This document shows, piece by piece, positions 1-64,000 of a stretch of DNA of 64,000 bases. The notes under the pieces were generated by a model. The model searched no databases. It worked only from the letters and a program-made list of their open reading frames with translations, and was not told the origin of the DNA. Numbering within the stretch: the stretch's first letter is position 1; each line of letters starts with the position of its first letter. The DNA is from Candidatus Melainabacteria bacterium 17Bon1m (lineage in GTDB: Bacteria > Cyanobacteriota > Vampirovibrionia > Obscuribacterales > Obscuribacteraceae), in assembly GCA_032128875.1 (NCBI GenBank), contig JAVLKG010000010.1, forward strand, positions 64,001 through 128,000, given 5' to 3'. Made by a program: the position numbers and the translations under genes.

Positions 1-2937
1 AGCCGACACCGCAAACAACGTGCCTCCATCGGCAGTCGGCAGCGTGAATTGAAATGAATACGCGCCAGAATAATACTTATCCCAAGACTCAACCTTTGTG
101 ACTTTCAGATGCAGATAATCCACCCACTTCTGCATCAGGATTTTCACCCCCGCAGAATCAGACGGCAGAGACATCACGTCCAAGCGTCTTATGCCTAATG
201 GAGCGGCTCGCGTGAAGATTGAAATTTCCGGGAAAGGCGCTTTTGGTGCTTGCGTCTCTTTAAAGGTCCAATCTTTGGCGAGCAAAACTGAATGCTTGAG
301 TGACGCTATATCACGGAAAGAAAATACTTTGCGGTTTGGTGAACAATATACGCTCACAGTAAAAACAACTGCGAGAGCCATTGCCAAAAAAGCTGCTGAT
401 GTGTACGACAGGAGAGCATTTGCTGCGGGTTTCGTTTCCTTATCAAAAGGGCTTTCAGACTCGTTTCTACTCGACTCGAGTGTTTGCAGAATCATGCACA
501 CCAGTGCCACCATCACGGAGGAGAAGATGACCATGACTGACATAAACAAACCGCTTGCGCGCAGTAGAACTTCGAAGTATTCGTAACCATAGAGAATCAG
601 GCCGCCCAGCATTGCCCCAGTCAGGACTGCCCATGGCCATGCTTTTGGTCTATCGGTTTTCAGCGCAGCAACAGACATCCACAGAGCCGGCAGCCAGTAG
701 GCAAGGTAGAGATGAAACACATTGGTGTTAAACAAAATTTCCTGTCGCAGCGGTGCCAATGCCACACGCACTTCATTTGGAAGCGGTAAGTCAACAAATG
801 AGTATGAGAATGACACTACTCCGCTAGCAAAAGCAAGCATCAGATACAGCATCCAGTAGTGCTGCTGCTTTAAGTCATCCGAGTTAGAAATCTTCGCGCT
901 TCTCAAAACTGCGAATCTACGAACTAGCATTAAAAGCACAACGAAAATTGCCGCTTTGAAAAACAACCAGTATCCAGAAACAGCAACATCGAGACTAAAA
1001 TTGCCGGTCGCTCGCAAACTTTCTAATTGCAGTTTTACAGTTTCAATAAAACCAGCATTGGTGAAACACTTATCAATTGCGTTGAAACACATGGACGCGA
1101 CGGCGCCTGCCGAGAACGCTCCCAGAAGAAACTTTACGGGTGGAGTATCTGTTTTGAAGCGCTTGTTCGCCCATAAAAGCAGGTAATAAGGCAAGCCAAT
1201 ATCAATCACCGCGTGGAACATGGTGAGAAACAACTCGTTTACGATGCGATAGTCGAAGCAGCTGGCTCTCGCATTTACTTGCAGAATTATCAATCCGACG
1301 AGTCCACCATAAATTGCGAGTCGTCCACGCGAAGGCCACATTGGTGAGTCATTTATACTGAGTTTCCATCCGATGGTATGCATCAGCCAAAGCAGCCAGA
1401 TCGCAAAAAGCCAGATCAATACAGCCGAGTGAATCGGTCCGCGCGAGAAGGAAGACATCTGAAAGATGTACTCCCAAAGAAGCAGCGCGGCAAAACTACT
1501 GAGGAAGAACAATCTCGACAGTACAGCGGCATTAAGACGCTTCTGAAACGCAAGCACGGCAACGATACAGACTTCGCACAAAAGCACCCACTTCATCCAA
1601 TGTGTCGCAATACTGAGCAGCGGATCAATCCAGATAATCGCCTTCACGACTTTGAAGAAGGGAAGAAAAACAAAGAACACTTGTTGACCAAGTGCGCTCG
1701 TTTGAAAAGACAGCATATTGATGATGTCTTCGCTCCACGCCGCAAATGTCGCAATCAGCAATGCAAGTAGAAAGAGTGGTGTTGCTAGACGACTAGGCAA
1801 GATGCCGTTCACCGATGCAGCGACAACTTTACTGCTACCCATCAGCTTGTGCACAATACCAACGCCAACGAAATAGAGTATCGGCCACAGATAAGCATTG
1901 CTCATATCTAGCGCAGAGATTATTGAACCTCCCAAGGAAGCGAGTCCGCCTCGCCACGCTGTTGCCGACAGAAAAGCTATGAGTAAGAAGCTATTGATTA
2001 AAAAAGCAGCCTGGATGGAGAGCGGCGGAGTATTTGTTTCCGGTATGGATGGTTCAATTGCAGATGTCGTAGATGTAGGTGCTGCGGGTGCTTCACCCAA
2101 TTTGCTTTGTGCCGAGCGAAGAGTGTTTGCCACCATCAAACAAACTAAACCTGCGCAAATACCGATCGAACAACCGGCACCAATCCCTACTGCAGGACCA
2201 TTGAATGGCAGTACAGTCCCCAACCATGGGCGCAGCGGCGTCAATATCGTGAATTGAAATCCAGCGGCCGCACCGACCACCAACGCTGTTACCAACCTAG
2301 AAATATTCGCGCGCTTTCCATCTACACCCAACATTGTCAGATTGAAAATCAGCGAGAACAACACAGGCATGGTTAGTAAGGCATTGCAATAACTGCGTGG
2401 CAGATACAATATGCAGCCCGCAAGAAAATAGAGCGCACCAATCGCAGTGGCAGAGAAAGCAACCCGATTGCAGACTGCAGTGCCCACAAGTAGTGCGGAC
2501 CAAGCGCAAGGTAAGCAAAGTATCCAAAGAAAGATCGGCCAGGTCGCCATCGCATGTTTGTAGCCGGAAGAAGTTTCAATCCCGACTGCACTTAAATTGA
2601 ACGGCGCCTGCATCTGGGTAAGTGGAATCGCAAAGCTCAGCACCACACTCAACTGAATCATCAGACGCAACACTGGCGCAGTTTCGGCAGGGGCATCACC
2701 CAACTGCATTCGGTCTTTTGCATAGTCACGCCAGTAAAAGCGCTCGAAAAACTTCCAAACCGCCTGCCCGACGCTTGACTGCCCAACGACACCAACCACC
2801 GGTTTGATTAGTGGAACCTCACCCACCTTCCGCACAAGTCCATAACCGTGATCGCCAATAACCGCCAAGAAAGGAAAGATCCCCACCAAATAGTTGGAGA
2901 ACTTCCGAATAGTTGCGATTGTTTGAAATGGATTCAT
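1..2937 (-). CDS. Large polytopic membrane protein of unknown function (>979 aa, truncated by the left window edge)
   Basis: Manual translation of the minus strand from ATG 2937 (MNPFQTIATIRKFSNYLVGIFPF...) stays open to base 1 (...SGAYSFQFTLPTADGGTLFAVSA), with many hydrophobic segments. Absent from the ORF track because there is no stop in the window. Confidence 0.85.
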   Translation of the reverse strand, partial: MNPFQTIATIRKFSNYLVGIFPFLAVIGDHGYGLVRKVGEVPLIKPVVGVVGQSSVGQAVWKFFERFYWRDYAKDRMQLGDAPAETAPVLRLMIQLSVVLSFAIPLTQMQAPFNLSAVGIETSSGYKHAMATWPIFLWILCLPCAWSALLVGTAVCNRVAFSATAIGALYFLAGCILYLPRSYCNALLTMPVLFSLIFNLTMLGVDGKRANISRLVTALVVGAAAGFQFTILTPLRPWLGTVLPFNGPAVGIGAGCSIGICAGLVCLMVANTLRSAQSKLGEAPAAPTSTTSAIEPSIPETNTPPLSIQAAFLINSFLLIAFLSATAWRGGLASLGGSIISALDMSNAYLWPILYFVGVGIVHKLMGSSKVVAASVNGILPSRLATPLFLLALLIATFAAWSEDIINMLSFQTSALGQQVFFVFLPFFKVVKAIIWIDPLLSIATHWMKWVLLCEVCIVAVLAFQKRLNAAVLSRLFFLSSFAALLLWEYIFQMSSFSRGPIHSAVLIWLFAIWLLWLMHTIGWKLSINDSPMWPSRGRLAIYGGLVGLIILQVNARASCFDYRIVNELFLTMFHAVIDIGLPYYLLLWANKRFKTDTPPVKFLLGAFSAGAVASMCFNAIDKCFTNAGFIETVKLQLESLRATGNFSLDVAVSGYWLFFKAAIFVVLLMLVRRFAVLRSAKISNSDDLKQQHYWMLYLMLAFASGVVSFSYSFVDLPLPNEVRVALAPLRQEILFNTNVFHLYLAYWLPALWMSVAALKTDRPKAWPWAVLTGAMLGGLILYGYEYFEVLLRASGLFMSVMVIFSSVMVALVCMILQTLESSRNESESPFDKETKPAANALLSYTSAAFLAMALAVVFTVSVYCSPNRKVFSFRDIASLKHSVLLAKDWTFKETQAPKAPFPEISIFTRAAPLGIRRLDVMSLPSDSAGVKILMQKWVDYLHLKVTKVESWDKYYSGAYSFQFTLPTADGGTLFAVSA

Positions 2938-3054
2938 GGTGGTAAGAGCTTAGCCTACCAATGATAAAGGGAAAGCTCCAGTATAAGAAAAGCCCCAGAC
3001 TTTTGTCCGAGGCGAGCTTTCTGAATTCTTATTGACCGCGCTCTGGCGACTATC

Positions 3055-3804
3055 TCAGTGGAATATTCTTGGTACCGTCGATTCCATTGCAGTTCTAATG
3101 ACGGGAGTAAACTGTCTGGGCGCGACTTTTAGCACATCGGAACCGAGTTCAATAGGTATTCCTTTCGACAGAACCGAATATTCAGCGCCGGAGTGCACAG
3201 CGCGAGCCACTATAGCGTTGCCGATTTGACGAATACCATTAACTCCACCGTACACCAATGCTCCTTCGGTGAATGACTTTGCGTCGGTGAGCGTGTTAGT
3301 TTTCAAATACGAACTGGTCAATCCGGAGACGACAAAAGGCACAGCAAGTGCCAGCGGCGTTCCAATCTTCGGAATATTGCGCAGCCCGGCGAGAGTCAAA
3401 CCAAGATCAGTAAGGCAGCCAGCGCCAGTACTCAGAAGTAAACGGGGAGCCATCTCGGCTAGAGTCTCAGGCTTATTGTCTGCTGTTTGCTCTTGTTCTT
3501 TCCGCTCCGTCAGTGCAATCAGTGAGTCTTCCATCACCTCCAATTTGTCGGCGTTTATTACCGCGCCAAAGCCGTCGTACTCTACAGGCACGGTTTTAGC
3601 ATTCACTCTTGCAATCAGTGAGAAATCCGGACTTTGACTGTCCACCGCATCAAGCTTTTGATTGAAAGCTTTGGCAGCTTGGTCTATTGCAAACTCAGTC
3701 GCAAACCCACCAAATTCATATGTATTTGTCTGAATTGAATCGGATAAATTCTCCGACTTGTTTTGTTCAGAACTCTGGCTTAGAGGAGAATCGAACACGC
3801 CCAT
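3055..3804 (-). CDS. Hypothetical protein with hydrophobic glycine-rich helices in the C-terminal half
   Basis: ORF 3055..3834; GAGGA upstream of ATG 3804 (MGVFDSPL) suggests that start. No family recognised. Confidence 0.6.
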   Translation of the reverse strand: MGVFDSPLSQSSEQNKSENLSDSIQTNTYEFGGFATEFAIDQAAKAFNQKLDAVDSQSPDFSLIARVNAKTVPVEYDGFGAVINADKLEVMEDSLIALTERKEQEQTADNKPETLAEMAPRLLLSTGAGCLTDLGLTLAGLRNIPKIGTPLALAVPFVVSGLTSSYLKTNTLTDAKSFTEGALVYGGVNGIRQIGNAIVARAVHSGAEYSVLSKGIPIELGSDVLKVAPRQFTPVIRTAMESTVPRIFH

Positions 3805-3892
3805 GTTATGGTCCTCGAAAAAACGCCTGTGCATCGATCATCGGTTCGATTTATTTCAATTTTGCTACTTGAGCATCGTAGAAATGCGAAAG

Positions 3893-4681
3893 TCATGTTA
3901 AAGCGCCAAACAGCTCTTCCTCCAGTCTTCCTTCCATAAGGCTTGCGACTTCATCTAAAAATGCCGCAGCAGCGGGCATGTCTAAAACATTGGCATTGAA
4001 ATTGAGCGAGATTGTCATCATCGGTCGCACTGCAATTTTTTCATCGATTACGACGGGCCGGTCTTCAATTGTCCCAATGGCAAAAGTAGATGTACAGATG
4101 CATGGACCTAGAGCCATAACCATTTTGTACTTTCCTAAGGACGTTAGGCCAAATGTTGCTTTTTGGCACTTCAACCTCAATCTGGGAAAAGTGCAGCCTA
4201 CAGAAATGATCAAACGTCGTACAAGATACGGAAGAGCAGCATAAGCTTTTTGCTTGGCAAAAGATGCCAGTTTTTGAGGACTCTCTTTGACATAGCTACT
4301 CAGCTCGTCAGCTATTGTTGCCAGTGTTTTATTGTGAAGGTCCTCCACTTCAGCAAAGAAAACCGTATTTGAGCCCTCTTCCTCCCGCTCCACAGTAACG
4401 CCCCCAACAATACTTTCGTAAGTTACTAGCCTTCCGAAAGGTAAAAGCTCGGACCTGCTCATTGGATGCGCTTTCTGAGCAATTGCTATGGCCTTTAGCA
4501 ATATCGCTGTAAAGGTAATTTTGACTCCGTCTTCTTCAAAGTCTGATCTCAACCGGCGTGCCCAGCTCATATCCACATCGCGAAAAACATAGGAAGCAGT
4601 CGCCTGTGGAGCGATCATCGTCAAAAGATCGACAACGGTCTTTCTGCCCACCTCGAATCTTTTGAATGTGATGCTTTCCAT
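3893..4681 (-). CDS. Stand-alone 2-oxoacid dehydrogenase E2 (acyltransferase) catalytic-domain-like protein
   Basis: DVDMS, KITFTAILLKAIA, TFGLTSLG and IGTIEDRPVV...RPMMTISLNF match the E2 catalytic domain; no lipoyl domain; the HxxxDG motif is altered. Confidence 0.8.
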   Translation of the reverse strand: MESITFKRFEVGRKTVVDLLTMIAPQATASYVFRDVDMSWARRLRSDFEEDGVKITFTAILLKAIAIAQKAHPMSRSELLPFGRLVTYESIVGGVTVEREEEGSNTVFFAEVEDLHNKTLATIADELSSYVKESPQKLASFAKQKAYAALPYLVRRLIISVGCTFPRLRLKCQKATFGLTSLGKYKMVMALGPCICTSTFAIGTIEDRPVVIDEKIAVRPMMTISLNFNANVLDMPAAAAFLDEVASLMEGRLEEELFGALT

Positions 4682-4947
4682 GTTCCTCTGCCCGTATTTA
4701 TCTCAGTTGCGAGGTAATTTTAGACATCAACAATATTTCTTCTTTTTGAGAGCGGTAGGCTTCAGTACACATTTAGATTGTCAAAGACGTAAAGGCTAAC
4801 GGCATCAATCCCAGTGATGATCCCCAAATAACCTGATTATGCAGGCGCACTCATACCAAAGATGATGCTGCAAGACTTGAGGACGATGCTCAAAGTGTTG
4901 GCGCGTACTTAAATTGAAATGATCATCAGACTAATGAGGAAAGAAAA

Positions 4948-5361
4948 ATGGGACGTCATTTGCTGCGATTGCTTTTTACATCGGCAAGCTTCTACTTCTT
5001 ATTGCCCCTAATTCCAGGAGTACAGTTTCACGGAAGTTTTTTGCATGCTCTTTTGGCTGGCATTCTCTTCACTGTATTTGCCTGGGTAGTTGAGCTTGCG
5101 GCAATGACGGTAAGTGCCACTTTGCTCATTGCAACACTAGGCATGGCACTTTTCATTCTTGCGCCCTTGTGGCTTCTCGGCTTCTTTCTCTTGCCCGCTA
5201 TAGCCTTGAGACTTGTCGCCGATACCATTCCTTCGGTCATCTGGTTTTCCGGCTGGTGGCCGGCAATTTGGAGCGGTCTTGTCGTACTTTTCATTGGCGT
5301 AACGACAAGCGGCGACATTCATGTGCGCATGAGAAGAAACGGCCCTGCTGCTCAAATTTAG
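4948..5361 (+). CDS. 4-TM phage holin superfamily IV (YvlD-like) membrane protein
   Basis: 137 aa, hydrophobic; IPGV.F...ALLAGILF, TLG, F.GWWPAI pattern; GAGGA RBS. Confidence 0.7.
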   Translation: MGRHLLRLLFTSASFYFLLPLIPGVQFHGSFLHALLAGILFTVFAWVVELAAMTVSATLLIATLGMALFILAPLWLLGFFLLPAIALRLVADTIPSVIWFSGWWPAIWSGLVVLFIGVTTSGDIHVRMRRNGPAAQI

Positions 5362-7445
5362 CGACCTGGACTCAATCCTAAATCTTCAGATTTCAGCTCA
5401 AGCAACCTTATGTTGTATGAGCCGGGCGGAAGCTTAAACCCAAGGTCAACCACTTTTCCATTCAATAGCCAATCGCGATAGTTATTCGGTCGAAAAACGA
5501 TGCTGTGCGACGAATTACCGGGACTCTCTGACGCAGATTTTTCGGACAGCTGTCTTGACGGACCTTCGCAATAATCAATCCAGTTGTTTTGAGGTTGATG
5601 TTCAGAACGCCATAATAGCTGCACTTTCTTAGACATATCTGCGTCATTGATTTGCCCATCGAACTTTAATTCGATTGCTGCAACTGCAAACGGATTAATC
5701 GGCTCTTTTAGCTTTGCCCAAACAATTCTGTCATAACGCGGATTTTCGATGTTCTGGCAAGCAACTAGGTTTTTCTTCTTCAAAGTGACAAAATCTCTGG
5801 ACGCGAATGTGCTTGCACCGCCAGGAATAGTCCAATCTATCCAGCGTTTTTCGCCCGTCGCCCAAAAGAGCCAGTGTGCTTTCCTATTAGTCTCGTAAGC
5901 TTGCTTGAGAAAGGCATAGTCGATTGTCCCAGGCTCTGCAACCGGGGGCTCCTTCAGCTTCGAAAACTTCTTTGAGTAATCAGCCTCAGTAACAGGTGGC
6001 TTCAACATACGGTGCAAAATTTCTTCACTACCTACCATACCGGAGCCTTGGAAGTCCTGCGGTAAATTGATTAGCACCACGGATTCGACTTGGTCATTCT
6101 TCGCCAATTCAACAAGGCGCGAGGAGAGCACTTTCATTTGCTTGCCGGCATCGACCCACGGATAAAGATTATGATGGAGAGCCACACACCAAGTGACTGC
6201 AAGTGAGACAAGCGCCCCGCAACCAAGAATGTGCATTGGTCGACTTTGAAGAATTGAAAGAAGTTTTGAACCGCCGGACTTCGCCGTTTGCTTAACAGTA
6301 GGCACCATAATCAGTGCCAACAAGATACATAACCCAGCAGAACCAAGAAAGAAAAGACGGCTGCCTACGAGGTTAGGTGAGATTTGCCATATTTGGAATG
6401 TTGGCAAAACAGAGATGACTGCCCACGCTGCGACAAAAGCGAGAATACGCAGGCGCTTAAGCGGTTGAAACATTCGAACAATTGCACATAGCAAAACCAC
6501 GAGCCAGCTAGCATAAGCAATTTGGGCGAAGACTGGCGACAGCGTTTGTTCTTCGTTGGTGCCAAAGAGAATCTTCCTGAGTGTCGCAATATCTAAAAAG
6601 CGGCGTAAGTTGTGAATGAAGTCGCGTATGTTTCCACCACCATAACCGCCAACAAGGGTTCCCAGCAAAGCTGTTCTAAGAACAGCAAACCCAGCCAGCA
6701 ATGCCATATAACTGGCGAAATAAGCAGCTCTGCGTTTGATGCTCAACTTGCACCAGCCGAGTGAATCAGGCAACAAGATTTCAGCCATCGCAATTACAGC
6801 AGGCAGAGTGACTGCCATTTCCTTGGAGATCAGTGAAAGGAAAAAAGCTATGAGCGATAGTACGAAATAGCCAAACTGCCCGGTTTTGCGAAAGCGAAAA
6901 TAAAGTGACAATGAGGCGAGGTAGAAAACAGTGCAGAATAGATCTACTCGACCCACAATCCACGAAACCGATTCAACGTGCAGCGGAAAAACCAAAAATA
7001 AAAGTGCTGCTGCAAATGCAGTGGCTGCGCGCTGCTTGAACGAATCACTGTCCAGCAATTGGTAGGCTAATGTCGCGCAGAAGAACGAACATAAGGCAAA
7101 GACGAGCAGGTTGGTGGCATGGTATCCGACCGGATTCAGCCGATACAAAAAATGGTCGGCAACATATGAAAGAGAAATTCCCGGTCGAAAACTCGTCAGC
7201 CCATCGGCTTGTCCTGACCAGTTTCCGGAAAAGGTTCTAACAAGTCCGCTGAAGTCACCGTTGTTTGCATTGGTCGAGTAGTCGAGATGAACGAAATCAT
7301 CAAGGAGAAAACCAACCTGCAGCGTGCTCGAATAGAGCGCAAAAGTCAGTGCCAGACAGAATAGAAAACTGAGTGCGAGAAAGCTCAGTTGACGCCTACT
7401 CAACTGAGTACTGTCATTACCGGCGGTCTGAAAGAAGAAACTCAA
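5358..7445 (-). CDS. GT-C fold (PMT/TMTC-like) membrane glycosyltransferase
   Basis: FLLDD loop motif, FRP, GYHATNL, PLHVESVSWIVGRVD, SKEMA; soluble C-terminal domain. Confidence 0.8.
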   Translation of the reverse strand: MSFFFQTAGNDSTQLSRRQLSFLALSFLFCLALTFALYSSTLQVGFLLDDFVHLDYSTNANNGDFSGLVRTFSGNWSGQADGLTSFRPGISLSYVADHFLYRLNPVGYHATNLLVFALCSFFCATLAYQLLDSDSFKQRAATAFAAALLFLVFPLHVESVSWIVGRVDLFCTVFYLASLSLYFRFRKTGQFGYFVLSLIAFFLSLISKEMAVTLPAVIAMAEILLPDSLGWCKLSIKRRAAYFASYMALLAGFAVLRTALLGTLVGGYGGGNIRDFIHNLRRFLDIATLRKILFGTNEEQTLSPVFAQIAYASWLVVLLCAIVRMFQPLKRLRILAFVAAWAVISVLPTFQIWQISPNLVGSRLFFLGSAGLCILLALIMVPTVKQTAKSGGSKLLSILQSRPMHILGCGALVSLAVTWCVALHHNLYPWVDAGKQMKVLSSRLVELAKNDQVESVVLINLPQDFQGSGMVGSEEILHRMLKPPVTEADYSKKFSKLKEPPVAEPGTIDYAFLKQAYETNRKAHWLFWATGEKRWIDWTIPGGASTFASRDFVTLKKKNLVACQNIENPRYDRIVWAKLKEPINPFAVAAIELKFDGQINDADMSKKVQLLWRSEHQPQNNWIDYCEGPSRQLSEKSASESPGNSSHSIVFRPNNYRDWLLNGKVVDLGFKLPPGSYNIRLLELKSEDLGLSPGR

Positions 7446-9358
7446 GATACAGGCGAACCGTCCGATTGTTCTTCAATTATCGAATCGCTCTTAAGTGACA
7501 AGGTGATTTTCTTTGTCAAATCCGCGCTTATCGAAAGTTGGCGGATAATCTTAGCTTCGTAAGAACCATCCAGTGGCGGCGCGAATCGGAAGATGTAGAC
7601 GCCGGAAGGCAAAGTCAATCGGCATACTCCGTCATCAGGAGTGACGTAATATCCACGTGGCATCCCTGATTGATCGAACTGCTGGCGCTCGTATTCATGT
7701 ACATCATCGTCATCATCAGACAACTCTGTTTCGTCATTGCCATACGGCACATAAGAAACGCGGCACCGCGGGACTGCATATCCGTCTTCACCTTGCACTT
7801 CAAAGCGAACCTGGCACCAACCATGCCACGTTATATCCACATTGACGGGTTCGCTGGCTATCTCCACCATGCGAGCGTTGACAACGTCTTTGTGAACCAC
7901 CAGCCAATAGCTGCCGGGCGACAGGAATATGCAATACCTTCCATCACCGTCAGTGATACCACTGGCCAGAGCGCGGGATCGATCGGCGTCCAACTGTTTT
8001 TCAGAGTCTGAATAAACACTTACTCTTACGCCTGGTCGCGCCTGTCCTTTCTCGTCTGAAACCCGACCATGCAAGGCGGTTCCATTCTGAATCTTTACTG
8101 CCACATGTGTGTCGCCGCCTACCACAATCATGCGAGTCCATGGCGCCAAACCATTATGCTCCTGATCATTGATGATAACGGTAGGTGCATCTTTCGGGTG
8201 AGCCGTGACCACAAGTTTGTAATTGCCACCGGGTACGGCAGCAGAGAATTGCCCTTGCGCGTCTGTTCTAGCTAGAAATTCAGTCTTTCTATCAGCAGCG
8301 CGAATACGAACGAGCGCTTGCGAAATCGGCTCGTCTTCGTACATTACTTGTCCTCTCAGACGGTGACCTTCTGAGACGGTAAACTTCTGAAAAACGCTCT
8401 CGCCGACGGTGAGACCAGTCTCCTTTGTAGAAAAAAACATAGTGCCATTATCGGGTGCGATGGAGACATCGTAGTGACCTGGCGAAACCATCGCTCTGAA
8501 TCGTCCCAGCGAATCGGTAAGGCAAGTACCTGTCAGATCGAGTTCTTGTGCAAGTACTTTGTCTTTAAAATCCATCGACGCGCGAGACGGTCCGACAGAA
8601 ACATGAGCACCTGCAACCGGCTGTCCAAAAATATCGTGCACTTCGCCATCGAGCGGAACAAGCGGGGGAAGGACGAGATCTAATTCATCGTCATTACTGA
8701 AGACCATAACTTGAACAGTCGTGCTGACGAATGTATGGGACGGATCAGTATTCATCGGAACAGCAAAAGATTCTTGCAATTCGTCGATATTATCGACATC
8801 GTCCTCTAGCTCAAGCTCAATCTCGTCTTCGCTAACAACATCGCCTTTTGCCGCACGAGCAGCAACGTGATATTTTCCGCGCGGCAGTACAAGACTATAA
8901 TTGCCCTCTTCATCTGTTTTGGCTGCAGCTTTATAAGAAGACGGTTCGATACCGAGAGCAACAACTTCGCAACGTCGTACCGGTTCGCCAGTGTGAGCCG
9001 TGACTGTGCCTGTGAGAATGCAACCGGTAGTTAGATTGATATTGCAGTTGGTGTTGCTCATAACACGAGCTTCGTTGATCGACTGCTTCAAAAATCTAGT
9101 GGATGAGTCTGGGCTGACTTCCAGCCTGTACAGCCCGGAGCGCACAGCAAAACTAAATTCGCCGCGTGTGCCAGTCCTCTGCTCGGAAACTGGAGCTTCG
9201 CCGCCATTGCCGTTTCCCGAGTTTTGCTGATAGACATCGTAGACATGAACCAGCACGTTTTGCACCGGCAAACCCTGGTGGCGTATGTGTCCAGCCAGAT
9301 TGAATGTCACTTCGGATGATGCCAAGAGAACCTCATTTTCTGCGCGAACTCTGACCAA
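7442..9358 (-). CDS. Protein of tandem carboxypeptidase-regulatory-like beta-sandwich domains
   Basis: About six repeats of the type G.V....G.P....V...TD..G.F...V..G.Y.L. Start may be TTG 9325 (GAGG upstream). Stop overlaps the next gene's start (ATGA). Confidence 0.75.
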   Translation of the reverse strand: MVRVRAENEVLLASSEVTFNLAGHIRHQGLPVQNVLVHVYDVYQQNSGNGNGGEAPVSEQRTGTRGEFSFAVRSGLYRLEVSPDSSTRFLKQSINEARVMSNTNCNINLTTGCILTGTVTAHTGEPVRRCEVVALGIEPSSYKAAAKTDEEGNYSLVLPRGKYHVAARAAKGDVVSEDEIELELEDDVDNIDELQESFAVPMNTDPSHTFVSTTVQVMVFSNDDELDLVLPPLVPLDGEVHDIFGQPVAGAHVSVGPSRASMDFKDKVLAQELDLTGTCLTDSLGRFRAMVSPGHYDVSIAPDNGTMFFSTKETGLTVGESVFQKFTVSEGHRLRGQVMYEDEPISQALVRIRAADRKTEFLARTDAQGQFSAAVPGGNYKLVVTAHPKDAPTVIINDQEHNGLAPWTRMIVVGGDTHVAVKIQNGTALHGRVSDEKGQARPGVRVSVYSDSEKQLDADRSRALASGITDGDGRYCIFLSPGSYWLVVHKDVVNARMVEIASEPVNVDITWHGWCQVRFEVQGEDGYAVPRCRVSYVPYGNDETELSDDDDDVHEYERQQFDQSGMPRGYYVTPDDGVCRLTLPSGVYIFRFAPPLDGSYEAKIIRQLSISADLTKKITLSLKSDSIIEEQSDGSPVS

Positions 9359-9497
9359 TGCAAGATTCTACCTTGCGGATCGGATATTTGATACCCAAAG
9401 AGGGGCATCAGCGCCCAAATCTATGCGCGCCATAGCCTGTCGATACCGCCCGGACATCAATCACATATCGCCAAAAATGCTGCCGATAAAAAACTCG

Positions 9498-10958
9498 CTA
9501 AGCCTGAGCGTTGCTCAAATAGCTGTCTTCAACATACGTATAGCCGAAGTGCTGCAGGGTTTCTTTTATAGCAGCGAAAGACCCCGAGATGACTATAAAC
9601 TCATCCCTTTCCTTGCCAGCGCGTGCGGCGTCCACGGCTGCAGATATGCTTGGAAAACTCTTTCCTTCAGCGCCCATAAGCGTCAAGCAATGCAGCAAAA
9701 ATTCCTTGCTATGACTGGATCTGCGCCCCTTTGCCTCAGCAACGAATACTCTTTCGCCCTTATGCACCAAGCTGCTCAGTAGCTGTCTAACATCTTTCGT
9801 TTCAAAACTCGATATTACAAACAATGGTCGAAAACCAGGATAATTTTGATCGAGGAAAGCCCGTAAAGCCTGCGCTCCAGCCGGGTTATGCGCGCCATCC
9901 AAAAGGATGTCTTTGTTTTTCAAATACTGCAAACGTCCCGGCCAACGAACATTCTTTAACCCGGCACTCAATGTTTCCAAATCACATTTGTAAATAGCAT
10001 CAACGAGCTCTTGCGGTGCAGGTGGCGTTTTACCAAGCGCAATTTCTGAAATCGAACCGGACATTTGGACTTTGACGTCCTTATCCACAATCAAAAACTT
10101 TGCCACCGCCAACAGTGCGAGCAAACCGTTTTGAATCTGATGGTTTCCGAGCAAAGAAAGATTTTCTTTCAACAAACTCAAGAGTGGTGAAGCCGGACTG
10201 GAAGCCTCACGTTTTCCATTGATGTAGAGAACAATCTGATCATTGTTTGCCAACGAATAGACTGGAGACATTTTCTCCCGCGCAACACGTAAAACCTCAT
10301 CGAGAGCCGCGTCCTGGCACGCAGTAACAACGGAGATTCCCGGCTCGATAATGCCTGCTTTTTCAAATGCAATTTTCTCGACAGTGTCACCGAGCAAATG
10401 TGTGTGATCCAAACTGACATTTGTAATCACGGTCACAAATGGATTGGTCCGCGCGGTGGTGGCATCAAATCTTCCACCTAAGCCAACCTCGACCACTGCA
10501 ACATCGACCTTGCTCTCCGCAAAATGCATGAATGCCATGGCCGTGAGAAACTCGAACCAGGTCAGCTCGCCAACATCTTTATTTTCCTTCCCGAATTTCT
10601 CAGACAAGTCACGCAGCTTTGTCGCGATTCGCGCAAAATCTTCGTCGGTGATGGCTTTCCCGTCGACATGAAAACGCTCATTCCAACGCAAAAGATGCGG
10701 ACCAGTGAAGCGCCCGACCTTGTATCCGCGCGACCGCAAAATGCTATCCGCTATTGCTACCGTAGAACCTTTGCCGTTAGTCCCGCCAATGTGAATGCAC
10801 GGAATATCAGCCTCTTCAGACAAGTACGCTTCGATAAAGCGTTTCATTCTGTCCAAAGTCGGACGAGAGAGCGTCGGAGCAAGACTCTCCAGGTAGGTTT
10901 TTGCTTCCAGATAATTCATCGAAGGGCATTGTATAGGCGGGCGGGAAATTATAACCAC
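9498..10958 (-). CDS. folC: Folylpolyglutamate synthase / dihydrofolate synthase
   Basis: IHIGGTNGKGS, FEFLTAMAF, EVGLGGRFDAT, WPGRLQ, LDGAHNPAG. Start possibly 10919 (MNYLEAK). Confidence 0.95.
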   Translation of the reverse strand: MVIISRPPIQCPSMNYLEAKTYLESLAPTLSRPTLDRMKRFIEAYLSEEADIPCIHIGGTNGKGSTVAIADSILRSRGYKVGRFTGPHLLRWNERFHVDGKAITDEDFARIATKLRDLSEKFGKENKDVGELTWFEFLTAMAFMHFAESKVDVAVVEVGLGGRFDATTARTNPFVTVITNVSLDHTHLLGDTVEKIAFEKAGIIEPGISVVTACQDAALDEVLRVAREKMSPVYSLANNDQIVLYINGKREASSPASPLLSLLKENLSLLGNHQIQNGLLALLAVAKFLIVDKDVKVQMSGSISEIALGKTPPAPQELVDAIYKCDLETLSAGLKNVRWPGRLQYLKNKDILLDGAHNPAGAQALRAFLDQNYPGFRPLFVISSFETKDVRQLLSSLVHKGERVFVAEAKGRRSSHSKEFLLHCLTLMGAEGKSFPSISAAVDAARAGKERDEFIVISGSFAAIKETLQHFGYTYVEDSYLSNAQA

Positions 10959-11020
10959 AAATAGGGAGCCAAATGGGATGATGCTATTCTCAAACAGGCA
11001 TCCGGCAGAGAGGGAGACAA

Positions 11021-11569
11021 GTGGCGCTATTTACACGCGAACACACATATAAGACCGAGAGAATTCACGAGGGACACATCATCAATTTGCGTGTCGATTA
11101 CTTGCGCAACCCTGAAGGCAAAGAGGTTAAGCGCGAGCTGATTGAACACAACGGCGGAGTAACTATTTGCTGCAGACCTGATGAACAAACCATCGTCCTC
11201 ATTAAGCAATATCGCTATTCGGTCGATGAATTGCTCTATGAACTGCCGGCTGGGCGCATTGAGTTGGGCGAAGACTTGCTTGATGCGGCTAAACGCGAGT
11301 TGGCAGAGGAAACAGGCTATATCGCAAAAAACTGGCGGGAAATTGCCAGGGTATTTACCGCGCCAGGCTTCTGCAACGAGATGCTTTACATGTATGAAGC
11401 GACCGACGTCACCCTCACCCAACAATCTCTTGACGACGATGAAGAAGCGGAAGTAATTGTCATGCCCCTGACCGACGCCTGGCAGTTGGTATTGGAAGGT
11501 AAAGTTCGGGATTCAAAAACTGTGGCGGGATTGGGACTTTTAATCAGCGAAAATCGCCTGGCGAAGTAA
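11021..11569 (+). CDS. NUDIX hydrolase, ADP-ribose pyrophosphatase-like
   Basis: Nudix box ELPAGRIELGEDLLDAAKRELAEETG; QYRY; APGFCNE; GAGGGAG RBS before GTG. Confidence 0.9.
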   Translation: MALFTREHTYKTERIHEGHIINLRVDYLRNPEGKEVKRELIEHNGGVTICCRPDEQTIVLIKQYRYSVDELLYELPAGRIELGEDLLDAAKRELAEETGYIAKNWREIARVFTAPGFCNEMLYMYEATDVTLTQQSLDDDEEAEVIVMPLTDAWQLVLEGKVRDSKTVAGLGLLISENRLAK

Positions 11570-11755
11570 ACCCACATGAAAGAGCACTAATAACGAGTTG
11601 GCGAAAAGTCCTTTACCCGCCCAGTCATCAGGACTTCATTTCACTTCCGGCTTGGTATACTAAGGCGAAATTTTTGCAAAGCAGATTGAAGTAAATCCGC
11701 TTTTGAATCGCGAATCAGTAGGTCCAGAGCCTGCACCCGAGGCCAAGAGGTAGCA

Positions 11756-12004
11756 ATGACACCGAAGAAAGTTGAAAAGAATGACGGTCCCAGTCTCCCG
11801 TTGAATGCCATGTGGATTATGGGTGTACTCGGGTTTGTGGTGGTCGGCGCGAGCTTCGAGGTCATCAAATACTACCCGTTGCCTGCCAGCGTTGATCCGT
11901 ACTTCGACTGGGTCACCGGCGGTTGCTGGGGTCTCGTAGTTGGCGCAATCGCCGGACTCGTACTCGGTTACTTGACCGACGACAAATACTTCGAACAGAA
12001 GTAG
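11756..12004 (+). CDS. Small two-TM membrane protein
   Basis: 82 aa, GAGG RBS, two hydrophobic helices with a glycine zipper (GLVVGAIAGLVLG). Confidence 0.65.
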   Translation: MTPKKVEKNDGPSLPLNAMWIMGVLGFVVVGASFEVIKYYPLPASVDPYFDWVTGGCWGLVVGAIAGLVLGYLTDDKYFEQK

Positions 12005-12046
12005 TTCGTAAACGCCGTCGCGCAAAACAGCGTTGACGCATCATGT

Positions 12047-12076
12047 GTAGGGGCGATGCCATGCATCGCCCTTTTT
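12047..12076. repeat. REP-like palindrome (GTAG + GGGCGATGC-CAT-GCATCGCCC) followed by a T run
   Basis: 9-bp stem preceded by GTAG, between convergent genes; related sequences at 38739 and 52850. Confidence 0.7.
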
Positions 12077-12090
12077 GTTTCTGCGTGCAA

Positions 12091-13443
12091 TTAGCGCTTC
12101 AGTGATAGGAAAGAACGCTTCGGTGCCGGTAGGGAGGCGACGCCGGCTGCAAATCCTTTTGCATATGCATCGTCTAGTAGAGTCGGCAAGTATGGCTTGG
12201 CACAAAAGTCTTCGAGCGCGTCGATCCAATACTTGAGCGAATTTTCCTGCGGCAGTATCTTCGCATTTCGAATGGCGCTTTCGCAAAGGCGCACCACATC
12301 ATTCACAGCATCTTGCTTCGCATGATTTTTGCGAATGTACTCTTTTGCAGCTTTAGATATCTCGTCGCGATGAGCCTTGTCGTTGATGAGGTCGGAAACA
12401 GCCGCAACGAGCATGCGATGACATGCAGGCTCAGTCAGCACAGCATTCTCTCCATCGACCAAACACTCCCGCAATGTTCCGACAGCCGAACATACGACAA
12501 CTGCGCCCACAGACATAGCTTCCGCCACGTGATACATACATCCACAATATCTGAACGGAAAAACGGCGACGTCCGAAGAAGCAAGCAATGATGCACGTTT
12601 CTCCGCATCGAGAGCCGGAAGCCACTCGACATGCTTGTCGAGTTCGCCCAGTTGCTCCCTCAGTTTGTCTCGATATGAAACAGTCTCCCCAAACAACGGA
12701 GGCGACTCTCCTGCCATCGTAAAAAGTGCCCGTGGAAATCGTTCAACAAGAGCTGGAATTGCTTCGACCAATATATCAATGCCCTTGTAACGCTCCTGAG
12801 TTCCGATATGGACAATGTGCGGTTCGCCAGTTCTTCCATTCCACGGCTGCGGATGCTGCTGGGACTCAATCGCAGTTCTGTAGATGTCCGTTCTCTCTTC
12901 AGCAACCTCCCCAACATCAATTATGATGTTGCGCATCATTTCGCTCGGACTACCAATCACACTCATACTTCGCATCGCTGCGGTTTCCACCGCAGTGACA
13001 AGATTGGTGTCGACTGGATTAAAGCTGCCATCGAAGTTTTCGCGCATGATTTCAAACTGCGGTGTGACGCTCATCAAAGCGACCGGCAGTTTTTCAAAGC
13101 AACTCCAAAACATTCCATCGATTGCTTTCACGCATAAGACCACATCTGGTGCGTAGCCTATGACGTCATCTCGATGGGCTCTATATGTTTCATACGCACG
13201 TGAAAAAACCCAGCTGAAGACTGGTGCGCAGGCAAGCGAATGCAGGTTATTGTATCGCTCCAACTCACCCTTTCGGCAGAAAACTTTGGCATCGATGTCG
13301 TCAAAGTCTTGGTCACCAAGCGCGAAAACGACTGTTTCGTGCCCAGCTTTCTTCAAGTCAGTTACTACATGCTTGAAGAAAGACGTTGTGACAGCGTCAA
13401 GCTGATCGCCTTCGTAATAGCTAGTGATAAAAGCGACTTTCAT
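12091..13443 (-). CDS. Glycosyltransferase family 4
   Basis: YKGIDIL, DVAVFP, EAMSVGAVVV, GT-B layout. Confidence 0.9.
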   Translation of the reverse strand: MKVAFITSYYEGDQLDAVTTSFFKHVVTDLKKAGHETVVFALGDQDFDDIDAKVFCRKGELERYNNLHSLACAPVFSWVFSRAYETYRAHRDDVIGYAPDVVLCVKAIDGMFWSCFEKLPVALMSVTPQFEIMRENFDGSFNPVDTNLVTAVETAAMRSMSVIGSPSEMMRNIIIDVGEVAEERTDIYRTAIESQQHPQPWNGRTGEPHIVHIGTQERYKGIDILVEAIPALVERFPRALFTMAGESPPLFGETVSYRDKLREQLGELDKHVEWLPALDAEKRASLLASSDVAVFPFRYCGCMYHVAEAMSVGAVVVCSAVGTLRECLVDGENAVLTEPACHRMLVAAVSDLINDKAHRDEISKAAKEYIRKNHAKQDAVNDVVRLCESAIRNAKILPQENSLKYWIDALEDFCAKPYLPTLLDDAYAKGFAAGVASLPAPKRSFLSLKR

Positions 13444-14324
13444 TGGCCTTGCAGAACAGACTTCACTTTATTGAAGACTCTCATCGAGAGTCTTTGGTTG
13501 AGTTGAACATTCTCGGCTGACAGCGCTGCAAAGCGCTGTTCGAGATCTTCGTGATGCGCGCTCAATTCTTTGAAGGCATCATGCAGTTGTTGATACTCAT
13601 CCACAGACTTGAAATATTTCTGCTCCATGTTTTCTAGAATCTCCGGCAAATGCTTTTCGTAAAGCGCCGGATGTTCTTTCGCAAAACTAGCTAGAGCGGC
13701 TGCACGGTTGGTCGTTGATTTGCCTCTTTCGTGTTTTCGATAGTAATAGAGTGGTTCTTCAACACGCAAAAACTTATGCCCCTGGCTCAATGCGCGCAAC
13801 CAAAACTCATCGTCATCGTGATAGACGCTCGTGTTATATCCACCTAGTTGGTCGAACATTTTACGCTGGTAGAGAAAGGTTGTCGGAGCAGGCTTGCCCG
13901 ACATGATATCTAATATGGTGCATTCCGGAACATGCACGAGATTATGGTTACCGAACAACTGTGTCTGCGTAAACACGCCGCTGTATTCGGGACTGTAAGA
14001 CGCAATGACTGTCTCTGCATAGCGAGAATCGAGTAAATCATCTGAGTCCAAAGGCAAAACAAACTCGCCCTTACCCGCTGCAATGCCAGTGTTCTTTGCC
14101 GCTGCGCTACCACCGTTTTTGTCGCGTCGAATGATCGAAAGCCTTTCACCGTGCTTTGCTGCCACGTCTTTCAGCAACTCGCGTGCATCTGCTACTGGAG
14201 AAGCATCATCTACGACAATAGTCTCGGTGTTAGCATATGACTGCCCCAGCGCGCTTTCGACAGCCAGCCGCAGGTGAGCAGTGTGGTCGTAGTACGGAAT
14301 GACAATGGTGACTAGGGGTTTCAT
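13440..14324 (-). CDS. Glycosyltransferase family 2 with C-terminal coiled coil
   Basis: VTIVIPYY, IVVDDAS, LDSDD, DDDEFWLR. Confidence 0.92.
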   Translation of the reverse strand: MKPLVTIVIPYYDHTAHLRLAVESALGQSYANTETIVVDDASPVADARELLKDVAAKHGERLSIIRRDKNGGSAAAKNTGIAAGKGEFVLPLDSDDLLDSRYAETVIASYSPEYSGVFTQTQLFGNHNLVHVPECTILDIMSGKPAPTTFLYQRKMFDQLGGYNTSVYHDDDEFWLRALSQGHKFLRVEEPLYYYRKHERGKSTTNRAAALASFAKEHPALYEKHLPEILENMEQKYFKSVDEYQQLHDAFKELSAHHEDLEQRFAALSAENVQLNQRLSMRVFNKVKSVLQGQ

Positions 14325-14369
14325 TAGGTTTTAGACGCAGCAATTGCAACTTGTCGTCGCCAAGCTTGT

Positions 14370-15791
14370 TTATTGTTTGAGTATCGGCTTGAGGCCTTCG
14401 GTGATGATAGATGCCAGCTTGCGGTGCCCCGCCGGTGAGAAGTGCGCACTATAGTAAAGCGGACTCTTTTGCATTGGAGACAGACTGGGAAAGTGCTCAG
14501 CAGCATCGATGATGGCAATGCCTTCTTGAGCCCCCATTTTCTTGAGCGCCTTGATCTCTTTGTAGTAGAAAACCATGTTGTCCAGGGACGGCAACGTAAC
14601 GATCACCAGCTTTGAACCGGAATTGTTGCAGGCCTTATTGAGCATGCGAAACACACGACCAGTCAGATTCACATCTGCGCGTGCGGCATCATTCAACATC
14701 TTGAAGCTTTCCTGTCCACTTGCATCAGCGGCATTTACATCACCCAGACGCGGTTGAACAACAGATGTCCAAATGTCTTCATGACTAATCTGTTTGTCCA
14801 ATGCACGAGTCTCATCACAAACAGCCTTTCTCTGCGCTTCGTAGTCTCCAAGTTTTGAAAGCGGTACATTCGCCATCTCGTTCTCAATACTGCCGGAGAA
14901 TGGTGCCAAAAGAGCATTGAAGGTACTCAAATACCACTTGCTTGAGGAGCGCAACATGAAGTCGTCGGCGCACAGTGCTTGAAAGAGATGGCAATTTCGG
15001 CGCAACCATTCGCTCGCGATCATAAACTTCACGCCTTCCGTGTGCAGCCAGCCATCCATGAAGTTGTAGTCGATGGTTAGCTCGTCTTTGTTGTTGGCGG
15101 ATAGTGTAGGCGCAGGCAAAGTCACCGTGCCAAACTTAGGAAAATTCTCCGTCGAATCGAAGATGTTGTAGACAACGACTGTCACATCAGGCGAATAAGG
15201 ACGAACCCGAGTCAAGTAATTGACGAAGTACTGGACGATTCCATAGCTGGACATTCCGAAATTGATCGTTTCAAATTTCTGCTTTGGAACACTTTGTCCT
15301 GGTTGTGCTTGTTGTTGACTTTGCGCATTGAGGTTGTTTTCAACAAGTCGCACAAATGTGTCCGCGATCGGCACCTGCATCGCCTGCGTTTTCGAATCAC
15401 CAATGAAAGCAATACGAGTCACTCCGGCGGGTTTGGCTAGTTGATGTTCCACATCGCGCCAACCAGCGGACGAAATCTTTTCGCGCGCAAAACCTTCTTG
15501 GCGGAAGTCGACCCATTTGTTTTCGAGATGGCTGATGCCGAGAATCGGATCAATCTTGATGTACTCGTCATCACCTAGACCGAGGAGACCCATGGCTCCT
15601 TCTGCAACAACAAGCATTACGGCAAAGATCAATAGTATGGAAGGAACAACGAACAGTGCAGCGCGAAACCTTTGGAAATTAGTTGGACCTTGTTTGTTTG
15701 GAGACTTTGATTGAAGCACGCGTCTATCCGCGGTGCTGACGGCAACAGTCGTTGTGATTACTTCAGGATCGTAGAGGGTTGTTGGTGACAT
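14370..15791 (-). CDS. Membrane-anchored SGNH/GDSL-like protein (AlgJ-like O-acyltransferase partner)
   Basis: N-terminal TM helix, IAFIGDS block I, INFGMSSYG block II, HFSPAGH near the C-terminus; directly downstream of an MBOAT gene. Confidence 0.75.
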   Translation of the reverse strand: MSPTTLYDPEVITTTVAVSTADRRVLQSKSPNKQGPTNFQRFRAALFVVPSILLIFAVMLVVAEGAMGLLGLGDDEYIKIDPILGISHLENKWVDFRQEGFAREKISSAGWRDVEHQLAKPAGVTRIAFIGDSKTQAMQVPIADTFVRLVENNLNAQSQQQAQPGQSVPKQKFETINFGMSSYGIVQYFVNYLTRVRPYSPDVTVVVYNIFDSTENFPKFGTVTLPAPTLSANNKDELTIDYNFMDGWLHTEGVKFMIASEWLRRNCHLFQALCADDFMLRSSSKWYLSTFNALLAPFSGSIENEMANVPLSKLGDYEAQRKAVCDETRALDKQISHEDIWTSVVQPRLGDVNAADASGQESFKMLNDAARADVNLTGRVFRMLNKACNNSGSKLVIVTLPSLDNMVFYYKEIKALKKMGAQEGIAIIDAAEHFPSLSPMQKSPLYYSAHFSPAGHRKLASIITEGLKPILKQ

Positions 15792-15811
15792 GTTTGAACT
15801 TGCTTACGCAC

Positions 15812-17341
15812 CTAAAACTGGAAGTAGATAAAAGGCTGAGATTCACCGCGACAAATGGCTAAAAGCATTAGTCCAATGAAAAACGAGATACCTATGTTTG
15901 CCATCGCAGGCAGTGGCACGGTCGCGGGAGCAGATAGCGATTTCAAGTCTAAACCAGGAACAAGATGCGATCCTGCGTCGCCCAAGGTCGATGTCTTTTC
16001 TAGCCGTTTTATAAGAGCGCCGCTAGCAAGAATCAAGAGATAGACACAAATTGCAGCGGGCACTGGTGAGTTGAAGAACGAGTGCGCAACTGCGCAATCT
16101 ATTTGTGCAGTCCGCAGTGAGAACATTGCACCGAAAACACCAATCGCCTCAGGCAGGGTTTTTGCGCGGAAAAGAACCCAGCCGCAAAGCACAGTAACGA
16201 TGGTTATTACATGGGCAACTGCCATGCCAACCAACGAATTAGCAGCTCGTGAAAGCGCTGGTGCTTTCGCTAGCTGCTTGTCCCACGCTCTATTGACTGC
16301 TAATCCCACTCCGTGGAAAAGTCCCCACAGGACGAACGTCCATGAAGCTCCGTGCCACAGGCCGCCAAGCAACATAGTCGTGATCAGATTGGCAGATGTC
16401 TGCGCTTCTTTGCCGCGCGAGCCACCCAGAGGAATAAAGAGATAATCGCGCAACCATGTGGACAAACTCATGTGCCAACGGTGCCAGAACTCACGAAGAC
16501 TGGAGGCAATGTACGGCATGTTGAAGTTTTCCGGCAAAGAATAACCCAAGAGCTTCGCCGAACCTCTGCCGATATCTGTGTAGCCGGAGAAGTCATAGTA
16601 AATTTGAAATGCAAAAGCGGCGATACAGAGCCAACCTTCAAACGTTCCCATGAGATTGGGATTATCAAAGCCGGCTTTAACAATCGGCGCAAGATTGTCT
16701 CCCAGTGCGGTTTTCTTGAACAAACCTTGAACAATGAGAAATAGACCTGATGCAAATTGCTCGAAGGTAACTTCAGGCTTTTCATCGAGCTGTTTATCAA
16801 AATCTTGGTAGCGCTTGATTGGACCGGCAATCTGCGACGGGAAGAAGGACGCAAACAAGGCAAAGCGCAAGGGATTCTTTACAGGCTTGCTTCCTTTATA
16901 TATGTCTACAAGGTAATGAATAAACTCGAAGACAAAAAAGGAAATGCCGAGAGGAAGAATGATTGGTAGGTCTGAGATGCCGGTACCTTTGTCCAGCGGA
17001 AAAGCAAGAAAACGCCCCAGCCAGGCGCAAGACGTGTTAATCGAATCGAGAATAAAGTTGGTGTACTTGTAGAGCGCCAACGTAGAAAGGTTGAGGGCTA
17101 TCCCGGCGATCAATATCAGCCGGCGCGTTGCATGCTGCTCGAACCGACCGACAAGCAGCCCCAGCACATAATTGGCGACAGTCAGGCCCAGGAGCAAAAG
17201 CCCGTAGACCTTGAAGGAGTACATGTAAAAGAAGTAGCTAGCCGCAATGAGCAATACCGGCTTCACCTGACGTGGAACGAGCCAGTAGGCAAGAACCACC
17301 ACGGGCAGAAAGACCAGGTATTCGAAGCTATTGAATAACAA
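15812..17341 (-). CDS. MBOAT O-acyltransferase, AlgI/PatA type
   Basis: MLFNS, LPLGISFF, FFPSQIAGPI, YDFSGYTD, EFWHRWHMSLSTWLRDYLFIPLGG, GLWHGA, FIYFQF. Confidence 0.95.
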   Translation of the reverse strand: MLFNSFEYLVFLPVVVLAYWLVPRQVKPVLLIAASYFFYMYSFKVYGLLLLGLTVANYVLGLLVGRFEQHATRRLILIAGIALNLSTLALYKYTNFILDSINTSCAWLGRFLAFPLDKGTGISDLPIILPLGISFFVFEFIHYLVDIYKGSKPVKNPLRFALFASFFPSQIAGPIKRYQDFDKQLDEKPEVTFEQFASGLFLIVQGLFKKTALGDNLAPIVKAGFDNPNLMGTFEGWLCIAAFAFQIYYDFSGYTDIGRGSAKLLGYSLPENFNMPYIASSLREFWHRWHMSLSTWLRDYLFIPLGGSRGKEAQTSANLITTMLLGGLWHGASWTFVLWGLFHGVGLAVNRAWDKQLAKAPALSRAANSLVGMAVAHVITIVTVLCGWVLFRAKTLPEAIGVFGAMFSLRTAQIDCAVAHSFFNSPVPAAICVYLLILASGALIKRLEKTSTLGDAGSHLVPGLDLKSLSAPATVPLPAMANIGISFFIGLMLLAICRGESQPFIYFQF

Positions 17342-17744
17342 AGCGAGGCAGCTCCAAAATCTCGCCGGCCCGAAGCCTTGAAAGGGCTGTATGCCCCATA
17401 TGGCGAGACTTACAGAGTTTACAAGATAGTAAGTCTTGTTCCATGACTACCCTCTCAGGTTGGGCACCCGTACATAAAGCGTTTCTAACAAACCTGAGAG
17501 AAATCGCAGCGAGATATGCAGCCTATTTCGATCGCAGACAAAATCAGTTCTTAATCGATATGCAATCGATAGAATTCTCGCAGTATTCTCGATCATCGTT
17601 GCCGCACGGAATGATCCGGCGCTTGTTAACGAAACCAAGCCACCAAAAGTGGCACCAAAAGCAACGCGATCGAATATCAAGTAATACATCCTTAAATGAC
17701 TACTGGGGTACTTCCGCGCATATTCCAATTTCCAGAATGCGCGA

Positions 17745-17750
17745 TAAACT
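17745..17750 (+). promoter_or_regulatory. Putative -10 element (TAAACT) of structured RNA copy 1
   Basis: TAAACTAAATGCAT is identical in both copies immediately before the conserved core. Confidence 0.55.
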
Positions 17751-17756
17751 AAATGC

Positions 17757-17968
17757 ATAACCGGTGAGCAATCACTCGAACGAGTTGAGAGCTTTGAGCC
17801 GAGGGGCCCTGTGGAAACATCAGGTTGGCGCTAACCAGATACGGTAGCAAGGGACCCGCATCACATGAAGGACTGACTGAAGTGTGGTGAAATACTGAGC
17901 CCAACGCAAGGGGCAGTCAGGCAGTAGCATGAAGACCGTCGCAGAGCAATCTGGACGGTCTTTTTGTT
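17757..17968 (+). ncRNA. Unidentified structured non-coding RNA, copy 1
   Basis: About 12 differences from 20041-20252 over ~170 core nt by eye; compensatory or GU-compatible changes in stems; GNRA tetraloops; ends in an intrinsic terminator. Confidence 0.8.
17932..17968 (+). terminator. Intrinsic terminator of RNA copy 1
   Basis: AAGACCGTC-G-CAGA-GCAA-TCTG-GACGGTCTT then TTTGTT. Confidence 0.85.
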
Positions 17969-18086
17969 GCGCTAAAATGCAAGCGTAATTGATGTTTCGA
18001 CCAGAGATTTTTTGATGTTTCAACCCGAGATACTTTGAACTTTCGTCAAAGACTCATCGGATAAATCCGCAGGAGATTCACTAAAT

Positions 18087-18416
18087 ATGCCGGTTTTCCC
18101 TGTCCAATTTTTACAACGCATGCGCAACGCTGGACTAGGTGTTTATAGCGAAGCACCGAGCAAAGAAGTCGATGGCGTTGGTCCGCGTGTGACTGCGGTT
18201 GATGGCGATTACAAGGTGTATCTGTACGGTGCAAAGGACAAATGGGTTGTAGAAGCAATATTCTCACCCGAAGAAAAAAGCCCATGCGACTTTCATGCAG
18301 TTTTTGACACTCCAGCCGACGCGGTGGCTGACGCCATCGCATATTTCAAGAAAGATGAGCGCTGGCAAGCAACGAAGGACTTTATGGAAAGCACTGGCAA
18401 AAAACCTCAGCCTTAG
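18087..18416 (+). CDS. Hypothetical protein (109 aa)
   Basis: AGGAG RBS, globular composition, no family recognised. Confidence 0.7.
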   Translation: MPVFPVQFLQRMRNAGLGVYSEAPSKEVDGVGPRVTAVDGDYKVYLYGAKDKWVVEAIFSPEEKSPCDFHAVFDTPADAVADAIAYFKKDERWQATKDFMESTGKKPQP

Positions 18417-18501
18417 GCGTTTCCAAACCAGTTTACGCATTTGAGAAATTCAATACAGCCGACATATCAAACGGCTATAATCCGCATATCCCCGCTTATC
18501 A

Positions 18502-19356
18502 TTGGAGCCTGAAGTGCCCAGAGACAGAATAAGTCTTCAAATTCTTTTCGACCGGTTACCGCAATTCAGCGAGCGCGACCTCGATGAAGCAGCAAAGAAT
18601 GTTTCTCACAATCCGCCGGATTTTCGTTATCAACTGCCAAAAGACACATCGGTTGCAGGAGAGGGCGCAGCGTCTTCCAATGCGCACAAAATTCGCATTA
18701 CCTTCAGCGATAAAAAACTCGAAGAGAGAGATTTAGCTCAAATTAGCGCGCACGTGCGTTTGGTCCCGGACACTGTTGCTGCGATCGAAAAACACACGGC
18801 TTATATTGAACTGTCGGTCGAGCCCAATCCTGCAAAACCGCTTGATGCCTATCAGGAGCTCACATTTCTTGCTTGCTTGATCGCTTTGAGAGATGGTTCG
18901 GCGATTACTAATATCAATGGATTTACAAGCTTCAGCGCGCCTGGGATGCTGCAATTGCTAGCTGACAATGATTGGTCGGATGCGATTCAGGAAATGCCTC
19001 CGCTGTTTTTATATTGTGGTCCAGTCTTGCATGAATTCGATAACAACACGAATTTGTGGATGCGCTCCTACGGAAGCCATTTGCTCGGTATTCCCGATCT
19101 GGGCACCATAATCCCAACAGAGATTATTCAAGAATACGTGCCAATGACGCTGCAAATCTTCGACAACATGATGTCTTACATGATTGAGTCTGGGAATGCA
19201 GTCGAGCCCGGCCACACGATGGAGACGGATTCGGTCACGATAAAACTCTTTGACCAACAGGCCGCGGATGATGAATATTTCTATCAAAGCCCTTCAGGCA
19301 TGTTGCGCGTTGAGTACACGCCTAAGCCAGGCTTCGTGATGCCCCGATTTGCATGA
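18502..19356 (+). CDS. Hypothetical protein, probable DUF4261-type C-terminal domain
   Basis: WMRSYGSHLLGIPDL...YMIESG..VEPGHT resembles DUF4261 from recollection; start uncertain. Confidence 0.6.
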   Translation: MEPEVPRDRISLQILFDRLPQFSERDLDEAAKNVSHNPPDFRYQLPKDTSVAGEGAASSNAHKIRITFSDKKLEERDLAQISAHVRLVPDTVAAIEKHTAYIELSVEPNPAKPLDAYQELTFLACLIALRDGSAITNINGFTSFSAPGMLQLLADNDWSDAIQEMPPLFLYCGPVLHEFDNNTNLWMRSYGSHLLGIPDLGTIIPTEIIQEYVPMTLQIFDNMMSYMIESGNAVEPGHTMETDSVTIKLFDQQAADDEYFYQSPSGMLRVEYTPKPGFVMPRFA

Positions 19357-19832
19357 GCGCAGAATTTTTCAGAATAAAAAACGGTCTGGCGCAAAATCTG
19401 ATTTTGCTTTTGGCTGCAATCTGTATACAAGGATGCGGTGAGCAAAAGCATGATTCAAGAGCGGAAGACGGTCCTCAGCGACCGGCGCCCTCAGCAGCGG
19501 CTGCAGAGGATGCTTACAAGAAGCGGTCACTGGAATTTCCTGCCGATTTTCCTTTGCCGAAATATCCGAATTCCGAATTAGAAGCATCGCAGGTAAAACT
19601 GAGTGATAAACCTGCGCACACCGTGATATTGACGTCACGAGATGACGTGCCGACTGTCTCTCATTACTATTTCAAAGCACTGAAACAGGGCGGTTGGGAC
19701 ATCGGAAAAGTCATAAACAACAAAACCTATATGATGCTGACCGCGTCAAAAGATGGTCGAGAAGCCAACGTGATGGTTTCGGAAACCCGCACAGGTATAA
19801 CCGCGATTTCTCTTTACTCGAACAAGAAATAG
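19353..19832 (+). CDS. Putative lipoprotein
   Basis: Hydrophobic stretch ending IQG-C; P.DFPLPKYPNS and V..YY..ALKQGGW pattern; ATGA overlap with the upstream gene. Confidence 0.7.
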   Translation: MSAEFFRIKNGLAQNLILLLAAICIQGCGEQKHDSRAEDGPQRPAPSAAAAEDAYKKRSLEFPADFPLPKYPNSELEASQVKLSDKPAHTVILTSRDDVPTVSHYYFKALKQGGWDIGKVINNKTYMMLTASKDGREANVMVSETRTGITAISLYSNKK

Positions 19833-20028
19833 AGAACGGATATACATCAAACATCCAAAACCCATACTGAATATTGCTCGATCCTGGTAAACCAAGCGCA
19901 TCAAATTGATCCGGCGCTTGTTAATCCATTTAATATGTCCAGGATGGCACCACCTGCGGTTCTTAAGTTTGCCAAGATACCCATTCTAAAATGTCCTTTG
20001 GGGTAGTTGTGCGTATGCCTAAACGCGG

Positions 20029-20034
20029 TAAACT
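20029..20034 (+). promoter_or_regulatory. Putative -10 element (TAAACT) of structured RNA copy 2
   Basis: Same position relative to the core as in copy 1; TTGTGC lies 16 nt upstream. Confidence 0.55.
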
Positions 20035-20040
20035 AAATGC

Positions 20041-20252
20041 ATCAACGGTGAGCAATCACTCAAACGAGTTGAGAGCTTTGAGCCGAGGGGCCATGCGGAA
20101 ACGCCAGGTTGGCGCTAACCAGAAACGGTAGCAAGGAGCCCGCATCACATGAAGGACTGACTGAAGTGTGGTGAAATACTGAGCCCTCGCAAAGGGCAGT
20201 CAGGTAGTAGCATGAATACCACCGCAGAGCAATCTGGGTGGTATTTTTGTTT
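20041..20252 (+). ncRNA. Unidentified structured non-coding RNA, copy 2
   Basis: Paralog of 17757-17968 with covarying stems and terminator; no ORF of 60 aa or more overlaps it. Confidence 0.8.
20215..20252 (+). terminator. Intrinsic terminator of RNA copy 2
   Basis: AATACCACC-G-CAGA-GCAA-TCTG-GGTGGTATT then TTTGTTT; three compensatory pairs relative to copy 1. Confidence 0.85.
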
Positions 20253-20277
20253 GTTCCGCTGAGATTCAGGGCTCACT

Positions 20278-21024
20278 TTGTTCGACTTCGTCCTTCAACT
20301 ACTTAGCTTTCTGGTTATCGCCCTGCTCTACTCCTCAGTCGGGCACGGCGGTGCGACAGGATATCTCGCGATTTTATCGCTGACCAAACTGCCGCCCAAT
20401 GAAATAGCCACGACGGCATTAGTCCTCAACGTGCTCACGGCAACAGTCTCGCTGTTGTTCTTTATCGAATCAAAACACTTCAAATTGAAGGTGTGCGCGC
20501 CACTTCTTGCAACTTCGATTCCAGCAGCTTTTGTTGGTGGAATGATTTCGCTGCACAAGGGCTATTTTCTGCTGCTCGCAGTCGTTCTTTTAGTGACTGC
20601 TTTGAAAATGTTTTACGACAGCTTTCACAAACCCGCTGAAGATTACGAAACCAAGCCGATCAATTATCCTCAAGCATTCGGAATTGGCGCGGGACTTGGA
20701 CTGCTCTCTGGAATGGCTGGTATCGGTGGTGGTGTCTTCCTAAGTCCAGTTCTTTTATTTTTGAACTGGACCACGGTTAAGCAAACTTCCGCAGCGGCAG
20801 CAATTTTCATCGTCTGTAATTCACTCTCTGGGCTGATCGGCAGGGCGGTGACAAACAGATTGGAGTTTGGGTCGATAATGCCGTATTTGGTGGCATCATT
20901 TATCGGAGCGATTGCCGGATCATTTCTTGGTTCGAAAAAACTTCAAAACAATATTCTGCGGCGTGCTTTAGCCGCAGTCCTCATTGTCGCAGTATTTAAG
21001 CTGCTTTTGCTGTTCTTCAAGTAA
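20278..21024 (+). CDS. Sulfite exporter TauE/SafE (TSUP) family transporter
   Basis: YSSVGHGGATGY, SIPAAFVGG, GLLSGMAGIGGGVFLSP, about 8 TM helices. Confidence 0.92.
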   Translation: MFDFVLQLLSFLVIALLYSSVGHGGATGYLAILSLTKLPPNEIATTALVLNVLTATVSLLFFIESKHFKLKVCAPLLATSIPAAFVGGMISLHKGYFLLLAVVLLVTALKMFYDSFHKPAEDYETKPINYPQAFGIGAGLGLLSGMAGIGGGVFLSPVLLFLNWTTVKQTSAAAAIFIVCNSLSGLIGRAVTNRLEFGSIMPYLVASFIGAIAGSFLGSKKLQNNILRRALAAVLIVAVFKLLLLFFK

Positions 21025-21069
21025 GACTAAAACCGTCGGCATCCTGCCGGCAAACGATGAAGATGCATA

Positions 21070-21420
21070 CTACTTCTTCAGCAGCAGCTCTATATAAGCT
21101 TCTTCGTTGAAGCCGACGACTATTGTCTTACCTTTACGGAACGTCGGCGCTCTTAAGTTGCCCGTTGGTCCCATCATCAGTGAGGCAATTTCGTCACTGT
21201 CCGCTTTCGCCTTCTTCAAATCGAGGCGAACAATCTTTTTGCCCTTCATCGAATAAAGCTCGTCGGCCTTCGCAGCCATTTCCAACGCAGCCGTTCTATC
21301 AATTTTGTTCTTCTTCGCATCAACGACAACATCCGCTGACACATGTTTGCGCCCAAGAAACTCATGGGCTTTCACGCAGGTCTGTCAGCCATTGCGGTAA
21401 TACAGCCACTCAATTGACAT
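21070..21420 (-). CDS. ArsC/glutaredoxin-like selenoprotein (116 aa, U12-Q-T-C15)
   Basis: GGAGG RBS, ATG 21420, MSIEWLYYRNG-TGA-QTC continuing in frame into the track ORF (VKAHEFL...GPTGNLRAPT...VGFNEE); hairpin just 3' of the TGA. Confidence 0.85.
21348..21378 (-). promoter_or_regulatory. Candidate bacterial SECIS element
   Basis: mRNA after UGA: CAGACC-UGC-GUGAAA-GCCCA-UGAGUUUCU-UGGGC-GCA; apical loop begins about 20 nt after the UGA with G at loop position 2. Confidence 0.55.
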
Positions 21421-21648
21421 TTCACTAACCTCCGAAGTCGAAAAGCATTATCTCACCGGGCTCTCAAGGGGAAAAGGCAGGTCGCTTAAGGATAGCCAAA
21501 GTCTCAAACCGGGCGCCCGTGGGCGAGCGTTTGAAATCTCTGTTATTTTGCAGAATATGGGAATATCTTCTGGGGGCTCAAAGTCTCAGGAGCATTTATC
21601 AGAGGCACTAAAGGGAATCCCCAAAGACCAGTTTTAAGGAGCAGCTTC

Positions 21649-22455
21649 ATGCACTTCAATCTCACCCAATTTGCTAATCCAGGTAGCCCAAAACGGGCGA
21701 CCAGAGGGATTCGTAGCCTTCTTAAAGCTTCGGTACCAATCTGTCTATGCGCGACATTTGTCTTGGCAAATGCGGGTTGGGCGGCGGATGCCGCCTTTAA
21801 CGCAGCCGTGCAGACCTTTCACCAAGGCAAGTATGCAGCGGCTCTTGCGCAGTTTCAGGTAGTCGCTCAGAAATACCCTAACGACCCGCTGACCCGTTAC
21901 TACATGGGTCTGTGTTATCAGCACACAAATCAGGTCACGAACGCCCAAGCTATGTACACGTGGGTGGAGCAAAATGCTCGCAGCCCACAATTAAAGGCTC
22001 AGGCAAGAGCAGGGCTCGATTCTATGACGAAATACAGCCAAACCCGCAGTCATCGCGGCTCAGCGTCATCTGACCTGCCGCCCCTGCCGAGTGGCAAGCC
22101 TGACGACCCGAAAGCCCCGGCTGACCCGAAAGCTCCAAAAACTGCCGACGCAAAGAAAGAAGAAAAAGGTGCGTTGAAGTGCAAAAAGGTTATCCAATTT
22201 ACTTCTAGCTCGAGCAACGACCAGCGGACCCTTCAGTTGTTCGGACCATTTTGGGATTCTGCTCAGCAGAAGTTTCAAGGCAAGGTCGAGTTTCAGTTGG
22301 TTGACGTAGACAACGCCGGCTCAGAAGCTCTAGTTAAGAAGTACTCGCCGTCGACTTATCCACACCTAATCTATTTGGACAAAGACGGAAAAGTGCTAAA
22401 CAGCCAGGGCGGTGCTTCTGGCGACATCATCGGCACGATCGAAGGGTTTAAATAA
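21649..22455 (+). CDS. Exported TPR protein with a C-terminal thioredoxin-like domain lacking CxxC
   Basis: AAGGAG RBS, signal-like segment ending AGWA, TPR (YPNDPLTRYYMGLCY), Pro/Lys linker, Trx-like VEFQLVDVD...KY...YPHLIYLDKDGKV. Confidence 0.75.
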   Translation: MHFNLTQFANPGSPKRATRGIRSLLKASVPICLCATFVLANAGWAADAAFNAAVQTFHQGKYAAALAQFQVVAQKYPNDPLTRYYMGLCYQHTNQVTNAQAMYTWVEQNARSPQLKAQARAGLDSMTKYSQTRSHRGSASSDLPPLPSGKPDDPKAPADPKAPKTADAKKEEKGALKCKKVIQFTSSSSNDQRTLQLFGPFWDSAQQKFQGKVEFQLVDVDNAGSEALVKKYSPSTYPHLIYLDKDGKVLNSQGGASGDIIGTIEGFK

Positions 22456-22459
22456 ACTT

Positions 22460-23146
22460 CTAAGTCTTCTCTGACAGAGCGTATGCAGCAATGCCGAACG
22501 CGACAGAAACGTTCAGTGATTCTTTCATGCCTTTCATTGGCAAGTCAGCGACGATATCGCTGAGCGCCAGCGCCTCTGCAGAGACACCAGAAACCTCATT
22601 ACCGACAACCAGGCAAAGCGGCCTGGAGATTTTTCCTTCAGCGAGTAACTTAGTAAGCGGCTGAGAGTTTTCTGTTTTCTCCAACGCAACAATGTTGAAG
22701 CCGCGCTCTTTTAGTTCTCTCAAAATCTCGATGCAACCAAAACGCCATTCCCAATTGACGGTGTTTTCCGCACCAAGACTGACTTTCTCAATCTCTTTGC
22801 GAGGTGGTGCGCCGGTAATTCCGCACATATAAATCTTGTCCATGCCTGCACCATCCGCGGTGCGGAAAATTGCGCCGACATTGAACAAACTGCGCACATC
22901 TTCCACGACGGCCACAAACTGTTCTACATAACCGTTGCCACTTTTAGCGCTGTCATTGATGTTGACGATGCCCATGCGCTTGCGCTTTTCCTGCTCTCTC
23001 TCGAGCGTGGCAAAAACAGCAGCCAAACGGGCGGTAATGTGGCGCCCACAAGCAGGACATGTGGTCTTCGTGCGCCCGGCAGGAAGGTCGGCGCTGAAGC
23101 GCTCGTGACATTCCGGGTAAGGGCAAAAGGTTTCCGTAAGCGGCAT
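22460..23146 (-). CDS. SpoU/TrmH family RNA methyltransferase with N-terminal Zn ribbon
   Basis: VRSLFNVGAIFRTAD, VVGNEVSGVS, LPMKGMKESLNVSVA; CPYPEC...CPACG at the N-terminus. Start 23146 preferred over 23209. Confidence 0.9.
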   Translation of the reverse strand: MPLTETFCPYPECHERFSADLPAGRTKTTCPACGRHITARLAAVFATLEREQEKRKRMGIVNINDSAKSGNGYVEQFVAVVEDVRSLFNVGAIFRTADGAGMDKIYMCGITGAPPRKEIEKVSLGAENTVNWEWRFGCIEILRELKERGFNIVALEKTENSQPLTKLLAEGKISRPLCLVVGNEVSGVSAEALALSDIVADLPMKGMKESLNVSVAFGIAAYALSEKT

Positions 23147-23209
23147 GATGGATAAAAACCAATGGACAAGCAAGATTTCTACCATCACGAGAGTACTCCG
23201 CACAATCAC

Positions 23210-23238
23210 TTGACAAGCGGGCTTCCCTTAAATAGACG
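23210..23238 (+). promoter_or_regulatory. Putative sigma70-type promoter for acs
   Basis: Perfect TTGACA (23210-23215), 17-nt spacer, weak -10 TAGACG. Confidence 0.45.
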
Positions 23239-23401
23239 CTATTTCAGGCTCGAAAACAACACCAAGAGCCGAGTCCGCGCTAGACTATTGGACCTGTATT
23301 TAAGTTTCACCGCCCGCGAGGCGTGAAGCTCATGGCTCGTCAAGAACGGGCTGAGTTTGGGTGAACGAGCGGCAATTGCCGAAGGCAGGTAGGTGCGTAA
23401 T

Positions 23402-25222
23402 ATGAAAGTCGTAGAAAAGTCCAAGGCTACCAAACAAGGGCAGGAGACTGATACGCAAGCGAAAGGGCAGGGTCAAAAAGTGCCACGCGGAGAACGCAAA
23501 GAAATTTTGAAGAAGTTTCCAGTGAAAGTAAATCTGGAAAACTACGAGGAAGCCTACAGAACGTTTGAGTGGGAAGACGCGAAGAAGGAAATTTCCTACT
23601 TCTCCGGCGGTAAAGTCAACGCTGCATACAACGCAATCGATCGCCACCTGCATGATGGCCGCCGCAACAAGGTCGCGCTCTACGCAATCGACGCTAAAGA
23701 AAATCTGACGAAATATACCTTCCAAGAAATCTATGAGGCCTCAAACAAGATTGGCAACGCACTCAAAGAATTGGGAGTTAAGAAGGGCGATCGCGTCTTC
23801 GTCTTCTTGCCTCGCGTGCCAGAACTTTATACAGCCACCACCGCCATCGCCAAAATCGGCGCCATTGCAGGACCTCTCTTTTCCGCATTCGGACCGGATG
23901 CGCTGAGAGATAGACTGCTCGACAGCGAAGCGAAGATAGTCATCACAAATCCGCAGCTCAAGCCGAAGCTCGATGAGATTAAGGCGAGCTTGCCCAACTT
24001 GGAATACACCATCATCGTCGGCGCCGACGAATCGAAGTTGAAGCCGGGTGAATTGAGCTACGAAGCAATCATTAAGGACGCTTCCGACAAGCTCGAATGC
24101 GAGCAAATGGACCCGGAAGATCCGCTCTACCTCCTTTATACATCGGGCACCACTGGCAAAGCCAAAGGCATTGTCCACGTGCACAACGACATCATCGGGC
24201 ACCACATGACCTCGAAGTGGGTTCTCGACTTGCGCGATGACGACATCTACTGGTGCACAGCCGATCCAGGCTGGGTCACAGGCACCGTATATGGTATCTT
24301 CGGACCCTGGTCGCTCGGCGCATCCGTCGTCAGTTATGAAGGACGTTTTGACGCGCATCACTGGTATTCGGTGATCGAGCGCATGAAAGTGACCGTTTGG
24401 TACACCGCGCCCACAGCGCTGCGCATGCTCATGAAAGCTGGCGATGACGCCGTCTACGATCACGACTTGGACAGTCTGCGTCATATCTTGAGCGTTGGCG
24501 AACCACTCAACGCTGAGGTAGTTCGCTGGGGCATGAAAGTTTATGGGCTGCCGATTCACGACAACTGGTGGCAGACCGAAACAGGTATGCAACTAATCGT
24601 CAATTTGCCCTGCAATCCGATTAAGCCGGGTTCTATGGGCAAGCCGATTCCAGGAGTCTATGCGGCGTGCGTAGACGATGATGGAGAAGAAGTCGCACCT
24701 GGCAAACTTGGCAAACTCGTAGTCAAACCAGGCTGGCCAAACATGCTCCGCCAAGTGTGGCGCAACCAAGAAAAATTCAAAGAGTACTTCAAAATCCCCG
24801 GATGGTATTACTCCGGCGATAACGCATGGAAGGACACCGACGGCTACTTCTGGTTCGTTGGACGCTTGGATGACGTCATCAACACCGCCGGACACAGAGT
24901 TGGACCATTCGAAGTCGAATCCGCACTCGTCGAGCACGAAGCAGTTGCGGAAGCCGGCGTCATTGGCAAACCAGACAACGAACGCGGCGAAATCATCAAA
25001 GCATTTATCGTTCTGAAGAACGGCTACAGTGAATCTGACGAATTGTTGGAATCAATCAAAGAGCACACCAAGCGCCAATTGGCAGCACATGCCTACCCGA
25101 GAGAAATCGAGGTAAAGGACTCACTGCCCAAGACTCGCTCCGGCAAAATCATGCGTCGCGTGTTGAAAGCCAGAGAGCTGGGCTTGCCCACCGGCGACCT
25201 GTCCTCGCTGGAAGAAGACTAA
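23402..25222 (+). CDS. acsA: Acetate--CoA ligase (AMP-forming acetyl-CoA synthetase)
   Basis: YTSGTTGKAKG, WCTADPGWVTG, DNWWQTETG, GRLDDVI, LPKTRSGKIMRR. Confidence 0.95.
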   Translation: MKVVEKSKATKQGQETDTQAKGQGQKVPRGERKEILKKFPVKVNLENYEEAYRTFEWEDAKKEISYFSGGKVNAAYNAIDRHLHDGRRNKVALYAIDAKENLTKYTFQEIYEASNKIGNALKELGVKKGDRVFVFLPRVPELYTATTAIAKIGAIAGPLFSAFGPDALRDRLLDSEAKIVITNPQLKPKLDEIKASLPNLEYTIIVGADESKLKPGELSYEAIIKDASDKLECEQMDPEDPLYLLYTSGTTGKAKGIVHVHNDIIGHHMTSKWVLDLRDDDIYWCTADPGWVTGTVYGIFGPWSLGASVVSYEGRFDAHHWYSVIERMKVTVWYTAPTALRMLMKAGDDAVYDHDLDSLRHILSVGEPLNAEVVRWGMKVYGLPIHDNWWQTETGMQLIVNLPCNPIKPGSMGKPIPGVYAACVDDDGEEVAPGKLGKLVVKPGWPNMLRQVWRNQEKFKEYFKIPGWYYSGDNAWKDTDGYFWFVGRLDDVINTAGHRVGPFEVESALVEHEAVAEAGVIGKPDNERGEIIKAFIVLKNGYSESDELLESIKEHTKRQLAAHAYPREIEVKDSLPKTRSGKIMRRVLKARELGLPTGDLSSLEED

Positions 25223-25227
25223 AAGCT

Positions 25228-25252
25228 GTACGGATTGGCTTTATGCCAATCC
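25228..25252. repeat. REP-like palindrome (GTAC + GGATTGGC-TTTAT-GCCAATCC)
   Basis: 8-bp stem right after the acs stop codon. Confidence 0.45.
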
Positions 25253-25263
25253 CTGTGGAAAGG

Positions 25264-25293
25264 AAAAGGCGGTACTTAGGTGCCGCCTTTTTT
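25264..25293 (+). terminator. Intrinsic terminator after acs
   Basis: AAAAGGCGGTAC-TTAG-GTGCCGCCTTTTTT. Confidence 0.9.
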
Positions 25294-25611
25294 CGTGCTT
25301 GCCCAAATGGATTTCTCAACTTTAATATAGAAGATGCATATACACAAAGCCGAAAACCCGCTCACTATCAGACCAACTAAGACCTATATCATTGCTAAGC
25401 TCGGCACAACCGGCTCGCGATCCACTATTCTATAAATAGGGAAATTTACGGATTAGCTAGAAAACCCGCTGCAGCCGGCACCGGGCAGCAATCTATCCAA
25501 TTGCATACCAATGGATATCGAAAAAATATATCCACAGGGATGTGAATTGAACTTTTTTGCGTCTTGCGACGTATTAATCATTAGAGACTGGAAACAGGCG
25601 GATAGGAAATC

Positions 25612-26985
25612 ATGAGCAACGACTACTCAATGGGAGACGCAACGCTAGAGCGTTTGCCACCGCAGTCAATTGAAGCGGAGCAGGCGGTCCTTGGCTCCAT
25701 TATGATTTCTCCGGACGGCATTACGCGCGTTGTAGACGTACTGCAACCGGAGTTTTTCTACAGAAAGTCACACCAGGTCATCTATGCGGCAATGCTCGAT
25801 TTGTACGAGAAGAGCGAGCCTATTGATCTGGTCACCGTTTCCCAATATTTGAAAGACGAGGACAAACTCGACCACGTCGGCGGACGTCAATACATCACCG
25901 ACTTAGGCTTGGCAGTTGCAACAACAGCCAACATGGAATACTACGCGAAGACCGTTGAAGAGAAAGCTTTGCTCAGACAATTGATCAAAGCGGGCACGGA
26001 AATTGTGCAAGGCGCGTATGAAGAAACAGATGCGAGCGTCGCAGTAGACAAAGCGGAGCACCTCATTTTCGGTCTTGCAGAAAGACGAAATCTCCAGCAG
26101 TTAGTACACATCAAGCACGTCGTCGAATCTTCATTTCAAAAGATCGAGCAACGGTATGAGCAGCGCGACGCATTGTCCGGCGCACCTTCAGGTTTCTATG
26201 ACCTCGATGCTATGACGTCCGGATTTAACCCTTCCGACTTGGTCATCATCGCGGCTCGCCCCTCCATGGGTAAAACAGCGTTCGTTCTCAACATCGGGCA
26301 GTACGTGGCACAGGAAGCTAATCTTCCGGTCGCTATCTTCAGTCTTGAAATGTCGCGCGAACAGCTCGTAATGAGAATGCTGTGCGCGGAAGCAGGCATC
26401 GACGCTAACAGATTGCGCTCCGGTCACCTGCATACGAATGACTGGACTCAACTCGCACTCGCAATGGGTAGACTCGGCGAAGCGCCGCTCTTCATCGACG
26501 ACTCCGCGATGGTCACAGCCAACGAAATCCGCGCAAAATGCCGCCGCCTGAAATCAGAGTGCAAAGGCATCGGCATGATAATCATCGACTACATCCAGTT
26601 GATGCAGGGTAGAAAAGCAACCGACAACCGTCAACAGGAAGTATCGGAAATCTCGCGTTCGCTCAAGCAGCTTGCTCGTGAATTGAGTTGCCCGGTGCTA
26701 GCACTGTCTCAGCTTTCACGCGCCGTAGAAGCTCGCCAAAACAAGCGCCCGATGCTTTCAGACTTGAGAGAATCGGGATCCATCGAGCAAGATGCGGACC
26801 TTGTGATGTTTATATACCGGGATGAATACTACAACCCGGAATCAGATAAGCGCGGCGAAGCAGAAATTATCATTGCAAAACAAAGAAACGGCCCGGTCGG
26901 CACTGTGGACCTGCTCTATCAATCGAGCGTAACAAAGTTCTTAAACAAGGTGCACAATCAATTCACACCAGCGTATGAAGGTTAG
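25612..26985 (+). CDS. dnaB: Replicative DNA helicase
   Basis: PPQSIEAEQAVLG, AARPSMGKT, IIDYIQLM, LSQLSR, SDLRESGSIEQDAD, KQRNGP; no intein. Confidence 0.98.
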   Translation: MSNDYSMGDATLERLPPQSIEAEQAVLGSIMISPDGITRVVDVLQPEFFYRKSHQVIYAAMLDLYEKSEPIDLVTVSQYLKDEDKLDHVGGRQYITDLGLAVATTANMEYYAKTVEEKALLRQLIKAGTEIVQGAYEETDASVAVDKAEHLIFGLAERRNLQQLVHIKHVVESSFQKIEQRYEQRDALSGAPSGFYDLDAMTSGFNPSDLVIIAARPSMGKTAFVLNIGQYVAQEANLPVAIFSLEMSREQLVMRMLCAEAGIDANRLRSGHLHTNDWTQLALAMGRLGEAPLFIDDSAMVTANEIRAKCRRLKSECKGIGMIIIDYIQLMQGRKATDNRQQEVSEISRSLKQLARELSCPVLALSQLSRAVEARQNKRPMLSDLRESGSIEQDADLVMFIYRDEYYNPESDKRGEAEIIIAKQRNGPVGTVDLLYQSSVTKFLNKVHNQFTPAYEG

Positions 26986-27700
26986 CTACTTCAAGTTCGC
27001 ACGACCTTTAGTCCTAATCGTTTTGGCTTGCCTTCCAACGCAGGCCAAAAGCTATAGCGACGAAATTAGAAAAGCCGATATTGTTTTGTCTATCAAGGAT
27101 GCGAATTCCCTTGATGTAGGAATTGGTTGTATTAGGAATGGAAAGAGAGAGCCGTTGTACTTTTCACAGGAATTCTTACGAGGCTTCCTTCGACGAGAGC
27201 GGCAAAAGGACCTGATTCTGGTTTGTCAGCGAAAGCATGGATTGCTGAACGAATCGCTCAAGAAACTGATAAGAGCCGTGGGTTTTAGAAGAATCGTCAC
27301 TTGCGACTTGAAGGCGGATGATGTTTACGCAGCCAGAAGACGAATGACAAAAGCGAAAAGCGAAAACGCCAGTATAGCCAAGTATAGTGGACTACGAGAA
27401 CTAGAGTGCGTCGCTACGGCGGATCAACTCACAATGAATATTGGAATGGAAATCAAATGTCCAAATAGTGATGTTCGTACGCAAGTTGTTTCGGATTCAA
27501 TGTTTACACGAGAAGAATTGCTTCCCTTTCTCCAACAGGATGTTAAAAGGCAATCGCTCGCAATAACCTTGCCAAAAAACTTCTCGAAAATTGAAGAAGA
27601 AAAAATAAGAACATTTGTGGCAGAGTCCAACTTTCCGCACTTTGAGATCGAACGTTCACGGGGATTTTTCAAAGGAATACCAATCCCCTTTGGTCCTTAG
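26975..27700 (+). CDS. Hypothetical exported protein
   Basis: 241-aa ORF with a signal-peptide-like N-terminus, overlapping the end of dnaB. Confidence 0.6.
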   Translation: MKVSYFKFARPLVLIVLACLPTQAKSYSDEIRKADIVLSIKDANSLDVGIGCIRNGKREPLYFSQEFLRGFLRRERQKDLILVCQRKHGLLNESLKKLIRAVGFRRIVTCDLKADDVYAARRRMTKAKSENASIAKYSGLRELECVATADQLTMNIGMEIKCPNSDVRTQVVSDSMFTREELLPFLQQDVKRQSLAITLPKNFSKIEEEKIRTFVAESNFPHFEIERSRGFFKGIPIPFGP

Positions 27701-27719
27701 AAGATTCGACAAATCGAAA

Positions 27720-29183
27720 TTACCGACTAGCTTTCGCGCTGGCGACGGGGAACCATTTGATTTCGTCGCTGGTAAAGCCGATGATTGGTTGAGTTTCAAA
27801 CTTCAGTGTGCTGGTGTTCAAGATACCGACAGTATCAGTTGCTTCGCTGGACACAAGCAAGTGCTCGCCGTCTGGCATCAATGTTATTTCGCCAGGGAAA
27901 TCCAGATCCAGAGGCAATTTGATTTCTTCGACCTTTTCTTTTGTCTTTAGGTCCAAGACCCAGATAGTGTTCTCTTTTGCGTTGGCGACAAACAATTTCG
28001 TTTCATCATTGTTCAAAGCAACACCGGTGGGCGACGTGCCGGTCGGGAATTTGTGTACAACAGCCTTCTTGTTCAAATCGACAACAGTTACAGTGTTAGC
28101 GCCTTTGCTTGCGACGAAAGCCAATTGACTGTCCTTGCTGACGGTCATGAACCCAGGAGTCGGACCGATTGGAATTGCAGCAACCATGCGCTGGGTTGCA
28201 GTATTGACGAGGGTCAAAACTCCAGCCGTAGCGTTCAATACTAGCAAGTGACTGCCGCTAGGAGTGACTGCAAGACGCCCGGGTCCGGCAGGTACTTTAG
28301 TTCTCGAAAGTACTTTACCCGAAGGAATTTCTAGTACAGCAATCTGATTGGTTGCGCTTTCGGACACATACAGCAGTTTACTTTGCTTGAGCGCTGCAAC
28401 GCCTTTCGGTGCGCACTTTGTCGGCAAATCTATCTGCCCAAGAAAAACACGTTTGGTCGGATCGAATTGAAGAATTCTATGCTTCGTTTGATCTGCAACA
28501 TAGACTATTCCGCCAAAATAGGTGATACCGCAGGGAGTGCCCTCGGTAGGAATCTCATCAATTTTCTTGAATGACTTGTCGTCGATTATCGCAAGCTTTC
28601 CGCAATTTGGTGAAGTGGCAATGACCACTCCAGCGCCACTTGCATCGGGCACAAAGTCTGCCTCTTTAGCCTGCTTCAAGATTGACAGGTCGTCGATGAT
28701 GTTGACTGCAACATCGCTGCGAATTGATTTCAGTGACAGCGGCAAGACGAATCCGTCAGGCACAAGAAGATCGGATGGAAATTTGGAAGTGAGAATGTGT
28801 TTCTTCAACTTCTCGCTCATACCATCAGGCAGTTTCAAGCTGCGATGAGGACCTTGCTGTGTGACTCTAAGAAAAGACCATCCACTGCCGAACACAATGA
28901 GATCGGGCTTTCCACTCGAAGGTAGCGCGGCTAATACCTCCTGTCCTTTGACTGGCTGAAAACCTGCAGGAGGCATTAGAGGCAAGTACAAATCACCAGC
29001 GCCGGTTTGCAACGAACCATCGAGGCGAAAGAGTTTTACCGCAGGCATATGCGTGCCGATTTGTGTTTTCAAATCCGCAGGCAAACGCGTAGCCAGCGCA
29101 AAAGGCGTAAGGGAGCACATCGCCGACACTGCTACCAAAGCAGCAACCGCGAGTCTTCCAATCCTAATGTTGCGTCTCGCCAT
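27720..29183 (-). CDS. Exported YVTN/YncE-type beta-propeller protein
   Basis: Repeats such as [46 protein letters not shown]; signal peptide follows ATG 29183. Confidence 0.85.
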
Positions 29184-30567
29184 TTTTTGGTCTGAATGCG
29201 TCAACAATTTTGTCCAAAAAGGAGTTGTCTTTGGATTCATCCTTTTTCTTCTTAGCGCTCTTTCCTGCGTCTTTTTTCGAATCAGCTTTCTCTGACTTCG
29301 ACCCAGGAGATTCGCTAGAGGGCTTGTCCGAGCCATTATCAGCGGCTTTTTCGTTCTTCTCTTGGTTTTTGCCAGAGTCGTTCTTGTCGTTGTTTTCTTT
29401 GTGATTCTCTTTGTTAGCTTCTTCCGCCTTCGCGATGTCGGCTTTCGAGAGAGTCAGGCGCTCTCCGCGCAGCTCGGCAAGTTTTTCCAAAAGCTTCTTC
29501 TCCTCGCCGGAGAGCTTTGTCGGTGTTTCGACAAGCAAATGCACGATCTGATCGCCACGACGATTGTCTCTGCGTTGTTGTCCGGTAAAGCGCGGCACGC
29601 CCAAGTTCTTCATTGTCATCGTGGTACCGGTTTGTGTCCCGGCGTTGATTTTGAGCGGCTTGGCCCCTTCGACAGTCGGCACCAAAATTTCGCCACCGAG
29701 AGCAGCCAACGAGTAGCTGATAGGCTGACGGATGTGGATTGTTTCGCCGTCGCGAATAAATGTCTCGTGTTCTTTTATATGCAGCACAACAAAGAGGTCG
29801 CCGAACGGACCGCCCTTGCGTCCCTTATCACCGCCGGCTTGAACGCGCAGACGTGTACCCGAGTCGATGCCGGCAGGAATTTTGATTTGAAATTCTTTCT
29901 GCTTGCGGACAAGCGCTTCGCCCTTGCAATCTTTGCAGGGCTTATCGATTTTGCTGCCAGAGCCGTGGCAGGCAGGGCAAGCGATCACGCGCAGGGCTTG
30001 ACCAAAGAATGTGTTGATTACTTGCTGAACCTGACCGACTCCGGCGCAGGTGACGCAAGGTACCGGATTGCTGCCTGGCGCAGCACCCGAGCCACTGCAA
30101 GATTCGCAGTCTTCTAGGCGACGAACATTGACGGTCTTCTCTGTGCCAAATACGGCGTCGAGAAACTCGATCTCCATGTCGAACTTGAGATGGGCGCCTT
30201 GCTCAGGTCCGCCGCGACGGCCGCCGCGCATGCCGCCACCACCGCCGAAGAAGGAATCCAGCATATCGACAATATCATCCATGCCGAAGCCGGAGAAATT
30301 GCTGAAGTCGAAATTGTCGAACCCTTGACCGGCGCCTTTGACACCTTCGTGTCCATAGCGGTCGTAGTTGGCTCGCTTTTGCTGGTCAGAAAGCACTTCG
30401 TAAGCTTCTGCCAGCTCTTTGAACGCTTGCTCGTCGCCGCTGTCCTTATTGTCTGGATGCAAGTGACGTGCTTTGTTGCGGAAGGATTTTTTGATCTCTT
30501 CTGCGCTTGCGCTTTTCGGGACACCTAAAGTTTCGTAGTAATCTTTCTTGCTCGTCATAGTAGCCAT
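29164..30567 (-). CDS. dnaJ: Chaperone DnaJ with charged C-terminal tail
   Basis: J domain with HPD, G/F region, four CxxCxGxG-type repeats, C-terminal domain. Confidence 0.97.
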
Positions 30568-30653
30568 CGTGATACCTGTTTACCTAGTTTACCCGACTAA
30601 ATTACGCATCTCAGAACGACCAATTCGGTCAATTCTCAGCATACGATTTTAAG

Positions 30654-32774
30654 TCAGGAATCGCCCCCACTAAAAGATTTCTGACGACCCGCGTCGAGCG
30701 TTTCGCCACCTTTGACCGACTTCTTTTCGTTGCCGGTAGGAACTGATTTCTTGCATTCCTGCAGAATCGTGTTGAGCGTGTTGAGCTCAGCTTTTACACT
30801 TTCAGGATTTCCGCTTTCCAACGCTTTTCTCATAACCGCGCCCGCTTTAGCGAGACGATCGAGAAGAACCGCTTCGAGAGTGGAATTCTGTTCAATAAAC
30901 TTGTCTGTTTCGCTGATCAAAGAGTCAGCCTGAATCAATAGTTCTGGCTTCAATTGACCTGGTTCGCCTAATTCGATCGGACCGGATTCCATCAATGGAT
31001 TTTTCTTCTTGGTGGTCGGAGGCACTGTCTGCCTGCCACTCGTGTGAATCGCGCGGCCCAGTTCGAGGAGTGAAACATCGAGACCGGCTTTGTGCGACTT
31101 GAGGTCTTCGAGGTTTTCTCTAACTAGCGCGTCTTTCACAGTAGCCATCGAGCGCTTAACTTTCTCAACGACAGCCTTGTCGACACGGTCGCCATATTTT
31201 TCGATAGTCCGTTCGGCTTCAGCGTAAAGTGCTTCGGCTGCGACAGTTGTAGAAACTTTTTCTTTGGTGTAGCGATCCTGATCGGCGAATTGCTCGGCTT
31301 CTTTTTGCAAAGCTTCGACTTCGTCCGGGCTGAGACCAGTGCTGCGCTGAACGGTAATTGAATGCTTGATGCCGGAGCCGTGGTCACGTGCAGAGCAATG
31401 AAGAATTCCATCAGCGTCGATATCGAAAGTGACTTCGATCTTTGGCACTCCTCGTGGTGCCGGAGGAATTCCGGTCAGATGGAATTTTGCCAGCGACATA
31501 TTGGCATTAGCGACTTCGCGCTCGCCTTGCAAAACGTGCACTTCAACTGATGTTTGACCATCTTCTGTCGTCGTAAACGTCATCGTGCGGCTGGTTGGAA
31601 TTGTAGTGTTGCGGTCAATGATTCGAGTAAACAAACCACCGGCAGTCTCAATTCCAAGCGAAAGGGGAGTGACGTCCAGAAGCAAAACGTCTTGAACATC
31701 GCCCGCCAAAATAGACGCTTGAATGGCTGCTCCGAGTGCGACTGCCTCATCGGGATTAACCGACTTAGACGGATCTTTGCCGAAGAAACGACGAATGCTG
31801 TCTTGCACAGCAGGAATACGTGTTGAGCCACCAACCAAAATGATCTGCTCGATGTTGTCCGGCGACAGTCCTGCGTCTTCGAGTGCTTGATGAAGAGGAC
31901 CAAGCGTCTGCTCAACCAGATGATGGCTTAATTCGTTGAACTTGGTGCGAGTAAGGGTGGCTTGCAAATGCCTTGGACCCGAAGCATCGGCGGTCAAGAA
32001 CGGTAAATTCACTTCCGTGGAAATAGCCGATGATAATTCAATCTTGGCTTTCTCGGCGGTTTCTTTCAAGCGCTGGCGCGCCATCAAATCATTGGAAATA
32101 TCAAGCCCGGTGCTGGTGCGAAACTCATCAACAAGCCAGTCCATAATCGCCTGGTCGAAGTCGTCTCCGCCCAGTCTGTTGTTGCCGCTAGTGGCTTTCA
32201 CTTCGAAGACGCCATCGGTGATTTCAAGGATGGATACGTCGAAGGTTCCGCCGCCAAGATCGAAAACCAGAATGGTGGCATGCTCAGACAGCCGATTGAG
32301 ACCATACGCAAGAGCCGACGCGGTCGGTTCATTGATAATGCGCATAACATCGAGACCGGCAATTTGACCAGCATCGCGCGTCGCCTGTCTTTGCAGATCG
32401 TTGAAATAAGCAGGCACGGTGATAACTGCCCGACTAATGGTTTCGCCCAAATAAGCTTCAGCATCAGCCTTCAACTTCTGCAAAATCATTGCAGAAATTT
32501 GCTCCGGGCTATTATCCACGCCATCTATGTTGACGCGATAATTGGTGCCCATCTCGCGCTTGATCGACTGCACTGTGCGCTGGTGATTGGTAACCGCCTG
32601 ACGCTTACCGAGTTCTCCAACCAGGCGCTCGCCAGACTTCGTAAACGCCACCACCGATGGTGTGGTGCGCGCTCCTTCGGAATTCTGCACGATAGTCGGA
32701 CTGCCACCTTCAAAAATGGCTACGCACGAGAAGGTGGTGCCGAGATCTATGCCGATTATCCGGTCGCTAGTCAT
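30654..32774 (-). CDS. dnaK: Chaperone DnaK (Hsp70) with extended C-terminus
   Basis: [44 protein letters not shown]. Confidence 0.97.
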
Positions 32775-34003
32775 CAGTCGTCTGTTACCTTCGCAGGCTG
32801 GGCTTCAGGAAGCTCTTCTACGGGCACGTCAACGGCATCTTCTTCAGAGATTTCGTAGACCTGAACCGCATCATCAGCATCGCTGCTTTCCGCGGCCGAA
32901 GCGGTCAATTCCATTTCGGGCAATTCATTTACCGGAGGAATGTTGATGTCGACGGTCTCAGTACCTGCGCCTCTTGAGCTATCGTCAGTCTTAACCAGAT
33001 TTTGCAAAGCTTGTCCGGTGGATTCGGCACTAGGGGCTGCTGGGGCGGCTTCGGCAGCCGGCGCGGCTTCAGCGGCAGGCGCTTCGGCGACGGTGGCTTC
33101 TGCCGGTGCTTCGGCTTCAGCAGGTGCTGCTTCCGCTTGCGGCGAGGCGGCGGCTTCTGCTGCAGCTACATCGCCAACCCAGTCAGGAGTGGCGGCCGGT
33201 GCAGGCGGAGCGGCTGCGGCGGCAGCTGCGGCTTTGGCAGCTTCTTCAGCGGCTTCTTCTTCGCTGAGTGCAGCAGTTACGTTGACCAGAGCAGGACGCA
33301 ATACGCGATCTTTGAACATAAAACCGCGACGAAGCTCATGGATAACGGTCGAATCAGGATATTGATTGGTTTTGATTTCTTGCACAGGCTCATGCAAGCG
33401 TGGGTCGAAAGGCTCGCCGATTACGGTCAGCGGCTTGACTCCAACTTGCTCCATGCAACGCGTGAATGAGTTGGCGCAGAGGCGGAATGCATCCAAAATC
33501 GCTTTGGATTCCATGTTGGGATTGAGTGTCTGCTGCGCGCGGTCTAAATCGTCAACCGCAGGCAATATAGCTTCGATTGCACGAAGTGCACCATTTGCGG
33601 AAAACTCTTCACGCTCTTTTTCCGTGCGGCGGCGATAATTTTCAAAGTCAGCAGCAAGCCGCTTCATGTGAGAATCGGTCTCAGCATTCTTTGTTTCGAG
33701 TTCGGCGACTTGTTGCTCTAAATCTCTAATGCGCTGAGTATCAGCCGCTGACGATTGACCTTGACCCGCGGGTCTGCCCATATCCATGCCGAAATCTTCA
33801 GGAGCCGCATCCTCACCGGCATACATCGCTCGGTAGAAAGCTTTCGCAGCGTTCATTCGCCCGCCGCCCTTCTCCTCTTCTTTTTTTGGCGCTTCCAATT
33901 CCGCTAAAGGCTCACTGGAGCCGTTGCCGGCTGCCGGCGCGGGTGCTTGCGACTCCTGTCCCTCTTCGGGTTTAGAAATTTTGTCGTCGTCTTCCGTTGA
34001 CAT
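32774..34003 (-). CDS. grpE: Nucleotide exchange factor GrpE with long N- and C-terminal extensions
   Basis: [43 protein letters not shown] coupling to dnaK. Confidence 0.95.
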
Positions 34004-34294
34004 TCAACAGGTCTCCCAGACTGATCTTGACATGCGTCCGGATGGATCATCCGAAGCTAAAGTAATTTCTCAACATTCGACAACCCAGACTAAAATGCCT
34101 CGATTTGTCGACGGCGTCTGCCGTGAACACCGGCACGCACTCAGGAACGGAGCCCCGCTGGCGCCAGATGTAGAATCCCCCTCTGAAGACTCCTCATATA
34201 ATTCTAGGGTATTGAAGACCTAATCTTGCTAGATTTGCAATTTAACAATATATGTCGCCATAATTGGCGACTCACTTGAAATCTCACCAGTTAT

Positions 34295-35368
34295 ATGGAG
34301 CGGGCTGTGGCAACCTATCTCGAACCCCAAGCGCGTCTGGCTATCTATGCGGAAGGCGAGTTTGGAAAGAAACATGCAAAGACTGCCGAGGGAGTGATCC
34401 GATATGGGCGAAACCCAGTGGCGGCGGTCATTGATAGCGAAAAGTCTGGGGCAACTGTACGCGAGGCGGTTGGTCTGAACTGCGATGCGCCCATAGTGGC
34501 ATCTGTGGGCGATTCTCTCAAACACTCACCCTCAGCCCTCCTTTTAGGAACCGCCTGGACAGGCGGGGCGCTGCCGCCGCACTGGCGCAAGGACATCATC
34601 CATGCGCTGGAATCCGGTATGGATATCGTTAATGGTCTGCACGATTTTCTTGAGAACGACGCCGAAATCTCAGCCGTCGCCAAGCGGCACGGGCGGAGGC
34701 TTTTCGACGTTCGCAAACCGCCAATGCCACTGCCGGTGGGCGCGGGGCTGGCAAGGAACCTGAAGCAACACGTAGTACTGACCGTCGGCACCGACTGCTC
34801 GGTCGGCAAAATGACAGCTTCGCTGGAACTAGACGCTGAAGCGAGGCGCCGCGGCAAGCGCAGCAAATTCGTCGCAACCGGTCAGACCGGCATCATGATT
34901 TGTGGCGAAGGCATCGCTATCGACCGTGTCATCGGCGACTTTATGGCAGGCGCCACCGAAGAGATGGTGATGAACGCCGCCAAAGACCACGACTATATCT
35001 TTGTCGAAGGTCAAGGTTCGCTCTCGCACCCGGGTTTTTCCGGAGTGAGCCTGGCGCTGATACATGGCTCGGCTCCGAAGACTATGATTTTGGTCACAAA
35101 GGCGACCAAGACGAATATTTGCGAACTGCCACTACCTTTGCCATCGCTCACTACGACAATAAAAGCAAATGAGCATATGGCTTCACTGTTAAGACCAGCT
35201 AAAGTAGTCGGAATTGCCATGAACACATGGGGCATGAGCAAGGAAGATGCAGACCGCGCAATTCAACAAGCGCGGGAAGAAACCGGGCTGCCATGCCAAG
35301 ATCCGGTCCGTGACGGAGTTAAAGAACTTTTCGACGCCATCATTGCCAACGAGGAGAACAACAAGTGA
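34295..35368 (+). CDS. DUF1611 family protein (DgcN-like P-loop protein)
   Basis: AKTAEGVIRY, NGLH, VGTDCSVGKM, ATGQTGI, VEGQGSL.HP, LIHGSAP. Confidence 0.9.
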   Translation: MERAVATYLEPQARLAIYAEGEFGKKHAKTAEGVIRYGRNPVAAVIDSEKSGATVREAVGLNCDAPIVASVGDSLKHSPSALLLGTAWTGGALPPHWRKDIIHALESGMDIVNGLHDFLENDAEISAVAKRHGRRLFDVRKPPMPLPVGAGLARNLKQHVVLTVGTDCSVGKMTASLELDAEARRRGKRSKFVATGQTGIMICGEGIAIDRVIGDFMAGATEEMVMNAAKDHDYIFVEGQGSLSHPGFSGVSLALIHGSAPKTMILVTKATKTNICELPLPLPSLTTTIKANEHMASLLRPAKVVGIAMNTWGMSKEDADRAIQQAREETGLPCQDPVRDGVKELFDAIIANEENNK

Positions 35369-36423
35369 GCACCACAACACGCGCAAAAAATGCGATTGCA
35401 TTGAATTTCGAAAAGTTGGAGATGACGACGACACACCCGTTTGGCATTTCGTACGGAACATCGGAAAAAACCCACAACGTTCTCGTCAAACTTGATTATC
35501 AAGGTCTGACCGGACTGGGCGAAGCCGCTCCAGCCGAATATCACAATGAAAGCCAAGCGACTGTCATGGCTGTTCTCGACACATTTGCAAAATCGGATAT
35601 TCTCGGCGACGATCCATTTGCAATTGCAGAAATATCTCGTCGAATGGACAAGGCAATCGCCGGTAATGCCTCTGCCAAAGCGGCAGTCGAAATGGCACTG
35701 CACGATCTCTGCGGAAAAGTTTTGAGTTGCCCGACTTACAAAATGCTCGGACTGTCTAACCTGCAGCCACCGATCACCGACTTCACCATCGGCATTGCCG
35801 ATCCCGATATGATCGAGAGAAAGACTCACGAAGCGGTACAACAAGGATACAAAGTTCTGAAGGTCAAACAAGGAACTTCCTTCGATCACGAGATCATCAA
35901 GCGCGTGCGCAAAGCGGCTCCGGATCTACCGCTGCGCGTTGATGCAAACGGTGGATGGACTCCTAAGCGAGCAATCGAGATGTCGAAATTCTTGCACGAA
36001 AATGGCGTTCAATTTATTGAACAACCGTTGCCGAAGTATGCACTTTACGATGATTGGAAAATGGTCAAAGAAGGCTCTCCCATCCCAATTTATGCAGATG
36101 AAAGTATTTGCCGCTCCAACGATGTAGCCCGACTCGCTGGTGCCATAGACGGTGTCGTCGTGAAATTGGCAAAAACCGGTGGACTGCTCGAAGCGCTGAA
36201 AGTAATTCACACCGCACGGGCTTTCTCCATGCAGATTATGTTCGGTTGCATGATTGAATCTTCGGTAGGCGTCACCGCGGCAGTTCACCTCGCATCGCTC
36301 GTGGATCATCTTGATCTCGACGGCGCGTTACTTTTGTCAGACGACCCTTACCTCGGTGCTGTCTATGACGATGGTTATTTAAAACTGTCTGACAGACCAG
36401 GTCTCGGTGTCATTCCGCGTTAG
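35365..36423 (+). CDS. Enolase-superfamily dipeptide epimerase / N-acyl amino acid racemase (DgcA-like)
   Basis: LKVK, VDANGGW, IEQP, ADES, VKLAKTGG, GCMIES, DLDG; GTGA overlap with the DUF1611 gene. Confidence 0.9.
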   Translation: MSTTTRAKNAIALNFEKLEMTTTHPFGISYGTSEKTHNVLVKLDYQGLTGLGEAAPAEYHNESQATVMAVLDTFAKSDILGDDPFAIAEISRRMDKAIAGNASAKAAVEMALHDLCGKVLSCPTYKMLGLSNLQPPITDFTIGIADPDMIERKTHEAVQQGYKVLKVKQGTSFDHEIIKRVRKAAPDLPLRVDANGGWTPKRAIEMSKFLHENGVQFIEQPLPKYALYDDWKMVKEGSPIPIYADESICRSNDVARLAGAIDGVVVKLAKTGGLLEALKVIHTARAFSMQIMFGCMIESSVGVTAAVHLASLVDHLDLDGALLLSDDPYLGAVYDDGYLKLSDRPGLGVIPR

Positions 36424-36437
36424 GCAACCCAGAATCT

Positions 36438-36490
36438 GTAGGGGAGGCACATGTGCCTCCCAGCCTGGGAACCGCATGCGGTTCCCGTAC
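36438..36490. repeat. REP-like doublet
   Basis: GTAG-GGGAGGCAC-AT-GTGCCTCCC then GGGAACCGC-AT-GCGGTTCCC-GTAC; close relative at 55823. Confidence 0.8.
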
Positions 36491-36501
36491 GAATCTTCAA
36501 T

Positions 36502-37416
36502 TTAGCCCCAGTTTTTCAGGCGCTCTTTGATGCGTTCGATTGTGTGTTTCGAATAAAGACGAAACACCATAAACGGCGTCTTGCCTGCAACTTGAGCAAC
36601 CACCGATTGACTTGCCAAATCGCAAATAACAATTGTCGCGTACTTCATCATGTACTTAAGTTCGGTTTCGTCTGTCGTCAAAACAGATCTCACGGCAATC
36701 TGTTCGCCACGTTGCGCAGCCAAAAGTTTCGTCGCCATATTGAGCAGTGTCTGGCTTTGCGAAACTAACAGCACAAGACTTCCATCCTTCAGTTCTTGCA
36801 CATGGTCTAGCTCTTGACGCGCCGGTTCAATATCACAAACAATCAAACGAGTGCGATCCGCAATCAAGTTTTCGAACGCGAACACGTGGTAAAGACTGGT
36901 AATGACGAGGGAATCAGGCAGCCAATCTTTGTGGTCCTGCATTTCCTCTGTTGTCATTGCGACAATTTCATTGGAAAACTCAGGCTGCAACTCTGCAAGC
37001 TGGACAGCATGGAAATCCTTGTTTCGATCAACAACGATAATGCGCTTCACAGGCTTCTTCTCAAGCATGCTTTGCAAAAGTGGTTTCACTTGATCGCGGG
37101 AAAAACCGTTTTCACTGACCATTGCCAAAAAATCCTGACACAATTTGGTGAGATCGGTGTTTTTGACTTCGGCCTTGGCCTTTCCGGCAACTCGCACGCC
37201 TGAGCCCTGGCGAATATCCAGAAGCCCGACTCCGGCCAAATGATTGTACGCAGCGGTAATAGTGCTGTAGTGAATGCCGAGACGCTGAGCCAGAGCGCGA
37301 ATACTCGGCAGCTTTTCTTGACTCTTCAACGCTCCGGATGCGATTTGCAGAGCGATCTGCTCGATCAACTGATCGCGAATCGGAACTGCACTTTCTTTGT
37401 TGATTGAGACTTTCAC
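36502..37416 (-). CDS. GntR family transcriptional regulator
   Basis: PIRDQL, KLPSIRALAQRLGIH..TITAAYNHL, RQGSG; about 220-aa C-terminal domain. Confidence 0.9.
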   Translation of the reverse strand: MKVSINKESAVPIRDQLIEQIALQIASGALKSQEKLPSIRALAQRLGIHYSTITAAYNHLAGVGLLDIRQGSGVRVAGKAKAEVKNTDLTKLCQDFLAMVSENGFSRDQVKPLLQSMLEKKPVKRIIVVDRNKDFHAVQLAELQPEFSNEIVAMTTEEMQDHKDWLPDSLVITSLYHVFAFENLIADRTRLIVCDIEPARQELDHVQELKDGSLVLLVSQSQTLLNMATKLLAAQRGEQIAVRSVLTTDETELKYMMKYATIVICDLASQSVVAQVAGKTPFMVFRLYSKHTIERIKERLKNWG

Positions 37417-37681
37417 TTCTTGACCTGAAAAGGCTGGCGCTCCGAACTATATCAATCAATCCGCTTCAAATCATTTCAGATCATTTCAGATCGCGTCAGA
37501 TCTTTCCAAACAAAAAATCGGCACTTTTGGAGTTAGAGAGCGTACTCCGGCAGCGCCGATTTTTCGATTTTGTCTTTGGCTCCTCAATCAACTCGAGACA
37601 GATCAAACAGATCCAAATTGACTGTGGAATTTTCACGAGAGCTACGACAATGCCAATGACTGCAAGGAGTTTGCCAAATTT

Positions 37682-37696
37682 TGCAAATCATTCTCA
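37682..37696. promoter_or_regulatory. Fur-box-like 7-1-7 site
   Basis: TGCAAAT-C-ATTCTCA versus consensus TGATAAT-N-ATTATCA, in the divergent region upstream of a Fur-family gene. Confidence 0.45.
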
Positions 37697-37986
37697 CTAC
37701 CGAGACCGCTAAAACGTTACTATTTGCGATTTGCTCTGTCAATTAACCATACCTCATTTTTATATCCTTTAGACAGGGACAAAAATGAAATTTTCGGACA
37801 GGGTTGCTTTTAACAAGCTTGTCAGAAGAAATCTTAAATGAGAAACTCGTTCAAGATTGTCATGCGCATTTTCGGCTAACGTAACGACCCATAAATCCCA
37901 GCCCTTCTGCAATTTGACACCGTAGAGCACGAAGGAATATCATCTTTATCTGAACTGACAATTTTCTCAATAGCGTTTTCAATACG

Positions 37987-38736
37987 ATGACAAACAAGCC
38001 TGGCGACAATCTCGAAAATCCATCGCCAAATAAAGCACAACTTGATCCCTCCGACGAACATATAGAGGATCGCGAAGGCAAAGAGGACCGAGACGGTCTT
38101 TCCAAGTCTGCGAAAAAAGCAGGGCGCCACGGTCAGTCACAGGAATCGATATCCACCATTGTCAAGTCATTCCCGAAAGGCACCCACGTAACTGCGGCGG
38201 AGGTGTACGAACGTGCAATTGAGATGGGCTATGAACTCAGCCTCTCGACTGTTTATCGCAATCTGCATCGATTAAAGGCAGACGGCAACGTCAACACTGT
38301 TTCCGGTGACCGCGGTATGCGCTATGAGCCAGCCGAAGAAGGTCCGGACCACGACCACTTGATCTGCCTGGGCTGCGGATTGACGATTGAGTTTATCGAC
38401 GATTTGATACGCGGCTTTGGTAAATCTGTTGCTCAACGCAAGGGCTTCGACCATAGGTCCAGTCGTTTCGACATTCTTGGATATTGCGGAGATTGTCGTG
38501 CCAAAGACGAGACCTATCGCTTAAAACAAGTCGTTGACTTGATTTCAAACTCAGAAACTCTAATCGATGACTCACTCACTTCGCTGCGGCAATCTGTGGA
38601 TCTGATCGATTCGCGCAAGTCATCGAAAGCACAACAGCAGTTAGAAAATACTGTCGTACGCTTGAGCGAGGCGGTAAAACTCTGCCAGCAAGCGCTTGCA
38701 GTGCTGCCCAAATCAGCCGAAGAAAACTCACAATAA
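37987..38736 (+). CDS. Fur family transcriptional regulator with N- and C-terminal extensions
   Basis: HVTAAEVY, LSTVYRNL, HDHLICLGCG, GYCGDC. Confidence 0.9.
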   Translation: MTNKPGDNLENPSPNKAQLDPSDEHIEDREGKEDRDGLSKSAKKAGRHGQSQESISTIVKSFPKGTHVTAAEVYERAIEMGYELSLSTVYRNLHRLKADGNVNTVSGDRGMRYEPAEEGPDHDHLICLGCGLTIEFIDDLIRGFGKSVAQRKGFDHRSSRFDILGYCGDCRAKDETYRLKQVVDLISNSETLIDDSLTSLRQSVDLIDSRKSSKAQQQLENTVVRLSEAVKLCQQALAVLPKSAEENSQ

Positions 38737-38738
38737 TC

Positions 38739-38950
38739 GTCGGGACGATGCCATGCGTCGCCCGGTTCGCGAAGCGGCGCATGGCATGCGCCTTTTCGCG
38801 CGGGCGGCGTGAACGCCGCCCCTACAAACACAGGCGGACGAGCGAAGGTCGCCGAGAAGGCGTCCAAAGCGAGTAGAAAAGGCGAGCGGAGGTCCGCGCG
38901 CAGCAAGGACCGGAGCGCATAAAACAGAGCCGCGCGCAACGCGCCCCCAC
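38739..38950. repeat. Cluster of REP-like palindromes
   Basis: GGGACGATGC-CAT-GCGTCGCCC, GGCGCATG-G-CATGCGCC, GGGCGGCGT-GA-ACGCCGCCC-CTAC, GCGCGCAACGCGCCCCCAC between convergent genes. Confidence 0.75.
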
Positions 38951-38969
38951 GAGTTTCAAAGCTAAACTC

Positions 38970-40037
38970 TTACCGGGAGCCGATTGAAGCGAGGTGCTGC
39001 TTGTACAGACGAGCTTTGGAATCGCCTAGATCTTTCTCGCTTTCAACGATCAGCTGTTCCATATACTCGAGAGATGTCTTTCTCAGACGATTGATTTCGC
39101 GACGCTTTTCGAGCATCTTCGGAAGAAGTTTTACAGCATCAAAAGTACCCTTGAGCCAGGGCACGAGCTGACCTCCGCGGACAGTTACTACGGCAAGATA
39201 GTAGAACTGCCAGAAGCAAATGTGCGGCAAGAATTTCCACAATAGCGGCGTGGGAATGTTTTTGACAATAGTATTCCAGTTGTTGCGCGCCGATAAACGA
39301 ACGACCAGTGGACTATAGCCACTGCCTGTGGTGCCGCAACCGAGGTGATAAACAATCGAGGTCGGCACATAAATGCACTTGTAGCCAGCAGCTTGCGCGC
39401 GCAAGCCGAGATCTACGTCTTCGAGATAGGCGAAGTAGTCTTCATCGAAATAGCCGATGTCGGCGAAGAGTTCGCGGCGATAGAGCGCCGCTCCTCCGCA
39501 AGCACCAAGCAAGTAGCGTTTGCGATCGAAGCGCCCGGTATCTCGCTCTTTGTGTCCTATACGTCCAGGCAGTCCGCCGCGTCGATATCCATCGCCAGCC
39601 CCGTCCAACAACGCGTGATCGTCGTAAGCAAGCATTTTGCAGCCGGCACTGCCGGCTTCCGGATGTTCTTTCATCGCTTTCACGAGTTCTAACATCCAGT
39701 TGGGATCAACGACAGTGTCGTTGTTCAGAAGCGCCACCATCTCGCCGGTCGATGCTTTGATGCCTGCATTGACTGCGGGGCTGAAGCCTGTATTGACCGG
39801 AAATGTTACAAGTTTTACGTAAGGGTAATTTTCATGCAGATACTCGACAGACCCATCCTTGGAGCCATTGTCGACAATCACTACCTCAATCGGCTCGTAT
39901 GTCTGCTCCTTGAGAGAATCCAGACATCCGGCGAGGAACTTCTTGCCGTTCCAGTTGGGTATTACGACGCTTATGAGTGGGTTTGCCATTTTGCCAGCCA
40001 AGGGTTTTGGTTCGCGATGAAACAACATATTGTACAT
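38970..40037 (-). CDS. Glycosyltransferase family 2 (WbbL/rhamnosyltransferase-like)
   Basis: VVIPNWNG, VDNGSKDGS, LLNND, FAYLEDVDL. Confidence 0.93.
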   Translation of the reverse strand: MYNMLFHREPKPLAGKMANPLISVVIPNWNGKKFLAGCLDSLKEQTYEPIEVVIVDNGSKDGSVEYLHENYPYVKLVTFPVNTGFSPAVNAGIKASTGEMVALLNNDTVVDPNWMLELVKAMKEHPEAGSAGCKMLAYDDHALLDGAGDGYRRGGLPGRIGHKERDTGRFDRKRYLLGACGGAALYRRELFADIGYFDEDYFAYLEDVDLGLRAQAAGYKCIYVPTSIVYHLGCGTTGSGYSPLVVRLSARNNWNTIVKNIPTPLLWKFLPHICFWQFYYLAVVTVRGGQLVPWLKGTFDAVKLLPKMLEKRREINRLRKTSLEYMEQLIVESEKDLGDSKARLYKQHLASIGSR

Positions 40038-40169
40038 AATCCCTTGAAAGCCACCTCAGACTTACTGGATTAGATATAATTGCGCCTTCGAAGAAAGCTC
40101 TTATCCGGGCTCTGAAAAGAGCCTTAGACTTGAGTAAGTAGCGGTTTTGCAGTTTGGCGGTGAGTCTCT

Positions 40170-41525
40170 GTGAGTGCCTGCAAAAGCATAATTTTTGTCA
40201 CGCTGGAGCCGATCGCCAGACAAATGGCGGGCCCGGCGATTCGAGCCTTTGAACTGGGGCTGACTCTGAGCGATGAAGTAGATGTGACGGTTTTCACGCC
40301 GCACAAAATACCGGATGACGTTGTCCGAGAGCTAAAAGAGAGGCGAAATCTTCCAAAAAACTTTCAGCTCAAGAGCGGTTTGAGCAAATCTGCTCTCTAC
40401 AATCTCGCTGCTCAGCATGATGCTATTTTCATTCAAGCCAACGTGCTGAAGCCGTATCCGGGTCTAGCGGCGTTGGGCAAATATCTGACCGTAGACCTGT
40501 ACGACCCATATCTGTTTTCGATTCTGGTTCAATATCAAAACTCTGATGTGGCTGCCAATGCCAGCTATAGGCTGATGCACAAAGTTTTGGAACAGCACAT
40601 GGTGGCATGCGATTTTTCCGTTTGCGCATCCGAGCGTCAGCGAGATTACTGGATAGGTCGCTACTGCGCGCTCGGAAGAGTCAATCCGGACATGTATTCC
40701 TTTGACCCATCAATGCGCAAACTCATCGATGTAATTCCGTTCGGATTGCAGGAGGGTGAGCCGGTCAGACGAGGCAAAGGAGCCAAGGGAAACATTCCGG
40801 GCATCGGCGAAGACGACAAACTTTTGCTTTGGGGCGGTGGCATCTGGGATTGGTTCGATCCACTCACAGTTATACGCGCGGCCGCACGAGCATCAGAAAC
40901 CATTCCGAATTTGCGATTGTTTTTCATGGGCATGAAATCGCCCAACCCTCAAGTTCCGCTCATGCCCATGGCGCTAAAGGCGAAAGAGCTGGCGAAGGAA
41001 TTGAATGTTCTCGATCGCATCGTCTTTTTCCATGAAGAGTGGACGCCTTATGAAGACCGTGTCAATTACTTGCTCGACGCCGACATCGGTGTCTCGGCGC
41101 ACTTCGATCTTCCGGAGACGCGTTTTTCTTTCCGCACCCGCTTGCTCGACTATTTCTGGGCGAGATTACCGGTGCTCACTACAGGTGGTGATCAGCTCGC
41201 GGAATTAATCGAAGCGAACAAAGCCGGTCGTGCACTGGATTACGGTGATGTAGATGGTTGGGTACGCGCAATCAGCGAGTTATTGGCCGACCCAAAAAGG
41301 GAAGAACAATGTCGCCAGGGAGCCCGAAATCTAGCGGAAAATTATGTCTGGTCGAAAGCAGCAATGCCATTGCGCCAATTCTTGAAAAACCCGCATCACC
41401 TGCCGGAGTACAAGAAGGTGACCATGCCTTCATTCGTCGAGCGTGCGCAGGCTGTGTACGCAAGAGGCGGCAAAGACCTGGTGGTCAAACGGTCAAAACA
41501 GATTATTGAGGATTGGATGAAATAA
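40170..41525 (+). CDS. Glycosyltransferase family 4-like
   Basis: MAGPAIRAFEL, DLYDP, WGGGIWDWFDP, FSFRTRLLDY. Confidence 0.85.
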   Translation: MSACKSIIFVTLEPIARQMAGPAIRAFELGLTLSDEVDVTVFTPHKIPDDVVRELKERRNLPKNFQLKSGLSKSALYNLAAQHDAIFIQANVLKPYPGLAALGKYLTVDLYDPYLFSILVQYQNSDVAANASYRLMHKVLEQHMVACDFSVCASERQRDYWIGRYCALGRVNPDMYSFDPSMRKLIDVIPFGLQEGEPVRRGKGAKGNIPGIGEDDKLLLWGGGIWDWFDPLTVIRAAARASETIPNLRLFFMGMKSPNPQVPLMPMALKAKELAKELNVLDRIVFFHEEWTPYEDRVNYLLDADIGVSAHFDLPETRFSFRTRLLDYFWARLPVLTTGGDQLAELIEANKAGRALDYGDVDGWVRAISELLADPKREEQCRQGARNLAENYVWSKAAMPLRQFLKNPHHLPEYKKVTMPSFVERAQAVYARGGKDLVVKRSKQIIEDWMK

Positions 41526-41528
41526 GCT

Positions 41529-42482
41529 ATGGTTCTGATTCCTCTCGAAAATCGCTTGAGTCGATTGCAAGGTATCCGCGAAGCCCCAGAAACGGCGCCG
41601 CCCCACTTGCGCGAACAACCATGGCTGGAGCTAGAACAGAAAGCCGCGCTCGGCATCTATGAAGATGTAGAGAAAGTGCTGAAAAAACTGGCAAAGGCAA
41701 AGCTGGGCAAAGAGCCGGCGCCAAAACTAGTGCATGAAACTCGCGTGGTATTGAGGCGTTGGGAATCTATCTGGGGAGTTCTGGAGCGCGACGGCTGGAG
41801 CGACAAGAAATTCTGGAAGAAAACCGGCAGCAAGCTGAGGAAGCTGCACAAAATGCTGGGCAACGCGCGCGATTGGGACGTCAACCTTGAATTCGCGGAA
41901 GAGTACGAACTGCCTGAATCCGTGCGCAAAGTGTTTAAGAAAGAACGCGCCAAAGCCGGAAAGAAAGTAGCGAAGAGCCTGGAAAAGATTGAAGTAAAGA
42001 AGATGGCGAAAAGCCTTCTTAAGTTTTTGCTGAAGCGCCCGCAAGAAATAGCTGTTCGCCATGCCGGTTCGTCAAAGCTTTTTCAATCGGCATACAGCCA
42101 CTTAGAGCCGCTACTTGCCGAGCAAGAAGATACGGCACGCGCCCTTGAGGCACACGCTCATACACCTTCAGAACTGCACGAACTGCGGCTGGTCGTTAAA
42201 GCCTGGCGTTATTTGCTTGCAGACTTTTTCGGTCTGACCAATCTAGAGCTTGTAAAAGCGCAGCAGTTGTTGGGAAAACTGAATGATCTAGAACGATTGA
42301 GCCAGCTTGTCGGTGCAATCGCCGCTCAGGATGCGGGCGCAACCCGGGCGATGATAAAACTGCAGGAGCAAAAGCTAAAGCTGCTGTCCGATTTCGATAC
42401 TTTGCGTGTAAATTTGCCTTTTGGGCTGAGACCGAGTGTCACCAGCGTAACCAACCTCAGTGTCGATGCGGTTGACGATTAA
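41529..42482 (+). CDS. Stand-alone CHAD domain protein (polyphosphate binding)
   Basis: VHETRVVLRR, LGNARDWDV, LHELRLVVKAWRY, QQLLGKLND. Confidence 0.85.
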   Translation: MVLIPLENRLSRLQGIREAPETAPPHLREQPWLELEQKAALGIYEDVEKVLKKLAKAKLGKEPAPKLVHETRVVLRRWESIWGVLERDGWSDKKFWKKTGSKLRKLHKMLGNARDWDVNLEFAEEYELPESVRKVFKKERAKAGKKVAKSLEKIEVKKMAKSLLKFLLKRPQEIAVRHAGSSKLFQSAYSHLEPLLAEQEDTARALEAHAHTPSELHELRLVVKAWRYLLADFFGLTNLELVKAQQLLGKLNDLERLSQLVGAIAAQDAGATRAMIKLQEQKLKLLSDFDTLRVNLPFGLRPSVTSVTNLSVDAVDD

Positions 42483-42674
42483 ATTGCGCCCCTCCTTTGC
42501 AACCAAGTTTTGAACAGTGGGTTAGAAACCCGCGTTAGATAATGCGCTTCGCGTTTGATAGCTACGCATTCTTCCGAGGGAGGGGGGATGCCAATTGATA
42601 AGTTATCGTGAATCATCTGTATATAAGCCGTTTGCGGTCCTACAATTTAAGGACGAGTCCGGGGTATAGAGCCG

Positions 42675-43688
42675 ATGCCAATCAGAAAGAAAGTCACAAT
42701 CCTTGGGTCTGGAGCTGCCGGTTTAACCGCAGCTATTTACGCAGCCAGAGCCAACCTTGAGCCGCTGGTCATCCAGGGGCTGCAAACCGGCGGTCAATTG
42801 ACCATTACCACGGATGTTGAAAATTTCCCGGGTTTCCCTAATGGCATTCAGGGTCCTGAGCTCATGGAGCAAATGATTGCTCAAGCCGAGCGATTCGGAA
42901 CCCAATACATCTACGACAATGCCGAATCAATCGACCTCTCGAAGCGTCCATTCACCATCAAGACGTCGAGCGAGGAAATTCTCACCGACGTTCTAATCAT
43001 CTGCACCGGCGCTTCAGCGAAATTGTTGGGCTTGGAAGCAGAACACAAACTTATGGGTCACGGAGTATCTGCCTGTGCCACGTGCGACGGCTTTTTCTTC
43101 AAAGAGAAGAAAGTATTCGTAGTCGGCGGTGGCGACACAGCGCTTGAAGAAGCGATGTTCTTGACCAGATTCGCCACATCAGTGACAGTCATCCACCGTC
43201 GCGAAGCCTTCAGAGCATCAGCGATCATGATTGAGCGCTGCAAGCGCAACGCCAAGGTTGACTATCTGCTCAACTCCGTTTTGGAAGACATCAACGACGT
43301 TTCTAAAGGCGAAGTCACAAGCGTCAAAGTGCGCAATATCAAAACCAATGAAGTGCAAGAGCTGCCGGCCGACGGTGTTTTCATCGCAATCGGACACCAG
43401 CCCAACACTGATTTGTTCAAAGGACATTTGCCGCTCGACGAAAATGGCTACATTAAGTCCAACGGCGTCTTCACCGATATCAAGGGCGTTTTCGCCGCCG
43501 GTGACGTAATGGATTCAGTCTACAGACAAGCAGTTACCGCTGCAGGAACCGGCTGCCAAGCCGCCCTCGAAGCGCAATGGCTCCTTGAAAAAGAAGAGGC
43601 TGAAGGCGAGATGGGAAAGCCTGAAGAGGCGAAAGCCGGAGCCGGAGCTGTTCGCGAACCTGCTAAAGCCGATAGCCTGAGATCGTAA
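42675..43688 (+). CDS. trxB: Thioredoxin-disulfide reductase
   Basis: GSGAAG, GGQL, VENFPG, SACATCDG, GGGDTALEEA, FAAGDV, YRQAVTAAGTG. Confidence 0.97.
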   Translation: MPIRKKVTILGSGAAGLTAAIYAARANLEPLVIQGLQTGGQLTITTDVENFPGFPNGIQGPELMEQMIAQAERFGTQYIYDNAESIDLSKRPFTIKTSSEEILTDVLIICTGASAKLLGLEAEHKLMGHGVSACATCDGFFFKEKKVFVVGGGDTALEEAMFLTRFATSVTVIHRREAFRASAIMIERCKRNAKVDYLLNSVLEDINDVSKGEVTSVKVRNIKTNEVQELPADGVFIAIGHQPNTDLFKGHLPLDENGYIKSNGVFTDIKGVFAAGDVMDSVYRQAVTAAGTGCQAALEAQWLLEKEEAEGEMGKPEEAKAGAGAVREPAKADSLRS

Positions 43689-44437
43689 TGGTTGAAATAC
43701 AGTACAGTGCAGCGCGTCTGAAAGCCGGGCGCGTCGGATGTTCAGTGCCAAAAGAAAAAATGGCGCAGATGGCGCGTGAGATCGCGGCGAAGCATCCGTG
43801 CGCAAGTCATCCGCTTTTCGAATATCTCGATCGCACAAAGTTGAACCACGAGCAAATCCGTGGATTTCTAGCTAATTACGATGCACACGCATCATTATTG
43901 CGCCGCCTTTTATTGAAGGCCGCCACTATCATGCCGGAAGAAGCGGTCGGCTACATCTTGGAAAACGTGCGCAACGAATACGGCAATGGCAATCCAGACC
44001 ATCGCCATCAACTGCAACTGTTTGATTTGTCCATCCGCGCCGGAGTGAGCGTTGAAGAATTGGAAAAAACACCAATTCAGCCCAGCGTGCAGAAATATAT
44101 GGAACTGGTTCCACAGTACTATTTTCCGCAAATAAGTGAATCGGATACAGGATCGATTGCTGCGGCGATTTCCGCAGGCGCGATAACTGCGACCGAAATT
44201 CTGGCCATCGAAGAATTTCGCCACATGCAGAATAGCTTTGTTCACCACGGGCTAGAACACCATATATGGTTCGACCACGTAACTGTGGAAGTCGAGCACT
44301 CTGACGAGTCAGTCGCACTGGCGGTGTTTTTCTCCGACACAGAAGACGGGGTTGAGTCGGTTTTGGTTGGGCTGAATTCTGTTCTCGATGCCAACATGCA
44401 TCTGTACGACGGTCTTTTAGCCGCCGCCGGTGGCTAA
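43688..44437 (+). CDS. Heme-oxygenase-like diiron enzyme (PqqC/CADD/TenA superfamily)
   Basis: HPLF, ENVRNEYG...H, ATE, WFDHVTVEVEHS metal-ligand pattern; TAATG coupling to trxB. Confidence 0.8.
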   Translation: MVEIQYSAARLKAGRVGCSVPKEKMAQMAREIAAKHPCASHPLFEYLDRTKLNHEQIRGFLANYDAHASLLRRLLLKAATIMPEEAVGYILENVRNEYGNGNPDHRHQLQLFDLSIRAGVSVEELEKTPIQPSVQKYMELVPQYYFPQISESDTGSIAAAISAGAITATEILAIEEFRHMQNSFVHHGLEHHIWFDHVTVEVEHSDESVALAVFFSDTEDGVESVLVGLNSVLDANMHLYDGLLAAAGG

Positions 44438-44497
44438 AGCTCGTGGACTCAGGCAATTTTCGAAGTAAGACCACAAATGCTCTAACTTGCGGACGGT

Positions 44498-45244
44498 CTA
44501 GTCGAGTTCGGTGTCGTGCTTGCCTGCCAAAGTCGGCTGAGGAAGCGGAGCCGCGGCTCGTAACTCTGCTTCGAGAAGTCTTTCTGCCGATGCCTTCACG
44601 CGCTCTAGTCTTTTTGCGATGCGCCCTTTGAGCACATGATTGATGATGTGTTCTGAGAAAGGCAAACCTGTATTGAGCACCGAATGCAGTTCTAACTTTG
44701 TGCGACCATTGGATAGATCAGTCAAAATCCAACTACCGCGAAGGTCTTTGAACTTGTCCGAACTAACCATTTTGTAGTCGATACGCTGATTGACCGTTTC
44801 GGTCTGTTCCATCAAACAGACGGCTTCGCCGATGACAGGCATGCCTTTGAACTTTTGCTCGAGCATGATTTTGTCACCCTGTTTTTCAACTACTTTGCTG
44901 TAGGTGAGGTCGGGATCTTCAGCTCTTTCTTTGTGCACGGCATCCCACACAATGCGGGCGGGAGCCTTGATTTCGATGTGTCCACGCGCGCCTTCTTTGT
45001 CAGCACTTTTTGCTGTTGCAGCCGGAGCAAAAGCAAGCAGTGCGATGAAAGCAATTGCAGTTGTGAAAAGTACCATGGGGTGCGGAACCTGGAGACGACA
45101 CTGGGAACGACTTAAGCTGGCTTGGAATCCGGTGAGTGCGAAGAACGAAAAACAGCCCAAACGCAAGACATAACCGATTGAAAGGAATCGGCTGGGCAGG
45201 AAGGATATAAACAGGCACACTCGATACCATGTACCTAATTTCAT
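44498..45244 (-). CDS. Exported SRPBCC/polyketide cyclase-like protein
   Basis: IEIKAPARIVWD, FKDLRGSWIL, TKLEL; signal peptide after M at 45076, so the real start may be there. Confidence 0.75.
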   Translation of the reverse strand: MKLGTWYRVCLFISFLPSRFLSIGYVLRLGCFSFFALTGFQASLSRSQCRLQVPHPMVLFTTAIAFIALLAFAPAATAKSADKEGARGHIEIKAPARIVWDAVHKERAEDPDLTYSKVVEKQGDKIMLEQKFKGMPVIGEAVCLMEQTETVNQRIDYKMVSSDKFKDLRGSWILTDLSNGRTKLELHSVLNTGLPFSEHIINHVLKGRIAKRLERVKASAERLLEAELRAAAPLPQPTLAGKHDTELD

Positions 45245-45606
45245 TCTAGCGGCTAAAGCGTTTTTGTGTGGGGTTTCGGGGGGATCTCCCCATATTTCAT
45301 TCGCTCAAAAGCTGATGCATACTACTTCTCACTCGAAAGGTTCGGGAAGGTCCCACGAAAGGTTTCCGGCAAACAGCTCAGGCAGAGCATTTTGCATCGT
45401 TAAAGCCTGGCAGAACTGAGCCTAACTATTTGAGTGAAGCGCTACCCTTAACTGAACGATTGACGATTGAAGCTCTGGCAATGAGTGATTCTCACGTCAC
45501 AAAGCTAACTATATTTCATTGATATAAGTTTTCATGGTGGTCCAGGTATAGCAAGCCAGGAATACAATTTCAGTACTCATGAAGGGTTCCAACCGGAGAG
45601 AGAACA

Positions 45607-45723
45607 ATGTCTGTATTGACCAGCCTGGTTGTGGTTGTCGTCGCCACCTACATAACGACCTGGTTCAATGACAAAGTTAGCCGCGCCGATTATCTGGCAG
45701 ACGATTCGATTGAGCCGTCCTGA
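45607..45723 (+). CDS. Small single-TM protein (38 aa)
   Basis: GGAGAG RBS; MSVLTSLVVVVVATYITTWFNDKVSRADYLADDSIEPS; below the track length cut-off. Confidence 0.5.
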   Translation: MSVLTSLVVVVVATYITTWFNDKVSRADYLADDSIEPS

Positions 45724-45750
45724 GCTCGCTGAATCGGCTGTTTCAAATTC

Positions 45751-46967
45751 GTGCAAACAACTAACGACACTAAACCAAGCGGTGCCAGTCCCATTGACCC
45801 GGCAGGCTTGCGCGTCTGCATGGTCTCAAGGTTGTTTTCACCGGCAGGTGGGCTAGAGCTTTATTGCCATAAAGTCGTAGAAGGGCTGCTTGAACGCGGC
45901 GCGCACGTGACTGTTGTTTGCGAACAGAATCAGTCAAAACTGACTCATCCGAATTTGAAATTTCACACGTTTACTGCGCCTGCAAAAAAACTCTCGAAGG
46001 CCGAGCGGCTAAAGCGGTATTTGGAACTCACTTCTAATGCAGTGAAAGAGGCTGGACCGTTCGATATCGTTCACTCACAGCACCATCCGGTCAATCCGGT
46101 CGATGTGGCTACGTTCCATAACCATACAGTTTTCCGTCTTTCGCAGGTAGGTAAAACTTGGGAGCGCTTGCTCAACAACGCAAAGGTGGCATTCACTGGT
46201 GCCTATCAAGCAAGAAACGAGGTGGACAGACATTTGTCGACCACAGCAAAATGCTTGAACTTCACTTCCAAAACTACCAGAGACGATTTCTACAAAACCT
46301 TTGCTCTGGGCTCAAAGCCAGCGGTTATCTCTTATCCTGGCGCAACGCTGGCAACGCATTCGGATGCGAAAGCAGAGACACATACGGATAGAAACGCAGA
46401 TGCTGACCAGACACGTAAAGACGGCGATGTTTTCACTGTGCTTTTCGTCGGCAAAGGGTTTCGCAAGAAGGGTCTCGACATACTTCTAGAGGCAATGAAA
46501 ACGCTCAAATCCCGAGGCAAGAGCTGTCGCTTATTGATTGCAGGTCTTTCGAAAAAACCTGCAGATGCGTTCCGCCTGTCTAGATTGGGGTTAGACAAAG
46601 AAGTCGAATATCTTGGCTTTCGTCACGACATGGAAAACGTCTATCGCCAGGCGGATGCGATTGTATTACCGTCTCGAATAGAACCCTTCGGAATGTCACC
46701 CATCCAAGGGATGCTGCGAGGACTTGTGCCAATCGTGAGCGCTGTGTCCGGTGTTTCGGAGATTTTGACCGACAACCATGATGCTCTCATCTTGAAAAAT
46801 CACCTTGATCCAGAGGAACTAGCCGGGCTGATTGCCCGCCTTATGAACGATCGTGAACTGACTACTCGCCTATCTTCAGCGGCAATGACAACCGCTAAGG
46901 AAATCACATGGGAAAAGGCAGTAGAATCCACGCTTGTAGCATATGGACAGGCAATAGGAGAGCGAAA

Positions 46968-46971
<4 letters not shown>
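45751..46971 (+). CDS. Glycosyltransferase family 4 (WaaG-like)
   Basis: [27 protein letters not shown]. Confidence 0.92.
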
Positions 46972-49286
<2,315 letters not shown>

Positions 49287-49438
49287 TCGGGGCGTTAGAT
49301 TCCAGCCCTCACACGCTTGACAATTCGACCGGTAGTCTAAAGAAAGTTTACGAGGGTAAAGCCGTAAAATCCCCGACTGACGGGGTTTAGAGGTTTTTAT
49401 CCCTCAGTCTAGGAACCTTTGTAACTCTTGCCGGTCTG

Positions 49439-51664
49439 ATGGTGGGTAAGTCTTTCTTGATGGACCCGATGAAGAGTGACCCAATAACCTTTGAGAAGGA
49501 AGACGAGTACGTCGTCGACTCGCGACCGCTTTGTCAGGGAATGCCTTTCGTCCTCACGGACGCAGCGCATCCGCGACTGATTTTGAAGCACGGAAGTCAC
49601 TTCATGGTGCTCGATCAAGAAGCACGAATCCCCGCTTGCAACACGCTGGGCTTCGGCTACTACAATTACGACACACGCTATTTGAGCGAGTGGAATTTCA
49701 CTGTTGACGGTGCCGAATTATCGCTGTTGTCGGCGGACGTGAAGCGCGGCTATGCCGGGAGTTTTCTGTACACAAACCCGCAGACCAACAGCCTCTCGCA
49801 GCAGAACCTCATGGTTCAGCGTCAAATCGTTTTATCCGATGTAGTCTCCGAGCGAATTGTTATTGAGAATTACAGTGCAAACGAGATTACGGTCGAATTT
49901 TGCATGAAGTATCAATCCGATTTCGCAGACATGTTCGAGGTTCGCGGAGTCAACCGTCAAGAGCGCGGAAAGCGCATGTTGCCTCGTAAGGACAAGGAAG
50001 GCAAGCGCCTTTTCCTGGCATATCGTGGACTCGATGACCGTTTACTCGAGACAATGATCGAATTTCGCGGCAGCGCACCCGACACTATCGTCGACGGTGA
50101 GGCGCGCTACAACTTGACCTTGCCACCACGGACACCGTGGTATCTGCAGATCTTCATGTACACAAGAATAGACGGTGAAGAACAATTCGCCGAGCGTCCT
50201 GAAATGGATTTTGCAAACTTGTTGGACGATGCGGACAAACGGTTTTCGCTATGGAGATCAAATGGCGCACAAATCATGACCGAAGACGAGATTGTGAACT
50301 TCGCAGTCGAAAGAGGTTTGCGAGACATCTACATATTGCGTCAACCAACTCCCAGGGGCATCGGCATTGCCGCGGGAATTCCCTGGTACTCGGCGCCTTT
50401 CGGTAGGGACAGCGCAATCACCGGCTGGCAAATGTTGCCTTACCGACCAGACCTTGCGCGCGAATGCATCGAATTGCTCGGCGCGTATCAGGGCACCAAA
50501 GTTGATGAATTTCGCGCCGAACGTCCGGGCAAAATTATGCACGAACTGCGCTTGGGTGAAATGGCTAGATTAGGCTCGATTCCGCATACTCCATATTACG
50601 GTACCGTGGATGCAACAGCGCTATGGTGCATGTTGGTGGCTCGCTATTTCCGATGGACAGGAGACTTGGCTTTTGCCACGGAGATATGGCCGAAGCTGGA
50701 GTTGGCTCTCAGTTGGCTCGACAGTGCCAGCGAGAAAACCGGCTACATATCATATATTCGTGAGAGTGCAGAAGGACTGGAAAACCAGGGCTGGAAAGAC
50801 TCCGGTAATTCAATTGGACACGAAAACGCAGAACTCGCCAAGCCTCCAATTTCTCTATGCGAGGTGCAAGGCTACTTGTATGCAGCGCGCCTGGCTATTG
50901 CCGAAATTGCATCCATACTCAAGAAAGACGAACTGGCAGAACGTTTGCATGCACAAGCGGCAAAGTTGAAGCGCGATTTCAAACGTGATTTTTGGATGCC
51001 AGAACACGAGTTTCCCGCTCTTGCATTAGATGGTGAAGGGAAGCAAGTGAAAGTGTTTAGCTCAAATGCTGGTCATTGTATTTGGTCGGGAATCTTAGAT
51101 GGCGAAATGGCACAGCGTGTTGCAGACCGCATGCTGGCACCTGATATGGACTCCGGCTGGGGTCTGCGAACTCTGTCGACGCAGGCGTCATACTACAATC
51201 CGATGAGCTACCACAACGGCTCTGTTTGGCCGCACGACAACGCGATCATACTCGAAGGTTTTCGAAGAATCGGGCGCATTCGTGACGCGCACTACCTTCT
51301 CAGCGCGATGGCCGCAGTCGCACAGCACCAACGAGATTTCCGCTTGCCTGAATTAGTTTGCGGATTCGAACGCACCAATTGGGGCAGCCCAATCGACTAC
51401 CCTGTGTCTTGCTCGCCGCAAGCATGGGCAGCCGGCAGCATTTTCCAGATGCTAAGCTCTTGTGTCAATTTCGTGCCGGATGCGCATAGAAAAACTCTGC
51501 GGATCGAGGAGCCTTGCCTGCCGGAATGGTTGGAAAGGGTGACCTTCCACAATCTCAAAGTCGGCAATGCCGAACTTGATATCGCATTTAGTGCACTAAA
51601 TGGACACACAAGCTGTCAGATTCTGAGAAAAAACGGCGACTTGAAAGTAATCATTGAAAACTGA
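49439..51664 (+). CDS. Amylo-alpha-1,6-glucosidase / glycogen-debranching-like glycoside hydrolase
   Basis: AAGIPWY..FGRDS, PGKIMHELR, YYGTVDAT, NQGWKDS, YHNGSVWPHDN, RLPEL, PQAWAA. Confidence 0.92.
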   Translation: MVGKSFLMDPMKSDPITFEKEDEYVVDSRPLCQGMPFVLTDAAHPRLILKHGSHFMVLDQEARIPACNTLGFGYYNYDTRYLSEWNFTVDGAELSLLSADVKRGYAGSFLYTNPQTNSLSQQNLMVQRQIVLSDVVSERIVIENYSANEITVEFCMKYQSDFADMFEVRGVNRQERGKRMLPRKDKEGKRLFLAYRGLDDRLLETMIEFRGSAPDTIVDGEARYNLTLPPRTPWYLQIFMYTRIDGEEQFAERPEMDFANLLDDADKRFSLWRSNGAQIMTEDEIVNFAVERGLRDIYILRQPTPRGIGIAAGIPWYSAPFGRDSAITGWQMLPYRPDLARECIELLGAYQGTKVDEFRAERPGKIMHELRLGEMARLGSIPHTPYYGTVDATALWCMLVARYFRWTGDLAFATEIWPKLELALSWLDSASEKTGYISYIRESAEGLENQGWKDSGNSIGHENAELAKPPISLCEVQGYLYAARLAIAEIASILKKDELAERLHAQAAKLKRDFKRDFWMPEHEFPALALDGEGKQVKVFSSNAGHCIWSGILDGEMAQRVADRMLAPDMDSGWGLRTLSTQASYYNPMSYHNGSVWPHDNAIILEGFRRIGRIRDAHYLLSAMAAVAQHQRDFRLPELVCGFERTNWGSPIDYPVSCSPQAWAAGSIFQMLSSCVNFVPDAHRKTLRIEEPCLPEWLERVTFHNLKVGNAELDIAFSALNGHTSCQILRKNGDLKVIIEN

Positions 51665-51755
51665 ATCACGATCGTGATTCTGACTATGAAACTCAAAATA
51701 TCAATTTCACAAAACTAGAAACGGAAGCCACTAGATAGAAGAGGTGCTTTAAATC

Positions 51756-52805
51756 ATGCGTATCGCTCAACTTGCTCCACTAGCTGAAAGCGTTCCACCG
51801 CGGGGATATGGCGGCTCGGAGTTGGTCGTAAATCTCCTCACTGAAGAATTGGTAAAACGTGGACATGACGTCACGCTTTTTGCAACTGCAGATTCGCAAA
51901 CAGAAGGACGATTAATCGAATGCGCACCGGAAGGTTTGCGCGCATCAAGTATCGCGCCGACAAGATGGCACGCATACAACATCAAAGCTTTGATCAAGCT
52001 GGAAGAGATGCAAGGTCAGTTCGACATTATCCACAACCACATGGGATACGCGGCGCTTCCGGCGCTCAGCAAATTCCGCTGCCCTGTGGTGACTACTAAT
52101 CACAACCCGCTCTACGACTACTGCAAAGACATCTATTTTGCTTACGGTCAGATGCAGTTCATCTCAATTAGTGATGCTTACAAACGACTGAATTATCCAG
52201 ACAAAGTCAACTACATCACTACTGTGTACAACGGAATCAATCTGGCAGATTTTGCAATTGACGAGAAGGTGGAGCGTAACCATCTGTTATTCCTGGGCCG
52301 TCTTTGCCAAGACAAAGGCACAAAAGAAGCCATCGAAATCGCCCGCCGTTTGGGCTTGCCGATAAAACTAGCAGGCAAAGTTGATCGCAACGATGAACCT
52401 TATTTCAACGAGTTCATCAAGCCGATGTTGAGCGAACCAAATGTGGAATTCGTGGGTGAGGTTTCAACCGAACAAAAAAATGCGCTCTACAATTCCGCTA
52501 TCGCAACACTGTGCCCGATCAATTTCGAAGAGCCCTTCGGATTAGTTTTCTCCGAATCGCTTGCCTGTGGAACTCCTGTAATGGCTTTCCGCCGTGGCGC
52601 CGCTCCTGAAGTGATTTCGGATGGAGAGACCGGCGTTGTTGGAGAATCCATCGACGAACTAGTGGCACGCTTCGGAGAAATCAGCAGCATTACACAACAA
52701 ACCTGTCGCGACAGGGTCGCCCGCCTTTTCAGCAAAGAGAAGATGACCGACTCGTACTTGAAAGCGTTCGAGCTGGCAATTTCGAACAGCATGGTTAGGA
52801 GATAA
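51756..52805 (+). CDS. Glycosyltransferase family 4
   Basis: MRIAQLAP..VPP.GYGG.E, EEPFGL..ESLACGTPV. Confidence 0.93.
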   Translation: MRIAQLAPLAESVPPRGYGGSELVVNLLTEELVKRGHDVTLFATADSQTEGRLIECAPEGLRASSIAPTRWHAYNIKALIKLEEMQGQFDIIHNHMGYAALPALSKFRCPVVTTNHNPLYDYCKDIYFAYGQMQFISISDAYKRLNYPDKVNYITTVYNGINLADFAIDEKVERNHLLFLGRLCQDKGTKEAIEIARRLGLPIKLAGKVDRNDEPYFNEFIKPMLSEPNVEFVGEVSTEQKNALYNSAIATLCPINFEEPFGLVFSESLACGTPVMAFRRGAAPEVISDGETGVVGESIDELVARFGEISSITQQTCRDRVARLFSKEKMTDSYLKAFELAISNSMVRR

Positions 52806-52824
52806 CGACTAAACCTTATTATAA

Positions 52825-52931
52825 GGTCGACGCCATGCGTCGACCGCACAGAAGGGCGGTGCATGGCATCGCCCCTATGTCTCTTTTAAGGACATCGCCT
52901 CTATGTCTTTTCTGGCAGGCGTCGTCTCTAC
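52825..52931. repeat. Cluster of REP-like palindromes and decayed half copies
   Basis: GGTCGACGC-CAT-GCGTCGACC; GGGCGGTGC-ATG-GCATCGCCC-CTAT; repeated CATCGCC(C/T)CTATGTCT. Confidence 0.7.
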
Positions 52932-52942
52932 AAAAACGCTGC

Positions 52943-54715
52943 TTATCTCGCTATCGCTTTGATGGCTGATTCGTAGTTTGCTGATGTCGACTCACCGATG
53001 ATGGTGCTCGAAACCTGACCGCTCGGAGAGACAAATACGACTGTCGGAATTGGTCCTACTTTGAATTGTTCTACCAGTGCGTCAGAGCCAGGGGCATCGA
53101 CGTCAATTCGTTGGAAGTCGACGCGGTCTCCATACGTAATGAATAGACGAGTCAGAGCGTCGTTCATTGTCTTGCACTGGTCTGCCCAATTTGCGTAGAA
53201 CGCATAAACACGTCCTTTGCTGAACGACGGCAGAGCAGCAGTCGGAGTATTACCCAACCAAGAATTGCCTAAGCCAAGCAAGTATGTGTTGAACGCTTTA
53301 GACTGATCTCCACCTCTATTCATGCGCATTGCGCGCCGGAACATACGACCGGCCAAGTCGGGCTGACCGCCCTTCATATAAGCTTGTCCCAGCAGTCCAA
53401 TGACATTTGCATCATCGGGTCGTTGGGCCCTCAGTGACTCTAACTGCGAAATTGCCGCCGCGGTGTTACCCGAATCAATAAGTTGAACTTGTTGCTCCAA
53501 CCCAGCTGTGTTGATCGGCATTCTCGGTCCGCCACCGTATCCGCCACCATACTGACCGCCACCGCCGGGATTCATCGCTGTTCCCATCGGACGACGTCCG
53601 TGCCGCCTGCCTACTTTCGCAGTAAGCCAGGAAGAGATGACGCGGAAGTTCTGGTCGCGAGGACCAGGGTCTTGCGTTTGCGCTTCTTCAAAGATCAAAT
53701 GTTCTCCCGGCACAGCAAAAAATGACTTGTCTTTTGCAGCAACGTCGTTAAACAATTCCCATGTGCCTTCTGGCTTGACGAGCTGGTCGCCGTTGCCCTG
53801 CACAAAGAGCACGGGCATATCGGTAACTTTCTTGGCTGCTTCGTGATTCATATTCATGAAGTCTTGGAATTGAATCAATTCTTGCGGAGACAAATTCAGC
53901 TTAGCAAGCGGATCTCCTTGCCACTGGGATTTGAGCTTGGCGTTTTGCGTTGCTTGATTGACAATATCTTGTCCAACGTTGGCGACATTGAATCCACTCA
54001 AGAGATTGAGGAAGACTTTCATGCTCGTCTTGCCTTGATTAAATCGCTCTCCAGCAGGAACCGATGAAATCAAGCCATCAATCAAATCCGGATACATCGA
54101 CGCTGCGCGCAAGGCGATTGCGCCCCCCATCGATTCTCCCAATACATATACTGGAATGCCAGGATTGGCTGCACGAATAGACTCACAAGTTTGTTTGATA
54201 TCTGCAAGGCAGTCGTCAAAGTTCACTTTGCCCTTACCGCCTGCCTTCATCCATGAGCCAAAACCACGCACGTCAATGGCATAGACCGCTATGCCCCTTT
54301 TTGATTGCTCGGTGCCGAAGAATTCATAGGAGTTGCTTTGCAATCCCAGACCGTGGATACAAAGGATGGCAGCTATCGGTTTTTCATCTGGATTGACCCA
54401 AGATCTGCATGGTGCAGCTTGCCTGGATGCAGAACTGGTCTGGTTATAGAGCAAGGAAGTCGGGTCGCTTGAATAGGGGCCACCTGCAGGCTGTGTAGGT
54501 GTCTGCCCTTGCTGGATTGTTTGATTAACGCCGTGCAAAACATTCTTTTGCGCGTTGTTGAGAATCATCTGCCCGGCTTGTTTCAGGAACGATGGAGCCG
54601 CCGGTGGAGAAGACTGCTGCTTGACTTGTGCCATCGATGGAGCCGGCAAAACGCCCACCAAAATCGATACTGCAGTAATTCCACACAATACGAACTTATT
54701 GGAAAGTCTGGTCAT
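52943..54715 (-). CDS. Exported alpha/beta hydrolase (lysophospholipase-like) fused to TPR and thioredoxin-like domains
   Basis: Signal peptide; IHGLG, DVRGFG, GESMGG nucleophile, D.LV, H; Gly-rich linker; TPR; FYANWADQCK...IPTVVF. Confidence 0.88.
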   Translation of the reverse strand: MTRLSNKFVLCGITAVSILVGVLPAPSMAQVKQQSSPPAAPSFLKQAGQMILNNAQKNVLHGVNQTIQQGQTPTQPAGGPYSSDPTSLLYNQTSSASRQAAPCRSWVNPDEKPIAAILCIHGLGLQSNSYEFFGTEQSKRGIAVYAIDVRGFGSWMKAGGKGKVNFDDCLADIKQTCESIRAANPGIPVYVLGESMGGAIALRAASMYPDLIDGLISSVPAGERFNQGKTSMKVFLNLLSGFNVANVGQDIVNQATQNAKLKSQWQGDPLAKLNLSPQELIQFQDFMNMNHEAAKKVTDMPVLFVQGNGDQLVKPEGTWELFNDVAAKDKSFFAVPGEHLIFEEAQTQDPGPRDQNFRVISSWLTAKVGRRHGRRPMGTAMNPGGGGQYGGGYGGGPRMPINTAGLEQQVQLIDSGNTAAAISQLESLRAQRPDDANVIGLLGQAYMKGGQPDLAGRMFRRAMRMNRGGDQSKAFNTYLLGLGNSWLGNTPTAALPSFSKGRVYAFYANWADQCKTMNDALTRLFITYGDRVDFQRIDVDAPGSDALVEQFKVGPIPTVVFVSPSGQVSSTIIGESTSANYESAIKAIAR

Positions 54716-54875
54716 GTTCAGCTCTCAGAAAGGTACTCGGTATGAGGGCTAAGTTTACCAAAATTGCCCATTTCAAGCCCGTTCGGCATAGTGGAAATCA
54801 AGTTGTGGGCTCGGCTAAAATAGACTGCTCGCAGAGCCCGCCGCCTTTCGCATACCTCGGTATGAAGGAGAGAAA

Positions 54876-55826
54876 ATGCACACGCAGACAAAATCAGCCG
54901 ACCTCAAACTTTACCGGGAATATGATGCACCGCTTAGTGCAGTTTGGGATGCCTGGAGCAAGCCTGAGCAAATTGCAGAATGGTGGGGTCCGCGTGGATT
55001 TACGACGACAACTCACAGCAGAGATTTGAAAACTGGTGGTACCTGGAAGTACACCATGCATGGTCCTGACGAAGTCGACTACGAGAATTTCACGAAATAC
55101 CTAGAAGTGGAAAACCACAAAAAATTGGTGTACGACCATGGCGGTACAGAAACCTCCAATGCGCTCTTCCGAGTAACGGTCCTCTTTTCGCAAGAGAATG
55201 GCAAAACAAAAATGGATATGACGATGACCTTCCCAAATCCAGAAGCAGCCGAAACTTCTGCACGCTTTATTAAGAAAGCAGGTGGGGATGCCACCTGGGA
55301 TCGCCTGGCAGAATTCCTCGAACAGAAACTCAAGAGCAAAGAAAAATTTGTCATCAATCGTTCTTTCAACGCGCCGCTCGAAAAGATGTTTCAGCTCTGG
55401 TCTGACCCGGCAGAAGTGCAGAAGTGGGCTTGTCCAACCGGTTTTTCAATGACTTACAATTACGTCGATATAAAGGATGGCGGTAAGTCGTTTTACACCA
55501 TGTCTGATGGCAAGGACACAAAAATGCATGGTCGCTGCCAGTACCTCGAAGTTCGAAAGCCCGATCGCATTGTATATACGCAACAATTCTGCGATGAGAA
55601 TGAAAAGATTGTTCGTCATCCGATGGCACCGACCTGGCCGGAGAGCATGAAGACGACTGTTCAACTGACACCGGAAGGTGTTGATAGAACGCGCGTAACG
55701 CTAACGTGGGAGCAAGACGGAAATTGGACTGCTGAAGAGTTGGAAACATTCAAAAACGCTCGTGCAGGCATGACGCAGGGATGGACCGGCTCATTCGATA
55801 AACTCGAAGAGTACATCGGTTCGTAG
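54876..55826 (+). CDS. Tandem SRPBCC (AHSA1-like) domain protein
   Basis: Two units: REYDAPLSAVWDAW..PEQIAEWWGP and RSFNAPLEKMFQLW.DP; GWTGSFDKLEEY; AAGGAG RBS. Confidence 0.92.
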   Translation: MHTQTKSADLKLYREYDAPLSAVWDAWSKPEQIAEWWGPRGFTTTTHSRDLKTGGTWKYTMHGPDEVDYENFTKYLEVENHKKLVYDHGGTETSNALFRVTVLFSQENGKTKMDMTMTFPNPEAAETSARFIKKAGGDATWDRLAEFLEQKLKSKEKFVINRSFNAPLEKMFQLWSDPAEVQKWACPTGFSMTYNYVDIKDGGKSFYTMSDGKDTKMHGRCQYLEVRKPDRIVYTQQFCDENEKIVRHPMAPTWPESMKTTVQLTPEGVDRTRVTLTWEQDGNWTAEELETFKNARAGMTQGWTGSFDKLEEYIGS

Positions 55827-55923
55827 AGGAGGCACATGTGCCTCTCTGTCAGGGAGCCGCATGCGGCTCCCCTACTTGACGCATGCGGCTCCTCTACAAG
55901 AAGGGCGCGTGCAACGCCCCCAC
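55823..55923. repeat. REP-like doublet plus partial copies
   Basis: GTAG-AGGAGGCAC-AT-GTGCCTC and GGGAGCCGC-AT-GCGGCTCCC-CTAC; matches 36438-36490. Confidence 0.8.
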
Positions 55924-55935
55924 ACCGCGAGCCTA

Positions 55936-58179
55936 TTACTTAAGTAACTTCTTGTGCAGATCGACTTTTGCGTCGAGAATGCCTTCCCACAGGTCGCCTA
56001 CTTGCTCGAGACGTTCTGGGACATTCCTAATGTTGAAGTCGGTCGGATAAATGTCTTCCAGTTCGTTCCACGAAATCGGAAGAGAAACATTAGCCATATC
56101 CGTGGCACGCACTGAATATGGTGGCGGCAATGTCTTATGCCGAGCATTCATATTGAAATCAAAGAACACCCTTCCAGTGCGCTTTTTGACAGCCCAATCG
56201 ATTGTTACTTCCTCCGGTCGCATCTTAGCTACGTGGGAAGCGATAGTACTGGCAAGCTGACGCACCGCATCGTTATCAACGTTTCTCACAATTGGAATGT
56301 AGATGTGCAAACCGGTCTTACCAGAGGTTTTGACAAACGAATTTAACTCAAGGTTATCCAGCATCTCTTTGAGCAAGAGCGCCAACTTTCTCGTCTTTGC
56401 AAACCCTTTTCGATGCAACTCCGGCTCGGCGTTTTCTTTTTCTTTTCCGCTGTAGAGATAGGGGTCGAGATCAAGAACCATAAAGTCGGGATAATTCAAA
56501 ATAGAACTTTCAATGTTTTCGACAGAACCTTTTACTTTCTTAGAAATCTTTGCCCCGTCAGGCTCCGCATCAATGCGGCTATGCACGGCGTGAAGTTCAA
56601 GTGATGCAACTTGCCCGCACCAGATCAAAGTCGATAGATTGTTGCAGAGCAAATATTCTTCGTCTGCGTTCGCATGCTCTGAAAAATACTCGATGGTTTC
56701 TACAAATGGTGGCAGCCCTTTTTCCCAATGCTTTTGGAAAAACTTTTGCCCGTCGGTACCGTTCGGATAACGAATCAAAGTGAAAGGACGTCCGTGCGCA
56801 AACCGTAAAAGCGGATCAGAAACCTGAATCAGGTAATTGATGTAGTCGCGCTTAGTTGCAGGCTTCGCACTTCTTGGCTTACCAGGAAAAAGTATTTTGT
56901 TCAAACTCGTAAGTTTGATAATGTTTGCTTCTACATCAAGATTGAGCTCATCCTTCTTGTTGTCTAGCTGCGCAAGCAAATCATCTCGCAGCGCGGTCGT
57001 TTTCGTTACACTCGATTTGTTTTTCTTTCGATTAATTGGCACAACTTCTGCAACTTTCTTCGTTGGCTTTTTCGCAGCTTCTCCCATAGATGATACCTCT
57101 GAAATTGGCACAACAACTTCCGGTCGTGCTTCGCTTGGCTTCTTATCTGTGCGCACTTGAAGGAAAACAGGCATGCGCAGTTTGTTATCCATTGTCCATT
57201 CGGCATACTTAATTTCGACAACCATCTCTGGTTTGAGCCATGAGGCGATTGCCTTAGCCATTGGGCGGACACTAAAGGGGCAGGTCGAAGTTTTCAAAGG
57301 CTGCATAACCTTGAAAAGTTTTTCGCGAGTCGAATCGTTAAAACCAGTACCTACCGAACCAGCATAGACAAGCTGGTCATCAGAGTTGATGACACCCAAG
57401 ACGAGGGCACCAAAGGAGTCTTCGCGCGAACCTTTACCTTCTGTGTAGCCACAGACGAGAAATTCTGAAGTCTTCGCCGCTTTGAGTTTCAACCAAGTAG
57501 GAACACGTTTTCCAGGCAAATAGAGACTGTCAACTTTTTTTGCGATCACGCCTTCCAAGCCGTTTTCCAGGCAAGCAAGAAAAGCCTTGTTTCCATCCGC
57601 ACCAAGGTCATCGACTCGCCTGACGTCATTCGACTCAACAAGATATCGTTTAAGCAACGCCTTTCGTTCTGTCAGAGGTTTGGCGATGGTCTTCTTTCCA
57701 TCCACCGATAAAATGTCGAAGACATAAAAACGTATTGGAATATGTTTTTTAGAGCGGTCAAGCTTACCGCGACCACGCAATCCAGACGCCTGCTGAAGAA
57801 GTTGAAACGATGTGCGTCCCTTCTCATCAAACGCTACGATTTCGCCATCCAAAACAAGGTCGTTCTTGCTTTTTTCCAACGATTCGACGAGCTCCGGATA
57901 ACGACTAGTAAGGTCCAATCCACGTCGTGACAAGATTTTCACATCGCCGCCGCTCACATATGCAATAGCCCTGATACCATCGAACTTTGGCTCGAAGACC
58001 CATCCTTCTTTGGAAAATGGTTCTTCCGCCATGGAGGCGAGCATGGGCGGAATGGGCTCGAGCTGACGCTTGCGAGCTACGCGTTTTTTATCAGGCGATT
58101 TTTGTCCAGACCGCTGGGGCGCTGGTGAGGCATTGACTTTCGCCTCGGCGCTGCGCGGTTTGGTTGGCTTTTTTGACAT
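55936..58179 (-). CDS. ligD: NHEJ DNA ligase D (ligase + polymerase domains)
   Basis: EPKFDGIR, EGVIAK, WLKLK, then RYPNG, FFQK, DLDP, KTSGKTGLH, PYSVR; no phosphoesterase domain recognised. Confidence 0.95.
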   Translation of the reverse strand: MSKKPTKPRSAEAKVNASPAPQRSGQKSPDKKRVARKRQLEPIPPMLASMAEEPFSKEGWVFEPKFDGIRAIAYVSGGDVKILSRRGLDLTSRYPELVESLEKSKNDLVLDGEIVAFDEKGRTSFQLLQQASGLRGRGKLDRSKKHIPIRFYVFDILSVDGKKTIAKPLTERKALLKRYLVESNDVRRVDDLGADGNKAFLACLENGLEGVIAKKVDSLYLPGKRVPTWLKLKAAKTSEFLVCGYTEGKGSREDSFGALVLGVINSDDQLVYAGSVGTGFNDSTREKLFKVMQPLKTSTCPFSVRPMAKAIASWLKPEMVVEIKYAEWTMDNKLRMPVFLQVRTDKKPSEARPEVVVPISEVSSMGEAAKKPTKKVAEVVPINRKKNKSSVTKTTALRDDLLAQLDNKKDELNLDVEANIIKLTSLNKILFPGKPRSAKPATKRDYINYLIQVSDPLLRFAHGRPFTLIRYPNGTDGQKFFQKHWEKGLPPFVETIEYFSEHANADEEYLLCNNLSTLIWCGQVASLELHAVHSRIDAEPDGAKISKKVKGSVENIESSILNYPDFMVLDLDPYLYSGKEKENAEPELHRKGFAKTRKLALLLKEMLDNLELNSFVKTSGKTGLHIYIPIVRNVDNDAVRQLASTIASHVAKMRPEEVTIDWAVKKRTGRVFFDFNMNARHKTLPPPYSVRATDMANVSLPISWNELEDIYPTDFNIRNVPERLEQVGDLWEGILDAKVDLHKKLLK

Positions 58180-58341
58180 ATCACTTGCCTTGAGTCTGGA
58201 ATCAAGCTAAATGCCCACTCAATTAGCTGTGGGTGAGACGCCCGTGTACCTTACTTGTTCCATTAGAGTTTGTTTGCGAAAGTCTGGGAACTACGCCAAT
58301 TCCACCCCGTCCAACCGACTGAGTTTCCAGGAGAAATTGTC

Positions 58342-59343
58342 ATGCCACGAGCAATGTGGAGCGGAGTTATCGGTTTTGGAATGGTCAGCATTCCTATAAA
58401 ACTGTACGCAGCAACCGAAAGCCGGAACGTAAGTTTTCACCAACTTCATAGTGTCTGCCAAACTCGCATCAAAGAAGTGCGTTGGTGCCCTACCTGCGAC
58501 CGAGAAGTGCCGTGGGAAGAGGTGCAAAAAGGTTTTGAATACTCCAAAGGCGATTACGTTATGCTCGAGGATGAAGACTTCAAAAAGCTTCCGATTCCAA
58601 GCAAGGATACGATTGACGTATCGTCATTTTGTACGGTCGAAGAAGTCGACCCTGTGTACTTTGAAAAACACTATTATCTAGAACCTGAGAAAAACGGCAA
58701 GAGACCATTTGATCTATTCGTGCGCGCTCTTATCGAGAAAAATATGCTGGGCATTGCCAGTATTACACTGAGAACCAAAGAAAGGCTCTGCGTGCTGCGC
58801 CCTGTCGGCTCGCACCTAATGATGTCCACGTTACTTTATCCAGACGAGCTGCGAATTGATCCGTCTGAGGATCTGCCAGAGCACAAAGTCACTAAGCAAG
58901 AATTGGCGATGGCAACCAACCTCATAGATTTGCTGACGGAGGATTTCGAACCGAAGAAATATGAGGACAGATATCGTGCCGCGTTGATGGAAGTCATTGA
59001 AGCGAAGCTTGAAGGTCAGCCAGTCAAACAAGAGAAGCATCGCGCTGCTCAAGGCGAAGTTGTAGACCTTTTGGAAGCTCTGAAAAACAGTGTCAGCAAC
59101 GTAAAATCTGGAGGAAAGAAAGCAGCGAGAGGCACAGATACAGAAGAATCGGCCGACGAAGAAGAAAACGTAGTGCCGCTGAAGCGCGGCGCGAAAAAAA
59201 GCGGCACAAGAAAGACTCCCGCGAAATCTGCGGCGCGTGCGCACAAGGCATCAGGCATCGGGCGCATAGCTAAGACAAAGACAGCCACCAAAAAGAGCTC
59301 AAAAACCAGCGCCAAATCTAAATCGAAGAAGCGTTCGGCTTAA
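58342..59343 (+). CDS. ku: NHEJ Ku protein with basic C-terminal tail
   Basis: MPRAMWSG.I.FGMVSIPIKLY, KGFEY, Y.D.YR..L...IEAK, VVDLLEALK.S; AGGAG RBS before ATG 58342. Confidence 0.95.
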   Translation: MPRAMWSGVIGFGMVSIPIKLYAATESRNVSFHQLHSVCQTRIKEVRWCPTCDREVPWEEVQKGFEYSKGDYVMLEDEDFKKLPIPSKDTIDVSSFCTVEEVDPVYFEKHYYLEPEKNGKRPFDLFVRALIEKNMLGIASITLRTKERLCVLRPVGSHLMMSTLLYPDELRIDPSEDLPEHKVTKQELAMATNLIDLLTEDFEPKKYEDRYRAALMEVIEAKLEGQPVKQEKHRAAQGEVVDLLEALKNSVSNVKSGGKKAARGTDTEESADEEENVVPLKRGAKKSGTRKTPAKSAARAHKASGIGRIAKTKTATKKSSKTSAKSKSKKRSA

Positions 59344-59414
59344 GGTTCCATTTATGGAAAATGGGAACTTTTTGCTAGAGAGTGTGTCTTCAAGTAAACC
59401 AACGGAGTTGTGTT

Positions 59415-59546
59415 ATGCAACCTTTATTCCGAAAGATAGCATTAGCGGTCGCATCTGCCATGGTCCTTTCGCTCGCAACCGAAATAATCAAAGTGCTGGA
59501 GCGCAAGCTCGGCAATAAAGATGAGGGCGCGAAAGCCAGAGCATAG
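59415..59546 (+). CDS. Small hydrophobic/amphipathic protein (43 aa)
   Basis: GGAG RBS; MQPLFRKIALAVASAMVLSLATEIIKVLERKLGNKDEGAKARA; followed by a terminator. Confidence 0.55.
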   Translation: MQPLFRKIALAVASAMVLSLATEIIKVLERKLGNKDEGAKARA

Positions 59547-59588
59547 ATAGCGCTAAACGGCGGTCCGTGAACTTAACCGGACAACCAA

Positions 59589-59634
59589 GACCACAGAGGT
59601 CAGGGCATCACGCTCGACCTCTGCGGTCGTTTTT
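59589..59634 (+). terminator. Intrinsic terminator
   Basis: GACCACAGAGGTC...GACCTCTGCGGTC long stem followed by GTTTTT. Confidence 0.75.
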
Positions 59635-59851
59635 ACAGGGTTAACAATCCAACGGCAGCCCAGTCTCTAACCGGGCGATACCGCGGTAGCGGCGAATTTT
59701 CCATTCGACTAAAAGTTTGAGGGAACTTACTCACGTAGAGAAAGTCCATCCAAAAGCTGCCTACCGGTGTAAGCCGACTAAGAGTTGTAGCTCCGAAGGC
59801 CATTTCAATTGAGTGCGTTGTTTGAACAGTTTTTCAACAGAGGATCGACCA

Positions 59852-60250
59852 ATGGGTGATACTACAGTCAAAAAGATTGATTCCGCGTTTTCTCCAAAAG
59901 GAGATATGGGTCAAAAGTATCTTGCATCGGGGAAGCATGTGTCCATGCGCTTGTGGGAGAAAGAACCACCGACCAACGGTAATGGCAAAGCTGATACCAA
60001 GCGTGAATATGAAACTGTCGGATACGTAATCAGCGGTAAGGCGACTCTCCATTGCGAAGGGCAAACAATCAATTTGGAGCAAGGCAATTCATGGACGGTG
60101 CCCGCTAACGCCAGCCACCACTACGAAATTTTAGAAGAGTTTACTGCAGTAGAAGCTACCTCTCCGCCCGCCGAAGTGCATGGACGCGATAGCTGCTGCA
60201 ACGAGAAAGAGTTGGGCGAGATTACACTTAATTTCCAGGCAGGATCGTAA
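59852..60250 (+). CDS. Cupin domain protein
   Basis: MGQKYLASG..SMRLW, YETVGYVISG, SWTVP...HHY, AVEATSPPA; GAGGA RBS before ATG 59852. Confidence 0.88.
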   Translation: MGDTTVKKIDSAFSPKGDMGQKYLASGKHVSMRLWEKEPPTNGNGKADTKREYETVGYVISGKATLHCEGQTINLEQGNSWTVPANASHHYEILEEFTAVEATSPPAEVHGRDSCCNEKELGEITLNFQAGS

Positions 60251-60260
60251 CCTAAACCTC

Positions 60261-62783
60261 CTAGGGTTTAGCGGGACCTTCTGGTTTTGCCGGAGCCGCA
60301 GCCGGATTTTCAGTCTGCCCTGGTACCGCCACCGGTGCTGCTGCAGGCGTCGCTGCCGGCGCAGCGGTTGATGTAGCAGATGGAGCTGGCGATGGCGTAA
60401 CCGATTGCGCTGGTGCCGGAGCAGCTGCTGGTGCTGGGGCAGCAGACGGAGCTGGCGCAGACTTTCGCATCTCCTGATCTAGATATTTTTTGATCTCATC
60501 GGGTGGAACGACCGGCATATTGGTTTCAATTTTAGGATCAAGCGACAAAGCCTTGGCTTTGAACGCTGCCGCTCGCGCTGCATTCTTTTCTGCTCTAGCG
60601 ATGAAATACTGCAAGTAATTCACTTGAGCTTCATCCCCACCTAACTTACTTGCAGTCTCGACGGCTTCTTTGGCTTCGTCAATTCTATTCAATTCAAGCG
60701 CCGCACGAGCGAACAATAGTTGTCCTTCGGCAGTGGGAAGCTCTTTCATACTTCTTTCCATCAGCTTATAAGCTTGCGGAATGAGACTGGGCAACCTGCT
60801 ACCCAGATAAGCCGTAACGATCGGCTCGACGTATTGTTTGTTGCGTTGGTCTTGTACAAAACCCTGCTGCAACTCATAAATGGAAGGTACATATTCTTTG
60901 TTGTTGAGCAAATGCATGCCCATCAAATAGTGAAGTTGTGCCGTATCACCGAGCACGGCTCTTGCCTCATCGACGAGTTGCTTCACGCGCCCGTAGTCGC
61001 CCTGGCGGACTAATGCGTCTGCCAACTGAGCCTGGCACTGCGCAACGATAATGGAGGAAGCTTTGTTTTCTTGCGCGAGTTTGAGAGCAGTTTCAAACTC
61101 CTTAAAAGCCTCGGTGTTCGCTCCTTCATACTGCTGAATTCTTCCCAGCAACAAGTGAGCAAGCGGCGATTGGGGATCAAGTTTTAGAGCCTCGTCTGCT
61201 TCCTTTTTCGCATCCGGGGTCTTCTTCTCGTTCAAAGCAATGAAGCCGAGCTTGGCGTGAGCGCGTGCACTCTGAGAGTTCGTTTTAAGGACTTCTTTCC
61301 ATAGTGCCGCTTCAGAAGACCAGGCGAGCGCGCGCCAATTCGACAATCCAGCCAACCCGACAAAGAGAATAGCGAGCGAAGCTGCGACTTGTTTGAAGGA
61401 AACGATTGCCATTTTGGAGATCAAATAACCAATGACAATCGAAAGTCCTATTAGAGAAATGTAATAGCGAGCATCAGACACAACCTCGCCTTGTGGGAGC
61501 ACAAAGTCAGGGAACGGACCGATTAACGTGAGGGTGAGACCCAAGACTAGGGGCGGAACAGATCGGAATTTATAAGCAAGGAAAGCGATACCGGCAAAGG
61601 CAGCTACACCCAACAAAGCAAGAGGATCAGTAAAACCTGTTGCCACTACCAGTGGTGGTTCAACAGAAAGACCGCCTGGCACTGCAAAACAACGCAAGAA
61701 GTATGTGACGAAGGCCTTGAACTGAGATGCCAAATATTGATCAAACGGCAACGTCGCAAGACCGATGCCGTTATTGAGGGTGGTCGGAATTCCTCTGGTA
61801 ATAACGTAGATTATCGCGGCTGAAACCATGCCAATAATTGTCAGATCGGACCAGCGCAATTTCACGAACTCGTCGAAGCTCATATCCGCAGGCTTTGCGA
61901 GGATAGCAAGACAGGACAGCGCTATAGGCAAAGTTATCGCGGCGGGGCCGGAGAGCACAGCCATGACAACGCACGCCAACATAGCTGTATAGAGAAGCAC
62001 CATATTCAGTGGCTTGCGCGCAACAAATCCTGCAAAGAACAACAACATTGCCAGAACGTAGTTCGCACCTACCAATGCCATTTCGCGCCCAGGAATATAA
62101 GAAATAATCTCGGATGCTAGAGGATGACAGGCAAGCATACCGGCGGAGGCAAAGGCGAAATGCTCAGGTTTCACAGCGATGCGGTTCTCGAATCTCCAAT
62201 ACCTGCCGAGTTGAAACACGAGAAAGAACAAATAAAGACAAGTGAGCGCATGTAAAGTCAGGTTGACCATGTGAAACCAAATCAGACTTGTTGATTTCAG
62301 ATCTAAGGCCAGACCTACATTTGTCCACAAATTCGAAAGAGGCGTAGACAGTCCACTGCCAACCAAACGAGACCAGAATTCGTCACTGTTGGCGCCCATT
62401 TTGAGCGGAGTCAATATCAACTGGTCATTGAGAACGAACTGACCGAACAAACCGGTGATATGCGAAAAAATTGCCAAGACGCAAACGATAGTAGCGGCAA
62501 TTGAAATTGTTTTCCAATCAATCGCATCTACATCAGCCAGGGCATCCGCGTCTGATGAGGACGAAGCAGTCGCTCTGGCCGATTTGCTCTTGGGCTTCGG
62601 AACGCTCGGAACCCGTGTCGGTCTTGCGTCCCACATACGAAACATGTTCTCGTTCTTGAGCTCGCGCTTGCCTTCACCGGCATCGGAAGAGGATTTACCA
62701 TCGGTAGAAGTGACAGCAGACTCAGCCTTCTCTGTTGTGTTCTCACCAGCCTGCTTCTGCTTCTTATTCTTCGCTTTGCTCAT
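60261..62783 (-). CDS. TMTC-like GT-C membrane protein with C-terminal TPR repeats and Pro/Ala tail
   Basis: FHMVNLTLH, HPLASE..SYI.GR, R.Y, W.SE.ALW...L..N.SARAH followed by TPRs. Confidence 0.85.
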   Translation of the reverse strand: MSKAKNKKQKQAGENTTEKAESAVTSTDGKSSSDAGEGKRELKNENMFRMWDARPTRVPSVPKPKSKSARATASSSSDADALADVDAIDWKTISIAATIVCVLAIFSHITGLFGQFVLNDQLILTPLKMGANSDEFWSRLVGSGLSTPLSNLWTNVGLALDLKSTSLIWFHMVNLTLHALTCLYLFFLVFQLGRYWRFENRIAVKPEHFAFASAGMLACHPLASEIISYIPGREMALVGANYVLAMLLFFAGFVARKPLNMVLLYTAMLACVVMAVLSGPAAITLPIALSCLAILAKPADMSFDEFVKLRWSDLTIIGMVSAAIIYVITRGIPTTLNNGIGLATLPFDQYLASQFKAFVTYFLRCFAVPGGLSVEPPLVVATGFTDPLALLGVAAFAGIAFLAYKFRSVPPLVLGLTLTLIGPFPDFVLPQGEVVSDARYYISLIGLSIVIGYLISKMAIVSFKQVAASLAILFVGLAGLSNWRALAWSSEAALWKEVLKTNSQSARAHAKLGFIALNEKKTPDAKKEADEALKLDPQSPLAHLLLGRIQQYEGANTEAFKEFETALKLAQENKASSIIVAQCQAQLADALVRQGDYGRVKQLVDEARAVLGDTAQLHYLMGMHLLNNKEYVPSIYELQQGFVQDQRNKQYVEPIVTAYLGSRLPSLIPQAYKLMERSMKELPTAEGQLLFARAALELNRIDEAKEAVETASKLGGDEAQVNYLQYFIARAEKNAARAAAFKAKALSLDPKIETNMPVVPPDEIKKYLDQEMRKSAPAPSAAPAPAAAPAPAQSVTPSPAPSATSTAAPAATPAAAPVAVPGQTENPAAAPAKPEGPAKP

Positions 62784-62859
62784 TGTTTTTATCGCTTTTT
62801 ACTTTTGATCTGTTTTACGGTAACCCGGTTTCCTAGCAAGTTTTTGTCGTTTTCTACTC

Positions 62860-64000
62860 TTAGCCAATCTCTTTCGCCATTCGTCCAAGCAAACGACTGA
62901 AAAGCCTTGGCGATGCAAATCCGGAATCAAAGAATTGTGCTTTGTCCTTCGGCAACTGACTGACCTGCACCACTTCTTTGTCTAGCAAGAAATATGCTTC
63001 ATAGAAATCGGCGATGCTAACCTCGTGCACCTTCTTGGTCATAGCTTGCGCTTTCACATAGAGGATTGCAGTAAGAAAATTCGCGACAATATTGTTGTAA
63101 CCAGCGACCACAGAAAGCCCGCTCATCGATGGTCCGCAGAAGCCTTTGCTGAACACTTTCATATAGAGATAACGGCGCAAAAACTGATTGATTTCCGGAG
63201 ACAAGTCACCGACTTTGTACTTACGCACATCAGGAATGCTGACCACGCCCGTATCAGGAAATTCAATTTTCGCCCCGAGTACAGAGCGGAAACCAGCCTT
63301 CAAAACCTTCGGCTCCATCAGCGGACTCTTGTTAGCTGCAGCCCAGTTGGCGGCGTACTGTTTGCGCAAAAGAGGCCATTCAAAACTGCGGAAACACTGG
63401 AGATTGAAAAGCATGTTCTCGAATGTTGTCGGCGGCTCTTGCTTATAGCGCTCGATGGTTTCAGGAGGGATTGCCAACCCCGACAGCTGACTCAAATCTT
63501 CGCCTTTATTCTTGATCTTGAGAGCTTCAAGAAGCAGTTCTCCAGCGGCAATGAGAGTGTCAAAAATATTCGGATGCTCTTGCGACTTGATGAGTTCAAT
63601 CAAGCGGCTATCGATATGCATGTACTCTTGCCAGGTCAAGGCGACGCCGGGCACTAAATTGACGTCGTATTTAACCGCCTTCAGATTTTCAGCGGTAATC
63701 TTGGATGCGACGTCGGAAACCTGCTGAGTACTGCGTCCTTGGGCACGTTCATGATCAACCGTCTGCTGCCAAATTTCAGCCAGCATTTTGCGCTGGTCCG
63801 TAAGCAGGTTACCCAAGTTGCGCACCGAAGCCATGCTGTTCGACACGACGCTCACGAAGATACCTGAAGGTGTAGGCACGAAAGTGTAAGGAAACAGCTT
63901 GCACATCTCTGGCTTCTGCGACTCACCAAGCGACGCGTGGATAAAGCAGAGATTGTCGAAGAGAAACGGACAGGTGCCATCTGGACGAGACTTAGTGAAA
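62860..64000 (-). CDS. YkgJ/FliB-like cysteine-cluster protein (N-terminus outside the window)
   Basis: Frame is open upstream of the track start to the window edge: FTKSRPDGTCPFLFDNLCFIHASLGESQKPEMCKLFP, matching the C.FL...C.IH...KP..C..FP motif. Confidence 0.8.
   Translation of the reverse strand, partial: FTKSRPDGTCPFLFDNLCFIHASLGESQKPEMCKLFPYTFVPTPSGIFVSVVSNSMASVRNLGNLLTDQRKMLAEIWQQTVDHERAQGRSTQQVSDVASKITAENLKAVKYDVNLVPGVALTWQEYMHIDSRLIELIKSQEHPNIFDTLIAAGELLLEALKIKNKGEDLSQLSGLAIPPETIERYKQEPPTTFENMLFNLQCFRSFEWPLLRKQYAANWAAANKSPLMEPKVLKAGFRSVLGAKIEFPDTGVVSIPDVRKYKVGDLSPEINQFLRRYLYMKVFSKGFCGPSMSGLSVVAGYNNIVANFLTAILYVKAQAMTKKVHEVSIADFYEAYFLLDKEVVQVSQLPKDKAQFFDSGFASPRLFSRLLGRMAKEIG

Follow-up and report, generated by a model that had tools for sequence, protein, structure and literature searches.

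Two genes for the orphan structured RNA poplar-1 in Candidatus Melainabacteria bacterium 17Bon1m, members of a multi-copy family from one bacterial order

Bacteria encode a number of elaborate structured RNAs, among them raiA, OLE, ROOL and GOLLD, whose functions are unknown or have been probed only recently. Other stand-alone RNAs provide further points of comparison: 6S RNA is an abundant transcript of roughly 200 nt that is present in more than one copy in some bacteria, and families such as Qrr1-5 and Yfr2-5 consist of sibling small RNAs. Poplar-1 has been another orphan, a strongly conserved and complex RNA without a known function and, to our knowledge, without a known host; Weinberg et al. 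2017 reportedly described the family solely from metagenomes, with no classified host. Where does the duplicated element found in a 64,000-nucleotide window of Candidatus Melainabacteria bacterium 17Bon1m (the whole stretch of DNA that was analyzed, from contig JAVLKG010000010.1) belong among these RNAs?

The two window elements are two of eight poplar-1 RNA (RF03041) genes in this genome. In an Rfam covariance-model search both matched RF03041, which Rfam types as Gene, sRNA, over its full length (model positions 1-141 of 141), with E-values of 1.8e-30 for copy A and 7.1e-34 for copy B and with scores (Table 1) above the curated cut-off of 110.5 bits. Because even the most distant copies still score about 100 bits with the model, we judge it sensitive enough. 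A sequence-only reading of the window had presented the element as an unidentified RNA in two copies and a candidate for a new system, and had itself named a significant Rfam match as the outcome that would overturn that proposal; this is the outcome obtained, and the genome carries eight copies rather than two. Poplar-1 is thus a family already catalogued as an orphan structured RNA, from which the window copies do not differ in kind. The main text of Weinberg et al. 2017 does not contain the word "poplar". What has endured from the sequence-only reading is the description of a structured, independently transcribed RNA gene, which is borne out by a promoter and terminator belonging to each copy and by strong covariation across homologues. 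More generally, strong-looking candidates for new RNAs should be compared with Rfam first.

Like raiA, OLE, ROOL and GOLLD, poplar-1 combines strong covariation, a complex fold and restriction to a lineage with the lack of a known function. Unlike all four, it occurs in several copies and within a single order, and it is smaller than OLE, ROOL and GOLLD. With 6S RNA it shares stand-alone transcription, a length of about 200 nt and the presence of more than one copy in some bacteria, but its fold is not a long bulged duplex. We rejected a 6S identity for the window copies because RF00013 has no match within the window and the genome carries its own 6S RNA gene elsewhere (G000:C7:122687-122898; 48.4 bits against a cut-off of 46.4). 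Similarly, poplar-1 resembles the CsrB/RsmZ-type protein-sequestering RNAs in being multi-copy and stand-alone and in displaying GGA loops in the copies of the source genus, whereas the GGA of its large loop adjoins a pseudoknot strand and is unconserved in distant copies. Since, in addition, CsrA (PF02599) was not found in the source genome, a CsrA-sequestering role was set aside.

Table 1. Positions of the poplar-1 features in the window (R is A or G; N is any base).
Feature	Positions	Strand	Basis
Copy A upstream box TTAAAT-N7-GGGGTA	17692..17710	+	read from sequence
Copy A -10 hexamer TAAACT	17745..17750	+	read from sequence
Copy A predicted transcript, ~212 nt	17757..17968	+	start inferred from -10 hexamer, end from U run
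Copy A 5' hairpin, kink-turn signature	17762..17801	+	covariation of helices 1 and 2, conservation, bulge length
Copy A core, RF03041 positions 1-141	17793..17931	+	136.5 bits
Copy A pseudoknot 5' strand CUGACU, inside hairpin loop	17873..17878	+	covariation, helix 7
Copy A pseudoknot 3' strand AGUCAG, inside internal loop	17915..17920	+	covariation, helix 7
Copy A intrinsic terminator: long stem with one bulged G, GCAA loop, then U run	17933..17968	+	fold; covariation, helix 10
Copy B upstream box TAAAAT-N7-GGGGTA	19987..20005	+	read from sequence
Copy B -10 hexamer TAAACT	20029..20034	+	read from sequence
Copy B predicted transcript, ~212 nt	20041..20252	+	sequence, Rfam match, fold
Copy B 5' hairpin, kink-turn signature	20046..20085	+	covariation, conservation
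Copy B core, RF03041	20077..20214	+	149.5 bits
Copy B pseudoknot 5' strand	20157..20162	+	covariation
Copy B pseudoknot 3' strand	20198..20203	+	covariation
Copy B intrinsic terminator	20216..20252	+	fold, covariation

The two copies lie at the positions that the sequence-only reading had assigned to them, as do the TAAACT boxes and the terminators, in each of which a U run comes after a long G+C hairpin. Inside the repeated unit, 192 of 213 aligned columns are identical (90.1%), compared with only 51-58% in the flanks, and the similarity stops at the promoter box on one side and at the terminator on the other. The predicted transcript exceeds the Rfam model by about 70 nt. The folding energy of both copies is better than that of all 200 shuffled sequences (z of -3.98 and -4.16), and three compensatory base-pair changes in the terminator are evident in the alignment of the two copies.

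Which parts of the fold do the homologues support? An alignment of 110 distinct poplar-1 copies, in which 53 pairs were scored, supports the Rfam helices, the pseudoknot, the terminator and a 5' hairpin that lies beyond the Rfam model. Over the full fold, 96.2% of cells are paired, as against 32-43% when the partners are slid; changes on both sides occur in 46 of the 53 pairs, and the covariation score of 0.473 (at most 0.094 with slid partners) was reached by none of 500 shuffles. In the helices of the Rfam model (3-6, 8 and 9), 89.5-100% of cells are paired and 22 of 27 pairs change on both sides; all six pairs of the pseudoknot and all 12 pairs of the terminator also change on both sides. 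The predicted RNA can be divided into four parts: the 5' hairpin, with a consensus kink-turn signature; a three-helix arm containing a pseudo-symmetric 10+10-nt internal loop with two GAAAC motifs; a 3' domain that contains the pseudoknot and a GNRA-type loop; and the terminator hairpin. Its invariant unpaired stretches include GAAAUACUGAG and AGUAGC, and its most conserved loop, GAAGGACUGACUG, is taken up by the pseudoknot.

This alignment upholds one half of a fold drawn earlier by hand from the two copies. The CGG/CCG outer helix, GGG/CCC, the GCCC/GGGC hairpin and CUGACU/AGUCAG, which proves to be the pseudoknot, all covary in the 110 homologues, whereas UGA-GCAA-UCA, GUG-GAAA-CAU, GCUA.CC/GGUAGC and a hairpin with a GGUGAA loop are not backed by them. 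Pairing in these four helices reaches 67.7% of cells, as against 67.9% for shuffled controls, and is equalled or exceeded by 393 of the 500 shuffles. Consequently, the change from GUG-GAAA-CAU to GCG-GAAA-CGC, which had been counted as a compensation, does not represent a pair.

The first 11 positions of the Rfam model, annotated as unpaired, are the 3' strand of the 5' hairpin, the 5' strand of which lies outside the model. In copy A this hairpin consists of the helix CGGU/GCCG, tandem GA/GA, a 3-nt bulge (UUU), a GC-closed stem and a variable loop. Of the 110 copies, 108-109 retain the G and the A of both tandem G.A pairs on both strands, 109 have a bulge of precisely 3 nt, which takes 15 different three-base sequences, and 104 retain the closing G-C pair; the helices on both sides of the signature covary. 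These are the sequence elements of a kink-turn (tandem sheared G.A/A.G pairs, a 3-nt bulge and two stems), and we propose that the hairpin is one. Kink-turns occur, for example, as Kt-7 of 23S rRNA, in the SAM-I and lysine riboswitches and in box C/D RNAs, and their binders are L7Ae-family proteins. The putative poplar-1 kink-turn shares with them the G-C-closed Watson-Crick stem, the 3-nt bulge of free sequence, the tandem G.A/A.G pairs and the second helix. It differs in that it is known here from its sequence signature, in its variable hairpin loop and in a host genome without an L7Ae-family protein: PF01248 was not found in the 93%-complete source genome, while the control was found in 7 of 14 genomes. 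The hairpin loop is unconserved and thus offers no basis for proposing a tertiary contact.

Each poplar-1 gene presents itself in sequence as a separate transcription unit, composed of a family-specific box, a sigma-70-type -10 element, a predicted RNA of about 210 nt and an intrinsic terminator. Among 109 distinct copies, the upstream box GGGGTR is present in 90, a TAnnnT hexamer occupies the -10 place in 85, and a U run follows the terminator in 102. The distance from GGGGTA to the -10 hexamer is 23 bases in most copies and 34 in copy A, an insertion of 11 bases. A simple promoter and terminator scan flagged neither element; these promoters have an atypical -35 region, the stem of the terminator is bulged with a long inner part, and both were read from alignments. 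The combined box (TTAAAT-N7-GGGGTA type) occurs at nine sites in the genome, namely the eight poplar-1 genes and one other. The ninth site (G000:C1:561909) is accompanied by neither a -10 hexamer at the right distance nor an Rfam match. A general stable-RNA promoter was considered and rejected, as no box is found in the 400 bases upstream of any of the 68 tRNA and tmRNA genes. The dedicated box suggests a single lineage-specific DNA-binding regulator, which would control all of the copies together.

How might poplar-1 act? We propose that several gene copies would supply the RNA in large amounts and that its three-dimensional fold would serve as a scaffold or decoy for a bound partner, most probably a protein. 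That it binds in this manner rather than by simple antisense pairing we hold to be not quite an even bet. The strongest competing explanation, which we nevertheless consider unlikely, is a family of sibling base-pairing small RNAs whose near-identical copies would use a conserved exposed segment to pair with target mRNAs. Such a family would account for the 1-14 copies per genome, for the promoter and Rho-independent terminator carried by each copy and for several unpaired stretches that are invariant, GAAAUACUGAG and AGUAGC among them. Yet with its pseudoknot, kink-turn signature and conserved 10+10 internal loop poplar-1 is far more elaborate than the known sibling small RNAs, and the most conserved loop, GAAGGACUGACUG, is occupied by the pseudoknot. 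Poplar-1 could also be a trans-acting aptamer or a ribozyme, sensing a ligand or performing catalysis on its own. The compact tertiary features (pseudoknot, GNRA-type loop, kink-turn signature and many invariant unpaired bases) fit such an RNA, as does the failure to find a protein partner among those looked for (L7Ae and CsrA); but there is neither a link to any metabolic gene set nor a known cleavage-site signature, and we regard this possibility as quite improbable.

The preferred reading, a partner-binding RNA, supposes action in trans, which we consider likely from the genomic neighbours. ORFs were called crudely, by greedily choosing those of 100 aa or longer; on this basis, 53 of 113 copies are followed next by a same-strand ORF, 44 by a convergent ORF, 11 by another copy and five by nothing. 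The neighbours are unrelated housekeeping genes on either strand, including those for dUTPase, DapB, M16 peptidase, UbiD and TauE, in agreement with the argument of the sequence-only reading that unrelated downstream genes favour a trans-acting RNA. Since poplar-1 has its own promoter and terminator, covaries and lacks a consistent downstream gene or strand, it is neither a protein gene nor a mobile repeat and most likely acts in trans.

These neighbours also bear on whether poplar-1 acts in cis, as a leader or riboswitch that governs the downstream gene by means of its terminator. A terminator does end each copy, and the 53 same-strand ORFs begin within 600 bases, at a median of 159 bases past the core; two arrangements, upstream of dut-dapB (seven loci) and upstream of the M16 peptidase gene (five loci), recur across genera; and in the source genome all four copies on contig C1 and both window copies precede same-strand ORFs. 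Against these points, a convergent gene faces 44 of the copies and 11 precede another copy, every member of an array has a promoter box of its own, and the downstream genes are functionally unrelated. Moreover, no conserved alternative pairing between core and terminator was seen by eye in the alignment of copies A and B, in which the 5' arm of the terminator differs and the core strand able to pair with that arm is identical. A riboswitch would be expected to hold a constant same-strand place before one functional gene set and to possess an antiterminator; poplar-1 shows neither such a place nor, on inspection by eye, a conserved antiterminator. Control in cis is therefore very unlikely; with its own box and terminator and mixed downstream features, poplar-1 is a stand-alone gene and not a leader. 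Read-through effects on some of the 53 same-strand neighbours within 600 bases are possible.

Among the genomes searched, poplar-1 is confined to one order of non-photosynthetic cyanobacterial relatives: it is present in 101 of 107 genomes of that order, with 1-14 copies each, and in none of 150 other genomes of the phylum. Likewise, the named records that contain it bear the titles Obscuribacterales or Melainabacteria. Copies also stand in tandem arrays, spaced 400-900 bases apart. Even under laxer filters, five genomes of the order gave no match, and two of these reach 92% and 97% completeness, so the RNA is dispensable or replaced in some lineages. A sequence-pattern scan of genome contigs returned at least 119 stretches, most of them chance matches in unrelated phyla, and is too loose for a census; among 12 of its loci chosen by title or multiple matches, seven were true RF03041.

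That poplar-1 is a mobile or virus-derived repeat, such as a MITE or a phage or virus element, is hardly credible in spite of the eight copies in the genome and one IMG/VR contig with a matching segment, since the copies share a promoter and terminator and not terminal repeats, their positions are syntenic across genera, three further loci of the genus preserve the window pair along with the genes between its members, searches of 50,697 phage and 72,556 plasmid records gave no match, and the viral contig is a chimera. That contig places an RF03041 match (119.1 bits) ahead of ORFs for an RdRp and a coat protein. We rejected it as chimeric because four other contigs of this virus, with 96-99% protein identity, have another sequence, common to all four, upstream of the junction, and none of them matches RF03041.

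A separate contig of 186-190 nt covers copy A in the RNA libraries of one sample, at depths of 2828 and 5050 compared with 11-55 for its neighbours, contig depth being no measure of expression; such contigs show neither level, strand nor ends, and the libraries possibly contain DNA. Its ends (17779 and 17964-17968) were dismissed as transcript ends because they are assembly breaks. For copy B, the RNA-library pieces listed give low figures only, which carry no information. An excerpt of a preprint places poplar-1 among the small RNAs enriched in drinking-water intracellular RNA. Together, the contig and this listing give a weak hint that poplar-1 is abundant.

We infer that poplar-1 is a structured RNA that stands alone as a gene and acts in trans, probably with a bound partner. 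As an explanation of the whole, multi-copy and order-restricted genes for a trans-acting RNA with a putative partner-binding fold and shared upstream control have, in our estimation, slightly better than even chances. A more specific picture, which we offer as a long shot, is that poplar-1 forms the RNA core of a lineage-specific ribonucleoprotein or ribozyme in Obscuribacterales, in which the kink-turn hairpin and the double-GAAAC loop would recruit a dimeric non-L7Ae protein and the 1-14 copies would be switched together by one dedicated transcription factor reading TTAAAT-N7-GGGGTA.

Finally, these results add a host lineage, a copy number, a promoter box and likely full-length boundaries, set by the promoter, the putative 5' kink-turn hairpin and the terminator, to what is known of poplar-1. 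The RNA is now placed in a defined order, some members of which lack it, so that looking for a partner by genome comparison, and bench studies of a defined transcript, become feasible.

What is the duplicated RNA of about 210 nt encoded on contig C10? When the whole window was scanned against Rfam 15 (cmscan) at gathering thresholds, only two matches were returned, both to RF03041, poplar-1 RNA (type Gene; sRNA), whose cut-off is 110.5 bits. The novelty proposed in the sequence-only reading is thereby overturned, a significant Rfam match being the outcome which that reading itself had held to be refuting. Copies A and B are a real and well supported RNA gene pair, and they belong to a known family. 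The pair had been correctly delineated as two repeats: over 17757-17968 and 20041-20252, the alignment of the copies is identical at 192 of its 213 columns (90.1%), while their 130-base flanks share 51-58% identity, the level of unrelated sequence. The TAAACT box and terminator described around each copy are likewise present, and each 3' end consists of a long hairpin, rich in G+C, and then a U run. In single-strand folding, both copies beat 200 of 200 dinucleotide shuffles (z -3.98 and -4.16). A simple promoter/terminator scan left the promoters and terminators of both copies unflagged; the -35 region is atypical, and a bulged G interrupts the terminator stem, whose inner part is long.

Coordinates of the poplar-1 copies, their signals and other features in genome G000 (Candidatus Melainabacteria bacterium 17Bon1m); positions are those of the window unless a contig (C) or examined locus (L) is named
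Feature	Position	Score	Remarks
Copy A, RF03041 match	17793-17931	136.5 bits, E 1.8e-30	model positions 1-141 of 141; 5', divergent MBOAT gene; 3', three ORFs (109, 284, 159 aa)
Copy B, RF03041 match	20077-20214	149.5 bits, E 7.1e-34	model positions 1-141 of 141; 3', TauE-family permease
TAAACT, copy A	17745-17750
TAAACT, copy B	20029-20034
GGGGTA box to -10 hexamer, copy A	17711-17744		11 extra bases
ORF run upstream of copy A	13440-17341 (-)		includes MBOAT acyltransferase (509 aa) and a 473-aa ORF
Paralogous protein pair	C1:139566-142237 (L217:2566-3600, 4155-5237)		344 and 360 aa, 27% identical
2915-aa ORF	C1:142787-151534 (L217:5787-14534)		GT2, glucoamylase-like and GH94 domains
Ninth TTAAAT-N7-GGGGTA box	C1:561909-561935 (L216:1010-1036)		sole such site that is not poplar-1
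6S RNA gene	C7:122687-122898	48.4 bits (cut-off 46.4)	canonical

The family is said to originate with Weinberg et al. in 2017 and to have been found in metagenomes only. The word "poplar" is absent from the main text of that paper (Weinberg et al. 2017, PMC5737381), and searches of the full-text literature found no mention of RF03041 by accession and nothing on noncoding RNA in Obscuribacter. According to a drinking-water metatranscriptome study, poplar-1 is among the small RNAs enriched in intracellular RNA. Four RNA libraries made from a single sample contain 97% of the words sampled from window positions 17600-20400, and contigs assembled from these libraries cover the whole stretch, their ends not being equivalent to transcript ends. 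A separate short contig lies over copy A in three of the four runs (186-190 nt in two, 96 nt in the third), with depth figures far above those of its neighbours; as contig depth is no measure of expression and such libraries may contain DNA, we take this contig as a weak hint of expression.

The fold of poplar-1 was evaluated with 110 distinct copies from 96 loci, each spanning the Rfam core plus 48 bases on its 5' side and 62 on its 3' side, and aligned with the structure-blind program MAFFT. The tested structure, of 53 pairs in all, extends the Rfam helices by a 5' helix and the stem that follows it, by a pseudoknot and by the terminator. Paired cells amount to 96.2%, versus 31.8-42.9% after sliding the partners by 1-3 columns; covariation scores 0.473, versus at most 0.094 for slid partners, and 46 of the 53 pairs show two-sided changes. 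None of 500 shuffles reached any of these measures, a control that overstates support because the sequences are related; the slid control is free of that weakness. By contrast with this structure, the four other hairpins of the earlier hand-drawn fold fail, with 67.7% of cells paired versus 67.9% in shuffles, 393 of 500 of which equal them.

Three features lie beyond the Rfam model or are missing from the cmscan structure line: a 5' hairpin, a pseudoknot and the terminator. In the 5' hairpin, model positions 1-11, which Rfam draws as unpaired, form a helix with a strand upstream of them, its outset being C-G in 97 copies, G-C in 10 and A-U in 2 at the first pair. This helix is separated from the following stem by an invariant GA on each strand, with the G and A kept in 108-109 of 110 copies, and by a bulge whose length is exactly 3 nt in all but one of the 110 and which is filled by 15 different three-base sequences. 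The stem past the bulge is closed by G-C in 104 of 110 copies and covaries at all four pairs, and the loop beyond varies in length and sequence. At the level of sequence, the 5' hairpin has the putative signature of a kink-turn. In a 6-bp pseudoknot, the large hairpin loop pairs with the internal loop of the last helix, with two-sided changes at 6 of 6 pairs, and the terminator shows them at 12 of 12. Arm P1-P3 contains an internal loop of 10+10 nt in which both strands carry GAAAC; we read this loop as pseudo-symmetric.

How is poplar-1 transcribed? Of 109 distinct copies that have sufficient sequence on the 5' side, GGGGTR occurs in 90, starting 48 bases ahead of the first helix in 57 of these; T[TA]AA[AT] lies exactly 13 bases ahead of the box in 65, a TAnnnT hexamer where expected in 85, and a U run past the terminator hairpin in 102. 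The combined box has nine sites in G000, eight of which are poplar-1 genes; GGGGTA[CG]T by itself occurs 57 times, and no tRNA or tmRNA gene of the genome lies downstream of such a box. Relative to most copies, the spacing in copy A is longer by about one helical turn, an insertion also present at locus L015 in a related genome; its transcript is predicted from the -10 hexamer to start near 17757. The ninth box lies in some 900 bases that contain no convincing ORF and is immediately preceded by a terminator-like hairpin; neither a -10 hexamer at the usual distance nor an Rfam match was found for it.

We propose, as the best reading, that poplar-1 is a folded RNA which acts in trans and has a binding partner. 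Neither CsrA nor an L7Ae-family protein was found in G000, which is 93% complete. A sibling family of base-pairing RNAs, and an RNA that binds a ligand or is catalytic, are less probable alternatives. A separate 6S RNA gene is present elsewhere in the genome, and we reject that identity for poplar-1. A cis leader is unlikely because the downstream genes share neither function nor strand rule; that they are unrelated had been noted in the earlier reading for the window pair. Of 113 distinct copies, by crude greedy ORF calls, 53 are next followed by a same-strand ORF, 44 by a convergent ORF, 11 by another copy and 5 by nothing. This pattern fits a trans-acting gene. Two arrangements do recur across genera: dUTPase (7 loci, two overlapping on one genome) and DapB (5 loci) are preceded by one to four copies, and an M16 peptidase by a single one (5 loci).

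Of the three ORFs 3' of copy A, one has a weak, below-threshold match to DUF4261 and the others match nothing. The minus-strand run upstream, whose 473-aa product faintly matches GDSL lipase, may be a surface-polymer acylation cluster. On C1, the four copies precede, in order, two paralogous coiled-coil proteins, the 2915-aa protein and a dehydrogenase. Each paralog lies on the same strand 3' of a poplar-1 copy and begins with a hydrophobic N-terminus that leads into a long, coiled-coil-like body, with a sole Pfam match (PspA/IM30) that is weak and below cut-off; the 2915-aa ORF, directly downstream of one copy, corresponds in domain make-up to a cyclic beta-1,2-glucan synthase.

We consider a mobile or viral origin very unlikely, as phage and plasmid records contain no match, poplar-1 contexts are syntenic and the sole viral contig with poplar-1 is a chimera. 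That contig (L221, IMG/VR, 2581 nt) matches in its first ~146 bases (119.1 bits), fused to an RNA-virus fragment with RdRp and S-domain coat-protein ORFs; we consider it chimeric because four near-identical virus contigs lack the poplar-1 segment. It hints at poplar-1 RNA in that sample.

Genome G000 (7.55 Mb, 35 contigs) has eight copies above cut-off rather than the two first supposed: four within 13 kb on C1, the window pair on C10, and one each on C2 and C4. Within Obscuribacterales, 101 of 107 genomes have poplar-1, 98 above cut-off, with 1-14 matches each; it was found in 0 of 13 genomes from other families of the class and 0 of 150 from the remaining phylum. Of 12 loci chosen by hand from a loose pattern scan of genome contigs, 7 have true RF03041 matches, with record titles Candidatus Obscuribacterales (2 loci), Candidatus Obscuribacteraceae, Candidatus Melainabacteria, "bacterium", "Proteobacteria bacterium" (L080) and "Drouetiella sp." (L086), the last with its match at a contig end. 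One of the two Candidatus Obscuribacterales records agrees at 100% identity over 3140 bases with a contig of G003, a genome assigned to the genus of G000. These last two, both MAG contigs, are probably mislabelled or mis-binned, since poplar-1 is otherwise restricted to one order.

Finally, judged against the Rfam model, and with the caveat that the original supplements may already draw some of the extras, our analysis adds to poplar-1 a host order, a copy number, an extended fold with the putative kink-turn signature, a dedicated promoter box and related genomes without the RNA. Six genomes of the order are match-less, one of them 65% complete; the other five (G081, G096, G097, G118 and G119, two of them 92% and 97% complete) were searched again with laxer filters and gave 0 of 5. 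These five are useful negatives for a phylogenetic profile.

What the first reader, a model, noticed from the sequence alone, without database searches (positions are those of the whole stretch)
21070..21420. Hidden selenoprotein: UxxC ArsC/glutaredoxin-like protein recoded at UGA
Seen: strong RBS and ATG, 11 codons, TGA (21385-21387), then QTC and 101 more in-frame codons; the TGA sits where the first Cys of CxxC belongs and a stem-loop follows. Known: UxxC thioredoxin-fold selenoproteins need SelA, SelB, SelD and tRNA-Sec. The ORF track truncates the gene and loses the active site. Sec use would be notable if the host is a cyanobacterial relative.
Basis: partly seen in the sequence, partly recalled or inferred. 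Interest (0 to 1): 0.75.

Follow-up and report, generated by a model that had tools for sequence, protein, structure and literature searches.

The report
ArsC-like selenoprotein gene, UGA recoded
This is a real but ordinary selenoprotein gene: a small redox protein whose twelfth codon, UGA, is read as selenocysteine, in a non-photosynthetic relative of cyanobacteria that carries the full selenocysteine machinery.

Summary
On the minus strand a GGAGG ribosome-binding site, an ATG (21420), 11 codons, TGA (21385-21387), Q-T-C and 101 further codons give a 116-aa frame that ends at TAG 21070-21072. Read with Sec, it matches NCBIfam NF041106 "ArsC family (seleno)protein" over its full length (136.5 bits, cut-off 85). 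The TGA aligns with a Cys codon in 23 homologous loci and with TGA in 87 loci (82 distinct) from about a dozen phyla. A 7-bp hairpin that starts 15 nt after the TGA (21351-21369, loop AGUUU) is kept with covariation in the TGA forms. It is absent from the Cys forms. The genome has tRNA-Sec, selB, selD and selA, and selA lies on the window's own contig. It also has at least three more UGA-containing redox genes, and TGA is otherwise an ordinary stop codon there. Named relatives place the host in Obscuribacterales (Melainabacteria). The model puts U12 at the N-cap of helix 1 of an Spx/YffB/ArsC-like thioredoxin fold. The substrate is unknown, and it fails the Spx, glutaredoxin and ars-operon tests. 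Verdict: a correct call and a new member of a known selenoprotein family. Public records store its nearest relatives truncated.

The parts
21429..21433 (-). Shine-Dalgarno GGAGG, 8 nt upstream of the ATG
   Evidence: Read directly. The same CGGAGG stands upstream of the start in 6 of the 8 same-genus orthologues.
21070..21420 (-). Complete coding sequence of a 116-aa ArsC-family selenoprotein (ATG 21418-21420 to stop TAG 21070-21072), read with UGA = Sec at codon 12
   Evidence: Translation. NF041106 scores 136.5 bits against cut-off 85, covering profile positions 1-107 of 107. Pfam ArsC PF03960 scores 29.9 bits against 24. The whole-genome search finds it with '1 TGA' inside the match.
21385..21387 (-). 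In-frame UGA, codon 12, read as selenocysteine; first residue of the U-Q-T-C redox motif
   Evidence: It aligns with TGA in 87 loci and with TGC/TGT in 23. In the AlphaFold2 model residue 12 lies between strand 2-8 and helix 13-24.
21376..21378 (-). TGC, Cys15, the resolving cysteine of UxxC
   Evidence: C15 is invariant in the 30-sequence alignment A3.
21351..21369 (-). SECIS hairpin: 7-position stem (G21369-C21351 ... G21363-C21357, with a U-U mismatch at 21364/21356 in this genus), loop AGUUU at 21358-21362; the stem starts 15 nt after the A of UGA
   Evidence: In the TGA forms 89.5% of cells are paired. No shuffle of 500 reaches this, and slid controls give 20-55%. The Cys forms give 45.5%. 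The loop G is kept in 86 of 87 TGA forms against 2 of 23 Cys forms. Hairpin MFE is -9.09 against -2.36 kcal/mol.

Best explanation
The gene encodes a 116-aa cytoplasmic thioredoxin-fold protein of the ArsC/Spx/YffB superfamily. It belongs to the curated family NF041106, 'ArsC family (seleno)protein'. Its active-site motif is U12-Q-T-C15. During translation the UGA at codon 12 is not read as stop. The hairpin 15 nt downstream (loop AGUUU, with a near-invariant G-U) serves as a bacterial SECIS. It recruits SelB-GTP carrying Sec-tRNA(Sec) (anticodon UCA), which was charged through SelA and SelD, and selenocysteine is inserted. This mechanism is inferred from established knowledge of bacterial Sec insertion and from the parts shown here; selenium incorporation was not measured. 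The product most likely acts as a small selenol/thiol oxidoreductase. Sec12, at the N-cap of helix 1, would attack a substrate. Cys15 would resolve the adduct into a selenenylsulfide, which the cell's thiol systems would then re-reduce. That chemistry is inferred from the fold and motif, and the substrate is unknown.
For: Family: NF041106 scores 136.5 bits against cut-off 85 over the full length.

Sec/Cys pairing: among 30 over-cut-off orthologues in 61 related genomes, 19 have one TGA and 11 have none. The TGA aligns codon for codon with Cys in W-x-Y-x-R-x-G-[U/C]-x-x-C. Among 80 further loci from named contigs, 68 have TGA and 12 have TGC/TGT. After 5 duplicates are removed there are 82 distinct TGA forms and 23 Cys forms.

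SECIS: in the TGA forms 89.5% of hairpin cells are paired; 0 of 500 shuffles reach this value or the covariation score. Pair 30-44 shows GC 53, CG 12, UG 8, UA 6 and AU 2 across the 87 loci. The Cys forms give 45.5% paired, no better than slid controls.

Machinery in the same genome: tRNA-Sec, selA on the window's own contig C10, selB, selD.

TGA is otherwise a normal stop: it ends 901 of 3546 ORFs of 300 or more codons.

The trait is in use elsewhere in the genome: three other genes carry an in-frame TGA in a redox motif. They are WSMTUHSC in an AhpC-TSA/TlpA-like protein, WUGPC in a TPR-thioredoxin and CGAU in a SelW/Rdx protein. Each has a hairpin about 18-23 nt after its UGA with GU in the loop.

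Co-occurrence: selA was found in 16 of 19 genomes with the TGA form. Four of the five genomes that are at least 90% complete, hold the gene and lack selA carry the Cys form.

Fold: the AlphaFold2 model has pLDDT 91.8, with U12 between strand 2-8 and helix 13-24. The best structural and sequence matches are Spx, YffB and putative ArsC chains with CxxC at the same place.
Against: There is no direct evidence of selenium incorporation or of expression. The hairpin folded alone is not significant (z = -1.43), and no Rfam family matched it at gathering thresholds. Three genomes with the TGA form showed no selA: G002 (93% complete), G003 (84%) and G005 (82%), all fragmented MAGs. One TGA locus, L101, lacks the standard hairpin and loop G: it has 3 of 7 pairs and loop ACUUC. 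Five others fit only with the register shifted by one. Related genomes are not independent, so the shuffle statistics overstate significance. Structural similarity to solved ArsC/Spx chains is moderate (TM 0.53-0.56). Gene neighbourhood gives no functional clue across phyla. The enzymatic role therefore remains inference.
Confidence: 0.92

Rival explanations
1. The UGA is a true stop. The real product is the 101-aa protein that starts at GTG 21375 (or a pseudogene remnant), and the 11 upstream codons are a short leader ORF.
For: Standard ORF calling gives exactly this 101-aa ORF. Public collections store the nearest relatives as proteins of 101, 100, 89 or 68 aa named 'hypothetical protein'.
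Against: The truncated form would lack strand 1 and both redox residues of the fold. The 11 upstream codons, including the invariant W5, Y7 and R9, are conserved in frame across phyla and in the Cys forms. The strong RBS precedes the ATG, not the GTG. A covarying hairpin specific to the TGA forms would have no explanation.
Confidence: 0.03
2. The TGA is a sequencing or assembly error, or a recent nonsense mutation of a Cys codon.
For: TGA differs from TGC/TGT by one base, and the genome is a draft of 35 contigs with 4.49% estimated contamination.
Against: All 8 same-genus genomes in which the gene was found have the same TGA (the other 4 same-genus genomes, 64-83% complete, gave no match). So do 82 distinct sequences in all, from about a dozen phyla as labelled.
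Confidence: 0.01
3. The UGA is read as a standard amino acid, either through a reassigned code (Trp or Gly) or through near-cognate read-through, rather than as Sec.
For: Reading TGA as sense also opens the frame, and nothing here measures which residue is inserted.
Against: TGA terminates 901 of 3546 long ORFs, so it is not reassigned. The aligned residue in homologues is always Cys (23 of 23 non-TGA loci). The complete Sec machinery is present. A SECIS-like hairpin is conserved.
Confidence: 0.02
4. Rival on function only, Sec reading accepted: the protein is a genuine glutaredoxin-coupled arsenate reductase (ArsC).
For: Pfam ArsC PF03960 is above threshold (29.9 bits against 24). Solved chains named arsenate reductase appear among the matches (2m46, 2kok; 3f0i, 3rdw). 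JGI names relatives 'arsenate reductase-like glutaredoxin family protein'.
Against: No ars genes lie nearby. The neighbours are a TauE/SafE exporter, a TPR protein and a SpoU methylase, and no neighbour is conserved across phyla. The motif is UxxC, as in Spx-type CxxC proteins. The best-scoring solved relatives are Spx and an uncharacterised 'putative' ArsC.
Confidence: 0.1
5. Rival on function only: the protein is an Spx/MgsR-like redox-sensing regulator that binds RNA polymerase.
For: The top structural matches are Spx chains (6gho, E 1.4e-4, TM 0.56). The CxxC of Spx sits at the same place.
Against: TIGR01617 (Spx/MgsR) scores 39.8 bits, below its cut-off of 75.05, and the Spx equivalogs score 14-22 bits against cut-offs of 123-159. 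The model has a beta-hairpin (residues 54-67) in the middle subdomain, and TM to Spx is only about 0.55.
Confidence: 0.05

Closest known systems
NCBIfam NF041106, ArsC_rel_Se_1, 'ArsC family (seleno)protein'
   Same: Full-length match well above the curated cut-off (136.5 against 85 bits, profile 1-107 of 107). Same [U/C]xxC motif, same length class, and a mix of Sec and Cys members.
   Different: Nothing found that sets it apart. It is a member from a lineage (Obscuribacterales) whose public records store the gene truncated.
'ArsC-like' bacterial selenoproteins of Zhang, Romero, Salinas and Gladyshev 2006 (PMC1794560; passages and tables read)
   Same: A thiol-oxidoreductase homologue of the ArsC fold with Sec in place of a redox Cys.
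   Different: That paper lists two sequences, from Deltaproteobacteria (Desulfotalea, and a 'distant ArsC homolog' in Desulfuromonas). I did not compare them with this protein, so identity of the families is not shown.
Spx (Bacillus subtilis and relatives; PDB 1z3e, 3gfk, 6gho) and YffB (PDB 1rw1)
   Same: Same thioredoxin-like ArsC/Spx/YffB fold, with the CxxC (Spx) at the N-terminus of helix 1.
   Different: Scores are below every Spx family cut-off. TM is only about 0.55. The first redox residue is Sec rather than Cys. Nothing indicates RNA polymerase binding.
Glutaredoxin-coupled arsenate reductase ArsC (Pfam PF03960)
   Same: Pfam domain match above threshold, and the nucleophile lies near residue 12.
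   Different: UxxC dithiol-type motif. No ars operon context. The arsenate-binding arginines were not tested.
Bacterial SECIS elements, such as that of E. coli fdhF (recalled, not from a call)
   Same: A hairpin inside the coding sequence shortly after the UGA with a conserved G-U in the apical loop. PMC12013277 (passages read) states the general requirement for such an element plus SelA, SelB, tRNA-Sec and SelD.
   Different: The sequence is family-specific. It doubles as codons A-Q/H-E-F-L-G, and pairing is kept by coupled changes in the Ala/Thr/Ser codon and in the codon after Leu.

Membership tests
NF041106 ArsC family (seleno)protein | HMM score above the curated cut-off over the full profile | tested here: met
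   136.5 bits against 85; residues 3-109 on profile 1-107 of 107. In the genome search, 128.9 bits with one TGA inside.
NF041106 ArsC family (seleno)protein | [U/C]-x-x-C redox motif at the N-terminus, aligned with other members | tested here: met
   U12 and C15 fall in invariant columns of A3. The alignment is printed.
Bacterial selenoprotein (SelB/SECIS-dependent UGA recoding) | In-frame UGA aligned with Cys in homologues | tested here: met
   87 TGA loci (82 distinct) against 23 Cys-codon loci at the same column.
Bacterial selenoprotein (SelB/SECIS-dependent UGA recoding) | Conserved stem-loop immediately downstream of the UGA, with evidence of selection for pairing | tested here: met
   89.5% of cells paired, against 20-55% in slid controls and 45.5% in Cys forms. 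Four Watson-Crick pair types plus G-U occur at pair 30-44. The loop G is kept in 86 of 87. The single-sequence energy alone is not significant.
Bacterial selenoprotein (SelB/SECIS-dependent UGA recoding) | selA, selB, selC (tRNA-Sec) and selD in the same genome | tested here: met
   all four are above curated cut-offs, and selA is on the same contig as the gene.
Bacterial selenoprotein (SelB/SECIS-dependent UGA recoding) | Selenium actually incorporated at the UGA position | not testable with these tools
   Needs 75Se labelling or mass spectrometry.
Arsenate reductase ArsC (glutaredoxin-coupled type) | Pfam PF03960 domain | tested here: met
   29.9 bits against 24.
Arsenate reductase ArsC (glutaredoxin-coupled type) | Arsenate-binding arginine triad around the catalytic Cys (feature recalled, not from a call) | not tested
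   R9 and R90 are invariant in A3, but I did not establish their equivalence to the ArsC arginines.
Arsenate reductase ArsC (glutaredoxin-coupled type) | ars operon context (arsR, arsB/ACR3) | tested here: not met
   The neighbours are TauE/SafE, a TPR protein and a SpoU methylase. No neighbour recurs across phyla.
Spx/MgsR regulators (TIGR01617 and Spx equivalogs) | Score above the curated cut-off | tested here: not met
   TIGR01617 scores 39.8 against 75.05; NF002459 scores 21.6 against 123.
Glutaredoxin (PF00462) | Score above the gathering threshold | tested here: not met
   14.8 bits against 22.9.

The most novel reading that the evidence does not exclude
Selenocysteine decoding may be a widespread, possibly ancestral, trait of the non-photosynthetic branches of Cyanobacteriota that is missing from the oxygenic phototrophs. 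In a sample of 301 genomes of the phylum, selA was above cut-off in 24 and a photosynthetic reaction-centre gene in 122, with no overlap. In the host's own family, selA matched in 28 of 36 genomes. On this reading the ArsC-like gene belongs to a small redox selenoproteome (at least four genes here) that public MAG annotations miss systematically. Sec/Cys exchange would follow gain or loss of the machinery.
Probability: 0.35. Interest if true: 0.5.

Novelty: new member of a known kind. Interest (0 to 1): 0.27.

Why it matters
For this gene the practical point is annotation. Without UGA recoding the protein is stored as a truncated 'hypothetical protein' that lacks its active site, and this is how the nearest public relatives are held. 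Beyond that, it documents an active Sec system with at least four selenoprotein genes in Obscuribacterales, non-photosynthetic relatives of cyanobacteria. [quoted passage not shown] The only later mention my searches found is a passing note of one annotated Sec residue in a 'Candidatus melainabacteria' proteome (PMC9529120; searches). The family also gives a clean example of a SECIS hairpin that constrains the amino acids it encodes.

Tried and rejected
- Rfam scan of the whole window at gathering thresholds: no SECIS or other family over the gene, only two poplar-1 RNAs elsewhere.
- Single-sequence folding of the region: not distinguishable from shuffles (z = -1.43), so the case for the hairpin rests on comparison.
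- Promoter/terminator scan of 20950-21700: no promoter-like site and no minus-strand terminator, so the transcript ends are undefined.
- Gene-neighbourhood clustering over 110 loci: recurrent neighbours only within Obscuribacterales (SpoU methylase, TauE, TPR protein), apart from two Pirellulaceae loci in the largest cluster; nothing usable for function.
- Maximum-likelihood tree of the 30 orthologues: 14 of 27 inner branches are unresolved. The best tree needs 3 Sec/Cys changes, but well-supported branches force only 1, so I make no claim about direction or number of conversions.
- Formate dehydrogenase as a further selenoprotein (PF00384): two matches, neither with an internal stop.
- The scan for UxxC/CxxU candidates: 55 survived the filters, and most look like noise. 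Only those supported by family searches are reported, and the TPR-thioredoxin gene was missed by the filter.
- BSepDB (PMC13326102) and deep-Sep (PMC12013277): term searches for ArsC, Cyanobacteria and (BSepDB only) Melainabacteria found nothing. Their supplements were not examined and may list this family.
- Earlier notes of this scan: nothing on record.

Full report
**1. What is in the sequence**

On the minus strand a GGAGG lies at 21429-21433. Eight bases later comes ATG at 21418-21420, followed by the codons for MSIEWLYYRNG. TGA stands at 21385-21387, then CAG ACC TGC (Q-T-C), then 101 further sense codons up to TAG at 21070-21072. Read with TGA as Sec, the frame gives 116 residues with U12. 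A genome scan counts 11 codons before the TGA and 104 after it. The standard ORF list reports only 21070..21375, a 101-aa ORF from a GTG. That ORF lacks the first strand and both redox residues.

**2. Family**

With U passed as C, the protein matches NCBIfam NF041106, 'ArsC family (seleno)protein'. The score is 136.5 bits against a curated cut-off of 85, over profile positions 1-107 of 107. Pfam ArsC (PF03960) scores 29.9 bits against 24. Several related families are below their cut-offs:
- Spx/MgsR (TIGR01617): 39.8 against 75.05.
- Spx equivalogs: 14-22 bits against 123-159.
- Pfam Glutaredoxin: 14.8 against 22.9.

**3. Sec/Cys pairing**

A search of 61 related genomes, which reads through and counts stop codons, found the family above cut-off in 30. 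Nineteen had exactly one TGA inside the match and 11 had none. All 8 same-genus genomes with a match had the TGA; the other 4 same-genus genomes (64-83% complete) gave no match. Extracting the genes shows the TGA aligned codon for codon with TGC/TGT in the motif W-x-Y-x-R-x-G-[U/C]-x-x-C.

A scan of one genome per species returned 580 confirmed stretches. I examined the best 80: 68 have TGA and 12 have a Cys codon at that position. Five of these 80 duplicate loci of the first set. That leaves 82 distinct TGA forms and 23 Cys forms.

By record label, the 68 TGA forms of that scan come from these phyla:
- Planctomycetota: 30.
- Acidobacteriota: 13.
- Methylomirabilota/Rokuibacteriota: 8.
- Melainabacteria/Cyanobacteriota: 5.
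- Several other phyla: smaller numbers.

MAG labels can be wrong; one contig is labelled Klebsiella pneumoniae and one Nitrosotalea.

**4. The hairpin**

In an ungapped alignment anchored on the TGA (A1, 19 sequences), columns 28-34 pair with columns 46-40. In the window this is 21369-21363 with 21351-21357, with loop AGUUU at 21358-21362. RNAalifold finds the same helix on its own.

| Measure | TGA forms | Cys forms |
|---|---|---|
| Hairpin cells paired (A1, 19 seqs; A2, 11 seqs) | 89.5% | 45.5% |
| Shuffles of 500 reaching the observed pairing | 0 | 83 |
| Pairing with partner slid by 1-3 columns | 20-55% | 29-56% |
| Loop G at column 36 (all 110 loci) | 86 of 87 | 2 of 23 |
| MFE of the 25-nt piece, kcal/mol | -9.09 ± 1.96 | -2.36 ± 2.06 |

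In the TGA forms 0 of 500 shuffles also reach the covariation score. The Cys forms are therefore no better than their slid controls.

Over the 87 TGA loci, pair 30-44 occurs as GC 53, CG 12, UG 8, UA 6 and AU 2. The hairpin lies inside the codons for A-Q/H-E-F-L-G. Pairing is kept by coupled changes of the Ala/Thr/Ser codon and of the codon after Leu, such as GCC...GGG, GCG...GCG, GCU...GAG and UCA...GUG.

Points against:
- Folded alone, the window's region is not better than shuffles (z = -1.43).
- One TGA locus, L101, has only 3 of 7 pairs and loop ACUUC.
- Five others fit only in a register shifted by one.
- The genomes are related, so the shuffle counts are not probabilities.

From memory, not from a call: a G in the first two loop positions and a loop 16-37 nt from the UGA are the published criteria for bacterial SECIS elements. 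Here 22 nt separate the UGA from the loop.

**5. Machinery**

The window is C10:64001-128000 of a 7.55-Mb draft of 35 contigs, 93% complete with 4.5% contamination. The genome holds:
- tRNA-Sec at C9:265840-265934: 67.5 bits against gathering score 47. ARAGORN calls it tRNA-SeC with anticodon tca.
- selA at C10:157642-159087: 496.8 bits against 267.9.
- selB at C3:941733-943661: 285.8 bits against 242.25.
- selD at C4:475050-475973: 370.2 bits against 125.

selA shares the contig with the gene, about 72 kb away. At least that part of the machinery therefore cannot be a binning contaminant. TGA ends 901 of 3546 ORFs of 300 or more codons, so the codon is not reassigned genome-wide.

**6. The trait is in use elsewhere in the genome**

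Family searches that count internal stops found two further candidates, and my own scan found a third:
- C5:51293-52309 (+), 338 aa, AhpC-TSA/TlpA-like, motif WSMTUHSC.
- L135:597-1259 (-) on contig C2, 220 aa, TPR plus thioredoxin, motif WUGPC.
- C3:460596-460937 (-), 113 aa, SelW/Rdx family, motif CGAU (TIGR02174, 58.8 bits against 34.2).

Each has a hairpin about 18-23 nt after its UGA with GU in the loop. The two molybdopterin oxidoreductase matches have no internal stop.

**7. Co-occurrence with selA**

selA was above cut-off in 16 of the 19 genomes with the TGA form. It was not found in G002 (93% complete, 350 contigs), G003 (84%) or G005 (82%). Of the 11 genomes with the Cys form, 7 have selA and 4 do not: G016, G024, G029 and G036, which are 91-96% complete. 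Among genomes at least 90% complete that hold the gene but no selA, four of five therefore carry Cys. This fits Sec-to-Cys replacement where the machinery is lost. The gene tree is too poorly resolved to count events.

**8. Host**

The nearest named contigs are MAGs labelled Candidatus Obscuribacterales (88% identity), 'Cyanobacteria bacterium PR.3.49' (83%), Candidatus Melainabacteria and Candidatus Obscuribacteraceae. The host is therefore a member of Obscuribacterales, a non-photosynthetic relative of cyanobacteria, and it has no reaction-centre gene.

selA matched in 28 of 36 genomes of its family. It also matched in the 3 genomes of family f2 (same order) and in the 2 of family f3 (same class). 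It was not above cut-off in the 19 small genomes of the other families of the class.

In a sample of 301 genomes of the phylum, selA was above cut-off in 24 and Photo_RC (PF00124) in 122. No genome has both. Five selA-bearing representatives were also checked directly and lacked Photo_RC. These are sampled genomes, so the statement is 'not found in those searched'.

**9. Fold**

An AlphaFold2 model built from the 30-sequence alignment has mean pLDDT 91.8 and pTM 0.85. It shows strand 2-8, then residues 9-12, then helix 13-24. U12 therefore sits at the N-cap of helix 1, the classical CxxC position of thioredoxin-fold proteins.

Foldseek against the PDB ranks these chains highest:
- Spx: 6gho, E 1.4e-4, TM 0.56.
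- YffB: 1rw1.
- The putative arsenate reductase 2m46.
- Other ArsC-family chains.

TM values are only 0.53-0.56. A profile search of PDB sequences gives the same set: 2m46 at 1.6e-9, Spx at 4e-9 and YffB at 2.7e-5. The CxxC of 2m46 and of Spx aligns with UxxC.

**10. Function**

Shown here: the family, the fold, the position of the motif, and the parts of the recoding apparatus.

Inferred: Sec12 acts as the nucleophile, Cys15 resolves it, and a selenenylsulfide forms and is recycled by cellular thiol systems. No signal peptide is evident in the sequence by eye.

The substrate is unknown. The window's neighbours are a convergent TauE/SafE exporter gene (20278-21024), a divergent TPR protein (21649-22455) and a SpoU methylase (22460-23209). 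No neighbour recurs outside Obscuribacterales, apart from two Pirellulaceae loci that share the SpoU-like cluster. Neither arsenate reduction nor Spx-like regulation is supported beyond fold resemblance.

**11. What is known**

- 'ArsC-like' selenoproteins were tabulated in 2006. [quoted passage not shown]
- A 2022 survey mentions one annotated Sec residue in a 'Candidatus melainabacteria' proteome (PMC9529120, passages).
- A 2016 survey mentions Cyanobacteria only for orphan SelD (PMC5029168, passages).
- Full-text searches for selenocysteine with Melainabacteria, Obscuribacter, Vampirovibrionia or Obscuribacterales found no paper on the subject.

In the protein collection the nearest relatives are stored as fragments of 101, 100, 89 or 68 aa named 'hypothetical protein'. 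A Gemmatales member of 117 aa carries the name 'ArsC family (seleno)protein'.

**12. Verdict**

The feature is a bona fide member of a curated selenoprotein family, so its novelty is low. The modest added value has three parts: the corrected annotation; evidence for an active Sec system with at least four selenoprotein genes in a non-photosynthetic cyanobacterial relative; and the sampled pattern that selA and photosynthetic reaction centres do not co-occur in the phylum.

Noticed in passing
window 17793-17931 (+) and 20077-20214 (+): Two full-length matches to Rfam RF03041, poplar-1 RNA (136.5 and 149.5 bits, gathering score 110.5). The genome holds 8 copies above cut-off, four of them clustered on C1:139142-152389. 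The second window copy ends 63 nt upstream of the TauE/SafE gene start (20278) on the same strand. From memory, this motif has no known function and was described from metagenomes. Its presence in an Obscuribacterales genome may name a host.
   Followed up: partly
G000 C5:51293-52309 (+) = L133:294-1310: A 338-aa AhpC-TSA/TlpA-like protein with an in-frame TGA at codon 230 in the motif WSMTUHSC. This is a second candidate selenoprotein gene. A hairpin follows its UGA.
   Followed up: partly
G000 contig C2, L135:597-1259 (-): A 220-aa protein with a signal-like N-terminus, TPR repeats and a thioredoxin domain. It has an in-frame TGA at codon 145 in WUGPC, giving a candidate selenocysteine thioredoxin.
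   Followed up: partly
G000 C3:460596-460937 (-) = L134:297-638: A 113-aa SelW/SelT/SelH (Rdx) family protein with TGA at codon 13 in the motif CGAU (TIGR02174, 58.8 bits against 34.2; Pfam Rdx, 68.8 bits).
   Followed up: partly
window 21649-22455 (+): The gene divergent from the ArsC-like selenoprotein gene encodes a TPR protein that is a paralogue (28% identity, E 2e-18) of the TPR-thioredoxin selenoprotein on contig C2. In the alignment, Ser stands where the paralogue has Sec and Gln where it has the resolving Cys, so the redox centre appears lost.
   Followed up: partly
G000 C10:157642-159087 against the gene at C10:85070-85420: selA lies about 72 kb from the ArsC-like gene on the same contig. 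A similar spacing (68-85 kb, same contig) is seen in G007, G011, G014, G021 and the Cys-form genome G033. This is conserved synteny within the family, not tight linkage.
   Followed up: no
phylum-level sample: In 301 sampled genomes of the phylum, selA (24 genomes above cut-off) and the photosynthetic reaction-centre family PF00124 (122 genomes) never occur together. The selA-bearing genomes fall in five families outside the host's class, besides the host itself.
   Followed up: partly
public protein collection: The nearest relatives of this protein are stored as N-terminally truncated fragments of 68-101 aa, mostly unnamed or 'hypothetical protein'. This is a systematic mis-annotation of the family in Obscuribacterales and Melainabacteria MAGs.
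   Followed up: no
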